Assembly: GCA_040437565.1 (NCBI GenBank)
Contig: JBDOQK010000023.1
Span: forward strand, 248,001-312,000
Direction: 5' to 3'
DNA: 64,000 nt
From: Albugo candida
Lineage: Eukaryota
Shown: positions 1 through 64,000 of the stretch, one piece after another
Numbering within the stretch: position 1 is the stretch's first letter
Layout of the letters: the number at the start of each line of letters is the position of its first letter
Notes under the pieces: generated by a model
Database searches by the model: none
Told to the model about the DNA's origin: nothing
What the model saw: only the letters and a program-made list of their open reading frames with translations
Position numbers and translations under genes: made by a program

Positions 1-687
1 CAAGGACTTAGTTGACCTGGGAAAAATAGAATCTTCATGTATCAGAGTAATGCGTGCGGTTAAGCAATGGAGCTTCTTGACAGTAGATTCGGCAAACATG
101 TGCTGATGTAATGGATGGCCATACATACTCTCCTTATTTTTGTTCAAAATCGCATCATCTCGTGGTTCGAGTTCGAAGTACAATCTTGGATGAGGAAGTC
201 CTGCCCAAGTAAATAGAAGCTTTTCAGGCAATCTATTAGGAAAATAATGACTTATTGCATCGAGAAATACACCATTACACATGAGCTGCTTCACAGGCAC
301 TAGGTCTTGATTTGATCTTTGTGCATTTTTGAATCGTAAGTGTTGAGCAGTATCAGACACGCTTGAATCAAGTTTTTTCGTCTTTGGCCAGAGGGAGAGC
401 TCCAAATCGCCGTGGTCTTCAGTATTTTTGCTGGTCGATCCAAGCGATAAAGTCAAATCGATGTTAGTCGCACTTGCTTCGATGTTGTTGTTATTGTCCA
501 CACCAAACACGCTTTCTTCAATGAGTCCGTCCAATTTGATAACTAATTTTGGGCCCGAGTTTGACGTTGTCACGAAACGTACATTTTTCAATGAATCCAC
601 AACCAGCATGTAATATTGTCGTGCATAGTTAAGGTTGCATAGTGTTAGTACTTGCAGATGAAAGAGTTTCAATATATGACTCTTCAT
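1..687 (-). CDS. Hypothetical, possibly secreted protein; 3' end runs off the window
   Basis: Manual translation of the minus strand from ATG 687 (MKSHILKLFHLQVLTLCNLNYARQYYMLVVDSLKNV...) stays open for 229 codons to position 1. It is absent from the ORF track because no stop lies in the window. The N-terminus is signal-peptide-like. Confidence 0.55.
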   Translation of the reverse strand, partial: MKSHILKLFHLQVLTLCNLNYARQYYMLVVDSLKNVRFVTTSNSGPKLVIKLDGLIEESVFGVDNNNNIEASATNIDLTLSLGSTSKNTEDHGDLELSLWPKTKKLDSSVSDTAQHLRFKNAQRSNQDLVPVKQLMCNGVFLDAISHYFPNRLPEKLLFTWAGLPHPRLYFELEPRDDAILNKNKESMYGHPLHQHMFAESTVKKLHCLTARITLIHEDSIFPRSTKSL

Positions 688-2255
688 CGAGGACGAGTTC
701 TTAAAAGTGTTATATACTAGCCCTGCATCGAAAACTCCAAACCATTCACTATTTATGCGATATGTGCATAAGTGCACCTTTCCGTTTCCAAAAACTTCCT
801 ACTGTACGAATCTCAAAGCCCCTTGAGTCCACCAATCAAATGCTGGATCGCTATGTCAACGTTCTTCAATCGATTCATTTCTTCTTGGTCTAAATGTGCT
901 CAACACAAGCTTCATAACGTAATTTTGTATGTTGTTTGCAATTCAGTTGCAAAAACGTTTGCCCATTGAGCGATAGCATTGCACGATGTGATATGCCTTT
1001 TACGGCTCTAAATTCGAAGATGCGGATAGGTGTAGCGAGCGTTGCTACTGCCTCTAATGATCGAATAGGCTCGGACTATTTGCTGTATCTCAGAACGCGA
1101 GCGATTTTTTAGGGAGATTGACATAACTGAGAGAGTGCTATTTCTGTGAGATATGTCTTTGCTTCGATAATTTTCAAAATTTTAAAAATTTCAGACTTTC
1201 GACTGCACAATGTGACCGTTGTGTATCGAATAATCGACCGTTGGTGTATGGCATATGCAGCCATTGAGAAACGAGGCTGTGCATTAGATGCTGACTACTA
1301 CGAAAGCATTTGGATTCGACGCAGCAATAATCTGAGAATGAGTTCAAAACCGCAAACAAGTCGTGTTTCAGGTGATCTTTGTGATTGTGAATCGATTCTC
1401 ACACCACTTTGATTGATGCGAACATTTCTTTTCACTCAAATGACATATACCGCTATTATTCCTATACAAAACACATTACTTCAACAGGTAGTCCTCGCTT
1501 CTCTCATCTACCCATATTTGCAAAGGGTATTTATTTCCATGGAAGGACATCCACTTGGTTAAACACATCCCCGGTTCGACTCAAAACAAATTGCATCTGC
1601 ATGCGCTGAGTTGTCACTGTAAACCGNNNNNNNNNNNNNNNNNNNNNNNNNNNNNNNNNNNNNNNNNNNNNNNNNNNNNNNNNNNNNNNNNNNNNNNNNN
1701 NNNNNNNNNNNNNNNNNNNNNNNNNNTCGAACACATCATTGGCTGAGAGTAACTGCCATTGTGCTGCGATTGCAATAAACACACATCGCATTGCTCTTGT
1801 ATATATATGTAAAAATAATGTTAACGTGATGTATTTCACATCTATTTTGTGACAGATGTTCACAGACGTACAGTACCTTACAAAATCGCTCTGACTGCGA
1901 TGAAACCTTGCTTTTAAGATAGATATGGGACAAACGACTTTCGCTAATCGTATCGTTAGTACAATATCATATAATGTCTACTCATATAGTCCCAATCAAC
2001 GTGACTTCTCAAGCATGGCAATCGTCATGTGCAGGTTGTATTCGCTTTAAGAGCTGTATTGGGACATTTTCTATTGATATGAGTTGCGCGTTATCATGCG
2101 GCTGTAATAAATCTCAACAATTATGCGCAAAGTATAGCATCTCTGTTGTGTGAACGTCACCATGTCCGACGCTGATAGATACCAAACAGAGACAAAGTAT
2201 TTTCTCAGCCGTACAAAACGTCGAGCAGCATGCACTCAATAGGTCACTTCAAACG

Positions 2256-3203
2256 TCACAACACGACAGCACAACTACGTTGATGATGCTGTCTCGGTGC
2301 ATGAAAGTATCCACGATTGTACTCTTCCGCGACTGGCAATCGCTGCGTACCACTGTTAGAAACGTGTCGTGTGCGATGCCGCCAATATTGGTTACTTGTA
2401 AAGTGGGCATCAGGTTGCAAAGTTGATGGCGTCAAGTGAGAGCTCTTGGCATTTTGCGATTCCAGTTCACAAGGGTTCAATGACAATTTGTCTGGTTGCT
2501 GCGGTGTGTTCTCTTTGAAATACTCGTCCACTGTTTCCATTGTCTCACCATTTCGTTTCGCTTGCTTCTGTAGCTTGTACGTTTTGTAAAAGGCGTAAAG
2601 CGATCGGACAGTTAGCATGAAATGTACAACTAGATTCAATCCGACAATTGCCAGAGACACTTCGTGCTGTAATTCAGTTGGAAATCCATCGGCGCCAGCA
2701 GCACTGATGAGGAAGAATGTCAATACCAAAGCAGCGATTTTCATTATTGTCACAAAGCTGGTGGTTGTTTGTACGAAACGGGAATGATGTGGCGAGCGAA
2801 TCTCCAGGTACACGAAAAGCAACAGGTGAGCTGACAATAAAATGCCAACTTGTACAGCAGAACTGATTCCAACAAATCCAGTTACGCATCCGGCAAGTAA
2901 TACGAGCATCATCTTGGGGGCGAAGAAATTGCGATCTTTGAATTTATACTCGTCGTACAGTGCTCCATATCGCATGCACACAGCTTTCTCCAAATGCGTC
3001 GAAGTACCCACATCTTTGATCGGCCCCTCATTCTGTTTCACGATATAGTATCCAAAAAATATGATACCGATAGCCAAGAATACTAGCGACAAAATCGAGG
3101 CGTATAGTTTGATATCTGTAAGCTCATCCATTTCAAAAGATCGATAAATTCCATACGTCGCAGTCAGACCAATCGTGTATTGCGATAAAGTCAGAATCAA
3201 TAT
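2256..3203 (-). CDS. Multi-pass membrane protein, oomycete TRP-like/PKD2-type C-terminal region; 5' end lost in an N gap
   Basis: About 6 hydrophobic helices, the motif RYGALYDEYK..FFAPKMM typical of this family, and a low-complexity tail. Confidence 0.6.
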   Translation of the reverse strand: MLILTLSQYTIGLTATYGIYRSFEMDELTDIKLYASILSLVFLAIGIIFFGYYIVKQNEGPIKDVGTSTHLEKAVCMRYGALYDEYKFKDRNFFAPKMMLVLLAGCVTGFVGISSAVQVGILLSAHLLLFVYLEIRSPHHSRFVQTTTSFVTIMKIAALVLTFFLISAAGADGFPTELQHEVSLAIVGLNLVVHFMLTVRSLYAFYKTYKLQKQAKRNGETMETVDEYFKENTPQQPDKLSLNPCELESQNAKSSHLTPSTLQPDAHFTSNQYWRHRTRHVSNSGTQRLPVAEEYNRGYFHAPRQHHQRSCAVVL

Positions 3204-4485
3204 NNNNNNNNNNNNNNNNNNNNNNNNNNNNNNNNNNNNNNNNNNNNNNNNNNNNNNNNNNNNNNNNNNNNNNNNNNNNNNNNNNNNNNNNNNNNNNNNN
3301 NNNGCATCAATACATATACTTATAACACCTGCAAGGTGCAACTTGTAATAAGGTAGGTCGATGCCTTAACCTTATCACATTTGGCAGAGCACTCGTTAGA
3401 AATTGAACAACTCCCAATCAGTGACTGATCGAATGAGTTCAGAAGTTAAGAGATATTGTGGCAATCACTGAGCCATAAGTCAACATAGCTGTTTTAAATC
3501 CAGGCCAGAACCTCCATGACCTCTACGATATATTTCAGAGCAGTTTTGTAGCTCGATCGTTGCTTTACGTTTACCAACAGATGTATCACCTAAGACATCA
3601 CAATCGTGACTGTCTCGATTTCGGTAGTCGTGACGTACCTCTTCAAGCTCCAGTTGATCAATTAGACGTGTCTCTAATTCAGACACTATGTCATCTTCAT
3701 CTCGAGTGTGTGACCTATCAGTTCCCGTAACTGCTGTATTTCGGATTGATTTCCTCGATTTCTCCCTGCAAAATGCGCTCTGTATAAGTTCAAGTTGGCT
3801 AGGTGTCAGTGTACACTGATATCTGACAACCGGTCGCTGGTATGCCGATGTGACACTGCAAATTGTCAAGATAGTCGGGTGACATGCGTTTTTTTGTACT
3901 CAGTCGTGAGCGAAGGCTCCTTTTGTAATTTATGCTTTTTGATACCATTTCGTGAAATTCCAAAGTTTTGCTTTTCACCGGAAATAGCTCGCACCTTGAT
4001 GCATCTTGCTCCTAATCCCTCCCATTTGCCTGGCACGATTTCCTTCGACACGATTTATCAAACATTTTCCATAGAAGAGGATGCTTCTTTCAACTCGTGC
4101 GCGAAATACTCAAAAATCCATTCGTTCAAAATCATTGTATACTGATATACTAAGTTGATGTCTTCAAAGAATTGCTTGATGAAGAATGCACCTTGATCAT
4201 TACCGTAAGATATACCAGGTTTCTTCATACTTCAAGTTGGTAGCGCGTTATTGTCTTGTAAACAACGGTCACCTATACTTGAGATTGGTTGCACGAAGNN
4301 NNNNNNNNNNNNNNNNNNNNNNNNNNNNNNNNNNNNNNNNNNNNNNNNNNNNNNNNNNNNNNNNNNNNNNNNNNNNNNNNNNNNNNNNNNNNNNNNNNCT
4401 GCCTAGAATCAGAATCAGGGTCTGATGACGCGAATATATCGCTACAAAAAAGCCCAGTGAACGCGTATAAATGAGAATGAAGGTT

Positions 4486-5099
4486 CTATTTTGACAGTAG
4501 GAAAGTTTTCCTTAATAAAGTCGAACATGAATAAACATAAAAGTAGCAGCGGCACTCAATTACGACGTGGGAGAACGCATTATGGTTGAATCGACGTTTG
4601 GAAGGACTCACAACAAGTCTTTGTATCATGCCACTAGCGCACTTTAAGGCGTATACAATCACTTCATGGCTTGGTGCACTCATCCATTGCCAATCAAAAG
4701 CCGTCCAGCTAAAAATACCACCGAAAATCATGGCAAGAGGTACTCAACCATCCGGAATGCAGTCTGTATGCGAATCGTTGCATAAACTGTGATGGTAAGA
4801 TAGCATGTTGCAGTGACTACTATCACTGTATACGCCCACAACTCTGTCAAGTAACGACTAGCAGTAATTGCAAGTAGTGCGAAGTTTGTGAGAATCGAGC
4901 AAGCCAATACGATTTGCCAAGCGCTTTCGATACACTTGTCTACAATTCGACGATTCATTTGAATGCCAAACACTCTTGCAGTTTTCAACAACAAAAATGC
5001 ACTCGTTCCTTTCCAGCAAAACTTTTTAATGACTCATAAGCCACGTGATGTAGAAATCCTCCAACGATAGCTGAAATTCCCAAAGCGATAAAGTAAATA
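4486..5099 (-). pseudogene. Frameshifted membrane protein, DUF6962/CREST-like
   Basis: Three overlapping ORF pieces in different frames (ISAIVGGFLHH; SAWQIVLACS; FNHNAFSHVV) join into one plausible multi-TM protein. The pieces overlap, which implies frameshifts and not introns. Confidence 0.5.
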
Positions 5100-5199
5100 N
5101 NNNNNNNNNNNNNNNNNNNNNNNNNNNNNNNNNNNNNNNNNNNNNNNNNNNNNNNNNNNNNNNNNNNNNNNNNNNNNNNNNNNNNNNNNNNNNNNNNNN

Positions 5200-5415
5200 T
5201 ACCCAAATACTTGACCGAGTCCTCCGAACCAATTATGGTCAAATTGAGAATACGTGGACACGGCAAGGTTCGATTCAACGAGAGCAAGGATGATTTGCTT
5301 AAGTTGAGTTTCGCACCAGATCCATCGCAATAGACTTGAACGAGTTCGAGCTGCGTAAAAACACCATTTGGTGTCTCTGAACGCAATGTCGAATCGTCTG
5401 CAGAATAAAGGCGTA
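5200..5415 (-). mobile_element. Non-LTR (LINE) retrotransposon reverse transcriptase fragment
   Basis: Translation LYSADDST...YCDGSGAKLNLSKS...VKYLG matches the LINE RT motifs (Y/F)ADD, SGxxxNxxKS and KYLG. Truncated by the N gap. Confidence 0.8.
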
Positions 5416-6167
5416 TAAGGAGTGACTTGACTTCGTTGTTTAAACTTGATAAACTACCGAGTCAGAAAGTAAAAGTTTTCAGCACGCAGACTTGCTTACA
5501 CATGTCTAATCTAATCAATTAAGAATACGTCCTCGTAACTATACGATATGGGGCTACTAAAGTGTACTTAGTTTGAAGAACAATGGGAAATGGTCACAGC
5601 TCATATTCCACATTATACTAAGAGGCATTACATTCTTACAAAGCAAACAAGCAAAGGTTGTCGATCAGATAGAGAATTTTTAAAAGAATTTTCCAGCTCA
5701 CATGTAGCTTTTGTAGCTTTTTATGACGACAAAGCAATGCCTGAATGCGCCAAACTTGCTGTAAATTGATCTGAGCATGCACGTGATGTCTATGTCAAAG
5801 CTTATAGGAAGGTGACCACTCCGGTAGTGGATTTAGCTGAGAACTAGTAGCTTTTTACAACTTACACTAGATTGCACGGCTACAAGCATACAAACATCGC
5901 ATATGAAAAAAGACATGGCTTTGTAGAAAGGCATATTTGATAAGAGAAACGTAGTAGATTCAAAGCTTCCAGATTTTTTTAACAAAAATTTCATCACGTT
6001 TGGTCGATTTCACGCGATGCGCAAGTTGAACTTCGCTTATCGTAAGTGCTTTGTGTCCAGTGATTTGTCTGGCTTTGATTTGAACCAATGTCAGACGCTC
6101 AGCCCACTTTCACTCGTCGAGTATTCGATTCTTGTTTCTTCTATCAACTACCAACCCGCTTGAAAGA

Positions 6168-6551
6168 ATGCCAAAATCTTATTTAACGGTCTCTGCTACA
6201 CTGCTACTTTTTGCAGGAAGTTTGATCGACTATTCTCATGCGACAATAATTGAAGGCGTTGGACAAAACAGCACGGCACAAATTTCAGTCCGCAGAGATC
6301 CAGACGACAATGCCTCGACACTCGGACATGTTCTTACCCTGGAAAGCCACGAAGGGAGAAACCGTAAAGACAACGGAGTGGGCTCGAACAAAAACTTGGA
6401 GGGAACAAGTACCAAGTCAGTCACGTCATCGAAGAAGGATCCCACTTTGGCTTCGGAAAGAAGCGCTTTCAAACCTTACGTACGCCCAAAACAGAAGGAC
6501 CCTTTGAGCATTCCGGGTTCTTTCAAAAGCCAGAATCCATATCCATATTAG
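6168..6551 (+). CDS. Small secreted protein, 127 aa, candidate effector
   Basis: ATG 6168 gives the signal peptide MPKSYLTVSATLLLFAGSLIDYSHA, followed by a hydrophilic Cys-free mature part. Single exon. Confidence 0.65.
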   Translation: MPKSYLTVSATLLLFAGSLIDYSHATIIEGVGQNSTAQISVRRDPDDNASTLGHVLTLESHEGRNRKDNGVGSNKNLEGTSTKSVTSSKKDPTLASERSAFKPYVRPKQKDPLSIPGSFKSQNPYPY

Positions 6552-6809
6552 AAACGCACGGAAATTTTAAGCGAAGAGATGGGAGATCACTTATAAACAC
6601 ACGTAGAAAGTATTGCCTTGAGTTACATCATAAATAATGAAATACGTTGCTGCCTATACAATCATTTCTCAACTCTAATGTGTCAATTAACCGCTCAAAG
6701 GACTCGCGAGTTTTCTCAATATATAAAAAGGCGAATATTCGATTTCGGCAACACTGAAAGTAATGAAGAAATCATGTATTATTCAAGCTTCACAATCATC
6801 TTCACTTCG

Positions 6810-8741
6810 TTAGTAAACACGGGCAAAAGGAGGCACCTTCTTGCACTCTTTTTCGTCCAATGTGAAGTCATGCACTTTGCGATAAGCAATTGTTGTTTGA
6901 CCCTCTTCCCCATGGAAAGCCAGTGTATGTTTCATCCAATTCGAGTCATCGCGCTCTGTGAAATCTTCTCGAGCATGGGCGCCTCGTGACTCCTTCCTTG
7001 CTTCTGCAGCGTGCATCGTGCAAGCCGCACAAGCCAGAAGGTTTTTGAGCTCTACAGTCTCGATCAGGTCGGTGTTCCAGATCAATGATCGGTCCGTAAC
7101 CTTGATATCATTGAATTTTGGCACAACTTGGTCAATTTTTTTCTTACCCGCTTCCAACGTAGATTGCGTGCGATACACAGCGGCATCAGCCTGCATGATT
7201 TTTTGCATTTCCAGACGAAGCTCGGCGGTCGGCACGTCTCCATTTGCATGACGCAATGAGTCCACCATTTCAATCGATTTCAAGCCTCCATCGCGAGGCA
7301 TTGGTCGTTTGACTTCACCGGCTTTAGTGGTTTCCGCAATGCGTAAGGCACAAGCTCGACCGAATACGACCAAGTCAAGAAGGGAATTCGCACCCAATCG
7401 ATTTGCTCCATGTACAGAGGCACATCCTGCTTCACCAGCAGCGTACAAGCCCTTCAAAATACGATCCGAACACATTTCATTTGCCGCAACTCGACTGCTT
7501 TTCTTATCGGGTATAATAACTTCACCCATATAGTTGGTTGGGATGCCGCCCATGTTGTAATGTACGGTGGGTAGCACTGGAATCGGCTCCTTGGTGACAT
7601 CGACACCTGCAAAGATAGCGGCAGTCTCGGATATACCCGGAAGCCTTTCCGCTAAGACTTCTGCGGGCAAATGGTCCAAATGAAGATAGATGTGGTCTTT
7701 TTCTTTTCCCACACCTCTTCCTTCTCGAATTTCCATAGTCATCGCTCGGGAAACAACGTCACGTGACGCCAAATCCTTGGCTGTTGGAGCATATCGTTCC
7801 ATGAAGCGCTCCCCCTCGCTGTTTCTCAAAATACCACCTTCTCCACGTGATCCTTCGGTGATCAAGCAGCCAGCACCATAGATGCCTGTAGGATGAAATT
7901 GAATAAATTCAGGATCTTGCAATGGGACTCCAGCCCGCAGCGCCATTCCTGTACCATCACCCGTACAAGTATGAGCCGAGGTACACGAAAAGTACGCTCG
8001 ACCATACCCGCCAGTAGCGAGAACAGTATTGTTCGTATGGAATCGGTGAAAAGTTCCATCTTCCATGTTGAATGCAATCACACCAACACAATCTCCATCG
8101 TCATTCAGAATCAAATCCAACGCAAAGTACTCGATAAAGTACGATGTGTCGAACGCTAACGATCTTCCATACAACGTATGAAGCATAGCATGACCCGTGC
8201 GATCAGCTGCACAGGCACAACGATACGCTTGACCTCCTTTTCCATAATCCAAACTCTGTCCACCAAAAGCACGTTGATAAATTTTCCCATCATCGGTCCT
8301 AGAGAACGGAAGACCAAAACTTTCAAGCTCTCGTACAGCATCAGGTGCCTCTCGACACATGTAATGAATCGCATCCTGATCACCAAGCCAGTCACTTCCT
8401 TTGACTGTATCATACATATGCCATCGCCAGTCATCCACTGTCATATTACCAAGAGCTGCATTAATTCCGCCTTGTGCGGCCACAGTATGAGATCTCGTCG
8501 GGAAAAGTTTCGTGATACAAGCAGTCTTCAGTCCTGCTTCGGCGCACCCCATAGCGGCACGGAGACCTGCTCCACCCGCTCCAACAATGACTGCATCATA
8601 CTCATGGTCAATGATCGTATATTTTGAAGTCAAATCCGTAGTGACAGAGCCTGAAGGCTGTTGAGAGCTTTGGATAGCAAAAGTACGGTGGAATGGCTTC
8701 CTTGTGCGCTCTTTCACATGACGCAGCGTCCCACGAAGCAT
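6810..8741 (-). CDS. SDHA: Succinate dehydrogenase flavoprotein subunit, mitochondrial
   Basis: [13 protein letters not shown]-binding motif, [10 protein letters not shown] covalent-FAD His, [29 protein letters not shown], and a basic transit peptide. Confidence 0.99.
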
Positions 8742-8904
8742 TTTTTTCTTTTAACACTTTAAGAATACGATCGAAGAAAAAGATTTCTATCGATTTTTGT
8801 AACGAGTGACTACAGCGAGTACCGCGTCAAGTACGAATAAGTATGAATAGAAACGCAATTAATCGCTCACGTTGTGGAATGACAAAAAAACACAAAAGAC
8901 CTTA

Positions 8905-11058
8905 TCAAATAGCTTTGATGGTGACGTCCGCAGAATCGGATGCTTGAGAAAGATCGACCAGCTCATAGTCTCCTACAGATACGGCTTTGAGAAATTCCCG
9001 GTTGTGACGGATGGTCTTGCCAGTGAATAAAATGTTGTAAAGAGCCAAGAGCATGACTGCGACCGCAATGCTTCCGAATATCAGTGAGCTTGTGACCGAG
9101 GGTCCTGACTGAGCGTCTAAATCAAGTGATGTTGTGCATCGAGGACCGACCCAGGAAGATGGAAAAAGGCATTGACAACGCTTTTTGACACATTTTCCCG
9201 TCCTCATGAAAGCTGCTGAAAAAGCACCAACTGAGCAATCATCGTCGTGGCGACAAGAACCTTGACCAACGACAGATTTGACGGGATTATTGCTATCTTG
9301 ATATTCGGAGAGATGCTCATCGATCCATGTTTTCGTTGGATGAGAAGCGGGATCGCATCCGATACGCATTGAGGATGCGTCCTGATACAATCGAACGTAA
9401 TCAACCTTCATGTACATGGGAAATGCGTCACAAATCTTGTTGATTTTCGCATCCGTGCCATCTCCTTTACACGGTTTTCCTGGATTTGGAGGTTTGGATC
9501 CCCAGCTGGTTGATAGAGCAACATTGAAAATGATGTACATTGGTTCCTCGACCATAACTTTGTGAAAGTTTGAATTGGAAGAATCTTGGGGTGGGGAGGT
9601 TAGCGACTCGGCAGCAATCTCAAAAATCGCTACGTCATCCAAGATCCAACGGATGTAGCCAGTACTACTAGGAATCCACTCAATTTGATATTTCATATAG
9701 CCTGTGTATGCTTTCAGCGGAATCTCAGAATTTGCTGAAATCGCATCCATCTGATAATTGAAGCTTGGTAATACACTTTCAACGACATTACCTTCTTTTT
9801 TTGGTTCCGTGCACCTCGAATTGGTGTTTGCCGGGTCACATAAGTACGAGCCTTGGTACGCGTTCATGACTGGCATACAACCTCCATCTTCATTCACGCC
9901 CCAATAATTGGAGGTATTGTCTTTCTTCCCCAAGTACGCGTTTCCATCGTATGACGCGGAGCAAGTATTCAAGCCCGTACAGTTGTTCGAAGTGACTCCA
10001 ATTTCACGGTTTTGAATCACAGCAGCGGCCGATTGTTTTAACGAGCCGACGGGATTACAATTGGTATTTGGAAAATACTTGAGATCTTGGTACCAAGATC
10101 GATGCCCACGTTTCTCATACACAAATGTGGGCACACCGGGGACATTAGCTCCCAGAGTTTGACACCCGCGAGCGTAGACGCAGTACACATTACTATCAAT
10201 ATTTTTATCCGGCGGAAAAAGACGGAATTGTGGGGGCATTCCAGGTGCAATTTGAATGGACGTGGAGATTGCCACACCACCACCTTCTATTAAGTCGATC
10301 TCAGGGGCACCACGACCTTGCCTTGGATTCAAACCAAATCCTGGATTTCGATCACAAGCACTGATTCTTTGATCTTTTTTCAAGTCATAGTTGCACTCAT
10401 TATAGGACCAGGGCCACATTCGATTCGTACTGTCTGTGAACAACGCACGCCCAAGATTCCCCATGAGCCAAATTCCAGGCCAAGTCGGGTAGTATTCAAT
10501 CTTCTCGACGCGATTCAATACGTCTCCGGCTAAATCAGGGTTCCCCGATTCCTTATTGATTGCTCCAGGTAACTTCGCCATCACTTCCAGAAGCCCACCT
10601 TGAAAGCAGAATTTGTTCCACGTTTGTATCATTCCCGACCGGTAATACATACTGTGGTTCATGTATCCGGGCGGACTGGCGTATGCATTATAAACTTGGA
10701 AAGTGATATTTTCTTCCGTGCGCGTTTCAATTTGTAAAACACCACGACCGTCCGAGTCTTTTATAGTGGAAGTCATATTGAACGAGTAATATTCTAAGGC
10801 TGCATTCACTCCGTCTGGAATTTCAATAGCTGTCCATAAATGATCTCCACCGGGTCGGAAATCACGTTGAGGTGTATTAAACTCATCACTGAAGGTCAAG
10901 GCCCATACTTGGCCTCTAGAAGTCTCAATTTGTTGCGCTGAAGAAGGTGTCTCTGGATCCACCCAAGCTGGATGTCCTGATGCTGTCCGGAAGTCAGTTG
11001 AGATGCACACAATCTGTAGCAAAGGAGCAAGGAGCACACATAAAACCACAAGGATCAT
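8905..11058 (-). CDS. KRE6: Beta-glucan synthesis-associated protein, KRE6/SKN1 family (GH16)
   Basis: WVDPETP, FSDEFN, YRSGMIQTWNKFCFQGG, WPGIWLMGNLGRA, GRGAPEIDLIE (ExDxxE), VDYVRLYQ. Has a signal peptide, an EGF-like Cys cluster and a C-terminal TM helix. Confidence 0.93.
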   Translation of the reverse strand: MILVVLCVLLAPLLQIVCISTDFRTASGHPAWVDPETPSSAQQIETSRGQVWALTFSDEFNTPQRDFRPGGDHLWTAIEIPDGVNAALEYYSFNMTSTIKDSDGRGVLQIETRTEENITFQVYNAYASPPGYMNHSMYYRSGMIQTWNKFCFQGGLLEVMAKLPGAINKESGNPDLAGDVLNRVEKIEYYPTWPGIWLMGNLGRALFTDSTNRMWPWSYNECNYDLKKDQRISACDRNPGFGLNPRQGRGAPEIDLIEGGGVAISTSIQIAPGMPPQFRLFPPDKNIDSNVYCVYARGCQTLGANVPGVPTFVYEKRGHRSWYQDLKYFPNTNCNPVGSLKQSAAAVIQNREIGVTSNNCTGLNTCSASYDGNAYLGKKDNTSNYWGVNEDGGCMPVMNAYQGSYLCDPANTNSRCTEPKKEGNVVESVLPSFNYQMDAISANSEIPLKAYTGYMKYQIEWIPSSTGYIRWILDDVAIFEIAAESLTSPPQDSSNSNFHKVMVEEPMYIIFNVALSTSWGSKPPNPGKPCKGDGTDAKINKICDAFPMYMKVDYVRLYQDASSMRIGCDPASHPTKTWIDEHLSEYQDSNNPVKSVVGQGSCRHDDDCSVGAFSAAFMRTGKCVKKRCQCLFPSSWVGPRCTTSLDLDAQSGPSVTSSLIFGSIAVAVMLLALYNILFTGKTIRHNREFLKAVSVGDYELVDLSQASDSADVTIKAI

Positions 11059-12102
11059 TACGAAAAGCAAGTTTGAAATAGTTTATTTGGAAAAGAAAGC
11101 AATTATCTCATTCCGTTAACAAAATTATCGTTTGATCCGTGCGATCCGGAGGGCTAGGGAGGAAGCGTATGACATGAAATGATCAAAAGGTTGTCACAAA
11201 TGGAAGATCTCACGAAAATTCGCGAAAGGTCATTTCGAGTGTGCATATAGATATAAGGATAGCTATTCGTTTTTTCTTTTGTAACCGCTTTGATTGTAAT
11301 AAGAACCGCTACAGTCAGTCGAGAGAGCTGTGTGCATCGACGATAGCAACTTGAGTCGAATCAGCCAAGTTCTGATTCTGATACGGGATCAGAAGATAGA
11401 ACCGGTCTCGATCGTCTCTCCTCCAATTATTTCTACGGCAATTTTATCCACCAGTTTCGTCAGTTGCCTATTTGCCACCCATTCCGAGTCGTGTTTGGCT
11501 TGGGTTTTCCATACAATACATTCGGCACATAGTAAAGTTCCTGCATGGAATGTTGGGTCCATCAGCCTGACGTAAAAAGTTCCATGTCGTGACGGGGGGC
11601 GCTGGGCACTTTGAGAGTTGCTCCATGTTTTATGGAAATCACTTTGAAAGAATCAGTATCTCCACAGTCTTTGTATGTTGCAAGGATGTGACCGAAAGTA
11701 TACACATGTTAGACACTTGAATGGATATCCGTATGTCGATAAGCCACGGTCTGAGCAATCATTTCGATAATTGGATAGCGCGATGACGAAAACGATTATA
11801 TATCAGCGATCGCGCGCTCGCGGAGCCAGCGATATGACTAGAATAATAATCAAGTTCTCCTACTCATTCGGAGCGCTACGAACGTCATTCCCTGTGATAT
11901 TACTGTTATTAGCTCTAGCTGAACCTTTATCGAGAAGGAAATGTTGATGCAACAAGGTATGAGGGACCTTTGAATAGAATATAAATACTGGATTACGTAT
12001 ATTGCTTGATAGACGGCGTCTCTGACGCAAGTCGGCGTCGCTTTAATGCTTTCCGGGTCTGAAGAATTGGTAATTTCGAGCAACTTTGAGAGACCCTGGA
12101 CG

Positions 12103-14219
12103 TCACTTCGGTTTTACTCGAGTTCGTTTGACGGCGAGGTTTTCCAGTACTCGGATGAAGCGACACGGAGCGAATTTTGTTCGGGGTCTGCCATATCGTT
12201 TGAAGGGTCCTCGCTGTCGATTGTTTGGTAGCTGGAGCGACAGCACACGAATGAGTTTAATGGAAATTCCTTCTGCCTCAACGTACCGTGCAAAATGGCG
12301 TTTTCGATTAGTGTTCGATTCTCGGCTACGTGAGCACGACGTAAGCTTCAGATTGACCTTAATAGACATTGTACCTGTAAACCGCACTTTATAACTCGTA
12401 AGAGAATTTGGTATTAACGCCACTAGCCTTTGTTTTTCCATCCGTATCAAAATTGCGGATGCCAAGGTTCCCGTGACACCAAGTTGACTGGCGACGGTTT
12501 CGACTGTCACACCATTTCGCTTCAGCCGTCCATGTGTTAAATCGATAGCTCCTGTAAAACAATCATTAAACTTTACAGACTTTCCTCGACAAAACTGACC
12601 AAGAGGACTCAACTATTAAAAAGCGCATTATCTTGAGCCAGGACCCCAAAGGTCCCGTCTGAAAGATCTTTAAGCACTCCGTCTTTGCAAAACTGTAGAT
12701 TGTTGGAGGACTTCTTCCAAATGATCCATGCAAGTACGTACATTCTCTATATCTACCGAAAACGACGCCTCACTGACGTTAGGGAAGGTGCTTTGTAGAC
12801 TGCAATAAAATCGAAATGGTTGAGAGCACCGCTGGTGAAACAAGCCTGTAGTAAAACCTCTGCACGGTGACAATAGACGACTTCATGATTTCCGTCAAGA
12901 TTTGGTGCTGGGATGGCTTTCTGGGATTCGATTTTGCTGGTCTGGACGTGCAGGTTTTCTCGAAAGAAGGATCCAGATCTGAATCGCTTCCATCTGTACA
13001 CGCCATTTCTTTGTTGATATCCTGCGACAGACTCGAGTATTCTTGAGAGGATTGACTCTTAGTCACTGGTGTTACACAGCTGTTCTTGCGCCTTGATGTA
13101 TTCTCTGATACTCGTGGCTTGTTGACCTTTTCTTGCTCAGTTGTATCCAATATCAACGAAACCAAATGAAATGGGGTTTTCAGTTTTCCCTACACGGAGT
13201 CATCTTCAGCAGAGATTCACAGATCAAACAATTTCGAAAGTACCACTGGAAGCTGCACAAGGTTTGTAGCATCCGTAACGTCGGAAGAAGGCCGAAAATA
13301 CTTTGGTTGCCATCCAGTTGGACAAAGTGCTTTATTGTTTTACATTAGCCAGATTCACAAGCCGACTAGAGACTTTTTCTATACCATTGAGCGATACTCT
13401 CATCGTAAGCATCCGACATTCAGGTAACGGGCTTAAAGTATTCACGATTTTGACAAGAGTTCGTATCATTTGGATCGCTTGGGCTTTCACGTCATCTGTA
13501 CTGCAATGCAGCGTTCCCAATCCATTGAAGTCGGTTGACAGCAGAGTGTCTCCATTTTCATCTTGCTCAATTGTATACGTATAACTAGTGCCAAACGTGT
13601 GAGCAAAAAGCCACGATTTATTACCAAGATGGACTTACCTCTCCAAGAGCTGACCCGACTCATTTTCTTCTTTCAAAGAGTGTATACAAAAAATAAGCGA
13701 CTCCAAATATTTCTTTTCCAACGCTTCAAAAACTGATAAAATTGCTCGTAAGTAGCTTTCTCAATGTTTCTTTGTTTTCTGACCTCCTTCTTCAAGCCAT
13801 TGGGTCAACATCAACGCATCCTTTGCATCAACAGTACCGCATTCTGCCCGTGGGGCTAAGCACTTGACACGCATATCCGCATATATCTTGCCAAGAAGCC
13901 ATCCACACATCAGGGAAGAATTTGTGTATAAGCTCATGCGTGCACTTACTCTTTCTCGAAATAATTTTGCTGAAAACAAATCTGACAGAAATACAAAGTC
14001 ATACAGCGCTTCCTCATAAACTCTCAAAGAATGCACACTTCGCAAATGGCAGACTTCTGAAATCGAGACCCGGATCCTACCACGAGCACGCGATCTTCAA
14101 GTCAAAGGCACAGCGTAGGTTTTTACAGCTAAGTACATGTTACGAATGACGTTCAGCGATTGTATGTACGTAAATTCCGTGGCATTTTTGTTGTTGTCCT
14201 TTGATTGCTTCGGCTGCAT
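12103..14219 (-). CDS. HOP1: Meiotic HORMA-domain protein (Hop1/Asy1/HORMAD), multi-intron; exons after the HORMA domain uncertain
   Basis: Spliced pieces from ATG 14219: IRVSISEVCHLR / LTQWLEEG-VFEALEKKYL / AIQMIRTLVKIVNTLSPLP..MLTMR / CPTGWQPKYF / VGKLKTPFHLVSL follow the HORMA consensus in order, with GT-AG introns between them. Confidence 0.8.
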
Positions 14220-14599
14220 TGCCGAGCTTTTTAATCAGACTAGAACTAATCAAATCTTCTCGATAATGGCGCGTTTCCTTTTGCCGCCCGCGCAACTTCA
14301 ACTCCGTATGTAGCAGTAAGTACGATACATAAAGTGAAATAGCATGATTATTTAACCTTCCCGACGAGTTATATGGCGCTAAGTATGTAAAGTGATCGTA
14401 TTATATCGCATGTAGCGTCTCACGCCAGCCACTGACGACTGTCATACGCAAGACGATTTTCTTCTCTATCTATAAGGACCTTAAATAACCGGGTTCGTCA
14501 GCATCTTACTATCACTATTAAACCAGAGTCATGAGTACATCTTTTTAACAAATGAAATATCTATGTATTTTTATAGGCCTTTTCGAAGTCGACAACATT

Positions 14600-15460
14600 T
14601 CAGGTGCGTACACCTTGATGCATTGATAACGCTTCATGCAAGCTTGGAAGTGCTTTCCGCGGTGATTTTGTGACGTTGCTTGCGGGATGCCATTTATCCA
14701 GATTTGACCGGAGAGGGTCCATCTCCCTTACGTGCTCTCTCTTTGGCTTACGTGCAGACCCAGCGTTTACTTCCATATCGATATGAGTAGAACAAAAGTG
14801 CTTGGATTTGCGGCTCCTCATGCAGTTCCGCGCTTCACAACGTTGCCCTCCTCCGTGCGCCCAGCAAAAATCGCTTCGAGATTGCGCACTTTTCGTGCAT
14901 CCGGCAACTTGGCACCGCCTACCTCCTCCATGACGTCGACATAGTCCTCGACTCACAGATATTTTCAAGCAGCTTTGAAATTGGCAACGCTTGTTCCAGC
15001 TACTTTGCCGACGTTTTGATCCGGGTGTTCGTGTCGATAATGATGGAGGAGACGTGGAGTGTTCTTCGAGCTTTTGTGTTGGCGGAGGGGTTACTTCGCC
15101 TTGAGAAAGTATCGAGAAAAGTTCTCGTGGACGCTTTTCTTGCAATTGTCTTCGTGGAAATAAAGGGTTTTGAGAAATTGAGCGTCCCGGTAAAAAATGC
15201 TCCAGATGCTTGGCAATTGCATGCTCTCTCGGTAAAATGATAGTTGATTTATCGCGTCCGAATGTGATTGAAATCGAATCATTATGCAGTTGATTGTCAT
15301 TTGGATGTGGCGAGTGGTCAACTGCAAGATCCAATGAATTACGATCGATTTTCCTTTCATTTGTAATGACATTTGATTGAAATAATGGGATTCCGGGTGA
15401 AATTGCGCGACTAGGAGACATCCTATGCGGGTTAGAAAATACCATCGTACATGTAACCAT
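14600..15460 (-). CDS. HGGG-repeat (WRKY19-like C3H) zinc-finger protein, putative transcription factor
   Basis: Three C-x4-C-x9/10-C-x2-H(GGG) repeats, e.g. CQVAGCTKSAQSRSDFCWAHGGG. LPSL motif near the C-terminus. Confidence 0.8.
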   Translation of the reverse strand: MVTCTMVFSNPHRMSPSRAISPGIPLFQSNVITNERKIDRNSLDLAVDHSPHPNDNQLHNDSISITFGRDKSTIILPREHAIAKHLEHFLPGRSISQNPLFPRRQLQEKRPRELFSILSQGEVTPPPTQKLEEHSTSPPSLSTRTPGSKRRQSSWNKRCQFQSCLKISVSRGLCRRHGGGRRCQVAGCTKSAQSRSDFCWAHGGGQRCEARNCMRSRKSKHFCSTHIDMEVNAGSARKPKREHVREMDPLRSNLDKWHPASNVTKSPRKALPSLHEALSMHQGVRT

Positions 15461-15517
15461 ATTAAAAACAATTGAATTAAAGGACTTTTTCGCGGAAGCT
15501 TCTTTCTACGTAACGAT

Positions 15518-16551
15518 GAAGGAAGTAATCAAATAGTAAGTATTTGTTCAAACTGACAATTAGAATCACTATGTTACCCTACTGCGTGCCGTGAGACGTG
15601 TTGAAAAAAGTGAAGTCTAGATTCGAGCGCTTCTACACCCTTCTTAAGAGAATTATTTAAGGCTCATCATCGGGGAGACTGTCAGTGTCACTCCTCCCAA
15701 CAAAGATCAGGCCTTTGAAATCGAGCCTGTTGTACGTCGAATTCTAAACTCATCGTGTTCGCTATACAGTAATGCTTTACAAAACAAGTCAGATAGAAGA
15801 CATGCAACAGCCGGTGAACTCTTTCCATTCAATATTTTATACAGAAAGTAAAGGCGAATCATATTACACGCACCGGTCCAAGCGCACACACATCATAATT
15901 TAATCTCTATATCGTTCTTTATCGGAAAGTAATACGACTGGATCAACGCTTTTTTTCTGAAATAAAGAAAGGCGAAAAAGGCGCNNNNNNNNNNNNNNNN
16001 NNNNNNNNNNNNNNNNNNNNNNNNNNNNNNNNNNNNNNNNNNNNNNNNNNNNNNNNNNNNNNNNNNNNNNNNNNNNNNNNNNNNGAAGGAAGTAATCAAA
16101 TAGTAAGTATTTGTTCAAACTGACAATTAGAATCACTATGTTACCCTACTGCGTGCCGTGAGACGTGTTGAAAAAAGTGAAGTCTAGATTCGAGCGCTTC
16201 TACACCCTTCTTAAGAGAATTATTTAAGGCTCATCATCGGGGAGACTGTCAGTGTCACTCCTCCCAACAAAGATCAGGCCTTTGAAATCGAGCCTGTTGT
16301 ACGTCGAATTCTAAACTCATCGTGTTCGCTATACAGTAATGCTTTACAAAACAAGTCAGATAGAAGACATGCAACAGCCGGTGAACTCTTTCCATTCAAT
16401 ATTTTATACAGAAAGTAAAGGCGAATCATATTACACGCACCGGTCCAAGCGCACACACATCATAATTTAATCTCTATATCGTTCTTTATCGGAAAGTAAT
16501 ACGACTGGATCAACGCTTTTTTTCTGAAATAAAGAAAGGCGAAAAAGGCGC
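15518..16551. repeat. Gap-flanking direct duplication (assembly overlap)
   Basis: 15518-15984 recurs at 16085-16551, either side of a 100-N gap. Confidence 0.9.
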
Positions 16552-16579
16552 ACACACATCTTTATATTGTACAATTGTC

Positions 16580-18965
16580 TCAACATTTGTGATTTATTCT
16601 CGATAAATGGTACTCCCTTAGCTGTGTATTCTCAACTAAACCGGGTGCACACGTCATCAATTCTTTCCCTGTAGCAGACTTGGGGAATGCAATCACTTCT
16701 CGGAGAGATTTTGCGCCGCACAATATCGTCATAAGACGGTCTAAGCCTAATGCGATTCCTCCGTGCGGCGGAGCACCGTACGAAAATGCTTCCAGTAAAT
16801 GAGCAAAGCTCTCGCGTTGACTCGGTAATAGTTGCAGTATTGACTCAAATACAGCGCGTTGTAGGACAGTCGAATGAAGTCGGATCGATCCGCCTCCCAG
16901 TTCCCATCCGTTGCAAACTAAATCCATATGCTGCGCACGGAGAGACAACACGGAAGAAAGCAAGTTCGGGTCCTTCTTCCACTCTTTTCTGTTCTGAATC
17001 TTTGCACTTAAATCCGCTAGCACGCTAATTTCGTCTTCTAAAGGCGCAGTAAAAGGATGATGCGTTGAACAGATGCTTTGTTTTTTTTGCCCGCAGAGAA
17101 GGGTGCCTTCCTCTACTGAAAACAATGGGAAATCGGTCACCCAAAGCATATTGTATCGATTCGCACTCATTTCTTCCTCTAACAAACCGTTTGCGCGCAA
17201 TACATTAGCCGCATGTATTCGCATCCGTCCGAGTAAGTTCGATGTTGATGCATAGGTACCGATAGCTACGAGCAATACGTCCCCCTCCTCCACGGATAGT
17301 CGTTCATTAATGGCAGCTCTGGCCTCTGGCGATACTTTTGCAGTAAAATATGATTTCCATTCTTTTCTTTCGCCTTCGATTTTCACCAATGCAAATTTAA
17401 CCGCTTCTTTTTCAATAGAATATGCATGTGCGACTTGCATGAAAGCGTCCATATGTTTGCGAGAAAAGCCTTTCGGCGTGCTTGCAGCCAGTCCTTTGGC
17501 ATTGAGTCCACGAGCGACTACGCCATTGCTAGACTTCTCACATGGCGTTTCCAAGAGGACTGAATCACGCATCAAATCGGTCAGATCGTGTAGTTCGAGG
17601 CCGTATCGAGTATCCGGTTTGTCAATTCCAAATCGACGAATCGCTTCGGCATATGAAATGCGATGAAAAGGTTCCGAACAGAGTGTTTGTCCGGCCGTAG
17701 CCCACAAATGACGAACCAGTAGCTCCATGAGCTGCATGATATCGTCTTGCGTGACGAATGACATTTCCAAGTCAAGTTGGGTGAATTCGGGCTGACGATC
17801 AGCTCTTCCATTTTCGTCGCGATAACATCGAGCAATTTGGAAGTACCGATCCATACCTCCAACCATAAGCAATTGTTTGTACTGTTGAGGACTCTGCGTG
17901 AGAGCATAAAACATTCCTGGAGTTCTGGTCGGCACAATAAACTCGCGAGCGCCCTCAGGTGTCGATTTGAATAAAGTTGGTGTTTCTATCTCGGCAAAGT
18001 CGAGGTCGTGGAGGAATTTTCGAGCTTCAAAAGTGATTTTGGAACGAAGGAGAATATTTTTTTGGAGTTGAGGACGGCGTAGATCCAAATAGCGATAACG
18101 AAGGCGCGTTTCATCATTTGCATTATCGGCAGGCGCTTCCAATCGAATCGGAAAAGATTTTCCGTGGTCAATATGGCTTAGTTCTTTAATCGATTCGACT
18201 ATGACCTCGATCTCACCAGTTGACATGGAGGAATTCTTCATATTACCCGGACGTTGGCGAACGGAACCAGCAACACAGACGATACTTTCCAGGCGCAGGT
18301 TAGAAGCTGCATGAGCTGCTGTACTGTCTTTGTCAACTACGAGCTGTGTGATACCATAACGATCGCGAAGAGAGAGAAATGTGATAGACCCTAATTCACG
18401 GATTCCATGCACCCATCCACAAAGCCGCACATACTGGTTCAAATGCTGGTTAGCGTTCCGTAATTCTCCGCAAGTGCGTGTACGATACGAAGAAAACTTC
18501 GTAGAATGATTATCGTGCTCCACCGCTGCATTGCTGCAACTACGGTGGTCTGGTATAACATGTCGCGATGATGCAGCCAGACGATTATGTATTCGTCTTT
18601 TATGCAATGTATTGTCGCCAGCAGAGCGTCGTAGAGACCTTATTCGGCATCGCAATGCNNNNNNNNNNNNNNNNNNNNNNNNNNNNNNNNNNNNNNNNNN
18701 NNNNNNNNNNNNNNNNNNNNNNNNNNNNNNNNNNNNNNNNNNNNNNNNNNNNNNNNNNCTTCGTAGAATGATTATCGTGCTCCACCGCTGCATTGCTGCA
18801 ACTACGGTGGTCTGGTATAACATGTCGCGATGATGCAGCCAGACGATTATGTATTCGTCTTTTATGCAATGTATTGTCGCCAGCAGAGCGTCGTAGAGAC
18901 CTTATTCGGCATCGCAATGCGTTTTGTATCATATAATTCGTGTACATAAGCGAATATTTATGCAT
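16580..18965 (-). CDS. DARS2: Aspartyl-tRNA synthetase, mitochondrial (bacterial type); 5' end interrupted by a gap and duplication
   Basis: RTRTCGEL, FLSLRDRYG, RLRYRYLDLR, TPEGAREF, QSPQQYKQLLM, RADRQPEFTQLD, HHPFTAP, ELGGGSIR, PPHGGIALGLDR. Collapsing 18497-18658 = 18759-18920 joins the ORF to ATG 18965 or 18932. Confidence 0.95.
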
Positions 18966-19485
18966 AATTATTTTCCGGATTTCTTTCGATTAAGTAATTA
19001 AAGAGCTGCTGGTCGATTTGATCGTCAGAATCTTGAAGAAGATTCTAGGCCAATCATTAGCGCTCAGTAAACAAGCCAGATTGTTGACTGCTCAGGTAGC
19101 TGGTTTTGTACTACTATTTTTGTCCTTAAAATTATTGGATCCCCCTTTCGGTCCACGGAACCGAGTACGCATGTCGAGCTGCCCGCGTTTACATTCAAAG
19201 TAAGCGACACGATACGCCTACCAGAAGAACAAGGATCTGTTTTAAGTTTCAAGATGTGCATGAATGCGAATAAGCTATATCAGGACGCACATGGCATTCA
19301 TTTGCATATTGTCGCTCATGCAAACATTCTTTTAATGTTCTTTCACCCGTATTCATGCATTCTTGCTGGATCATGCAATCTCGCAATGCTAGTGCCATAT
19401 CATGGCACGACTTCCCCATCTTCGATTGGACAAAACGAATTATTTAATAGCCAATGGGCTACTAGTGCTAGTTTCATTATTTACA

Positions 19486-20709
19486 TTACTGGTCACTTGG
19501 CAATTCATATGGCGAGATGAGATGATTTGAAAAACTTTGTAGAGCGCTAACTCCACGCACTTCTTCATTCAGCAGCGGCATTTCGACCACATGAAAGTCT
19601 TCATATAAATCGTAGATCTGGTCGATGTATTTTTGTTGCATTTTTTGCCGTGCGGTACAATTGCTGCACGTAGAACCTAGCAATTGATTTGATTGAATTG
19701 ACGTACTTTGATCCATGAAAGTATGCATACCTGATTCTCGATACAAGACCTGATTAACCACGATATTGTGGACGTCAATTTCGTACTTTGTCAATTCCTG
19801 GACCAGGCGTTCTGTTTCGTATAGCGAGAGAAACTCGGGTATGCAAACGCACACAAATGTCGTTCGCTCTGGATCTTTAAACTGCTGATTGACCTTTGCA
19901 CAAATCGCATTTGAGTTATTTTGCAGTGATTCTCAAATTCTATGCACGTACCTTCTGTATGATTTCCTGCGTTTGTTCCAATTTCCCGAGCAAGTGTTCT
20001 TGCGAAGGTAATGCACCACCCAGCAGAGCAGAAACTTGAGAGAACATCCCCGAAAACTGATTCTTCAGCGATAAGATTTTGTCGAAAGCTTTGTTGAGGG
20101 CAGTCGGAAAGCTCAATAGCCTTAATGTGTGCCCAGTTGGTGCTGTATCAAACACGATAATGGAAAAGTCCATGGTTTGAACTTGTTTCATAAGCTCGGC
20201 AAAACTCATTGCTTCATCAATTCCGGGGATGGAGTTCGTCAGATCTTTCATGAAGGAAGCCATGCCGGAAGTCTCTTGTAATCCATCCGGGTTCATCTCT
20301 TCTAGCTGTCAGTTCCAACGTATAAGCATAAGCGATAAGGCTGTAGAAAGTCTCCCTACATCGACAGTCGGATCAATCTCCATGACAAACAGGTTTGAAA
20401 ATCCATGCACAAGTGTTGGTTCTCTAGTGAATTTCTGTCCGAATGCATCGCTATGGAATCATAAGTAACTTAAGCGGGTTAATGTGCATCTATTCGAGTA
20501 ATAGAGCCATACCTTAAGTTATGCGCAGGATCTGTGGACACGATCAGCACTTTTTCTCGCTCCATTGCCAACCGAATACCAAGGCAACATGAAGTGGTGG
20601 TCTTGCCAACACCTCCCTTACCTCCAACAAACACCCAGCGCAGCGAATCTTGCTCTATTAGATTCTGTAGGCTCGCTTCCGGCACGTTACTATCAGCATC
20701 TGCTGCCAT
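19486..20709 (-). CDS. GET3: ArsA-family ATPase GET3/ASNA1/TRC40, multi-exon
   Basis: [55 protein letters not shown], dimer CxxC (CSNC). Short GT-AG introns. Confidence 0.96.
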
Positions 20710-22099
20710 TGTAATCAGAATAGATAATGCAAGGTACGGTACGGTACGCTTCGACATGGCACCTAAAAGAAGCGCAACATATGGCTTTACTAGGAATGAT
20801 ATCTCTTCCGCCACAAGACCAGTGCTCGGAATACCATGACTTAGCAACGCATACTACGCAAGCAGAATCCTTTGTACTTCTAAAATGACCTAGTTATCTG
20901 GTCATCTTTAATGTGGCTGGCGTACTATTCAAAATCTCGACACTGCATTGGACCGGTAGGAAATCTGATCAATAGCGCTCAATAGTGAAGATTCAAGGCA
21001 CCATCTCGACCCTTTCGGTGACATGATGCATTGTAAGTCTAACCATTGGAGTATTCTCCTCATGCACAAGTCACGCAATAGATATGTGCCTCTTTCTTAC
21101 CCTGCAATCCATCATGTGGCTATAGACACGTTAATGTGAATGAAGCTCGAATCAAAGCTGTATTGTTGAAAACGATCACGTATTTCATGAAGGATCAAAG
21201 CAGATTGTTAACAATCCAGCATGACCGCCAATCAGGACACTCGTCATTCAGTTTCTTAATCGATGTATCACTTGCACGCGAGTGCTTCACTGTGATGCAT
21301 GTGGACGATTATGGCGAAGTGGCGGAGCAATCGCGTACTCAAGCCGACACAAGGTTGTGAAGTAGTTTCGCTGCAAAGAAGCACAAGGATCGGTCTCATC
21401 CTAGTAGGATATTAGACAGCAACAGCAAATCCATTTTTTCGCAAAGTGCGCATAGCAAGATGCAAAATCTTCAACCAGTCGAACCAGAGTTGATTCGAGA
21501 CATTCCAAAATTGAACATCGTACCGACAGTCTACTTGGAGCGCAATAAATCGATACTATAAAGCGTATAGTTCCGGTATCGAGATTTCTTCAGATGTAAG
21601 GCTAGTCCATGAGACCAAACTGGAAAAGTTTACATCGCTTATAATGATACTTTGGGCCGGTGCGATCGGCGGTTGCTACTGCTGAGCATGACTTTGAGGT
21701 ATGTCTTCACTTCCCCGTCAGAAAGGCTATACTCAATCCATCGCAGTGCAGCACTGGACGCGATTGAACAACCATAAAAGCAATTATAATACAAGCAGTT
21801 GATTCAATTCATTTATAGAAACTTATATACGATTTATGTAGCTAAACACAAAACTAAATATCTCCAATCGCCCGTCAGGCTGTGAAGTCATTCTGCTTTA
21901 GAAGTTCGAATGCGGGATGCGCAGGAACTCGGGAAAGTTAGGTGAGCCAAGTTAGGCAAAAAACTTCGAAAAGTGATCTACTTGTTCAATATACGGAATC
22001 GCTACGTTGTGCATGAGGGTCGGACACGAGGCTCGAGTGAATCGCAACCATTCGATTAGTAGGAAAGGGAAAGATAGCTCTTTAAAAATTCATACATTT

Positions 22100-22116
22100 G
22101 TTCATTTTACCAATTG
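22100..22116 (+). promoter_or_regulatory. Oomycete INR+FPR core promoter-like motif
   Basis: GTTCATTTTACCAATT resembles the oomycete TCATTYYNCAWTT consensus and lies about 25-40 nt upstream of ATG 22141. Confidence 0.45.
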
Positions 22117-22140
22117 TTAACTCGTTACCAACAAAAGTCC

Positions 22141-22750
22141 ATGGTATCGCTTTCGGTTCTCCTGCTTGTTACTGTCGCTCTGGACAGGAAGTGGAGAGTG
22201 AGTTGTTCCAATAACAACGAAAAGAAGCACTATGGGTCACGATCACCACCAGCCGTTGGAATTGTCAACAAAATGGTTCCTCAACATTCACTAGTCAACA
22301 ACACCCAGTACAATCCCCAATACAATCATGCCCCTACATCTCGCAGGTAACTCGAATAAAACGAACCAAGGTGGAAAACCTAGACTGACTTTTGTATGTT
22401 ACGTTAGACCAGTTGTAGAGAAGCCAAATGTTGCCTGTACAGTCACAAAAAGGTAAGAAAGCTGGATGAATTGCGTGCCGATTGAAAATCTTGTCAGTAC
22501 TCAAGGGAAAGTAAAAGTTAATATGCCCGGAAATTTGGTCTTGGTATCTAGGTTTGACCCAAAAATACTTCGTGAAGAAGTGTAGAAGCTTACTCTAAAT
22601 TGTCACAGTCGCACCCCCACAGAAGACGACTGTAATGAGCTTGTCGAAGCACTAACTGAATACGAAACTGCATGCCAAAAAATCATAGCGGACGAGGAAA
22701 TATGTACAAGGTAAAGAGAGATAGAACGAACAGGGCAGCAGAAAGCTTAT
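22141..22750 (+). pseudogene. Decayed gene for a secreted protein
   Basis: Signal-like start MVSLSVLLLVTVA and an early stop at 22350. Downstream sequence still reads as coding with scattered stops (PTEDDCNELVEALTEYETACQKII). Confidence 0.35.
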
Positions 22751-25559
22751 GTGTACTGAGAAGGGTACACAAAGCCTTCAACGATGGTATAAAAAAGGGG
22801 AATTTTATGATGACAGAAACGACGAAGCTTGGTCACATCATCACTTACTAGTAAGAGAAAAAGTAACAAACTTGGAATGTCACAACTGATCTTTTCTTTC
22901 ACAGCTATAAGACGTGTATCGTAATTTCGATCGACAAGGGCCCAACTTTTACCATCACGTAAGTAATTGATACAAATCGGGAAGACACATACCAATCTAT
23001 TTCTTCTAAGCGAAGAACAACGTCTTCTCTTCGAAACCCCTGAGGGACAACGCATTGCGATAAGGTACATCATAATGGAGAAACTATTCAAGCGACATTT
23101 GACCTTTTTTCCAGTCATGATCAACTCCTCGAAATGGAGACCTCCTCAGGCTTCCTTCTTCAAATGAAGTAAGTCATGTGTACGAAGCTGCAAGGGTGAA
23201 GCTGATATTTCTCTCTCGTATGTATGCAGGCTGATAAAATCTCTTACTTCTGAAAACGTGTACAAACTTCCGCTGATACCGAAGACATTGTTTGAAGATA
23301 TCCGTTCTGATTCACGAAGTATCAAGGGTACAGATCTTGAAGGTGCTTCACCATCAGGGCGAAAATCTCATGGGGAAACAGCCATGAGGCATGTTTAAGC
23401 CTCAAGAAAACACCGCAGAGAGGTTCACTGGAAGAGGATCACTGTATGAAGCTCAGGTGGCATCTTCAAGAACAGAGATGATAACTAGACTTGGTCTTCG
23501 AAATTGTCGATGCTTGGCTAGTGAAGATTATGCATCACCCACAAATGAAACCTTTTCGGTATGCTTTTTATGTTGTTTATTCCGTCAATGTTGATGCTCA
23601 ATATGGCCACTCAACTTTCCGCGCCAACTTCTTCTGCTGCTTCAGCGAACGCTATTGATACTCAACTCCGGCCTTCTTTTACATAAAACCCTTCACGCCC
23701 GGTGTCTATCTACACCCTTATTCTGTTCTGCGATTGTAGGCAGTGGTATGCAAATACAGGGCTCTGCTGAAACACTATGCCCTGCATATAGCAACTAGGC
23801 GGTCCTATCCACTCAGTACGGTCGATGCAAGTGCACTCTAAAATTCCAAGCTCTACAGTCTTGACATCTGGCATCTGGAGTATTTGATCATATCAGGGCC
23901 ACGCTGTGTGTCTATCTTCAGGGTGATGCAGTGTTCTGAATCATGACCTGAGATTTATTACGGACTACATTGTCTCAAGGCGTCTACGGCATGACAGTCG
24001 CTTGGAGGTTGCTTGAACTAGAATTGGTACTACAGGTCGACAACACTGATTCGCATATGTCTGATGCTGAAGAAAAGATACTCAACCCATTGAATGTTTG
24101 CCGGCGATATGAAAGAAACTAAACGGCGGTGCAAGCAATCCCTCAATTGCTGAAAGAACACGATATGGAAGTAGCTTTGTCACGAGTTCATTTGCTCATT
24201 GTAAAAGAAACTCACTCCAATTCCATCCCCAGTTTATTTTATATTGAGTATTTGAGAAGCATTAAGGCTTCAAGAAAACACTGGCTTAGCCTTAGCCATG
24301 GAATGTTGGAAGAAGACGCCATCATGTATCATGTGATAGCCAAGAATTTCTTTGGCGTGTGCTTGATCTCCGTGTTCTTCTGAGCCGAGTCCGTATCAAG
24401 TCGTTGATCCTCAGAGCCCCACATCAATGGCAGATGCCGAAAGCAAAGAATTAGCTTAATTAAGCTCACTGAGTGACACGATGGGCAGCTTAATCCCAAC
24501 TACGTTTTATTTATGATCATTTGAGTCAGCTATATTTCATTTCCATCTGAAACTACTAGTGCCTTCGTTCTATCCAAAGACTCGGGAATGGGTACAATCT
24601 CTAGTGGGGGAATGACATCAAACGCAAGATGTTGTGAATGTGGCATCTCCTCTGCTAATATTACACGACCTCACCCCAATCAGTGACCAACGTCTTGGCA
24701 TTATGCATATGTACATCTGCTTTCGCTTTATAGGACTTTATTCAGTGTTTGATGATTACACTTTCGGCGTGGTATGCTATTTAGCGATCTCGATCAAAAC
24801 GGATTCAATCATATCATGATTTCCATCAAATGGATACAGCACAGCTCACTCGTGTTTCATGATTGATTGATGCAAAAAAGAGGTCTCGGTACCGATCGAA
24901 AAGATACGACTAATTTCTGTGTATCTTGAGAAGCTGATATATGTGTTATAAAAGAAAGTCTGTTTGTATTGGAGGTGTTTCCAACTACATTATCGCTTTG
25001 CTTGAATTCCAAGTTGTCTTTATGGAGGTATGCAGGACATTCCATTTCACCTGCTGAGAGGTGAGATTATAGTATGAGATACCATGAAGGCTAATAAAAG
25101 CTACTCTTTTTCTCAATCGATGCATCAGTCCTTCAAAGAAACACTGCTGTCACTGTTTGTCGGTCAGACGCTTGGCAGCACTATCCAAACCGTTTTCGAG
25201 TCTCGAACAGGGCACCGACCAGTCGAGACTCACGATCCGTTGCTCCGAAGAGTTCTAGTCCAATTTCTTTGCACTAATTGAATAAGAATATTGTAATGCA
25301 TTGCAAATCCGATGGCCGCTATGTTGGAAGGGCAGCAGCAATTGAGATTTTCCGTCCAGCAGTCGAACAGCTAGGATGTGTGCTGCATGGTCACAATCAA
25401 TATCTTGAAGTGTTGTTCTGCTACAGCATATGCCTTGATCAGCGGGCATCGGTGCTCGTTACAGATGTCGCACTTGTACCGGTGACCATACTTCCATACA
25501 GATTTGACGAGATCCTAACCAAGCACTTGTTGTCTATATATTTACGTACCTATGGAATG

Positions 25560-26700
25560 GGTAGAAGTGTTCTTACGCATCAGTCGATCAGGGCATGTTG
25601 ATCTATCGTAATGTCGGCTCGAAGGGTAGAAAATGACCAAGGATCTTCCATCTATGGTGGTCCAGGTCGTGGTGAATAAATTCCACTTCATTTGCAAGAG
25701 CGATAACGTTGTTTCCACGCAATAAAAGTCAGAGGTGCTGATGGGATTCTTCCAAGTTGAAGACAGACATAAGTATAGAGATACCACCGCCTTGCGGTTC
25801 CCCATGATTTTTGAAGACTGCTGAATGATATTTGAGACTTGAGCGATGTCGATAGAGTGTCAAATCTCTTACTGAGCTAATCCGTCTCAAATCATGAAAT
25901 CGTGAAATACAATTTGCTCGTCAGCGTTACAGAATAGCGTAACGCCCCATACCGAGTCGTTTGTGCTTCAAGAGGTTGGATATTCGCTTGTGCTAGGAGA
26001 ACGATACTTTGTCATTCCATCAGATGCGGTTGAGTATGACAATTCTCTTTTTTGCGTGTGATACCGAGTAGGGTTGTCGGCGTAGAGGTTTGTTAGTTGG
26101 TGATGAAGATAATGTGAGCTATTCGTGCATTTTTTCGCGAGCTGCTTTCTCTGGTGGGTTCTCTCTCTGAACAAAGGATTCGGAGCGACAGAAGAATCAT
26201 GTTCTATGCAGCTAGCACGTGATCCATATGGCAAAAAAATACTCTACAACTCGGCGCATTCGCACGTCGCACCCAATGCACAGTGAGTTTGGGAAGCTGT
26301 GCTAAATCAACTTGATTACCTTAGCGGTTTCTGGGGAACAAACAATAATACATCCATCCCGGTCAATTGTACCGCTACCAGGCGAGGAGCAGCTACTTTA
26401 CATCCTCATATCAGAACCACTTTCACTTTGCTGTAAATATCGAAATATCGACCGCGATAATTGACGAATATCTTTATCATTTGGGCGAAACATACTGGGA
26501 ATTTTCTTTGTGACTATGTCCACATTCTCAAGCTGTCCTCCAAGCGTCAATTCTCAACATAAAGCAACACGGAAGTGGTGCCGATGCTACAACAATCGCA
26601 GACGATTGAATCTCTGAAAATGTGGGTTCCTGGACAGAAAAGACAAACCGTTCTCTCACACGATCGAAGAAAGACCGCACAAGATGCATGATATGCTGTT
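25560..26700 (+). mobile_element. Highly degraded Ty3/Gypsy pol relic
   Basis: Fragments in the expected order: IRAC/VD/YRNV (cf. RxCVDYR), VLMGFFQV...RDTTA (cf. DLxxGFxQ..TAF), RYFVIPSDA (RNase H-like), MWVPGQKRQTVL (integrase Zn-finger lead-in). Many stops and frameshifts. Confidence 0.4.
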
Positions 26701-26887
26701 GAGTCTAGGAAGCACAAGCACGCCAGCACCTACACCATACGAGTATTACATGCATTTTAGCATCCCGGCATGGAACCTAAGCGAAGCTATCGCCGATAAT
26801 ATGGTCATCGGAGTGCTTTAATGGGGCAGGTCAGTAGTCAATGGGTATCGCCCGTCTTCTGTGAATTTTCCACAGGCGATCATTTCG

Positions 26888-27817
26888 AATGACGTTATAC
26901 GTGAGTCAGAAGAGCAAGATCGATCGCACTAGTGTTTACCGATGTAAAAGTACCTTCATTAGTTTAGGTGCGACGAATGTGTGCGGATGTTTAACCAAAA
27001 CAAGTGATTCAAGACCAAGAAGTGTCTGAGCGAGGCAATCGATGTAGCATCAGTCACCGATTCGTTTACTGACCGCAGAGAAGATTCTTATGTATCTCTG
27101 CTGAAACGGAGTCAGACTTATGTCAATCAAACATATATAAATATATTACAGCTACATGATGGCACAGCTGACAATGAAGACTAGGGAACGAGCACAAGTT
27201 GTGAATGAAAAAGCGACAGTGCACGAGGCCTTTTGAAGTTTTTATATGAAGAGATATTCCACAATAATATGGATATGGAGAACTTGTCAATGTGAAGGCG
27301 ATNNNNNNNNNNNNNNNNNNNNNNNNNNNNNNNNNNNNNNNNNNNNNNNNNNNNNNNNNNNNNNNNNNNNNNNNNNNNNNNNNNNNNNNNNNNNNNNNNN
27401 NNAATGACGTTATACGTGAGTCAGAAGAGCAAGATCGATCGCACTAGTGTTTACCGATGTAAAAGTACCTTCATTAGTTTAGGTGCGACGAATGTGTGCG
27501 GATGTTTAACCAAAACAAGTGATTCAAGACCAAGAAGTGTCTGAGCGAGGCAATCGATGTAGCATCAGTCACCGATTCGTTTACTGACCGCAGAGAAGAT
27601 TCTTATGTATCTCTGCTGAAACGGAGTCAGACTTATGTCAATCAAACATATATAAATATATTACAGCTACATGATGGCACAGCTGACAATGAAGACTAGG
27701 GAACGAGCACAAGTTGTGAATGAAAAAGCGACAGTGCACGAGGCCTTTTGAAGTTTTTATATGAAGAGATATTCCACAATAATATGGATATGGAGAACTT
27801 GTCAATGTGAAGGCGAT
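26888..27817. repeat. Gap-flanking direct duplication (assembly overlap)
   Basis: 26888-27302 recurs at 27403-27817. Confidence 0.9.
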
Positions 27818-30800
27818 GTGTCAAAGGATCGCCTAATGAAGAAAATCTCTAGCGGTATATGGTGAAATTTTATGCTGGAGAAGAATATGCCGACGTATTG
27901 GATCCTCCTTGCGCAAAGTAATACCCATTGTGGACGACCTCGAAGCCTGAGTTGGTTTCGGGGAGAAGGCTAAGTCGTTTCTAGAATGATGGCGATGAAG
28001 GATCCAATCCATCCGACATTCAATAAGGGATGTATCGACGCTAGTAGAGCTTCTTTAGCAATACGGATCAGGCGATAAAGCGGTTTCGATACAAAAAACT
28101 CAATTGCACCGAGCCAAAAGAGCTCCCACGTGATTTGCTGAAGATATCTTATAGAGGATCCCACGGCCCCCTACTATATGCACCTACCAACCTATCCACG
28201 GAATGAACTGTTCTAATAATCAAATAGTCGATCATGCGAGGGCCGAGGCACGCGCCACCGTCATAGGGCCGTGCTTTCATTTCTTCTATCCAGACTGTAT
28301 AAACAACGTGTCGACCGGGGACCACTTTTGATGAGACACCCGTAGTAGGGGCTTCGATTTGATTGAACAATTACGATCCTGCGACTCAGACTGGTTAAAC
28401 AACAATTAACAATGTTTGTAGGGCAATGTGACAAGTTGACATTACGAATTTATTTGATTCTTTTACATTAACACCCGAATTAACTGTTGACAATGCACCA
28501 CATTTGAAGTACTACCCATTTTTTCTGGCAACCGAGCATATGCTTTATCTCTCAATCTCAGGATGGTATCAATACAACGAATTCTTACAGCATTCAAGCC
28601 ACTAGCCTTGGGTACAAGCAGCTGATACATGCCCCTTTTCAATGAAAAAACTATTTGCACTTTAGTCAAGGAATAACAGATCAGGTAATCTTTCAGGAAG
28701 GCGACAAAGAGCAGCATTGGAAGTTCGCCGCTGGCAAAAATGAAATTAGTGGATTTAATTTTTCTATCGACCCACACCCGAACCAAGATTTACTATGCAA
28801 AACCTGGACGCTCAAATTCAATCTACAGGGGATACTTGTTTCCCAGATTCCGACAAGGGAGCACGGTCACTAGAACCTGGGAAACAAGTAATGTTTGGAG
28901 CCTGCGATTAGGTACCGCTTCATTTGATGATAACCCAATCCTGGCTACGAGACTTTCAGCCATGCATCGGAGAGTCATCGTCCCTCATGCGTATAAAACT
29001 TGGTTAGCAGAAACAGGCGATAAATATTATTTTTCTCTACAGAGTGTGGGTATCAGTTTCAAGTCGCGACGATCAACGTTCGAGTTCCGCAGCAAGATCC
29101 AACACCGGATGCATCGGTATGGCAATTAGGACTGGATGTGATGGAAGAAGTGAATGTTGTACTTACAAAAAGTATTGCGAAAGATGTATCTCAAAATTTA
29201 ACTGGGGAAATTGTATCTCCAGAAAACGCGATGCGTGTTGAAGACCAAATCTAAGATTGGATTGAAGACGGGAACAACCGCAGTTTTCAGATAATGTCCT
29301 GATTAGCAGCTATCTTTTCTCAAAAGCGTAATTGCCATACACTTAATAAATACCCTCCATGGGCTCATTATGAATCTATTCTTTGCCATCCTTTTCTAGA
29401 ACGTTATATATTCCACACGCTATTTGACGCTCTCTGCGTACCTACAGATTCCTCTATGGCCATATATGAATAGAGCAATGCAGTAGATTCTCTGTTGGTA
29501 TCTTGCTAAGCATGACTGTAGACTTTAGTTAGTTACGATCTAATTGCAGCGATGATTGTGTCGGCTACGACCCGAAATTCGTAGCATAAAATGTTGTTAT
29601 TTCTATGTCGGATGCTAAAATCGATACTGGTCCACCAGCAAAACTATATGTTTTGGGTCGCAATACGAGCAGCTACGAGTCGGTAGTGAACCGAGTTCGA
29701 CTCATATATGCATGCAAATTCCATCGCTATCTCAACATAGAATAAGCCACGTAACAGAGGCGGACGGGTCGATAATGATTTGTACCTGAGAAGAGACACC
29801 GCATACCAACCCGTGGTAGTACGAAGAAGCCATGGAAGATCATGTATGTACTCCTGCTCCGAAATCGCTTGTGAAGCGAGATAAAAGTATCTCATAGACC
29901 ATCCAACCAGGCGAAAGCGAGCGTACTTGCGTCCCACAGCGACATGAGTTTTTGTATCCAAAAAATGAATTCCTTACATTCATATCAGTTCTATTCGCCT
30001 GTTCTGTTACACCGCTCACCGACGCATTTATAACTGAGCCGAAGTCTAACTTTATCAACTATTCACTCCGTTCCGAAATTTCGTGATCGATTCTCAAAGC
30101 TGAGCTCTCCAATGTGCCACGGATCAAGGAACGCCACTCAGTTAAGAAGCAGCCATGCGATAGTCGTGGATTTTTACCGGCAGGAATATGGAAGGTGAAA
30201 AAGAAAGCGTGTCGTCGACGCTACTCTCACCGCACAAACATATACTTGAAAGAGTTCGCGGCTGTCTTTATTCTGTTCCATGTAGCGATAATCATACGGG
30301 CGCTTTCTTATAATGGGAAGGTCATCTCGGAACTCGACTCGCCATACTCCTTTATGCCGCAATTACTTTAGATCTTCTGGTGTAAGATATGTAATTAGCC
30401 ACGATCGGTGCTGCTTAAGCAGAAAGCGACAATGTCATGTCAACGGGGCTCGAGGTCGTTATACTTGTCTTATTTCGCAAGCGAGTGGCTCAGCGCCTTT
30501 GAGAAAATATCGGCCTGGCCTATTGAATCAGGCCACAAACGACAGCAAGATGATGGGAATATGTGAAGATGAGCTTCCGCATCACTGGATACCCAAATGA
30601 TTAGATATAAACTTCAAGGCCTTCAGTGTATAGGGATGTGCACACAGCTATAAGAGCGCGTTGATGTACGGAAACTGTCACCTTATACGCGCAAAGAAGC
30701 AGCATACTTGCGGTCAAGTCCTCTGATGTCTGTCATTGAGTTATTGCTCACAAAAAGATGAAATTGCGCATATATGTCCTCTTAGAACCCCAAGTGTGTA

Positions 30801-31253
30801 AAATCTCATAAAGTACATCGTATCAAGCAACGTGTTGCAACAAATGCATATATATGAGGATGAAATGCCAAGAGCCGATATTCTAGTGTGACGCCGATAA
30901 TGCAGGCCTCGCCAACAGGAATCACAAGCTCATTATCACGTTTCCAGTCCTCGCGTTACAACGAATTGTGCCAGAGCTGCACGCAAAGGACCATTACAAC
31001 AAAGGCCTGCTACCGTTCTGAACATGGCTTAAGCCCCAAGTAGTTAGTTTACAATGACAACACTAGCCTGCCAGAACTCTCCTATTGAATCGAAAAGCAT
31101 CCAAGCACACCACTAGCTTTAAGTAGAGGAAGCGAAGCTCAAGTCGCATACGAAAGATCGCCTTCAAACCACCCCGCGGATGCGCTAGCATCAGAAAATC
31201 GAGATTCGTCCGCTGAATTTTACCGGTTTACTCTCCTTCTTCACCACTCATTC

Positions 31254-32583
31254 ATGCATCCAACCACAAAAGCGAGTTCGTTGTCATGGGTTTCTCACGA
31301 GATTCTACTGACAAGCGGCTTTCTCGACTTCTTAACCTCTCATCGCATTGACCTCAGAGATCTCGAAATATCGGATCCATCACGTCGTTACTTTCGGTAT
31401 GCGTTCCTTCTCTTTTTTCATAGTATCGCCGCTAAACTGCATTCAAAGCTGCGCTACACGTACTTCGGAATCGGAAACACTTTGCCAGCTTTTTGAGGAT
31501 TTACAAAGACAGCTCAATGTCTCATCGGACACTCTGAGAGACGTTATCCACGCTTCCTGGCTTCCCGGATTCTACAGCCTTCCAGAGCACATTAAAATCG
31601 CCAGATTGATTGTCTACCGGCAGGGTGATATCTATGGAATGGACATCGCTTCTGGCTACACTGTCGCCCTATTAGATGTCAAACCAGGTACGAATGATCA
31701 ACATCGCAATTCCAAGACATTCAGCCTTGTATCATGTCTCTAGGCGATCATGTATTGGATATCTGCTGTGCTCCGGGAGCCAAGCTTTTGACGATCGCGG
31801 ATGCGCTCAATATGGAAGGAAGTGTGACGGGTGTTGATTACTCTTTGCAGCGTCTAGCAGCATGCAAACAACTGCTGTACAAATATCAAGTCTATGCAGA
31901 GAACGAGAATCATTCATCAAACTCCTGGCGATGTCGTCTTTATCACGCCGATGGACGTACTTTTGAAGTCGGTCCAAAAACAGAGTGCGATCGAGTTGGT
32001 AATGCAGAGTTGATTTTTGATACAAAAACACTCGAGGGAGATAGAGGTACTCGAAAACGTATTAACAAAAGCGCTCGAGCGCGTCAAGCAAGACGGAAAG
32101 AGATTTGGGCTTTTAATTCGGCGCTGTATGATAAAGTTTTAATCGATGCTGAATGCACCCATGACGGATCCATTCGACATTTGCAAAAGCTGAAGACGCT
32201 TCAAGCTTGGTCAGAGTATGTGCAGACACATCTCAACGACACGCAGCTCGAGCGTATAATGAGTCTACAACACGATTTGATTCGGTACGAGTGCCGAGCT
32301 ATCCATTTTCTTACTAAATTTCTCTCTCGTTAGAAATGGATTTCGTCTATTAAAAATTGGCGGAATGATGATTTATAGCACGTGCAGCTTATCCATCCGG
32401 CAGAATGAGGACATTGTACGCGACTTTCTCCTAAACACGCCCACTGCAAACCTCGTTGCTATACGTCCGAATGACAATGTACCTTGTGATCCTGGAAGCC
32501 TGGAAGGAACCGTTCGATTCAGTCCTCGGCGCAACACGAGCGGCTTATTTATCGCTCGCATACGGAAAGTTACGCATCTTTGA
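31254..32583 (+). CDS. NOL1/NOP2/Sun family RNA (cytosine-5)-methyltransferase, 4 exons
   Basis: IYGMDIAS, VLDICCAPGAK (SAM-binding), YDKVLIDAECTHDG (motif IV), IYSTCSL..QNE (motif VI), SGLFIARIRK. Introns at about 31398-31422, 31689-31743 and 32285-32333. Confidence 0.9.
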
Positions 32584-32757
32584 TATCGTCGAGTCGAAGA
32601 CGAATTCTCAGCTGAAAATCACATTTCGATGCTCATCATTAGCGATAGCTTGCGTTTCTATACTTTGAAGGTCAACATATTTATAGCCTCACCGATCGTC
32701 TCGTGACTCAAATGGTTGCTTGGTGAATTCACACTGATATCGAGCGCTTCTTGTCGT

Positions 32758-34384
32758 ATGCGTTCTCGTCCAGTCTCCAGTCCTACACGTCAGATTTTGG
32801 CGCTTCCTCGACCGGATGTCGTCGTCACACAAATCGATGCACATATGCCTGCGGGACCCATACAAGCCACGTATGAAGACAGTACGATTCTGTCACCCTC
32901 ACTTGGCATTCGGAAGGTTCCCGATGAAAACTTTCCAACCAAACATCTCACAAAGTCACAATCTGTGCCAGTTTTGTCAGAGACAAACACAGGATTGAGA
33001 TCGTCGATACTTACGGCTGATCTTAAAGATACCTTCTCGACACATCGATCCCGAGTTCATTATGGTTCCAGGGTCGCTCTCGAACTGAGCAATGGGCATC
33101 TGCTCACAATACAAAGTCCTAATGGCCGCGTTTGTATTTCAGACCCAAAAGTTAATGAACGAGACGAAGTATCTAAAATGACAATCTCACCAAAGAAACA
33201 GATAACAGTGTTCACTTTGGTTCATCTGACGGACACGCAGACTACCGCAGAGCTTCATTTCGGCGATCCGGTGTGGCTCAAGATTTCTAGTGGTAAGGGA
33301 GAGGAAGGTTGGGAGCATGGTGGTGTGCTGGGTGTGAATGTCCGACAAATGCCAAAGCTCAAGCTGGCTGCCTCACGACATTCCACATCAGCCATGGTCG
33401 TCGGGACTCCTTCTCCTCTAGCTGCTTACGTTCCCAAAGTAAGATCAATTGTCGTCCTCCATGAACAAGTTCTTACGAGACTGTGCACAGCACCGAGACT
33501 TTATCGAATTGGAAGAAGAAATCGCTCAATGTCAAAAACGGAACAATTCGTCTGCTCTACTGGGTAAATGGATCATCCGATCGGCCCGTAGAGATTGCAT
33601 CAAAGCGGATATGCATTTGGATTTTGTATGCAATTTTGACGAAATTTTCTTTGAGCAAAATTGGTTCTATCTTGGAGCCAGCTTTCGAACTGAAGACGCA
33701 ATTTTGAGACCTATTGCTGAGCAAGACAACATGTTGTATGACAGGGAAGATGTTTCATCGGACATGAGCCAAATTTGGCGGATTCGACTTTTTGATCAGC
33801 AAGATGTGAACGAGAATCGATTCACCTTGAAGCAGCAGCAACGGGAGCGGTTATTGCTCAAGGCAAGAAGACAGTTGTTGCGCTCTAGAGAAGGACGAAG
33901 TAGACACGGTCGCTCTGAGCTCATCCAAAAGCCGTCATCTCGTCAGCTGGCTGAATTGGCCATATCGACCTCCAGCGATACATTTGCTCAAAAATGGAAA
34001 AAGCATTTTGCGCCTGTCATTTTGAGCTTGGATCCTGCTTCACAAAGAACGCGACTGGAAGCATTAGTGAGATGTGACGATACTTTTGATCCCGTCTGCA
34101 CTTTGGAGGGTGATACATCCGACTCGGATAGTTTGAATACTGGCAGACGGCTGGATGCATCGAATCCTCAAATGTGCGGTCTTTGCAGATCTTCCTCGAT
34201 GGGGTATGCATTGTGCTATCAGACTCAAGAGACTTGTATGGAAATCACTTCGACTTCAGAATGTAGAATCACATCGCTCATGCAGCATGAAGACAAAAAA
34301 ATGGCTGGAATCATTCGATCCAAAATGGAAAAATGTCTGACTGTAGAATCAAAGCAAAAACGACTTACTATGCATCCAGACTGA
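32758..34384 (+). CDS. Conserved-looking hypothetical protein, 2 exons
   Basis: Long ORFs 32716-33567 and 33449-34384 can be joined by a GTAAGA...CACAG intron (about 33440-33490). No motif recognised with confidence. Confidence 0.6.
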
Positions 34385-34444
34385 AGCTCAAGGTGTCGTC
34401 TATCTGTGCCGGAGAAAATATACATTATAGAATAAATGGAGCAA

Positions 34445-35217
34445 TTAGCATTTTCTGAAATCCGAAAAAATTCGCATCAGTCCATTTTCCGGTTGCATTC
34501 TGCGTGCCATCTCAATCGATGGAAGAGTTCCTCGGGTCCAGTCGAAATGCTGGGTATCTACTTGCGAGATTGTAGGCTGTGACTCAATGCCACCTCCAGT
34601 GAGTGAATGCTGTGCTGTGAATGAAGGCGGTGCTAACGGTACATTCACATCATCAAAAAGCGATTCTGTGCAATCATCTCGCTCCATCTCCAATCTTTCC
34701 TTTGAATCCTTCTCTTCATTCCCATTTTGGCGTTTGCATGTGCTCAAATGCATTTCCATAGCGTTTTGAAGCGCTTTGGTAGCGATTGTATACTCATTCT
34801 GTGCGTGTAGTGACTGGTTTCGTGCGAGTTTATCCATTTGTCTCGCTTCCAGACATCGCGGAGCTTCTTTGCTTACGATTTCAAATGGTAAGGAAGCTCG
34901 GTGCTTTAGTCTCCGGAGGCTTACTGTCGCTGCGTGATAGAAATTGGGAATATGCTTACAATTAGCTCGTGTTCGTATCGATGAAATCTCATTATCAACT
35001 TTCCGCTTTGTGATCCATTTTGGGACTCGGATTAAAGTGTGGTCGATACTTTTCTGTCGGGTGATTCGCACCGTTAGTGAGTCGGTATCCGCTTCTGCTG
35101 TCAGCCTTTTACTCGCAATCGTTTGAACGCAATTGGCTGTTGGGATAAAACAGCAGTCAATACGCTTTTTTATAAGCGATACAATTACTCACATGTTTCC
35201 CTTTGTGGGAATTCCAT
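34445..35217 (-). CDS. Hypothetical protein, 2 exons, 238 aa
   Basis: ATG 35217 and a 25-nt exon, then a GTGAGT...CAG intron (35192-35137) that splices in frame into ORF 34445-35071. Confidence 0.6.
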
Positions 35218-35359
35218 TTTCAGGCAATAAATACTTTTAAGTGCGTAAGGAGTTCGAAAGGTATTGAGATGCGCAAGGAGTAAAACGTGGCACTATTTAG
35301 CAGCTTTGTGCAGTGTTTATAAAGCAGTAGTAAACATAATCGTAATACGTGAAAACCTT

Positions 35360-36650
35360 TCATGCTCTCTCGGGAAATCTTGCACAATGCGATTTATTAG
35401 CACTACATGAAGCTTGAGATTGTGCAATTATGGTCGTGTTGTCATCCTGTGTGGCCTCAATGTCATCGAGTGTCAGCGATGCCTTGAAATCATGGCAATC
35501 CAGCAAAAGTGACAAAAGCTTTTGGACGGAAGCGGGGACATGTTTTTTCCCGAGCGAAAATTCATAGCCACTAATTCGTTTTTGAGCTCTTTCGATACAT
35601 TGTCCGAGTTTTGGGCATTGCGAAATGGATGGCACATAATCGCTGCTACATTTCATTGCAAAGGTGTCAATTGGGCAGCTAAAGCAAATTACGCTCACAA
35701 AAGGGCCCGATGTCTACATAATCGATCTGAGCATCAAATGGTTGTCACGCAAATGGAGAAGAGCTTCTTACAGCGCTCGAATGCATCGCAATGCGAAACG
35801 ATTCCGTGCTGGATGTATGAGGGTATCTCCTTGGGATAAAAATTATGAATTCGGAAGATGATGATAGCTGACAGAGCTCATCTAATGCATCAGCTCCTAC
35901 TTGGATCAGCTCTGATACGTAAAAACTGCCCGAAATGGAGCTTTTGACCGCTTCATCGGGCTTTGGAAATTCATACATAGATCGTTTTCTTCTCGCGTGA
36001 TACAGAATAGCTCGACTGATTCGTGACTTTGATATATCTTCCTCAGTTATTGGCCTCCCATACGCTTCAAAGTGGTCAATTGTTCCTTTCAGCTTTTCAG
36101 TGAGCATTTCGAACGAGAAGTGTATGATCTCGTGGACCATCGATACGTTCAACATTGCGCCTCCGGACGATTGTAATTGCCGTGTCGTATTTGTATTCTC
36201 CAAAGCGTTTCCCAATGTATACGAGTGAGCCATCAACAGCAGCTTTTGTTCTTCCACTTTTAAAAGCTCTGGTAAGATTGCACCAAATTGATCAAGAATT
36301 TCGCTTAAAAGGATCCAACATTTGAACTCCATCCAGTCAAGGAAAGTCTCTGATGCGTTACTTGTCGGAACAGCTAGCAATACCATAACATGATTCGGCT
36401 GGTTGGAAATGTAGACCACCTTCCAGCATGGCCAACAATCCATTCTACCGGATGATTCCTGCTTTCCAAGAGCGTACACACTTGCGACCAAAAGCGCTAG
36501 CGAGGAGAATGAAAATGGCGGCAATGATGGGTCTTGTTGCCACCGACGATTACACCAGTGGCTCAATATCCTTCCTGAAGTCGTCGATAATGCACATAAC
36601 ACCGTCAATTTTTCCAAGACGCTTCCATCTACCGTACCTGCCGAAGTCAT
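35360..36650 (-). CDS. Hypothetical protein with a possible longin-like N-terminal fold, 2 exons
   Basis: Start MTSAGTV at 36650. TVLCALSTTSGRIL..LALLVASVYAL..KVVY..VMVLLAV has a longin-like strand/helix pattern. A GTAAGA..TGTAG intron joins it to ORF 35360-35698. Confidence 0.5.
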
Positions 36651-36720
36651 CGTTTTGCGTCGTCTTTTAAAGTACAAAAAGACTTTACGCTCATCACGCG
36701 TCCTTCCCAGCATCCTATTC

Positions 36721-39700
36721 TTAGGATGGTCGACAAAGGTCAAATCCTGAAGGTGACGTGGTCTCACTATCCTTGGAGCCTTCCGCAGCTTCAGCAGTAC
36801 CCGAAGACGTGGTTGATACATCCGTCCAATTATATTGCCGGACTTCGGGCGCAGTAGTAGCTCTTTCACGATCAGGTGGTCTGATCCCTGTTGAAAGTAA
36901 GCGCAGCTTTTCCTCAAGATGAAAAATTTCCCGATCGATATCGCTCACATCCTTTCGAAGATTCGCTTTTCGCTTCTGATACGCCTGGCGCAATACATTG
37001 GAGTCAGTTCTTCCTTGAGTCTTTAGTTGGCGACTAAAATCGGTGTGTTGTTGTTTGATAGCGTCGGCATCTTTCAGATGTTGAGTCTCCAAGTTGAACA
37101 TCGCCTGCATGTGCTTTGTCTTTTGCTGAACGAGTTCACGCTCCAGCTGCACGATTCGATTCAAAAGCCCTTGTTGTTGATCTAAGAGAACGCGTTCTTC
37201 ATGGAAAAACTCACGTTCCTTATCCAAAACTTGTTCCGAAACTCCTTGGACATGCAGATCAGCTCCTCGACGATCATCCTGGGCTTTTTTGAGTGCTTCA
37301 TCGAGTCGTGATCGCTCGCTTTTTAACTCTTGTTCCAAAATGTCCACACGTAACTCGTGCTTCTTGTTCATAGTTTGCATCTCCAATTGAAGATTCTCCA
37401 GATATCCTTTCTTTGTCTCCAGCTCACTTCGCAGTAGAGACCGAACATCGCTCCATTGCTGCGTTGCTTGGTCCAATTCTGCTTCATATAAGCGCTTCTG
37501 ATCTTCACCATTGAAAACTCCACCGGAACTATTTCCATCCGATGAGTCGATCAATGGCGGCATCGACACTTGTGCCAGATCGCACTCAATCTGTCCTAAT
37601 TCACTTTTCATCTCTCTCAGATACGCCTCATACTTTCTCAGCATCGTCTTTCCCATTGAGACAATCGATTTGTACAGAGATGTGGTCATCGCTTGTTCCA
37701 AGACTTCACCTCGCGATGGACCAACAGCCTCGGATTTGTATGTGTTGAGCATTTGATCAATGTTCGATTGGTAGCGTGATAATACCGCCATAATCCCATC
37801 ACAAAATAATTCACGTGGTCTAGTGGAAGCATTTACATAAGTCAGCAAACCTGCGGGTCGTAAAAAGCCTCACCTGTTGTCAATTTCTTTCGTCATTTCC
37901 TCCAAATCGTTCGGTAGGAGCGACTTGATCAGCGTCTCACAGAATAAAATGGAGTTTTGCTCATTACGCTGTAGAAGCTTTTGTAATAAAGCAGCACATT
38001 GCGTCTGCCATTCTTCACGATATGACTTGAGCATCGGTGGGTCCACACTGGCTGGCAATACATTGCATTCTACATCCAAGAATGTATTGATATCGGTGTC
38101 TTGAATCACTTTGAAGTAGTGTGTCATTATATCCCGCTTGGTTGTGAGAATTCCCGCTTTACTGATGTCAGGCATTTCCACGTCTTTGCCGACGTCATGA
38201 GGCTTATTTGGTTCTCCGCATAATTGTATTAGGAACTGATCATGAAAAAGCCGCTTGGCTTCTCCGAGTGCTTTATTGACCAGCGCATTCGCGTGTGCAT
38301 TGACAGCTTCCTGGATGACCGGTGGTTTGGATCGATTCAAAGCATTCACGTACGCTGACAGCATCGCACACCATCCTTTTCCACCTCGAATTGGCTTTCG
38401 CATTCCAAAATTATGCAGCATGCAGTCTTTCGATAAAAAATGCTGACAGAAATCGTCCAATTCTTTGCGAAATTGAGAGCGAAAAGAAGGTATATGATCC
38501 TCTTTCTCGCCCGTTGTAAGGCTTTCGTTTGTCGTCTCCGTCATTCGAGAAAATCCGGTCAGATAGTGTTTTGGAAAAATCAGCTTCAAATACATCCGCA
38601 CGGTGTTCCGCATTACAATCTCATCATTGAAGCCTTCTTCATCGGCCAAAATCTGTGCCAAAAACTATAACAGCAAAAATGAGATCCGCTTTTTGTACGC
38701 ATTCCAGCTGGAAGCACCTCTTGATAGCCGCATTTCTGTCCATCAGATCGCATCCGCCATTTACTCTTGAAATTGGGGCAGGCAAAGATGAACGACGGTG
38801 TATGTGTGCCCAAATCGTCCACTGTCAAATGTTTGATCAGTAAGGAAGACAACCATAATACATATTCACATACAAACATGCTGTGGTTCCTGCGTGTTGG
38901 ATCGAATTCTACAGCACTCGGGCATCTGCTGGAGCCAAGGAAGAAGCTGCTTTTTAAACGATTCGATACTGCAAACTCCATCCAGCTGATAGATGAATAC
39001 GGAAGATAAGAGCATAAGTAGAGTAAGAACTTTTATCTGGTCGTTTTCTGTCAGCATATTTGCATCGCCCTTCTCCTTCGGTGTACGTCTCGTCAGCCAG
39101 AAACGTATTGGAGTATGTACCTCCTTTGTCTCTTTCTCCTTCCATAGCCATATCGCGACGTTAGATGAGCTTACAGAGGAGCAATAGCTCTCGAAAATAG
39201 CCTGCATGAACTGATTATTCGTGGTCGTGCCTGTGANNNNNNNNNNNNNNNNNNNNNNNNNNNNNNNNNNNNNNNNNNNNNNNNNNNNNNNNNNNNNNNN
39301 NNNNNNNNNNNNNNNNNNNNNNNNNNNNNNNNNNNNAATACATATTCACATACAAACATGCTGTGGTTCCTGCGTGTTGGATCGAATTCTACAGCACTCG
39401 GGCATCTGCTGGAGCCAAGGAAGAAGCTGCTTTTTAAACGATTCGATACTGCAAACTCCATCCAGCTGATAGATGAATACGGAAGATAAGAGCATAAGTA
39501 GAGTAAGAACTTTTATCTGGTCGTTTTCTGTCAGCATATTTGCATCGCCCTTCTCCTTCGGTGTACGTCTCGTCAGCCAGAAACGTATTGGAGTATGTAC
39601 CTCCTTTGTCTCTTTCTCCTTCCATAGCCATATCGCGACGTTAGATGAGCTTACAGAGGAGCAATAGCTCTCGAAAATAGCCTGCATGAACTGATTATTC

Positions 39701-40264
39701 GTGGTCGTGCCTGTGAGCGCAATGATTTGCGTTAGCGGATACGTTTCCAATTGCGAGTTCAGCGATCGGATTGCATCGGTGTCGACTTCCCAAAGCACAT
39801 TGTCGCCAATTGCATAACTGTAGCGAAGAAGAGGGACACATTCCCATTCACGTACTCTTTTCTCATCAAAGTTTTGCATTTGTGGAGAAAAGCGGCGAAT
39901 CTGATTCAAATTATGAGACTTTCGCGGCTCGTCACTAAACTTGTCTCATACGAAGCGCATAGCAGTCAGCTGAGCTTATGTGCGTGCAAATTCGAGCAGA
40001 ATATTGACAGTGAGAATATGGAAAGGCAAAATGTCTGAGATAATGAGTCAGATCCCTTATTTTTTCATAGGAATTTGGTGGTAGTGCTACGTGTCCGAAA
40101 GTGTATATATTCTGCAAGTTGTATACTGCCGAATTTGCTATCGTGGAAATAAATTTGCTGCTTGCTCGATAAGGGAGTGGAAGAACCCTTTGACTGCTGT
40201 TCGTCTCCCATCCTTTACGAGACATTTCAATGTACTGGGCTTTGTTTTGCGACCACTCTTCCAT
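36721..40264 (-). CDS. Guanylate-binding protein (GBP/atlastin)-like protein with degenerate G motifs and a long coiled coil; multi-exon, crosses a gap and duplication
   Basis: AIWLW, LLMLLSSVFIYQ, PSFIFACPNF, RMYLKLIFP, SQFRKELDDF and GWCAMLSAYVNALNRSKPPVIQEA track the GBP N-terminal and helical consensus. C-terminal heptad-rich coil. First exon tentative. Confidence 0.65.
38857..39716. repeat. Gap-flanking direct duplication (assembly overlap)
   Basis: 38857-39236 recurs at 39337-39716. Confidence 0.9.
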
Positions 40265-41522
40265 TTGGTATGCAGCAAAGTTGTAATGGCCGTACAACGC
40301 AAACTACGTTGCAAGCGCAAAACCGATTTCTGACTCATTTCGATTCCCATATTTGAAGATTGTATACACTTTTCGTAGAAATATATCGCCAAACAACCAC
40401 GCATCCTGGCCTGTCATTTTCGAAATATGTCGAAACATGAAAATGCAGATAGGTCCAACTTTGCGGATATAGTCGTCCGGGGTGAAGGTGAATAATTGTC
40501 CGCCAATTTCGAATGAGAGATTAACTTTCTTGGAGCATCGCAACCAGTAGAAATCTGTGAATGGAAATTTGTACGCTCCAACTTGNNNNNNNNNNNNNNN
40601 NNNNNNNNNNNNNNNNNNNNNNNNNNNNNNNNNNNNNNNNNNNNNNNNNNNNNNNNNNNNNNNNNNNNNNNNNNNNNNNNNNNNNAATTGCGAGTTCAGC
40701 GATCGGATTGCATCGGTGTCGACTTCCCAAAGCACATTGTCGCCAATTGCATAACTGTAGCGAAGAAGAGGGACACATTCCCATTCACGTACTCTTTTCT
40801 CATCAAAGTTTTGCATTTGTGGAGAAAAGCGGCGAATCTGATTCAAATTATGAGACTTTCGCGGCTCGTCACTAAACTTGTCTCATACGAAGCGCATAGC
40901 AGTCAGCTGAGCTTATGTGCGTGCAAATTCGAGCAGAATATTGACAGTGAGAATATGGAAAGGCAAAATGTCTGAGATAATGAGTCAGATCCCTTATTTT
41001 TTCATAGGAATTTGGTGGTAGTGCTACGTGTCCGAAAGTGTATATATTCTGCAAGTTGTATACTGCCGAATTTGCTATCGTGGAAATAAATTTGCTGCTT
41101 GCTCGATAAGGGAGTGGAAGAACCCTTTGACTGCTGTTCGTCTCCCATCCTTTACGAGACATTTCAATGTACTGGGCTTTGTTTTGCGACCACTCTTCCA
41201 TTTGGTATGCAGCAAAGTTGTAATGGCCGTACAACGCAAACTACGTTGCAAGCGCAAAACCGATTTCTGACTCATTTCGATTCCCATATTTGAAGATTGT
41301 ATACACTTTTCGTAGAAATATATCGCCAAACAACCACGCATCCTGGCCTGTCATTTTCGAAATATGTCGAAACATGAAAATGCAGATAGGTCCAACTTTG
41401 CGGATATAGTCGTCCGGGGTGAAGGTGAATAATTGTCCGCCAATTTCGAATGAGAGATTAACTTTCTTGGAGCATCGCAACCAGTAGAAATCTGTGAATG
41501 GAAATTTGTACGCTCCAACTTG
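39749..41522. repeat. Gap-flanking direct duplication (assembly overlap)
   Basis: 39749-40585 recurs at 40686-41522; identical ORFs are offset by 937 nt. Confidence 0.9.
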
Positions 41523-42314
41523 TTCTGCAAGTTTCTCCACCTGATCATCGGGACCCGAGATGTAGTTCTCACTCGATGCAAAGTACGCGTACGCGTCACG
41601 TACGACCAATTTATCATTCACATAAATGCCTGTCAGCCGTACGCTCCACTGTTTCGACAGATACACTGGCACAAAGACGATTGGAGGCTTGTAACAAGTC
41701 GGGTCGATTTCGCCAATACGAAGTTCCCCGCCATTCGGACCCAAACAGAACGCAAAAACATTCTCATCCAATAAGTTACTTTGTTTGAGTGCGTGCATTG
41801 GCGTTTGCGCATCTCCCAACTCGAGCACATCAAACCCGAAACCAACGACTCCATCGTAAGGGATCACTCCATCCGCCAGGGGAACTTGATCCACTTGCCC
41901 GATTGTTTGTGATCGAATGTATACGTCGGGAGTCAAATGCAAAATGTCCTTAATCAAACGCCCACTGATCATAGTGTCCTCAAAGAGCGATACAAACGAG
42001 CGATTAAGCGGGTGGCTGGTTGCAGAGAGCTCGCTCTTATAAAAGTGAGAATAGTAGATCGAGGGCTGGGTAGGGATCCACGTATATAGAGAATCAGTGT
42101 CAAACAAAACTCTAATAACTTGTCTCGAAGATCCGATCGTGATGACACCTACGTACTGTGAAAATGTCGTAATGCGATTTATGCCCCACAGGAATGCAGC
42201 ATTTTTTTCAGGCTGGTACAAGGCTCTCTCTAGGGGAATCTGGAGAACGACGGCATCAAGAACGCATGCGTTCAAAGCGAAAATATTGATCAAATTTGCT
42301 GGCTGTAGCCACAT
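41241..42314 (-). CDS. Secreted pepsin-family (A1) aspartic protease homologue, probably inactive
   Basis: QYVGVITIGS, VLFDTDS..TWIP, YDGVVGFGF, NVFAFCL..GELRIG, WSVRL, WLFGDIFLRKVYTIF..IGFA. Signal peptide from ATG 42314. Confidence 0.88.
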   Translation of the reverse strand: MWLQPANLINIFALNACVLDAVVLQIPLERALYQPEKNAAFLWGINRITTFSQYVGVITIGSSRQVIRVLFDTDSLYTWIPTQPSIYYSHFYKSELSATSHPLNRSFVSLFEDTMISGRLIKDILHLTPDVYIRSQTIGQVDQVPLADGVIPYDGVVGFGFDVLELGDAQTPMHALKQSNLLDENVFAFCLGPNGGELRIGEIDPTCYKPPIVFVPVYLSKQWSVRLTGIYVNDKLVVRDAYAYFASSENYISGPDDQVEKLAEQVGAYKFPFTDFYWLRCSKKVNLSFEIGGQLFTFTPDDYIRKVGPICIFMFRHISKMTGQDAWLFGDIFLRKVYTIFKYGNRNESEIGFALAT

Positions 42315-42506
42315 GAGCGTAGAGAATTTCTTTAAGATGCTCGAATGAAAAGTTTGGATGGAGGAGCGTGGTGAATTTTGATCAATGGCAACGGCCACAG
42401 CTAGACGAGTTGTCGCCACGTGTCATAAGAGGGTGAGGGTCAAGCATACAATAGTACCCACAGTAGTACGCAACAATTGGACGCTGTATGATGGGAAGCT
42501 ATTACT

Positions 42507-43691
42507 TTATTCCTGTGACGTAATGGAAGCATCAAGAGGCTTACATTTCTTCCTGGTGTCAGGAAACATGGTCATACCAAGACCACTTCCGACAACCCCA
42601 ACTCTTCCATCGACTGTTTCAGGAGATGCAAAAATGCTCTCACCACGTATTGAGAGAGCTCCACTTGTTCCACGGACGCGCTTTTGCTTCGCTTTGTGTT
42701 GGAAAGCCTTCCATCCCTGCTGCTTGACATTTCTCTCATTATCAAGCCGTTTTTGACGATTCAAGTTTTTTAACGCTCGAATGCGTTTTCGTTTTCTCTC
42801 CTTTTCAGCTTCTGTATCGGTCGGGAGGATTTGTAAATGGTCAGGAATTTTTATCGGCTTGCAAACTGTCGAGTCTGACGACTGCGCCACTTTTGACTCT
42901 GCTTCATTTCCTACAAGAAAACCGGCCTGCGGTGCGGGCTCTAGCTTTTGCATATCTTGACCCGCTTCATGCTGATTGACTTTTTCGTCTTTGACCTCAC
43001 ATAAATAGCTCAGCGGCACCTCTTCCGTATTCCCGTATCCAGTGAATACTACTGAAACTCCAAGAGAAGTTTCTTCGGCAATCACGCATTCATAAAATTG
43101 ATGATCTACATAATATCTCGCAAGACATCGCATCCCAATTTGGACATCTTGCTTCGTTATCGGGTGCTCTACCGGACTGATATCACGAAGCTCAGTTAGG
43201 TTGATCTGATCCTTTGTGTGAAATCCGAAAAACTGAATTTGTATGGTGTCTTCTTGAACGTTTTCTACACGAACAGGGTACCATGTATCTTGGTGCTTTG
43301 CTTCACAGTCTGTTCCTATGAGAATGTTGATAGTAGGCGCTTGCTCGAGCCCCGGGTCGATGATGTCGGGGCGACTGTCTTTCACTGGATCTTCTTGCTG
43401 ATGGACTACACAGGTGTCCGATTTCTGTCGCTGTTTCGATTCAATCTGCAACATAAATGCTATCGCTGAGCCATCTTGTTATTGATCTGCTTTATGTGCG
43501 AGGAAAATTATACTATAACGTACCGATTCTTTCGTGAGTCGAATGACCTCAACAAGATCTTTTGCCAATGAAAGACATTCGCTGTTTTCAGGATCGGATT
43601 CTAAAATGGTGTAAATCTGCTCAAGCTGATCTGTGAACTTGACCAAGCGCTGCTGGAGTTTCCGTATCTCATTTGATTCTTCAGAGGGCAT
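42507..43691 (-). CDS. SMNDC1: Survival motor neuron-related splicing factor SPF30
   Basis: N-terminal QLEQI..LESDPEN.E..LAKDLVEVIRLT, two Tudor-like domains (WYPVRV; CLARYYVDHQFY..FTGYGNTEEV), WKAF and SIFASP...RVGVVGSG. One intron near 43465-43523. Confidence 0.9.
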
Positions 43692-45540
43692 GCGCGATAT
43701 TTTAATACAATTACGTATAGTAATTGTTATATTATATTATTGCATGGCGTGGAGTGCCTCAAAATGTTCATACCTGATGTGGTGCACATCAAAGTAGAAG
43801 CGCTGTCGTGCACCTGGCTGCAAATGCGGTATGCGATCGTTCTAGTTGATATTAAGTGCATTCGGAGAGGTTTCAAGAGGTGAAAAACGCCGGGATTGCT
43901 AAGATAGAGGATTTCTTACATTATTAAATCTATTAGACGAGACTTGTTGAGAGTATACTTTTGCAATTGCAAACATGCATCATGCATTCTATGCTTCTGC
44001 TTAAAAGGAAGCATTTTTATGCCTGATTGGCAAGTACTACTTTTTTTCCATACTGAATCCCATACAAAACGAGCTGATTGGACAAGTTGTAGTATTTTAT
44101 ACTGAATTTTGTATGCATCATCCATTGTCATAAGTATGCTCTACGGAGGCAGAAACACCGTAGCAATATCCGTATTCGGACCTGAAAACTTAATGTCGAG
44201 TAAATCATGAGGTAAAAATGGGGGAGAAAAGCAGACGCGGTAATTTACAGTGCCATTTGGTGTTAGCGTCGTCCAAAGTTTGCAGAGAAGCTGGCCGCGA
44301 GTCAAGCTTAAGTCGATGGCAAAGCTACAAATAAGGGATAATAGCGTGTGCACATGGAGATGACATGTGATGGAATCTGTATGGTTCATATGGCTGCCAA
44401 TTTTTATGGAGTGACAATCGTAACCCCACGCAAACAGCAAAGCTGATGACCGGTTATGATTCATGAGGCTGTGACACAGACGAAAGACTTCCGTAGTGTC
44501 CTTAATGTTAGTGAACCAGTGGCTGCGTGAACGCTTTTTCGGTCGCTCTCGCCGGAAAATTTGGAAGCTGCGATAAGATAATGTCGCTGTCCAAATCACC
44601 AACTTGCTAGGGCCACAACGTCTACTTATCACGCACAACTCAATAATATACGCGGGATATTTTCATACAGTAAAACGCTCCTTTCTAATAAAAAGTTGAT
44701 GAATCGGACGTATGTATTTTTTAAGGCGAAATGGGAGACCGGGATGTCTTGTTGAAGCTGCTCAGCCAAAGATGGACCAGATAGCAAATTGGACACCGGT
44801 AATGTGTATCATACCTATCTCAAGTGCGGAATGTACAATTTGGTTTTCGCACCTTCCGATCTTTTTGCTGAGATCCACCTGGAATCGTACCAATTACAAA
44901 CTCACTCGGTAAAAATGTCGTGGTTTCGGTAGCGATTTTTTGTCAAAAAATCCAGACCTCATTTCAAAAGTCGATGCTGCACGTGTACCTTCACTCTTTC
45001 GTGCCCATCTATCACTACCCTTTGGTCTCAACGTTTGATTTGGATGCGATCCTCAGACGAGCGTTTGTTGCCCAAGAGTAATCGCTTGTCTTTGCGACTA
45101 ACGATATATACTTCATGAGACAGCCTCTAGGAATACTTAAGGGCTGGACACGTAGTGGTTGATGATTGATGTGATTGCTCCACCATCTTTATCTTTATCC
45201 TCTTCCTCTTTTGAAGTCATTTATCGATCATATTCGACGCGGAAAAATGATATACAACAAAATATGACGTCTTACGCGTGATAGAATCAGCTGAGTCCAG
45301 CTTGGCGAGATGCATGTGCTTTGTAGATCATGATTACACAGTAACCTTCCCTTCATCACAATAGCATTGATCTATACGAGACATTCAAAGAAAGCGCCTA
45401 TCAATTCCAACGATATCGGTCGTTATGTAAAGTTGTTTTATTGGTCCAAAGTGCGCCGATATAGTCAATCGAATCGCTATTCTATTTTCTCGAATTTTCA
45501 TCGCCCTTTCCGATAAGATCGTGACACGAATTTATCTAAA

Positions 45541-47073
45541 ATGGTGGCTTCTGTAAATGACGCGTTAAAAGGAGTAATATTCGAACGCGAACGTGCTTTA
45601 ATTGAGCTTCCTACCAATGTGCAGGAGGAAGCTAAATCGCTAGTTGCTTATTTCACCAGTCCGGAAGGAAAAACTGAATTGATCAAACATTGCGGTACTA
45701 AAAAGAGTAAAACTAACTCATTCCACACAATCAAAGGCTCTGCATTTCTGAGTGTCCTTGAAGCAAGCCTTAAGCGAGGCGCTGATACTGAACCGAAAAG
45801 TGAAACAAATGATGATTCAACTCCGACTCCGACTTCGACTTCGACTCCTGAAGAGATCAAACAGCTCGCATATGCGCTCGTTTTTTCGGGATTGATAACA
45901 CCTTATAAGGAAAACGAATCACCTATTGGGCCATTCTCATTTGATGCGGAGCTCTACATCATCGTAATCTCTTTTCCCGCAGAAAATGAGGAAAGCTTCT
46001 CGGTCTGGAGTCTGAAAGAAGGAGCAATACAAGCTGGATTCTTGAAGCGCAAAGGTAGCGGGATCTTTTCCAATCTCAGAGGAAGCAAGAAAGTGTATGG
46101 TATTATCAATGAAGCTCAGAAAGTATTGGCTCTTTTCGAGTCGGACCATGCGTTCAAAACTCAGTCAGTGATTCAACTTACTGCTGACAGTTGGGTCGAA
46201 TTCGATTCCACTATCGCGAATGCTATCAAAGTTCACAATAAAGATGGATCCGAAGTTTTGATTGCATCCAGCAAAGAAAAAGCTGAAGAGTGGTTGAATG
46301 CTTGCATCAATGCGGGTGCGCAGTATCGCGAAGCGTTTACGAAGAACATTGATGATGTCACCTCATTTTATGAATTGAGTGACTTCGATATGGAGCACAA
46401 AGAAGTATCGATGAGCACTTACAAGAGCAAAGTCCTGCTTATTGTGAATGTATCGAGTATGTGTGGATTGACACCCACGAACTATACCGATCTGGTCGCG
46501 CTCGATGAGAAGTATCGTGATCAAGGCTTGCAGATTCTAGCCTTTCCTTGCAACCAATTCGCCAACCAAGAGCCTGGAACGCACGAAGAAATTATGGAGT
46601 TTGTGAAGCAATACAAATGCGCGTTTCCATTTTTCGAAAAGGCTGACGTGAATGGCGCTAAAGCACGACCTGTTTTCATGTATTTGAAAGCGAAGCTTCC
46701 GGGCTCCTTTGGAAGTTTCGTCAAGTGGAACTTTACCAAATTCCTTGTCGATCGCGACGGGAAACCGCACAAGAGATACGCACCAAAGGACCCGCCTCTC
46801 TCTTTCGAGGATGAGATCAAAGAATTACTAGCAGCAAAGACCGAAGAAGCGGAGAAAGCAAACACAACAGCATCTGAGCCCGTTGTGAACGCAAACAAAG
46901 AAGTCAAAACGACAGAAGAACCAGAAAAAACGACGACAACGGAGGACATTGAAGCAGTCAAGTCAACAGAAATTAAAGAAAAGCAGCAAGAGTCCGCGGA
47001 ATCAACCACTGCCAACAAATCTGAAGCACAAGTTGATGCGCAAGTGAGTAAAGATGTTGAAGATCAAAAGTAA
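45541..47073 (+). CDS. GPX: PH-domain / Cys-glutathione peroxidase fusion protein
   Basis: GPx motifs VNVSSMCGLT, LAFPCNQF..QEP, KWNFTKFLV. Upstream PH pattern QAGFLKRKG..VYGII..LALFE..LIASSKEKAEEWLNAC. Acidic tail. Confidence 0.9.
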   Translation: MVASVNDALKGVIFERERALIELPTNVQEEAKSLVAYFTSPEGKTELIKHCGTKKSKTNSFHTIKGSAFLSVLEASLKRGADTEPKSETNDDSTPTPTSTSTPEEIKQLAYALVFSGLITPYKENESPIGPFSFDAELYIIVISFPAENEESFSVWSLKEGAIQAGFLKRKGSGIFSNLRGSKKVYGIINEAQKVLALFESDHAFKTQSVIQLTADSWVEFDSTIANAIKVHNKDGSEVLIASSKEKAEEWLNACINAGAQYREAFTKNIDDVTSFYELSDFDMEHKEVSMSTYKSKVLLIVNVSSMCGLTPTNYTDLVALDEKYRDQGLQILAFPCNQFANQEPGTHEEIMEFVKQYKCAFPFFEKADVNGAKARPVFMYLKAKLPGSFGSFVKWNFTKFLVDRDGKPHKRYAPKDPPLSFEDEIKELLAAKTEEAEKANTTASEPVVNANKEVKTTEEPEKTTTTEDIEAVKSTEIKEKQQESAESTTANKSEAQVDAQVSKDVEDQK

Positions 47074-47239
47074 AAGTGTAGGCTCTGATCCTGATTTTTA
47101 ATGTCATGTTTTTACCCATTGATAACGCGTTAAGTTCTAAATCTATGCTCTATTGCAAATTTTGATTAGTTCAAAAATATAAAAATTCGCTGAATTCTGG
47201 TCCCACATTTGGACCGTGTCCCTGGAATGCGTTCGATTA

Positions 47240-48249
47240 TCACGTTGAACGTAGCACACTTCGATCAAATTTTGTGAATGAAACTTTTGGAAAGTGTAAA
47301 AGACATCGCGACTGTAATTTTGCGAAGCGAGGACATCCGCTGATTAGACATCTGCGTGGGAAGAGCAGGACTGAGTTCAATGTGTCCGTGTTGAGATGGG
47401 TCGCCAGCACGAGTGTATCGATAGACTTCGTGGGTGAATATTCCTTAGCGTTCATTTCACACACATTCGGACTCATTCTAGTGACTGTAGTTGGATAAGA
47501 ATGGCTCATAGGAATTTTTTGATCGACTGAAATTGAGTTGCTGTGAAGTGCAGAGATCGACGGCACAGATCGAAATGCTGATGCTCGTTCTTGTACCTTC
47601 ATTTTATGCTTGACGCAGTACCCTCCTCGAACAGCGCGACGATTACATGCGACGAATGCACAACTAGAACTTCCTCCATGACCCTGGCAATAGCTGTTGG
47701 GTAAGGCGCGTTTCTCACAATCTGATACTTGACATCGCCGGAATCCTCCATGACCGACACAAAGCCCATTGAATTGAACTACTTTTTGGCAATTCAAATA
47801 TCGGCATCGTTTTCCTCCGCCTACGAGAACCAGATGTAAGTTTTTCTTGAATGGTAGCTATTCAGACCGGAAAACTTACCATGAGAGATACAAGCCCCAC
47901 CACTTTGAGCTCGCTTTGTGCATCCTTGATATCCGCATTTCTTTCCTCCTCCATGTATCCAGCAATAGCCACCCGTTTGAGCGCTTTTAGTACATCCAAT
48001 ACTCTGGCATCGCTTCCCACCACCGTGAGCCACACAGAAGCCTCTACTAACAACGCTTGTAGTGCATCCGTCGATCCCACATTTCTTCCCACCACCATGC
48101 GAGATACAAAATCCACCAGGTTTTGCGGTCTTATTGCAATCCGGAAAGCCGCATAGTCTTGTCGATCCGACTCGTTTATGAATCGGGTAAAGTTTATCCA
48201 ATTGAGACGAAGAAGTTCGTTTAAGCTGTTCTGGATTACAAAAATTCAT
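47240..48249 (-). CDS. HGGG-repeat (WRKY19-like C3H) zinc-finger protein, 2 exons
   Basis: Seven tandem C-x4-C-x9-C-x2-H(GG) repeats plus one C-terminal copy. Intron 47879-47821 (GTAAGT..GTAG) splices in frame within an HGGG. The start could be 48297. Confidence 0.85.
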
Positions 48250-49051
48250 ATAAATGAAAACAATATCGTAATTGATTGTACACAACGCACGTACCATTAG
48301 TTAACACTGCTGGCATAACTAGTGCTAAAGTTGAATTATGAAAAGAAGGAGAATGTGCTTACTGTAGTACACGCTGCAATATTTGTAATTTGTCAAGGTG
48401 TAATCAAATTCCCAGAGAGGAGAGAAAGGACCATTCATTAGCAAAATGCAAGCAGTTTGATACAAAAAAGTTCGCATGGAAAAAGTTTGAAAAAAGGGCA
48501 CTGCAAAGGTGACAGTTGCATGCACATAAATTCAATAGAAAAAACTGAATCAGTTGGTCGCAAGATTGTGCTTAATCGTCGTGATACTGCATGTTTACAC
48601 ACACATTATACACCGTGTACACCACCGCGTAACCTCATACATATCAATATTTCGTGATCAGCAAAGTATATTACCCAGTTTTGTAGCCTCTTTTACAGTA
48701 AAAGAACGACCGAGTTGGTAGCAAACTTACATTCCAGGAAGGTGCACCTGTGTGTTCTGTGAATATTTCTGAAATTTTCAGTGCAAAGAAGTGATGCGCT
48801 TTTTGACCTTCCTTTAGTAAGAAAATTTCACGTCTTATAATCTGTGCCTTGAATCAGAATTTATAATTTTGAGAATTCGTCGAACCTCGGAGAAATTCGA
48901 GTACGTACTACATTAAGGGTTTCAGATCGTACTGATAGGAGTCTCTCCCTACGTGCGCAAGTAAAGAATGTAATAGAATTCACACTCGAAGGAATATCGT
49001 ACGTGTATTTTCGTCAAGTATAAAGGATCGAGTACTTGGCAGTGTCTTCTC

Positions 49052-51617
49052 AGACGATTGCCGCAATTGGTTAGCACGTTTTCAGCACACATTACAGTCA
49101 TCTATTCTGTCGACCACAAACACCTCGTTTTCCCCTCATAAAGAATCGCATCAGTACGTCTGTTCTTAGACGTTGGAATGTGTGACGATACTCAATCTGG
49201 CGGTACTTGGTGAAGATTTGGATCGAACAAGAAATGATGGTAGGGATACGTCGAGCGGTACATAATTGAGAAGCCATCAATAGCGCCAGGTCACATTTTA
49301 TTACCATCAGACACAATTCAGAATCTGCTTTCTTCGAAGAGCCAAATAGATTAAAATTACATGGTCTACTGCAATACTAAGCAAGCGCTTTTCATCTAGT
49401 GCACACCTTTCTGGGACACTTTTCCATGGAATGTGCAGCACGAGTCAGGTCATTGTCACTCGATCTGGCTCAGTAAGCATTAATACCTAATGTCTTCAGT
49501 GAGATTCTCCATCATGGCCCCAAGGGCAAAACAATCTATTTGTTCCGGAAAAAAAGGTATGTGATACGGCCACACATTTTTTAGTTATCTCCGCTGACGC
49601 CGTCTACCTAGTGATTTTTCTGGGCTCAAATGACGTCGGTAAAACAAGCTTGTTGATCAGTATGATCACTGAGCAACATGTGAATGAGTTGAGCCATCCG
49701 CACGCATTACATGGAGGTACCCACTATACACTTTGTATCGGCAAAGTCTCAGAGCATTTTTTGAATGTAGTTGATTTTATATCCAAGATGTCGGACTCCG
49801 AGAGCATACAGAAAGCACCGACAAAGATACAATTGTGGGACACAGCTGAACAAGATCGCTATTCATGTGGACTTGCCCGATCCTATACTCGAAATGCTAG
49901 TGGCGCATTCCTAGTATACGATGTTGCAAATGTCGACTCGATGCGCGATGTTCTCGAATGGGCTCAAAAACTCGCGGATTTATATGAGGGAAAAGAATTC
50001 TCACTCGTGCTCATCGCCAATAAAATTGACGCTCCAATCCATCGACAAGTGTACAGTAGAAAAGAAGGGGTCACGATTGCTCATATGCTGAACGCAAAGT
50101 TTCATGAATGCTCAGCCCGATCGAATTGGAACGTGCAACAAGCATTTCAAACCTTAGCTGACGAGCTTGAAGCTCCTACCCGATGGAGCGGGCCGAGACA
50201 GGAAAATCTATTGCATATATGGAACGATAAGAAGACCTTTATCCGTATACATCGACCATTGGCAGCAATCTCACCGCCGGATCANNNNNNNNNNNNNNNN
50301 NNNNNNNNNNNNNNNNNNNNNNNNNNNNNNNNNNNNNNNNNNNNNNNNNNNNNNNNNNNNNNNNNNNNNNNNNNNNNNNNNNNNAGACGATTGCCGCAAT
50401 TGGTTAGCACGTTTTCAGCACACATTACAGTCATCTATTCTGTCGACCACAAACACCTCGTTTTCCCCTCATAAAGAATCGCATCAGTACGTCTGTTCTT
50501 AGACGTTGGAATGTGTGACGATACTCAATCTGGCGGTACTTGGTGAAGATTTGGATCGAACAAGAAATGATGGTAGGGATACGTCGAGCGGTACATAATT
50601 GAGAAGCCATCAATAGCGCCAGGTCACATTTTATTACCATCAGACACAATTCAGAATCTGCTTTCTTCGAAGAGCCAAATAGATTAAAATTACATGGTCT
50701 ACTGCAATACTAAGCAAGCGCTTTTCATCTAGTGCACACCTTTCTGGGACACTTTTCCATGGAATGTGCAGCACGAGTCAGGTCATTGTCACTCGATCTG
50801 GCTCAGTAAGCATTAATACCTAATGTCTTCAGTGAGATTCTCCATCATGGCCCCAAGGGCAAAACAATCTATTTGTTCCGGAAAAAAAGGTATGTGATAC
50901 GGCCACACATTTTTTAGTTATCTCCGCTGACGCCGTCTACCTAGTGATTTTTCTGGGCTCAAATGACGTCGGTAAAACAAGCTTGTTGATCAGTATGATC
51001 ACTGAGCAACATGTGAATGAGTTGAGCCATCCGCACGCATTACATGGAGGTACCCACTATACACTTTGTATCGGCAAAGTCTCAGAGCATTTTTTGAATG
51101 TAGTTGATTTTATATCCAAGATGTCGGACTCCGAGAGCATACAGAAAGCACCGACAAAGATACAATTGTGGGACACAGCTGAACAAGATCGCTATTCATG
51201 TGGACTTGCCCGATCCTATACTCGAAATGCTAGTGGCGCATTCCTAGTATACGATGTTGCAAATGTCGACTCGATGCGCGATGTTCTCGAATGGGCTCAA
51301 AAACTCGCGGATTTATATGAGGGAAAAGAATTCTCACTCGTGCTCATCGCCAATAAAATTGACGCTCCAATCCATCGACAAGTGTACAGTAGAAAAGAAG
51401 GGGTCACGATTGCTCATATGCTGAACGCAAAGTTTCATGAATGCTCAGCCCGATCGAATTGGAACGTGCAACAAGCATTTCAAACCTTAGCTGACGAGCT
51501 TGAAGCTCCTACCCGATGGAGCGGGCCGAGACAGGAAAATCTATTGCATATATGGAACGATAAGAAGACCTTTATCCGTATACATCGACCATTGGCAGCA
51601 ATCTCACCGCCGGATCA
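49052..51617. repeat. Gap-flanking direct duplication (assembly overlap) creating a false second Rab copy
   Basis: 49052-50284 recurs at 50385-51617 (offset 1333). Confidence 0.9.
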
Positions 51618-51780
51618 ACGTTGTGATCTCCGAATAAATAAATACAGTCAGAAAAGATCTCCGCATACTTTCGATATTCAGCCACACTACTTATATGGAT
51701 TTCCATGGAGCTTCATCTACAAGAAATTCGACCTTATGTTCAAAATTGTCTCAGCATTCCGGCCCGTCTGCAATCGTTAA
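50847..51780 (+). CDS. Divergent Rab-family small GTPase
   Basis: Exon 1 MAPRAKQSICSGKK is spliced to VIFLGSNDVGKTS (G1); IQLWDTAEQDRY (G3), SYTRNASGAFLVYDV, NKID (G4), ECSA (G5). Confidence 0.8.
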
Positions 51781-51945
51781 CGAAATCGCATTCAATATGG
51801 ACGCATGCATACGAAGAAAATACGGCTTGCAAGTAGAGAAACTTTTGATTGAAGATGTAATATATGACCAGTTTTATACTTGACGACGTTCTGTCAGTTG
51901 TTCTCAAGTCAAACACACTGATTATATTTCAAATACAAATGATAT

Positions 51946-52719
51946 TCATGTCCGAATTTTAGCACCAACCAGAGGAATGTGGCTAATCATGTAAACCATC
52001 GAGTTTCGTGCACCACTATACACTCCATACGTGACATACTTTATGCTGCGCATGGTGATACTGTGGACGGCTGAGACCGCATCGACTCCGACTCCAACAG
52101 CTCCGGATGCAGACGAGGTGGCGCGTTTCGCTGATTCTGATATCACATGCACGGCCTTGTTTTTCTTCTTTATAATGAAAAGTTCTCCTTTCAGAATTTT
52201 GGTGATCACCGCACTGATCATTTCGTCTACTTTATCATCCAGCCGTTCCAGTCGAGGAACAATGCTTTTCTCATCGATATCGTACAATGACTTCTTTGCC
52301 ACCTTGAGGACAATTGTATTTGCAATCGATTCATTCACTCGTGCCATGTACGCAATCAACGGAAAGCTCGTCGTGTAGGCATAAATCCTCTTGGTGAAGT
52401 CGTAGTAATACGAGATTCGCGCAAAAAATGGTCGATGTGGGTAATGGAGCGCCATAGCGGTCTTGGGATCACCCATCAAGGCAGCAGCTGCTTCGCCTTG
52501 TATACGAGCAGCCGGTTCGCCTGCATACTTTTGCGTCCTTGTTTTACTCGTCCATATCGCTTCGAATTGAATGGTAACGATTCCATCAAGGTCGGGGGTC
52601 TCTACCTCGAGTACTTTTGGTGAGAATTGAATCAGCAATAGATCATTGATTTTGATTTTGTACGATCCCAGAACCTCCTCATTTGCATTGATCACGTTGA
52701 ATGTAGCGATATGATTCAT
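51946..52719 (-). CDS. Hypothetical protein with a C2-like beta region and an amphipathic helical C-terminus; start uncertain
   Basis: FNVINANEEVLGSYKIKINDL..GIVTIQF resembles the second half of a C2 domain. It is followed by helical amphipathic, Ala/Ser/Val-rich segments. Confidence 0.55.
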   Translation of the reverse strand: MNHIATFNVINANEEVLGSYKIKINDLLLIQFSPKVLEVETPDLDGIVTIQFEAIWTSKTRTQKYAGEPAARIQGEAAAALMGDPKTAMALHYPHRPFFARISYYYDFTKRIYAYTTSFPLIAYMARVNESIANTIVLKVAKKSLYDIDEKSIVPRLERLDDKVDEMISAVITKILKGELFIIKKKNKAVHVISESAKRATSSASGAVGVGVDAVSAVHSITMRSIKYVTYGVYSGARNSMVYMISHIPLVGAKIRT

Positions 52720-53322
52720 ATCCGTGACATCACTATGCGTGATAAAAACCTTGTAAGAAGAAGAAGAGAAGCCCGGAAACTTACAAATTGAGTATATCCG
52801 AGCTCGGAAGAGAATCCGACATTCTACCAGTAAGTAATCGATCGTCAATGCCAACTTGGACGGCCAATGGCTGCTTTTTGGTCCCACTACTTGTCAGCCC
52901 AAGCACTTTATACAAGTGAGCTTATGCTTGCATCCTGCCAATATAAACACGACGATACCTTTAATCCCGAGATTCCCAGTCGACATGATCAATTTGACTC
53001 AAATAGCGATTCGAATTGTGGCAACTGAGTCGAAAGAAAGAATATAAATGAGAAAGGTGGTTTACGATATTGACAGTTAATTCATAGATGATACCGTTGA
53101 AGCGCATTAGCATTCCGAACAAACTCTGCAATCGCTTCCTTTGACTTGCTGCAGACCTCATGAGCCCACCCATAAGCCACATAATTTGATACTGCATCGT
53201 CTCCACCCATGAACAGCGTTCATTCATTAGTAGCTCCTTTGAACGCCAAACACGTCGGTGATCGAGTTTGAGCTCATCTTTGTTACGCACCAATCAAATA
53301 TCATTCCATTTCTGAGACAAAT

Positions 53323-54604
53323 ATGCGCTTCCAAGCCCTTTTACGAGCAAATTGGAAGGCAACTGGACTGCTTCCCGTAGGATATGCTTCCATTTACGAT
53401 TCTCGCGACGCAATATTGACCGAGTCTCATAAACGTGCTTCGATATCAGCAGAGGATTTTCTGTATAAAAACCTATCGAGCGATGATACTCCACGAAATA
53501 GCGTGGAATTTGATAAAAATGCTCCCATGCGAAATCGGATGGAAGCGTTAATTTCACGAGTCCAGCAAGAAATATGTAAAGGAATTGAGGAGATTGACGG
53601 TGATGTATTTCGCATGGATGAATGGGCACGAGAGGGTCACGGTGGAGGTGGGAAGACTTGCATTCTGCAAGATGGAAATGTCTTTGAAAAAGCAGGAGTT
53701 GGAATCTCCATTGTTCATGGAATTCTTCCTCCAGCTGCGATGCAGCAGATGAAACAGCGTGGAAAAATTCTGGAAGAGACGAAATCGCTTCCATTTTACG
53801 CGTGTGGTATCAGCCTGGTGATTCATCCTCACAATCCGATGGCACCGACAATTCATTCAAATTATCGATACTTTGAAGTCGAGACCGGACAAGTCGATGA
53901 GCTTGGAAAGCCAAAAATTCTCTCATGGTTTGGTGGAGGAACAGATTTGACACCGAGTTATATCTTTGATCAAGATGCTCGACATTTCCATGCTGTGTAC
54001 AAGGTGAAGCTGGATCAGATCGATACAAAACTCTATCCAAAAATGAAAAAAGATTGCGATACTTATTTTTTTATTCCGCATCGCCAAGAAGGAAGAGGAA
54101 TTGGTGGTATTTTTTTTGATGATTTCGAGGAGAATAAGGAGCAAACGTTCCAAATGGTGCGAGCATGCGCGAATTCAGTGTTGGATTCCTACGTTCCTAT
54201 TTTACAGCGGAGAATCACAATGCCATTTTCAAAAAAGCAGAAAGAATGGCAACAGCTCCGTCGTGGGCGGTATGTGGAGTTTAATATCATGTACGATCGT
54301 GGAACAAAGTTTGGCCTCTGCACACCAGGAGCCCGTACAGAATCGATTCTGATGTCGCTACCGCTAACGGCTCGATGGGAATACATGAACCAGGTACTCC
54401 ATTCCATTCCCACATCATTCATTCAATTAACCTCGTGATTCTACGTAGCCACATCCGGGATCCTGGGAAGCTGAAACACTTGAGATTTTGAAGAAACCAG
54501 TCGACTGGATGGAAGTAACTTTGATGGATTTGGATAAGCTCTCCAACGGTCAATTACTCGCAGAAATCGCGAGGCGTTCAAAAGAAGAGCTTCATGGGAA
54601 ATAG
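53323..54604 (+). CDS. CPOX: Oxygen-dependent coproporphyrinogen III oxidase, 2 exons
   Basis: FEKAGV, SLVIHPHNPMAPTIHSNYRYF, WFGGGTDLTP, RGIGGIFFDD, QQLRRGRYVEFN..YDRGTKFGL, ESILMSLP. Intron 54394-54448 splices in frame to PHPGSWE..KPVDW. Confidence 0.97.
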
Positions 54605-54868
54605 TTGGAGTCGGTGTAGTGTGCATCAACCAAATAAATGAGCAAAGCAGCTCAGCAAATGTCACATTTTGAATGTCCTGTAAGTCACTTCCTGCAGTGA
54701 CAACCTGCTTACGATTCTCTGGCAAATATGCATAATATGGACAGAAGCATGCGTGACGCGTATGGACCATATCGGCTCTGCAATTTGAAAAAGAGTGCTC
54801 ACTTTAACACATAGAAGCGGATGCATTACATAGAGATGCTTCTAGCTTCTACCAACAAGATGATCGTG

Positions 54869-57102
54869 TCAGAGCCCAATCCAATACGACCTTCCGTTCG
54901 GATTATGGATGGGTGAGGTCACCTGCGATGTCTTCACGGTCCACTCATACCACACCTTTTGATGCTGCGTCATCCTCCATATCGAGACTTTGATCGTGTC
55001 TCCTTGCTCCACCTGAATTGGTTGTCGGATCGGAAAATATATCGGGAACCAGCTAAACATTCCGTCGGAATGAGTCGTTGGATTGATACTTAGCATCACA
55101 TCCTCCAATAACACTGTATCAAAGTACCCAGCCAGCCCATGAATCACTGATGATTGATCAGCGATAAAATTAAGTTCGATGAATCTCCGATTATCTGGCA
55201 ATTGAGGCTTATTTGTATCAGATGATCGAGAAAAGCTTTTGCTCGGGTGTGTGAACGTAAAGCAAGCTTGAGATTCCGCGATCGAGTAGATATTATGCAG
55301 TCGAACAACATACGGCGTCTCAAAGTGCTTCAGCGACTCGAACGATTTCACATCGTTCCAAAGCTTGGATGACATGATCGGTGCAACGTACGATGTGTAT
55401 TTGCACGGGATGCTGATACCATTTGCTACAAAAAGCATTGTAAATGCGGCAGAGTAGAGGTTGATTGTTGCGAGAACGTACGATGTAGGAACGCTTGAGC
55501 CCCATCTAAACACTCTGGAGACAGTTCATTATCGCTAAAGGACCCCAATAACTCACTGACCATGATATCTGCCTACAAATCACCATTGAGCATGTAGATA
55601 AAAACGAACTCAATTCCATATTCTTACTTTCTCAGTCGCATTCCAAAATCGCATATCGGACGCAATAATTGTGACATTATCCCATTTTTCGGATTCCTTC
55701 AAATTACGAAGCGTTATGATCGCATTTGGATTCTTCTCAATAGCGTAGACTCGAATATCACGACATGCTGCTGTAGCCGCCCGCAAGCAACAACGAACAA
55801 TCGGTCCTCTTCCTGCCCCCACAACCATAACAACTGGGACTTGTGAGCCTGTGAATCGAAGAAGTGCTTTTTTCACCGCGACTTCATATTGATCATATTT
55901 GAAATTATCTTGTTCGAATGTCTCGTACGTTTGTGACTCCAAATTATCCATCAATGGTTGCAGAGGAGCCTGGAGATAATCCAAGTATGGGGCTTCAAAT
56001 TTTGCTTTACCATTCAAAGGACTCTTCTTCTCATGCAGATAATGTATATACTGAACGTACGGAAGGTACGAGCCACGATGAAATGGCTTCCCTTTGAAAA
56101 AAAAATGTATCCGAAAATTGAATAATCTGTCGAGACAAAAGCGTTGATGACATTGCGAAAGCGTTGGGTATCCTTTACGATTCGTCAAAAAGATATCAGT
56201 TGGTAGTATGACTGCCTATACAAAATCACATGAGTACACATTTGCTCGGAATCGCATGTTCACGCTTACCCGAACAGGTTCACCCATCCAACGACGCAAT
56301 TCAGCATCCGACGGTATGTCAGCGCCGATTTCTAGGACAATACAAATTTTGGGATTAAAGTCACACAAAGTACGCAAACTGTTCCAAATCTGTCAATACA
56401 AAAATTATCATTGGCAACTGACACTTGACAACTTTTAACCTTCCAAGAATTTTCCGAGCTGGCCATTGTCGTAGGCGTTTGGATCCAAAACTGTAAGTAT
56501 TGTGCTTGGATCGCCAGTTGGTTTAATATTCGAGCATAATTGGAGCAATCAGTGGTTTTTGGGAACGGAAGCACGACCGCTTGAATTGAAAGATGCGTCG
56601 CCCATGCAACCTCTTGTTTTAGTACTTTTTCAGCGACATTTCGGGTTTGTAGGCAAGTGGAATCGGGGTGTATCCATCGTGATACAACTCCGTAGATCGA
56701 AGTGGTCCAAACAGTGGAAGGTACCACGAGATCCGATCCTAAGGAATTGCATGGATCAGCGCTACTGTATGCATGATGCCGATAAGTAGACGAGCACACT
56801 TGCTTGTTGCGGGTCCAAGACGGGCGTCTGCAATACCAATGTCATCTCTTTTGAATCTGTGAAGGAAGCAGTAGAACGAGTGGAGGAGGCAGCTGAAATG
56901 TAGTTATTATAACCGTGGATGAAATAGAGGTGTCATTAATAGCGACATTTTCTCTTCTTGTAACTATACAAATAGTGAGATTATGTTATATAAAGCGTTA
57001 AAGGATAGTGGCAATGTAATGGATGCACACCTTTCCTATTGTGTTCGGTAGGTCGTAGCAAAACGGCGTCACGAGCCCATAACGAAGTCGATCATTGGTC
57101 AT
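54869..57102 (-). CDS. PRMT5: Protein arginine N-methyltransferase 5 (Skb1/Hsl7), multi-exon
   Basis: [95 protein letters not shown]. Start MTNDRLRYG at 57102. Confidence 0.96.
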
Positions 57103-57717
57103 GTTTGAGTCGAATGCGCTATAATGCGGGAGTATACTGTACTATATTATACTTCCTTGATTTTGTAGTAGTCAGTCACACTTTGGTTGTAGTGTGTGGG
57201 TATTTTATAAGGCCTTGGAACTTGCTTATCGATACTTAAGGGATCGAGAGGAAACGTCCTTCCGTCTAGCATGGTACACTNNNNNNNNNNNNNNNNNNNN
57301 NNNNNNNNNNNNNNNNNNNNNNNNNNNNNNNNNNNNNNNNNNNNNNNNNNNNNNNNNNNNNNNNNNNNNNNNNNNNNNNNGACATTTTCTCTTCTTGTAA
57401 CTATACAAATAGTGAGATTATGTTATATAAAGCGTTAAAGGATAGTGGCAATGTAATGGATGCACACCTTTCCTATTGTGTTCGGTAGGTCGTAGCAAAA
57501 CGGCGTCACGAGCCCATAACGAAGTCGATCATTGGTCATGTTTGAGTCGAATGCGCTATAATGCGGGAGTATACTGTACTATATTATACTTCCTTGATTT
57601 TGTAGTAGTCAGTCACACTTTGGTTGTAGTGTGTGGGTATTTTATAAGGCCTTGGAACTTGCTTATCGATACTTAAGGGATCGAGAGGAAACGTCCTTCC
57701 GTCTAGCATGGTACACT
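56944..57717. repeat. Gap-flanking direct duplication (assembly overlap)
   Basis: 56944-57280 recurs at 57381-57717. Confidence 0.9.
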
Positions 57718-58263
57718 TACTCAGTGGACAATAGCGAAGCCAGAATGACGTTCGAATTGGACACTGCGCCTTTTCATTGCGAAAGATCGTATTGTGTATC
57801 GAGGTAACCAGATTTACTCAATATACTGTGATTCAATCAGGTGCAATGTACGCTGGTTACCCTGATTGTTTCGTACCATCATGGTCATATCATAATGTGC
57901 CATATTTACGACAGGTCACATCGCACCTCACAGTCACGAGTGGTTTCTATTGATGTATACCTGGTGGTACCAATACCAATTCCATTTACCATCCACTTGC
58001 CGCTGTGCCAATTTATAAATGATCGTGGAATCACGTTAGTGGCGAAGACGGAACGGATCTCCGCTTTAGAGTACACTTTTTGTATCGTGCTCCAGTGGAG
58101 TATACAAAGAAATGATTGTAGTTACTTTCTACCTCGGCCGCATCTAGTCGCACTGTACAAATGAATCACCGCGTTCCCTATAAGCGTCAAATAAATTGAT
58201 TCCATGGTGTCAACCTTGATCATGTGCTGTGACACAAAAGGCCTCCCAGAAGTCACCTTCACA

Positions 58264-58609
58264 GGTGGCAGAATTTCTTGCTAGATCGTCGATATGATTT
58301 GCATTTTAAAGCGCACTATTTAGCGACAGCGTTGAGACTCGATGCTGAAATGCTTAAGTTATAGTTTTGGGTTCTCACATTCGCTTNNNNNNNNNNNNNN
58401 NNNNNNNNNNNNNNNNNNNNNNNNNNNNNNNNNNNNNNNNNNNNNNNNNNNNNNNNNNNNNNNNNNNNNNNNNNNNNNNNNNNNNNGGTGGCAGAATTTC
58501 TTGCTAGATCGTCGATATGATTTGCATTTTAAAGCGCACTATTTAGCGACAGCGTTGAGACTCGATGCTGAAATGCTTAAGTTATAGTTTTGGGTTCTCA
58601 CATTCGCTT
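58264..58609. repeat. Gap-flanking direct duplication (assembly overlap)
   Basis: 58264-58386 recurs at 58487-58609. Confidence 0.9.
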
Positions 58610-58953
58610 CCTTTGCACCATTTTGGTACAGTTAACTATACCGAGGTCGAAATCCTAGTAGAGAATTAAGATGGCGTTCATTGTAAAAACGTCCACTACA
58701 GAAGGGAATAATATGAGGACAAAAGTGGATTACGCAATGTAACCAACTACCTCATTTCGTTTCAATCCTCATGAATGACTATCGTGTCGAGTATTTTACG
58801 CAACGAAAGAAGAGACGAGTTTTCCACAAGTATACAGACCTTCCACAGCCGTTACAAAGCTAGAATGAGACAGCAACACGCGACAGTACAGTACAAGCTA
58901 CTTGTTTAAATATTACGATCGAAATGGATGAGAATACTGCTTACAAAAAAGGT

Positions 58954-59821
58954 CTAAATGCTGGTAAAGATCGAATATGTATCTGTCGGCAAAGGAGAAT
59001 CAGGAGCAAACTCAGATGACGATTGGACTAGATATCGCCATTTGCTTGTGATTCGTAGTTTCCAGTACAGCAACCCCAGCCCACAAATACATGTAACTGC
59101 GATGCAAGTACCCATAGCATGTTGAAACTGTACCCACGCTAGTAGTGGAATCAATATTAAAAACGAAGAGATTCCTATCAAATTTATGTGAGTACTTTCG
59201 ATCGCTGAGATCTGAAATCACGTACCTGCACAAAAAAAGCGGTACGCCATAACCCACTCATTCTCACATCGCCGTAACCACCATATACAAAAGGGAGACA
59301 CTATTTCTAGCTGGTAAACTGGTAAGCCTCGCACTTCAATTTCAAGAGTATGCGTAACATAACGTGTGATTGCCAAAAGCAAAAGTGTGCAAATCAGCAT
59401 GCTCATCCACATAAAGAGAAACTACATGTATACCGTTGATACGATGAACCTCGCGTACTCAAATGACTCGTACCACAATAACTCCGGCTCCAGCGTATAT
59501 AACCAGCAAGAACTGATTCAAGTCAGGCGGTAAGCTAACTTCGACCATTGTGATCATCGTAAACGCGGACAAAAGAGCCCCTAGTTGTGCGATCGAAGTT
59601 AATTGACTGTGTCGTGCATCAATAATCCTCTTTTCATTTTCCAATTTGAATATGCGATATTCGCGCTCCAAGTCATCGTTTCTCCATGCGATTTCACGCT
59701 GAATTGCATCTTCTCGCCATTGCTTTTCCTGTTCACGATGTTTCAAATCTTCATCTCGCCATTGTTTTGCATTTTTGATATCGTACGACCCAAAAACGGC
59801 ATCGACAACTGCCGAAGCCAT
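58954..59821 (-). CDS. ORAI: Orai/CRAC-family calcium channel homologue, 3 exons, 254 aa
   Basis: Exons 59821-59474, 59421-59226 and 59174-58954 splice in frame (GT-AG). TM1 ALLSAFTMITMVEVSL compares with human Orai1 ALLSGFAMVAMVEVQL, TM2 MLICT with LMIST, and TM3 LLAWVQF with LLCWVKF. A fourth TM is present. Confidence 0.8.
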
Positions 59822-60289
59822 TCGCGTGAATATTCCGTCGGAATCGGATCAATGAATCATAGAGACGAGTTGTATCGGTTTTCTAGACATAATTTGATTG
59901 GTAGTAATCAAACTAAAAAAGTCCTTTTCAGCAACAAAATTGAAGCGACATCGACCCGAACACATCTTACACGCAAAGTAATAAAACGTTTGAAGCACAA
60001 GCAATGCACTTAAAAAAGCAACCTCCAACGTGGAATTTTTCAACGGCTCAAACTTTTGAAAATCCTTGCGTCGTAAAACGATCAAGGAAACTCACAAGCA
60101 AAGTACACCTTCTCATGTAACCGATACAATTGCCACTTGCGATCTCGAAACGTGTACAAAAAATAGCACTTATCCATGTAACCGGCCATTACCTTTGGAA
60201 ATCTCAATAAATCTAAAAAAATCACTTCATCGTAATGAAACGCCACTGCTTATTTCCGTGTATTCTGCTAGGAATCGCATTGGTTCCAC

Positions 60290-60307
60290 CTCATTTCAAA
60301 ACTTTCT
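60290..60307 (+). promoter_or_regulatory. INR+FPR-like core promoter
   Basis: CTCATTTCAAAACTTTCT lies about 65-80 nt upstream of ATG 60371 and resembles oomycete YCAYTYY-n-WTTT. Confidence 0.4.
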
Positions 60308-60370
60308 ATCTCCAACTCAGTTTGTGATCATTTATTTTATCAACTTTCACGTCTTTGTACAGTTGAGTCA

Positions 60371-63300
60371 ATGCGTTCTATCACGATCGTCAGTCTGCTC
60401 TATAGCTCCACTGCTTATAAAACGTGCACTATAAACCCATCGATCCCTACCACTTGCAATGGTTACCAAGGGTGGCAACCAGTCAAAGTGCAGAACGTTG
60501 GGACGTTTTGTGCACTAGGAGACATCTGTGGTGGCTCTAAAAACAAGAGCTGTCCAGAACCGCAGCAAGGTCTTCCCTTTGGCTCGCGATGTATGCTGGA
60601 AAGCGGCAACTATGAATGTGTAGCTAAAAAAAGCTGTGATGACGATGTGCCCGTCAAAGTACGTCCTCAATGCAAAGTGTCTGTGAGTCCACCTCCAATT
60701 GCAACCACTCCAAATACAGCAATTCCAACAGCTCCAGTAAACCCTGGTCTCTCTCAAGAAAACTCACCACCAAAAAAGATGGAAAATGTACCGGCTCCAC
60801 CTCCCAAAACCACTGAGGGTTCGTACTCTCCACCATTTACTCCGTCACCTCCCGGAGCTAATGTCCCAATGACACCAAAGACCGAGACGTCGAAAGTACC
60901 AGAAGCGTGGCAACCAACTCCACCAACAAAGACCCCGGAAGTACCAAAGACCCCGGAAGCTCCAAAGGTTCCTGAAACCATCAAAACTCCGACCCCAAAA
61001 TCTCCAATAACTCCGGATACACCAAAATCGCCGACCCCAGAAGCTCCAAAAAATCCTGATGCACCGAAAGCTCCCTTTACCCCCAGTACTCCGGATGCTC
61101 CAAAAGTCCCGGACGCATCTAAAATCCCATCTCCAGAAACCCCAAAGGTCCCAGAAAGTGTCAAAACTCCGGATGTACCGAAACCTTCAACATCAGATGT
61201 TCCAAAAACACCTCAGACCCCAAGTGTACCAAAAACTCCGGAAACATCAAACGTCCCACCCACTCCTCCAAGTAGTACCGTACCACCACCTCCTCAAAAC
61301 AAAGAAACTATTCCAGCTCCACCAACTTCCAAGGTACCAGTAAGCTATCCATCGCCTCCTTCAACACCTTCACAAGTGACCCCACCATTCAACTTTACAG
61401 TTACGAATCCTCCAAAAAATGAAAGCTCGGTACCTTTTGTGCCGTCAAACTCGAATGTACCAACACCTTCTCCGACCCCTTGTTTACCATTGCCTCCAAT
61501 AAAGGCCGAGGATACTCCTATTGTACCATCAGGGAATACAACAAACTCTTCTGTTCCGATCCCGTCGTCAGCACAAAACCCTCCAAAAAATGAAAGTGGT
61601 CTTGCACCTCCTACGGTTCCGTCACCGGCTCCTTCTCCATCTCAACCCACTCCGAAAAATGAAGTGCCGAATGCTCCAAAAAACGAAACAAAAGTTGGCG
61701 TCCCCGTTTCAGCAAAAAATGATAGCGCCCCAACCCCTCCTGTCGTACCAAAAGTGGAAGTACCTCCTGCTTCAAACAATGAAACAAAAGTGAGCGTTCC
61801 CGTCCCTTCCAAGAATGAAAGTGGGCCTGCTCCTCTTGTCGTTCCATTCCCGACACCAGTTCCATCCCAAAGTCCTCCAAAAGTGGATATTCCCCCTCTT
61901 CCAAAAAATGAAACGAATGTCAATGTTCCTGTTCCTGCAAAGAATGAAAGTGCTCCGACACCCCCTGTCGTTCCGATTCCACCTTCTTCGTATCAAGTAC
62001 CCAATACCACAAAAAATGAAACGAAAGTAACCGTCCCCGTTTCAGCAAAGAATGAAAGCGGGCCTGCTCCTCCGGTCGTTCCTTTCCCAACCCCAGCTCC
62101 ATCACAAAGTCCCCCAAAAGTGGAAATACCTCCTTCAAAAAACGAAACGAAAGTAAACGTCCCCGTTCNNNNNNNNNNNNNNNNNNNNNNNNNNNNNNNN
62201 NNNNNNNNNNNNNNNNNNNNNNNNNNNNNNNNNNNNNNNNNNNNNNNNNNNNNNNNNNNNNNNNNNNNTTCCGTCACCGGCTCCTTCTCCATCTCAACCC
62301 ACTCCGAAAAATGAAGTGCCGAATGCTCCAAAAAACGAAACAAAAGTTGGCGTCCCCGTTTCAGCAAAAAATGATAGCGCCCCAACCCCTCCTGTCGTAC
62401 CAAAAGTGGAAGTACCTCCTGCTTCAAACAATGAAACAAAAGTGAGCGTTCCCGTCCCTTCCAAGAATGAAAGTGGGCCTGCTCCTCTTGTCGTTCCATT
62501 CCCGACACCAGTTCCATCCCAAAGTCCTCCAAAAGTGGATATTCCCCCTCTTCCAAAAAATGAAACGAATGTCAATGTTCCTGTTCCTGCAAAGAATGAA
62601 AGTGCTCCGACACCCCCTGTCGTTCCGATTCCACCTTCTTCGTATCAAGTACCCAATACCACAAAAAATGAAACGAAAGTAACCGTCCCCGTTTCAGCAA
62701 AGAATGAAAGCGGGCCTGCTCCTCCGGTCGTTCCTTTCCCAACCCCAGCTCCATCACAAAGTCCCCCAAAAGTGGAAATACCTCCTTCAAAAAACGAAAC
62801 GAAAGTAAACGTCCCCGTTCCTTCGAAGAACGAAAGTGGGCCTGCTCCTCCTGTCGTTCCATTCCCGACACCTACTCCGTCCCAAAATCCTCCAAAAGTG
62901 GATATCCCCCTTCTTCCAAAAAATGAATCAAAAGTAAATGATCCTGTTCTTGCAAAGAACGAGAGTGCCTCAATGTCTCCTGTCGTTCCAAAGGTGGAAG
63001 TACCCAACCCACCAAAAACCGACAATCCCATCACACCTCCGGACAGTCCTCTTCCATCGTCTGCTTATGGCCCTCCTCCTGCCCCTCCCCTCTTTCAAAA
63101 ACCTGAGTCCAACGCGGCCCCACCAGTTCCTGTTCCCAACGCCCCGAAACAACTTTCCACTACACCATCCGTCACTACTCCAGTCACTACCCCAGTCACA
63201 CCTGCGGTAAAGACCGAAACCTCCGCCACCCCTCCGATTGTTCCGTCTCCATCTTCAGCGTATGGGACTCCATCAGTGCCTCGAACAGTTCCCGTGGCTG

Positions 63301-63485
63301 CACCCCCAGCATCGCCAATATCATCTCAGAAAATTGAAAATGCTCCCACAAATTCTCTTCCTCCAAACAATCAAATTCCTCCATCCAGAAGTTCCCCTGC
63401 AACTCCAATCACTGTCCCTACACCAATCTCAGTCCCACCTACCAAATCGACACCTAATGGCGCATACGGCCCTTCTGCGTATTAA
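60371..63485 (+). CDS. Secreted Pro/Thr/Ser-rich mucin-like repeat protein with an N-terminal Cys-rich oomycete domain, about 820 aa after collapsing the duplication
   Basis: Signal peptide, then V.VQNVGTFC...ICGG...CP..Q.GLPFGS.C...YECV, TP(E/D)xPK repeats and KNE(S/T) repeats. Removing the overlap (61617-62168 = 62269-62820) gives an in-frame 2463-nt ORF. Confidence 0.85.
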
Positions 63486-63616
63486 CGTATCCGATCCAAA
63501 ACACAAGCAAAGATGAAAGCTGAAAATGATCCTGTCCATTTGTAGTACATGTGAGCCGTAAGGAATATATAATAATTCATACATTTAAACGTTTCTTAAT
63601 TTGCCAACTCAATTTT

Positions 63617-64000
63617 TCAACACAATTGTGCTCCATCGTCGCTATCTTCCAAGTCATCAAATGCGCTGATATGTGCTGCGTGAGACAATTTGTCAAGACC
63701 TGTCAATTCTTCCAGATATGTCGCTGAATTGGACGCATTTTGCAAAAACTCAAAAGCGTTCGAGTGAAAAGCTTCCAACACTTTATCGCTGCATGCAATG
63801 CATTTGTCAAAAGCGACTCCCACGACCGGAACGACGCTGAAGCTGTTTATATAACCACGAAGCTGATGTGGTATGTAGCCTAAAGCCTCTGACGTGTGTT
63901 CCACAACGTCTCCTCTTTGGTCGGGTGAATGTAATACTGCGACTAAAAGTTCCACAGCGTTAGCTGAAGCTATCGGTGCGACGCCAGGACGTGTCACTGT
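63617..64000 (-). CDS. 3' end of a hypothetical protein
   Basis: Open frame of at least 126 codons from the window edge to the stop at 63617; helical, protein-like composition. Confidence 0.55.
   Translation of the reverse strand, partial: TVTRPGVAPIASANAVELLVAVLHSPDQRGDVVEHTSEALGYIPHQLRGYINSFSVVPVVGVAFDKCIACSDKVLEAFHSNAFEFLQNASNSATYLEELTGLDKLSHAAHISAFDDLEDSDDGAQLC

What the first reader, a model, noticed from the sequence alone, without database searches (positions are those of the whole stretch)
58954..59821. Orai/CRAC channel homologue with conserved filter but rewired gating residues
Seen: the gene is split over three small ORFs but splices cleanly to 254 aa with 4 TMs. Manual ungapped alignment to human Orai1 keeps the E106 selectivity Glu, F99 and L95, with I at V102. 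The basic pore residues R83/K87/R91 become H/T/Q, G98 becomes A, TM2 H134 becomes M, and TM3 E190 becomes L. Known: animal Orai is opened by STIM, and several H134 substitutions open Orai1 without STIM. Inference: a STIM-independent Ca2+ entry system in an oomycete, where Ca2+ governs zoospore encystment and germination. Orai-like genes are known outside animals, so the open question is the gating, not the gene's existence.
Basis: partly seen in the sequence, partly recalled or inferred. Interest (0 to 1): 0.72.

Follow-up and report, generated by a model that had tools for sequence, protein, structure and literature searches.

The report
Oomycete Orai calcium-channel gene, transcribed and spliced
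This is a real, expressed gene for an Orai-type calcium-channel subunit in an oomycete; the whole oomycete family lacks the parts that animals use to switch the channel on, so the gene is ordinary for its group but its switch remains unknown.

Summary
A minus-strand gene at 58954-59821 has three exons and two GT..AG introns of 52 and 51 nt. It encodes 254 aa with four hydrophobic helices. Contigs from two runs skip exactly these introns, while two others keep them. Each exon piece hits Pfam Orai-1 colinearly. A profile of 27 orthologues hits only Drosophila Orai in the PDB, and an orthologue's model matches those structures best.

However, the "rewiring" is family-wide: among 52 oomycete Orai proteins none has the TM2 His or the TM4 Pro, and one has a basic residue at R91. 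The animal STIM-docking C-terminal helix is absent.

Oomycete Orai genes are already annotated and appear in a published tree (PMC11085791), although oomycete reviews call them undetectable (PMC4820453). "Open without STIM" cannot be inferred, because human mutant data point both ways.

The most conserved part is an oomycete-specific 69-aa N-terminal helix continuous with the pore helix. It is predicted to self-associate in parallel, which makes it a candidate gating module. Verdict: a new member of a known kind, of moderate interest.

The parts
59474..59821 (-). Exon 1: codons 1-116 (start ATG 59819-59821). Covers the N-terminal helix, TM1 and the start of TM2.
   Evidence: gene model. Pfam Orai-1 E 2.2e-9, residues 61-115 on profile 3-62; contigs of X1 and X2 cover it.
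59422..59473 (-). Intron 1, 52 nt, GT..AG
   Evidence: skipped in one contig each of X1 and X2 (CT..AC on +). Retained in the X6 and X10 contigs.
59226..59421 (-). Exon 2, 196 nt: TM2, the cytosolic loop 2 and the start of TM3
   Evidence: Orai-1 E 2.4e-4, profile 66-116 (21.3 bits, below the cut-off of 25 on its own); tblastn colinear with orthologues.
59175..59225 (-). Intron 2, 51 nt, GT..AG
   Evidence: joint 59173->59225 with 'cut +1', in one contig each of X1 and X2. Retained in X6 and X10.
58954..59174 (-). Exon 3: TM3, TM4, a 23-aa tail and the stop codon (58954-58956)
   Evidence: Orai-1 E 2.5e-10, profile 114-172..
59615..59821 (-). Codons 1-69: conserved N-terminal cytosolic helix with three Trp-Arg motifs (W21, W35, W46). 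It lies outside the Pfam Orai-1 match.
   Evidence: the most conserved region (mean top-residue frequency 0.85); helix 2-96 in the orthologue model; found only with Orai domains; predicted parallel self-association.
59534..59614 (-). Codons 70-96: the TM1 pore helix. H71, T75 and Q79 sit at the three basic-pore positions. Then L83, A86, F87, M89 and I90, and the filter Glu E94 (codon 59540-59542).
   Evidence: ungapped 34-residue alignment to Drosophila Orai chains; column table.
59410..59412 (-). Codon M120, at the position of human H134 / fly H206 (the TM2 'brake')
   Evidence: the profile alignment puts the family's invariant Met opposite chain residue 74 (His)..
58907..59912 (-). Extent covered by the spliced contigs (minimum transcript span)
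   Evidence: table 8: X1 record 4 spans 58945-59912 and X2 record 7 spans 58907-59882.

Best explanation
The gene encodes the pore subunit of an Orai-type cation channel, by homology a hexamer. It belongs to the canonical oomycete Orai clade.

What the sequence and the comparisons show. TM1 carries the selectivity Glu (E94). Below it lies a hydrophobic gate (I90, F87) with the Met 'latch' (M89). The inner pore is polar (Q79, T75, H71) rather than basic. The gene is transcribed, correctly spliced and under purifying selection. It lacks every animal element through which STIM acts or by which the closed state is held: the C-terminal M4-extension helix, the TM4 Pro kink and the TM2 His.

What is inferred. 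It cannot be a STIM-gated CRAC channel in the animal sense. The gating input most likely enters through the two cytosolic elements that oomycetes conserve best. One is a 69-residue N-terminal helix continuous with TM1, predicted to form a parallel in-register bundle under the pore. The other is the lengthened TM2-TM3 loop. The ligand, partner, resting state, selectivity and membrane location are all unknown.
For: Family membership
- Pfam Orai-1 hits all three exon pieces colinearly.
- A profile of 27 orthologues hits 6 of 6 distinct PDB sequences that are Drosophila Orai, at E 2e-8 to 2e-7.
- The AlphaFold2 model of orthologue P0003 (58% identical to the window protein) has pLDDT 82.8. Its PDB ranks 1-11 are all Drosophila Orai, TM-score by target 0.58-0.76, with 2 hits at E<=0.001.

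Expression and constraint
- Spliced contigs occur in 2 of the 4 runs laid.
- Against the X10 contig, 6 of 6 coding differences are synonymous. Another 5 substitutions and 1 deletion are non-coding.

Placement
- The window protein falls inside the canonical peronosporomycete clade (support 100/100, 27 rows).

Missing animal parts
- Of 52 oomycete proteins, 0 have His at H134, 0 have Pro at P245 and 1 has a basic residue at R91.
- F99 is Phe in 52 of 52. The filter position is E or D in 36 and N in 16.
- The tail is 23 aa with a top-residue frequency of 0.35.

N-terminal helix
- Its top-residue frequency is 0.85, against 0.66-0.73 for the TM helices.
- It forms one helix, residues 2-96, at pLDDT of about 90 in the orthologue.
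- phmmer of the 70 aa against 1.84 billion representatives gave 22 hits. Eighteen of these carry Orai-1: 16 of the 20 scanned, plus 2 listed.
- Four copies of residues 1-72 of P0003 scored ipSAE 0.44 against a best control of 0.02. The runs agree in at least 69% of contacts and the partner pLDDT is at least 67. That mark was reached by 21 of 30 proteins solved as pairs of one chain and by 0 of 23 solved as single chains.
- The contacts are parallel and in register: 23-24, 27-27, 30-31, 34-34, 37-38, 41-42, 48-49 and 55-56.
- 11 of the 15 invariant residues in positions 15-58 lie in that interface, which covers 22 of 44 positions (hypergeometric p = 0.027).
Against: - No current, localisation or oligomer has been measured for any oomycete Orai. 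Searches found no functional study.
- The whole spliced protein could not be handed to the Pfam, structure or complex tools. Structural statements therefore rest on an orthologue that is 58% identical.
- The complex job used 4 copies, not 6, and no alignment. It is unlike the calibration, which used two copies, and long charged helices are easily laid side by side.
- In human Orai1, removing the three basic pore residues abolishes conduction (PMC7034092, sections 17 and 20). By that yardstick this pore might conduct poorly or differently.
- The window copy sits on a long branch (0.6 against a median of 0.16). It departs from the family at 5 near-invariant positions.
- The run kind 'RNA' for X1 and X2 is a guess by the tool. 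Only the intron-less contigs argue that they are RNA.
Confidence: 0.8

Rival explanations
1. The channel is constitutively open or self-activating because the His brake and the TM4 Pro are gone. It would then be controlled only by expression or trafficking.
For: - In human Orai1, H134A/S/C/T/V/M/E activate without STIM (PMC12893689, passages).
- Any P245 substitution is gain-of-function, and so are V102A/C/G/S/T (PMC7825772, passages).
- Met at H134 occurs in 45 of 52 oomycete proteins and Pro at P245 in none. Twenty of 52 have A, C, S or T at V102.
Against: - The window protein itself keeps a bulky hydrophobic gate (I90, F87, M89).
- Neutralising R83/K87/R91 in human Orai1 gives no constitutive current and abolishes the H134S current (PMC7034092, section 17). 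The window protein has H, T and Q at these positions.
- Transferring single-residue phenotypes across roughly 24% identity is unreliable.
- The strong conservation of the cytosolic N-terminus and loop 2 suggests regulation.
Confidence: 0.2
2. It is a store- or signal-operated channel gated by an unrelated, still unknown sensor protein. That sensor would dock on the conserved N-terminal helix or on loop 2 and act as a functional analogue of STIM.
For: - PMC11085791 (section 2.12, read) argues that Orai-bearing lineages without STIM probably have another protein doing the same job.
- The invariant surface residues of the N-terminal helix could be a docking site.
- Oomycetes have IP3-receptor homologues, according to PMC9694693 (passage).
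Against: - No candidate partner was found. The neighbours are a coproporphyrinogen oxidase, PRMT5 and a Pro-rich repeat protein.
- Most invariant N-terminal residues fall in the predicted self-interface rather than on a free surface.
Confidence: 0.25
3. It is not a plasma-membrane Ca2+ entry channel. It could be an organellar channel or an Orai-fold protein with another role, as proposed for the animal Orai-derived Jiraiya/TMEM221.
For: - PMC7016017 (passage) derives Jiraiya from Orai and places it in the ER.
- A second oomycete paralogue group has Asn instead of the filter Glu in 16 of 16 members, so the fold is used without the Ca2+ site.
Against: This gene's clade keeps the filter residue (E or D in 26 of 26 peronosporomycete and E in 8 of 8 saprolegnian canonical members). 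It also keeps F99, E173, W176, G183 and the L261-equivalent. That is the pattern of a selective pore.
Confidence: 0.1
4. It is a decaying or relaxed copy, a fast-evolving gene on the way to becoming a pseudogene.
For: The branch is long. There are departures at 5 positions shared by at least 24 of 27 relatives, plus Ala at G98, Gly at S93 and a Pro in TM3.
Against: The 254-codon frame is intact, the splice sites are canonical and used, and 6 of 6 coding differences from a related contig are synonymous.
Confidence: 0.03

Closest known systems
Drosophila Orai / human Orai1 (CRAC channel pore subunit; PDB 4HKR, 6BBF-6BBI, 6AKI, 7KR5; Pfam PF07856)
   Same: - The four-helix fold, with a TM1 pore helix.
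- The filter Glu, the Phe and aliphatic hydrophobic gate, and the Met latch.
- Equivalents of E173, W176, G183 and L261/V262.
   Different: - No basic inner pore: H, T and Q at R83, K87 and R91.
- Met instead of the TM2 His, and no TM4 Pro.
- No C-terminal M4-extension helix where STIM1 docks.
- An extra 69-aa conserved N-terminal helix and a TM2-TM3 loop about 8 residues longer.
- About 23-25% identity in the structural alignment.
Annotated oomycete 'calcium release-activated calcium channel protein' genes. Genera include Pythium, Globisporangium, Phytophthora, Peronospora, Plasmopara, Albugo, Aphanomyces and Saprolegnia. Sequences from four oomycete species are used in Fig. 8 of PMC11085791.
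   Same: They are orthologues, 46-62% identical over the full length. They share the architecture, the N-terminal helix and the fixed Met at the H134 position.
   Different: The window copy is on a longer branch. It also has its own changes:
- Ala at G98 (family G or F).
- Gly at S93 (Ser in 25 of 26 peronosporomycete canonical members).
- Val where 22 of 26 have Glu (the L130 position).
- Leu at E190.
- Pro in TM3.
Non-animal Orai of green algae, early land plants, brown algae and diatoms
   Same: These are Orai genes in lineages without a detectable STIM. The filter Glu is retained and the gating is unknown (PMC11085791 section 2.12; PMC7016017).
   Different: The N-terminal Trp-Arg helix was found only in oomycete-type Orai proteins. 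There were 22 hits in 1.84 billion representatives, and every named relative is an oomycete. I did not align algal or plant Orai here.

Membership tests
Orai family (Pfam PF07856, Orai-1) | Significant match to the family HMM across the domain | tested here: met
   One search gave 37.7 bits for exon 1 and 40.7 bits for exon 3 (cut-off 25). Exon 2 gave 21.3 bits, below the cut-off on its own. The three matches are colinear, on profile 3-62, 66-116 and 114-172. The joined protein itself could not be scanned. Full-length relatives score up to 156 bits.
Orai family (Pfam PF07856, Orai-1) | Four transmembrane helices with the Orai fold | tested here: met
   Hydropathy was computed on the window protein. 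The AF2 model of orthologue P0003 has helices 2-96, 105-150, 171-199 and 204-233. PDB ranks 1-11 are all Drosophila Orai. The fold was tested on the orthologue, not on the window protein.
Orai family (Pfam PF07856, Orai-1) | Acidic selectivity-filter residue at the outer end of TM1 (E106 human / E178 fly) | tested here: met
   E94 aligns with the chain's Glu (index 46) in an ungapped alignment. The family has E in 34, D in 2 and N in 16 of 52.
Orai family (Pfam PF07856, Orai-1) | Hydrophobic gate (V102, F99) in TM1 | tested here: met
   The window has I90 and F87. F99 is Phe in 52 of 52.
Orai family (Pfam PF07856, Orai-1) | Hexameric assembly around a TM1 pore | not tested
   The complex tool takes at most 4 copies and 1000 residues. 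Only the N-terminal 72 residues in 4 copies were run.
Animal CRAC system (STIM-gated Orai) | Basic inner pore (R83, K87, R91) | tested here: not met
   The window has H71, T75 and Q79. In the family, R91 is basic in 1 of 52 and K87 and R83 are Arg in 3 of 52 each.
Animal CRAC system (STIM-gated Orai) | TM2 His brake (H134 / fly H206) | tested here: not met
   The window has M120. None of the 52 relatives has His.
Animal CRAC system (STIM-gated Orai) | TM4 Pro kink (P245 / fly P288) | tested here: not met
   The window has G213. None of the 52 relatives has Pro at this column.
Animal CRAC system (STIM-gated Orai) | C-terminal M4-extension helix that docks STIM1 | tested here: not met
   After the L-V 'nexus' equivalent only 23 residues follow. 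They are rich in Ser, Pro and Thr and unconserved. The orthologue model has no helix there and pLDDT below 50 at 233-252.
Animal CRAC system (STIM-gated Orai) | A STIM protein (luminal EF-SAM plus cytosolic SOAR/CAD) in the same genome | not testable with these tools
   No genome is held for this window, and I had no STIM sequence available as a query. Literature only: PMC4820453 (passages) found just a SAM-sharing protein in P. infestans. PMC7016017 and PMC11085791 place STIM at or near animals.
Animal CRAC system (STIM-gated Orai) | Store-operated, highly Ca2+-selective current | not testable with these tools
   This needs electrophysiology or Ca2+ imaging.

The most novel reading that the evidence does not exclude
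Oomycete Orai channels may carry their own built-in gate. This would be a roughly 70-residue N-terminal helix, unique to the group, that continues the pore helix into the cytosol. Six copies would zip into a parallel Trp/Arg/Asp-lined bundle under the pore. Opening would require this bundle to loosen or to bind a cytosolic signal, replacing the animal STIM/C-terminus route. That would be a second, independent solution to Orai gating and an oomycete-specific handle on Ca2+ entry.
Probability: 0.22. Interest if true: 0.65.

Novelty: new member of a known kind. Interest (0 to 1): 0.36.

Why it matters
How Orai channels are opened outside animals, where STIM is absent, is an open question (PMC11085791, section 2.12). 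Oomycete Ca2+-signalling reviews still list Orai as undetectable (PMC4820453 in 2016; PMC9694693 in 2022). In fact every oomycete sampled here has two or three Orai genes, including the two species those reviews examined.

Three observations give concrete constructs for heterologous electrophysiology:
- The family-wide loss of the His brake, the Pro kink, the basic pore and the docking helix.
- One paralogue group that lacks the filter Glu.
- The conserved N-terminal helix.

The gene itself, however, is an ordinary orthologue of already annotated genes.

Tried and rejected
- Own-genome search for Orai or STIM: no genome is held.
- The look-up of sequencing runs with kind 'rna' listed no holder on record as RNA. 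The runs I laid are labelled 'RNA?' as a guess.
- Exon 1 alone against PDB sequences gave only marginal hits (E 0.34-0.84 for Orai chains; two GH16 chains at E 0.16-0.17 are chance matches on the charged helix). The 27-sequence profile was needed.
- P0001, a 352-aa database 'protein' that is 100% identical over exon 1, is a read-through of the introns and flanks. It carries Trp where the window has stop codons. I rejected it as a gene model.
- A tblastn of six oomycete relatives, including two Orai-aspartokinase/homoserine-dehydrogenase fusion models, found only this one Orai locus in the window and no dehydrogenase part. I take the fusions to be merged neighbouring genes elsewhere.
- Pfam on nine neighbouring ORFs found nothing linked to Ca2+.
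- The primary paper for the H134 scan (PMC5984495) is not held, and a search for 'H134M' found no Orai paper. The Met result is therefore cited from a review.
- Searches found no functional study of an oomycete Orai.

Full report
**Observation.** The finding's coordinates delimit a minus-strand coding sequence exactly. The ATG is at 59821 and the stop codon at 58956-58954.

A script that joined the three open frames at GT..AG boundaries gave exons of 348, 196 and 221 nt and introns of 52 and 51 nt. The product is 765 nt, or 254 codons, with no internal stop. Kyte-Doolittle hydropathy shows four hydrophobic stretches.

The first in-frame ATG after the upstream stop gives the same N-terminus as relatives such as P0029 and P0043.

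**Splicing and expression.** Ten public runs hold the stretch, and I laid four of them.
- X1 has one 865-nt contig and X2 one 873-nt contig. Both join 59421 to 59474 (skipping 52 nt) and 59173 to 59225 (skipping 51 nt, with 'cut +1' fitting equally, which is my intron 59175-59225). Both joints have CT..AC ends on the + strand, meaning GT..AG on the gene's strand.
- The contigs of X6 and X10 run through both introns.
- The tool's 'RNA?' label for X1 and X2 is a guess. The intron-less contigs are what argue that they are RNA.
- X1 and X2 belong to one study, so this is one independent source.
- The spliced contigs span at least 58907-59912.

**Selection.** The X10 contig differs from the window at 11 substitutions and one 1-nt deletion over 1151 nt. 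Six substitutions fall in the coding sequence and all six are synonymous. Two lie in the introns and three, plus the deletion, lie 3' of the stop. The sample is small, but it fits purifying selection.

**Family.** Pfam Orai-1 (PF07856) is the top hit for each exon translation: the only hit for exons 1 and 2, and the best of four at E up to 1 for exon 3. The E-values are 2.2e-9, 2.4e-4 and 2.5e-10, on consecutive parts of the profile (3-62, 66-116, 114-172).

The joined protein could not be given to the family or structure tools, so I worked through orthologues.
- Exon 1 finds 38 longer proteins, all with a precomputed Orai-1 domain. All named ones are from oomycetes.
- A profile of 27 full-length relatives (A1) finds 98 proteins. 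Again all named ones are oomycetes: Phytophthora, Peronospora, Plasmopara, Bremia, Peronosclerospora, Hyaloperonospora, Nothophytophthora, Pythium, Globisporangium, Lagenidium, Albugo, Aphanomyces, Saprolegnia, Achlya and Thraustotheca.
- The same profile hits six distinct PDB sequences, all of them Drosophila Orai, at E 2e-8 to 2e-7.
- An AlphaFold2 model of P0003, which is 58% identical to the window protein, has mean pLDDT 82.8. Its Foldseek PDB ranks 1-11 are all Drosophila Orai entries, with TM-score by target 0.58-0.76. Only 2 hits reach E<=0.001.

**Residue mapping.** Exon 1 aligns without gaps over 34 residues to the fly chain. The chain index plus 132 gives fly numbering: index 46 is E178, 31 is K163 and 74 is H206. 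These agree with the PDB entry titles (K163W, H206A), with the E178 statement in PMC11085791, and with a review that equates fly H206A and P288L with human H134A and P245L. The general offset of 72 between fly and human numbering is otherwise from my own knowledge.

With the window residues map as follows.

| Window residue | Human Orai1 position |
|---|---|
| H71 | R83 |
| T75 | K87 |
| Q79 | R91 |
| L83 | L95 |
| S85 | S97 |
| A86 | G98 |
| F87 | F99 |
| M89 | M101 |
| I90 | V102 |
| E94 | E106 |
| M120 | H134 |
| L189 | E190 |
| G213 | P245 |
| L230, V231 | L261, V262 |

**The pattern belongs to the family, not to this gene.** I aligned 52 oomycete Orai proteins with the window protein.

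| Position | Residues in the 52 relatives |
|---|---|
| F99 | Phe in 52 |
| H134 | Met 45, Leu 5, Thr 1, gap 1; never His |
| P245 | never Pro |
| R91 | basic in 1 |
| K87, R83 | Arg in 3 each |
| E106, canonical clades | E or D in 26 of 26 peronosporomycete and E in 8 of 8 saprolegnian members |
| E106, two further paralogue groups | Asn in 9 of 9 and 7 of 7 |
| V102 | variable; A, C, S or T in 20 |

The residues specific to the window protein are these:
- Ala at G98.
- Gly at S93.
- Val where 22 of 26 close relatives have Glu (the L130 position).
- Leu at E190.
- A Pro in TM3.
- Five departures from positions shared by at least 24 of 27 relatives.

A maximum-likelihood tree puts the window protein inside the canonical peronosporomycete clade (100/100, 27 rows). 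It sits next to Albugo laibachii with moderate support (89/92). Both are on long branches (0.6 and 1.09, against a median of 0.16).

**What is missing and what is added.** After the Leu-Val equivalent of the animal 'nexus', only 23 residues follow. They are rich in Ser, Pro and Thr and are the least conserved long segment of the protein (top-residue frequency 0.35). They are unstructured in the orthologue model (pLDDT below 50 at 233-252). The animal C-terminal helix is the primary STIM1 docking site (abstracts of 10.1101/2025.08.08.669298 and PMC13358370), and here it is absent.

The first 69 residues, which lie outside the Pfam match, are by contrast the most conserved part of the family. 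Their top-residue frequency is 0.85, against 0.66-0.73 for the four TM helices and 0.77 for loop 2. Invariant Trp, Arg and Asp residues recur three times.
- In the orthologue model, residues 2-96 form one continuous helix with block-mean pLDDT of 90 or more from about residue 21 to 90 (70 and 81 for the first two ten-residue blocks). The N-terminus therefore prolongs the pore helix by about 70 residues.
- phmmer of these 70 residues against 1.84 billion representatives gave only 22 hits. Eighteen of these carry an Orai-1 domain: 16 of the 20 scanned, plus two already listed. The other four are fragments or merged models.
- Four copies of residues 1-72 of P0003 scored ipSAE 0.44 against a best control of 0.02. 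The runs agree in at least 69% of contacts and the partner pLDDT is at least 67.
- That mark was reached by 21 of 30 proteins solved as pairs of one chain and by 0 of 23 solved as single chains. The tool warns that the job is unlike its two-copy calibration.
- The confident contacts are parallel and in register at a 3-4 residue spacing: 23-24, 27-27, 30-31, 34-34, 37-38, 41-42, 48-49 and 55-56.
- Eleven of the 15 invariant residues between positions 15 and 58 lie in this interface, which covers 22 of 44 positions (p = 0.027).

This supports self-association of the N-terminal helices but does not show it.

**How it probably works.**

Shown: the gene is an expressed, constrained member of the Orai family with an intact acidic filter and hydrophobic gate.

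Inferred from homology: it forms a hexameric cation channel that is probably Ca2+-selective.

Inferred from the missing parts: STIM-type coupling through the C-terminus cannot operate.

The resting state cannot be read from the sequence, because human mutant data point in opposite directions.
- H134A/S/C/T/V/M/E activate (PMC12893689, passages).
- Any P245 substitution, and V102A/C/G/S/T, are gain-of-function (PMC7825772, passages).
- Neutralising R83/K87/R91 to Ser, Ala or Gln produces no constitutive current. It abolishes both the STIM1-gated and the H134S currents. Single and double Gln substitutions are better tolerated (PMC7034092, sections 17 and 20).

My best guess is that regulation enters through the conserved cytosolic N-terminal helix and the lengthened TM2-TM3 loop. 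I hold this with modest confidence.

**Surroundings.** The window holds a single Orai locus. Its neighbours are as follows:
- a coproporphyrinogen III oxidase (53272-54438, +);
- a PRMT5 gene in several exons (about 54872-56841, -);
- a long Pro/Thr-rich repetitive ORF (60272-63485, +, interrupted by an N run).

Nothing here suggests a partner.

**What is known.** Orai is described as largely pan-eukaryotic, with STIM arising near animals (PMC7016017, passages). PMC11085791 includes Orai sequences from four oomycete species (Saprolegnia parasitica, Phytophthora capsici, P. sojae and P. infestans) in its Orai tree (legend of Fig. 8). It notes that lineages with Orai but no STIM probably use another activator (section 2.12).

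UniProt and NCBI already name many orthologues 'calcium release-activated calcium channel protein'. By contrast, the oomycete-focused reviews state that no STIM or Orai homologues were detectable in nine oomycete genomes (PMC4820453, passages). PMC9694693 repeats this for P. infestans and S. diclina (passage). One search lists Orai-domain proteins from exactly those two species.

I found no functional study of an oomycete Orai.

**Verdict.** But the substitutions are family-wide, they are not diagnostic of an open channel, and the gene's existence is already on record. The fresh element is the oomycete-specific, highly conserved N-terminal helix that continues the pore helix and is predicted to self-associate. 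It is a concrete and testable candidate for STIM-independent gating.

Noticed in passing
Related proteins, not the window: P0075, P0082, P0085-P0087, P0091, P0095, P0097, P0047 and P0072, P0074, P0078, P0080, P0090, P0092, P0055: Oomycetes carry a second, ancient Orai paralogue group (about 250-340 aa). The filter Glu is Asn in 16 of 16 members. W176 is Gln or His in the peronosporomycete branch. These are Orai-fold proteins that probably do not select Ca2+ in the canonical way.
   Followed up: partly
Related proteins: Ph. fragariae g15629/g15627, P. sorghi 007302/007300, S. diclina 08420/08419, Bremia 005241/005242, Ph. boehmeriae 000767/000769: Locus tags two apart or adjacent suggest that Orai paralogues lie in tandem in several oomycete genomes. 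The window holds only one copy.
   Followed up: no
window 58860-58944 (-): A 60-nt, low-depth (4.9) contig of X1 joins 58859 to 58945, skipping 85 nt with CT..AC ends. This starts 9 nt past the stop codon. It may be an optional 3'-UTR intron or a read-through into the next transcript.
   Followed up: no
window 60272-63485 (+): A very long open frame rich in Pro, Thr, Ser and Lys, with dozens of short repeats containing Asn-Glu-Thr/Ser motifs (potential N-glycosylation sites). It has no Pfam hit and is interrupted by an N run at 62169-62268. It looks like a mucin- or extensin-like secreted or wall protein.
   Followed up: partly
P0001 (database protein, 352 aa): A public gene call on a 2.7-kb Logan contig reads straight through both introns and the flanks of this gene, with Trp where the window has stop codons. 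It is an artefact of prokaryote-style gene calling on eukaryotic DNA.
   Followed up: yes
P0007, P0009, P0015, P0023 (database proteins, 639-1152 aa) and P0046, P0048: Several public models fuse the Orai domain to an aspartokinase/homoserine dehydrogenase or to a DHHC palmitoyltransferase. These are probably merged neighbouring genes. In one search, P0009 and P0023 matched the window only in their N-terminal (Orai) residues, and no dehydrogenase part was found.
   Followed up: partly
window 53272-54438 (+) and 54872-56841 (-): Housekeeping neighbours: coproporphyrinogen III oxidase (E 4.5e-124) and a multi-exon PRMT5 arginine methyltransferase. The window's G+C is 43.7% and it holds 13 N runs of 100 nt.
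   Followed up: no
Literature: PMC4820453 and PMC9694693 state that Orai is undetectable in P. infestans and S. diclina. Yet Orai-domain proteins from both species are in public databases (PInf_022692, SDRG_08420, SDRG_08419). BLASTP with human queries evidently missed them.
   Followed up: yes
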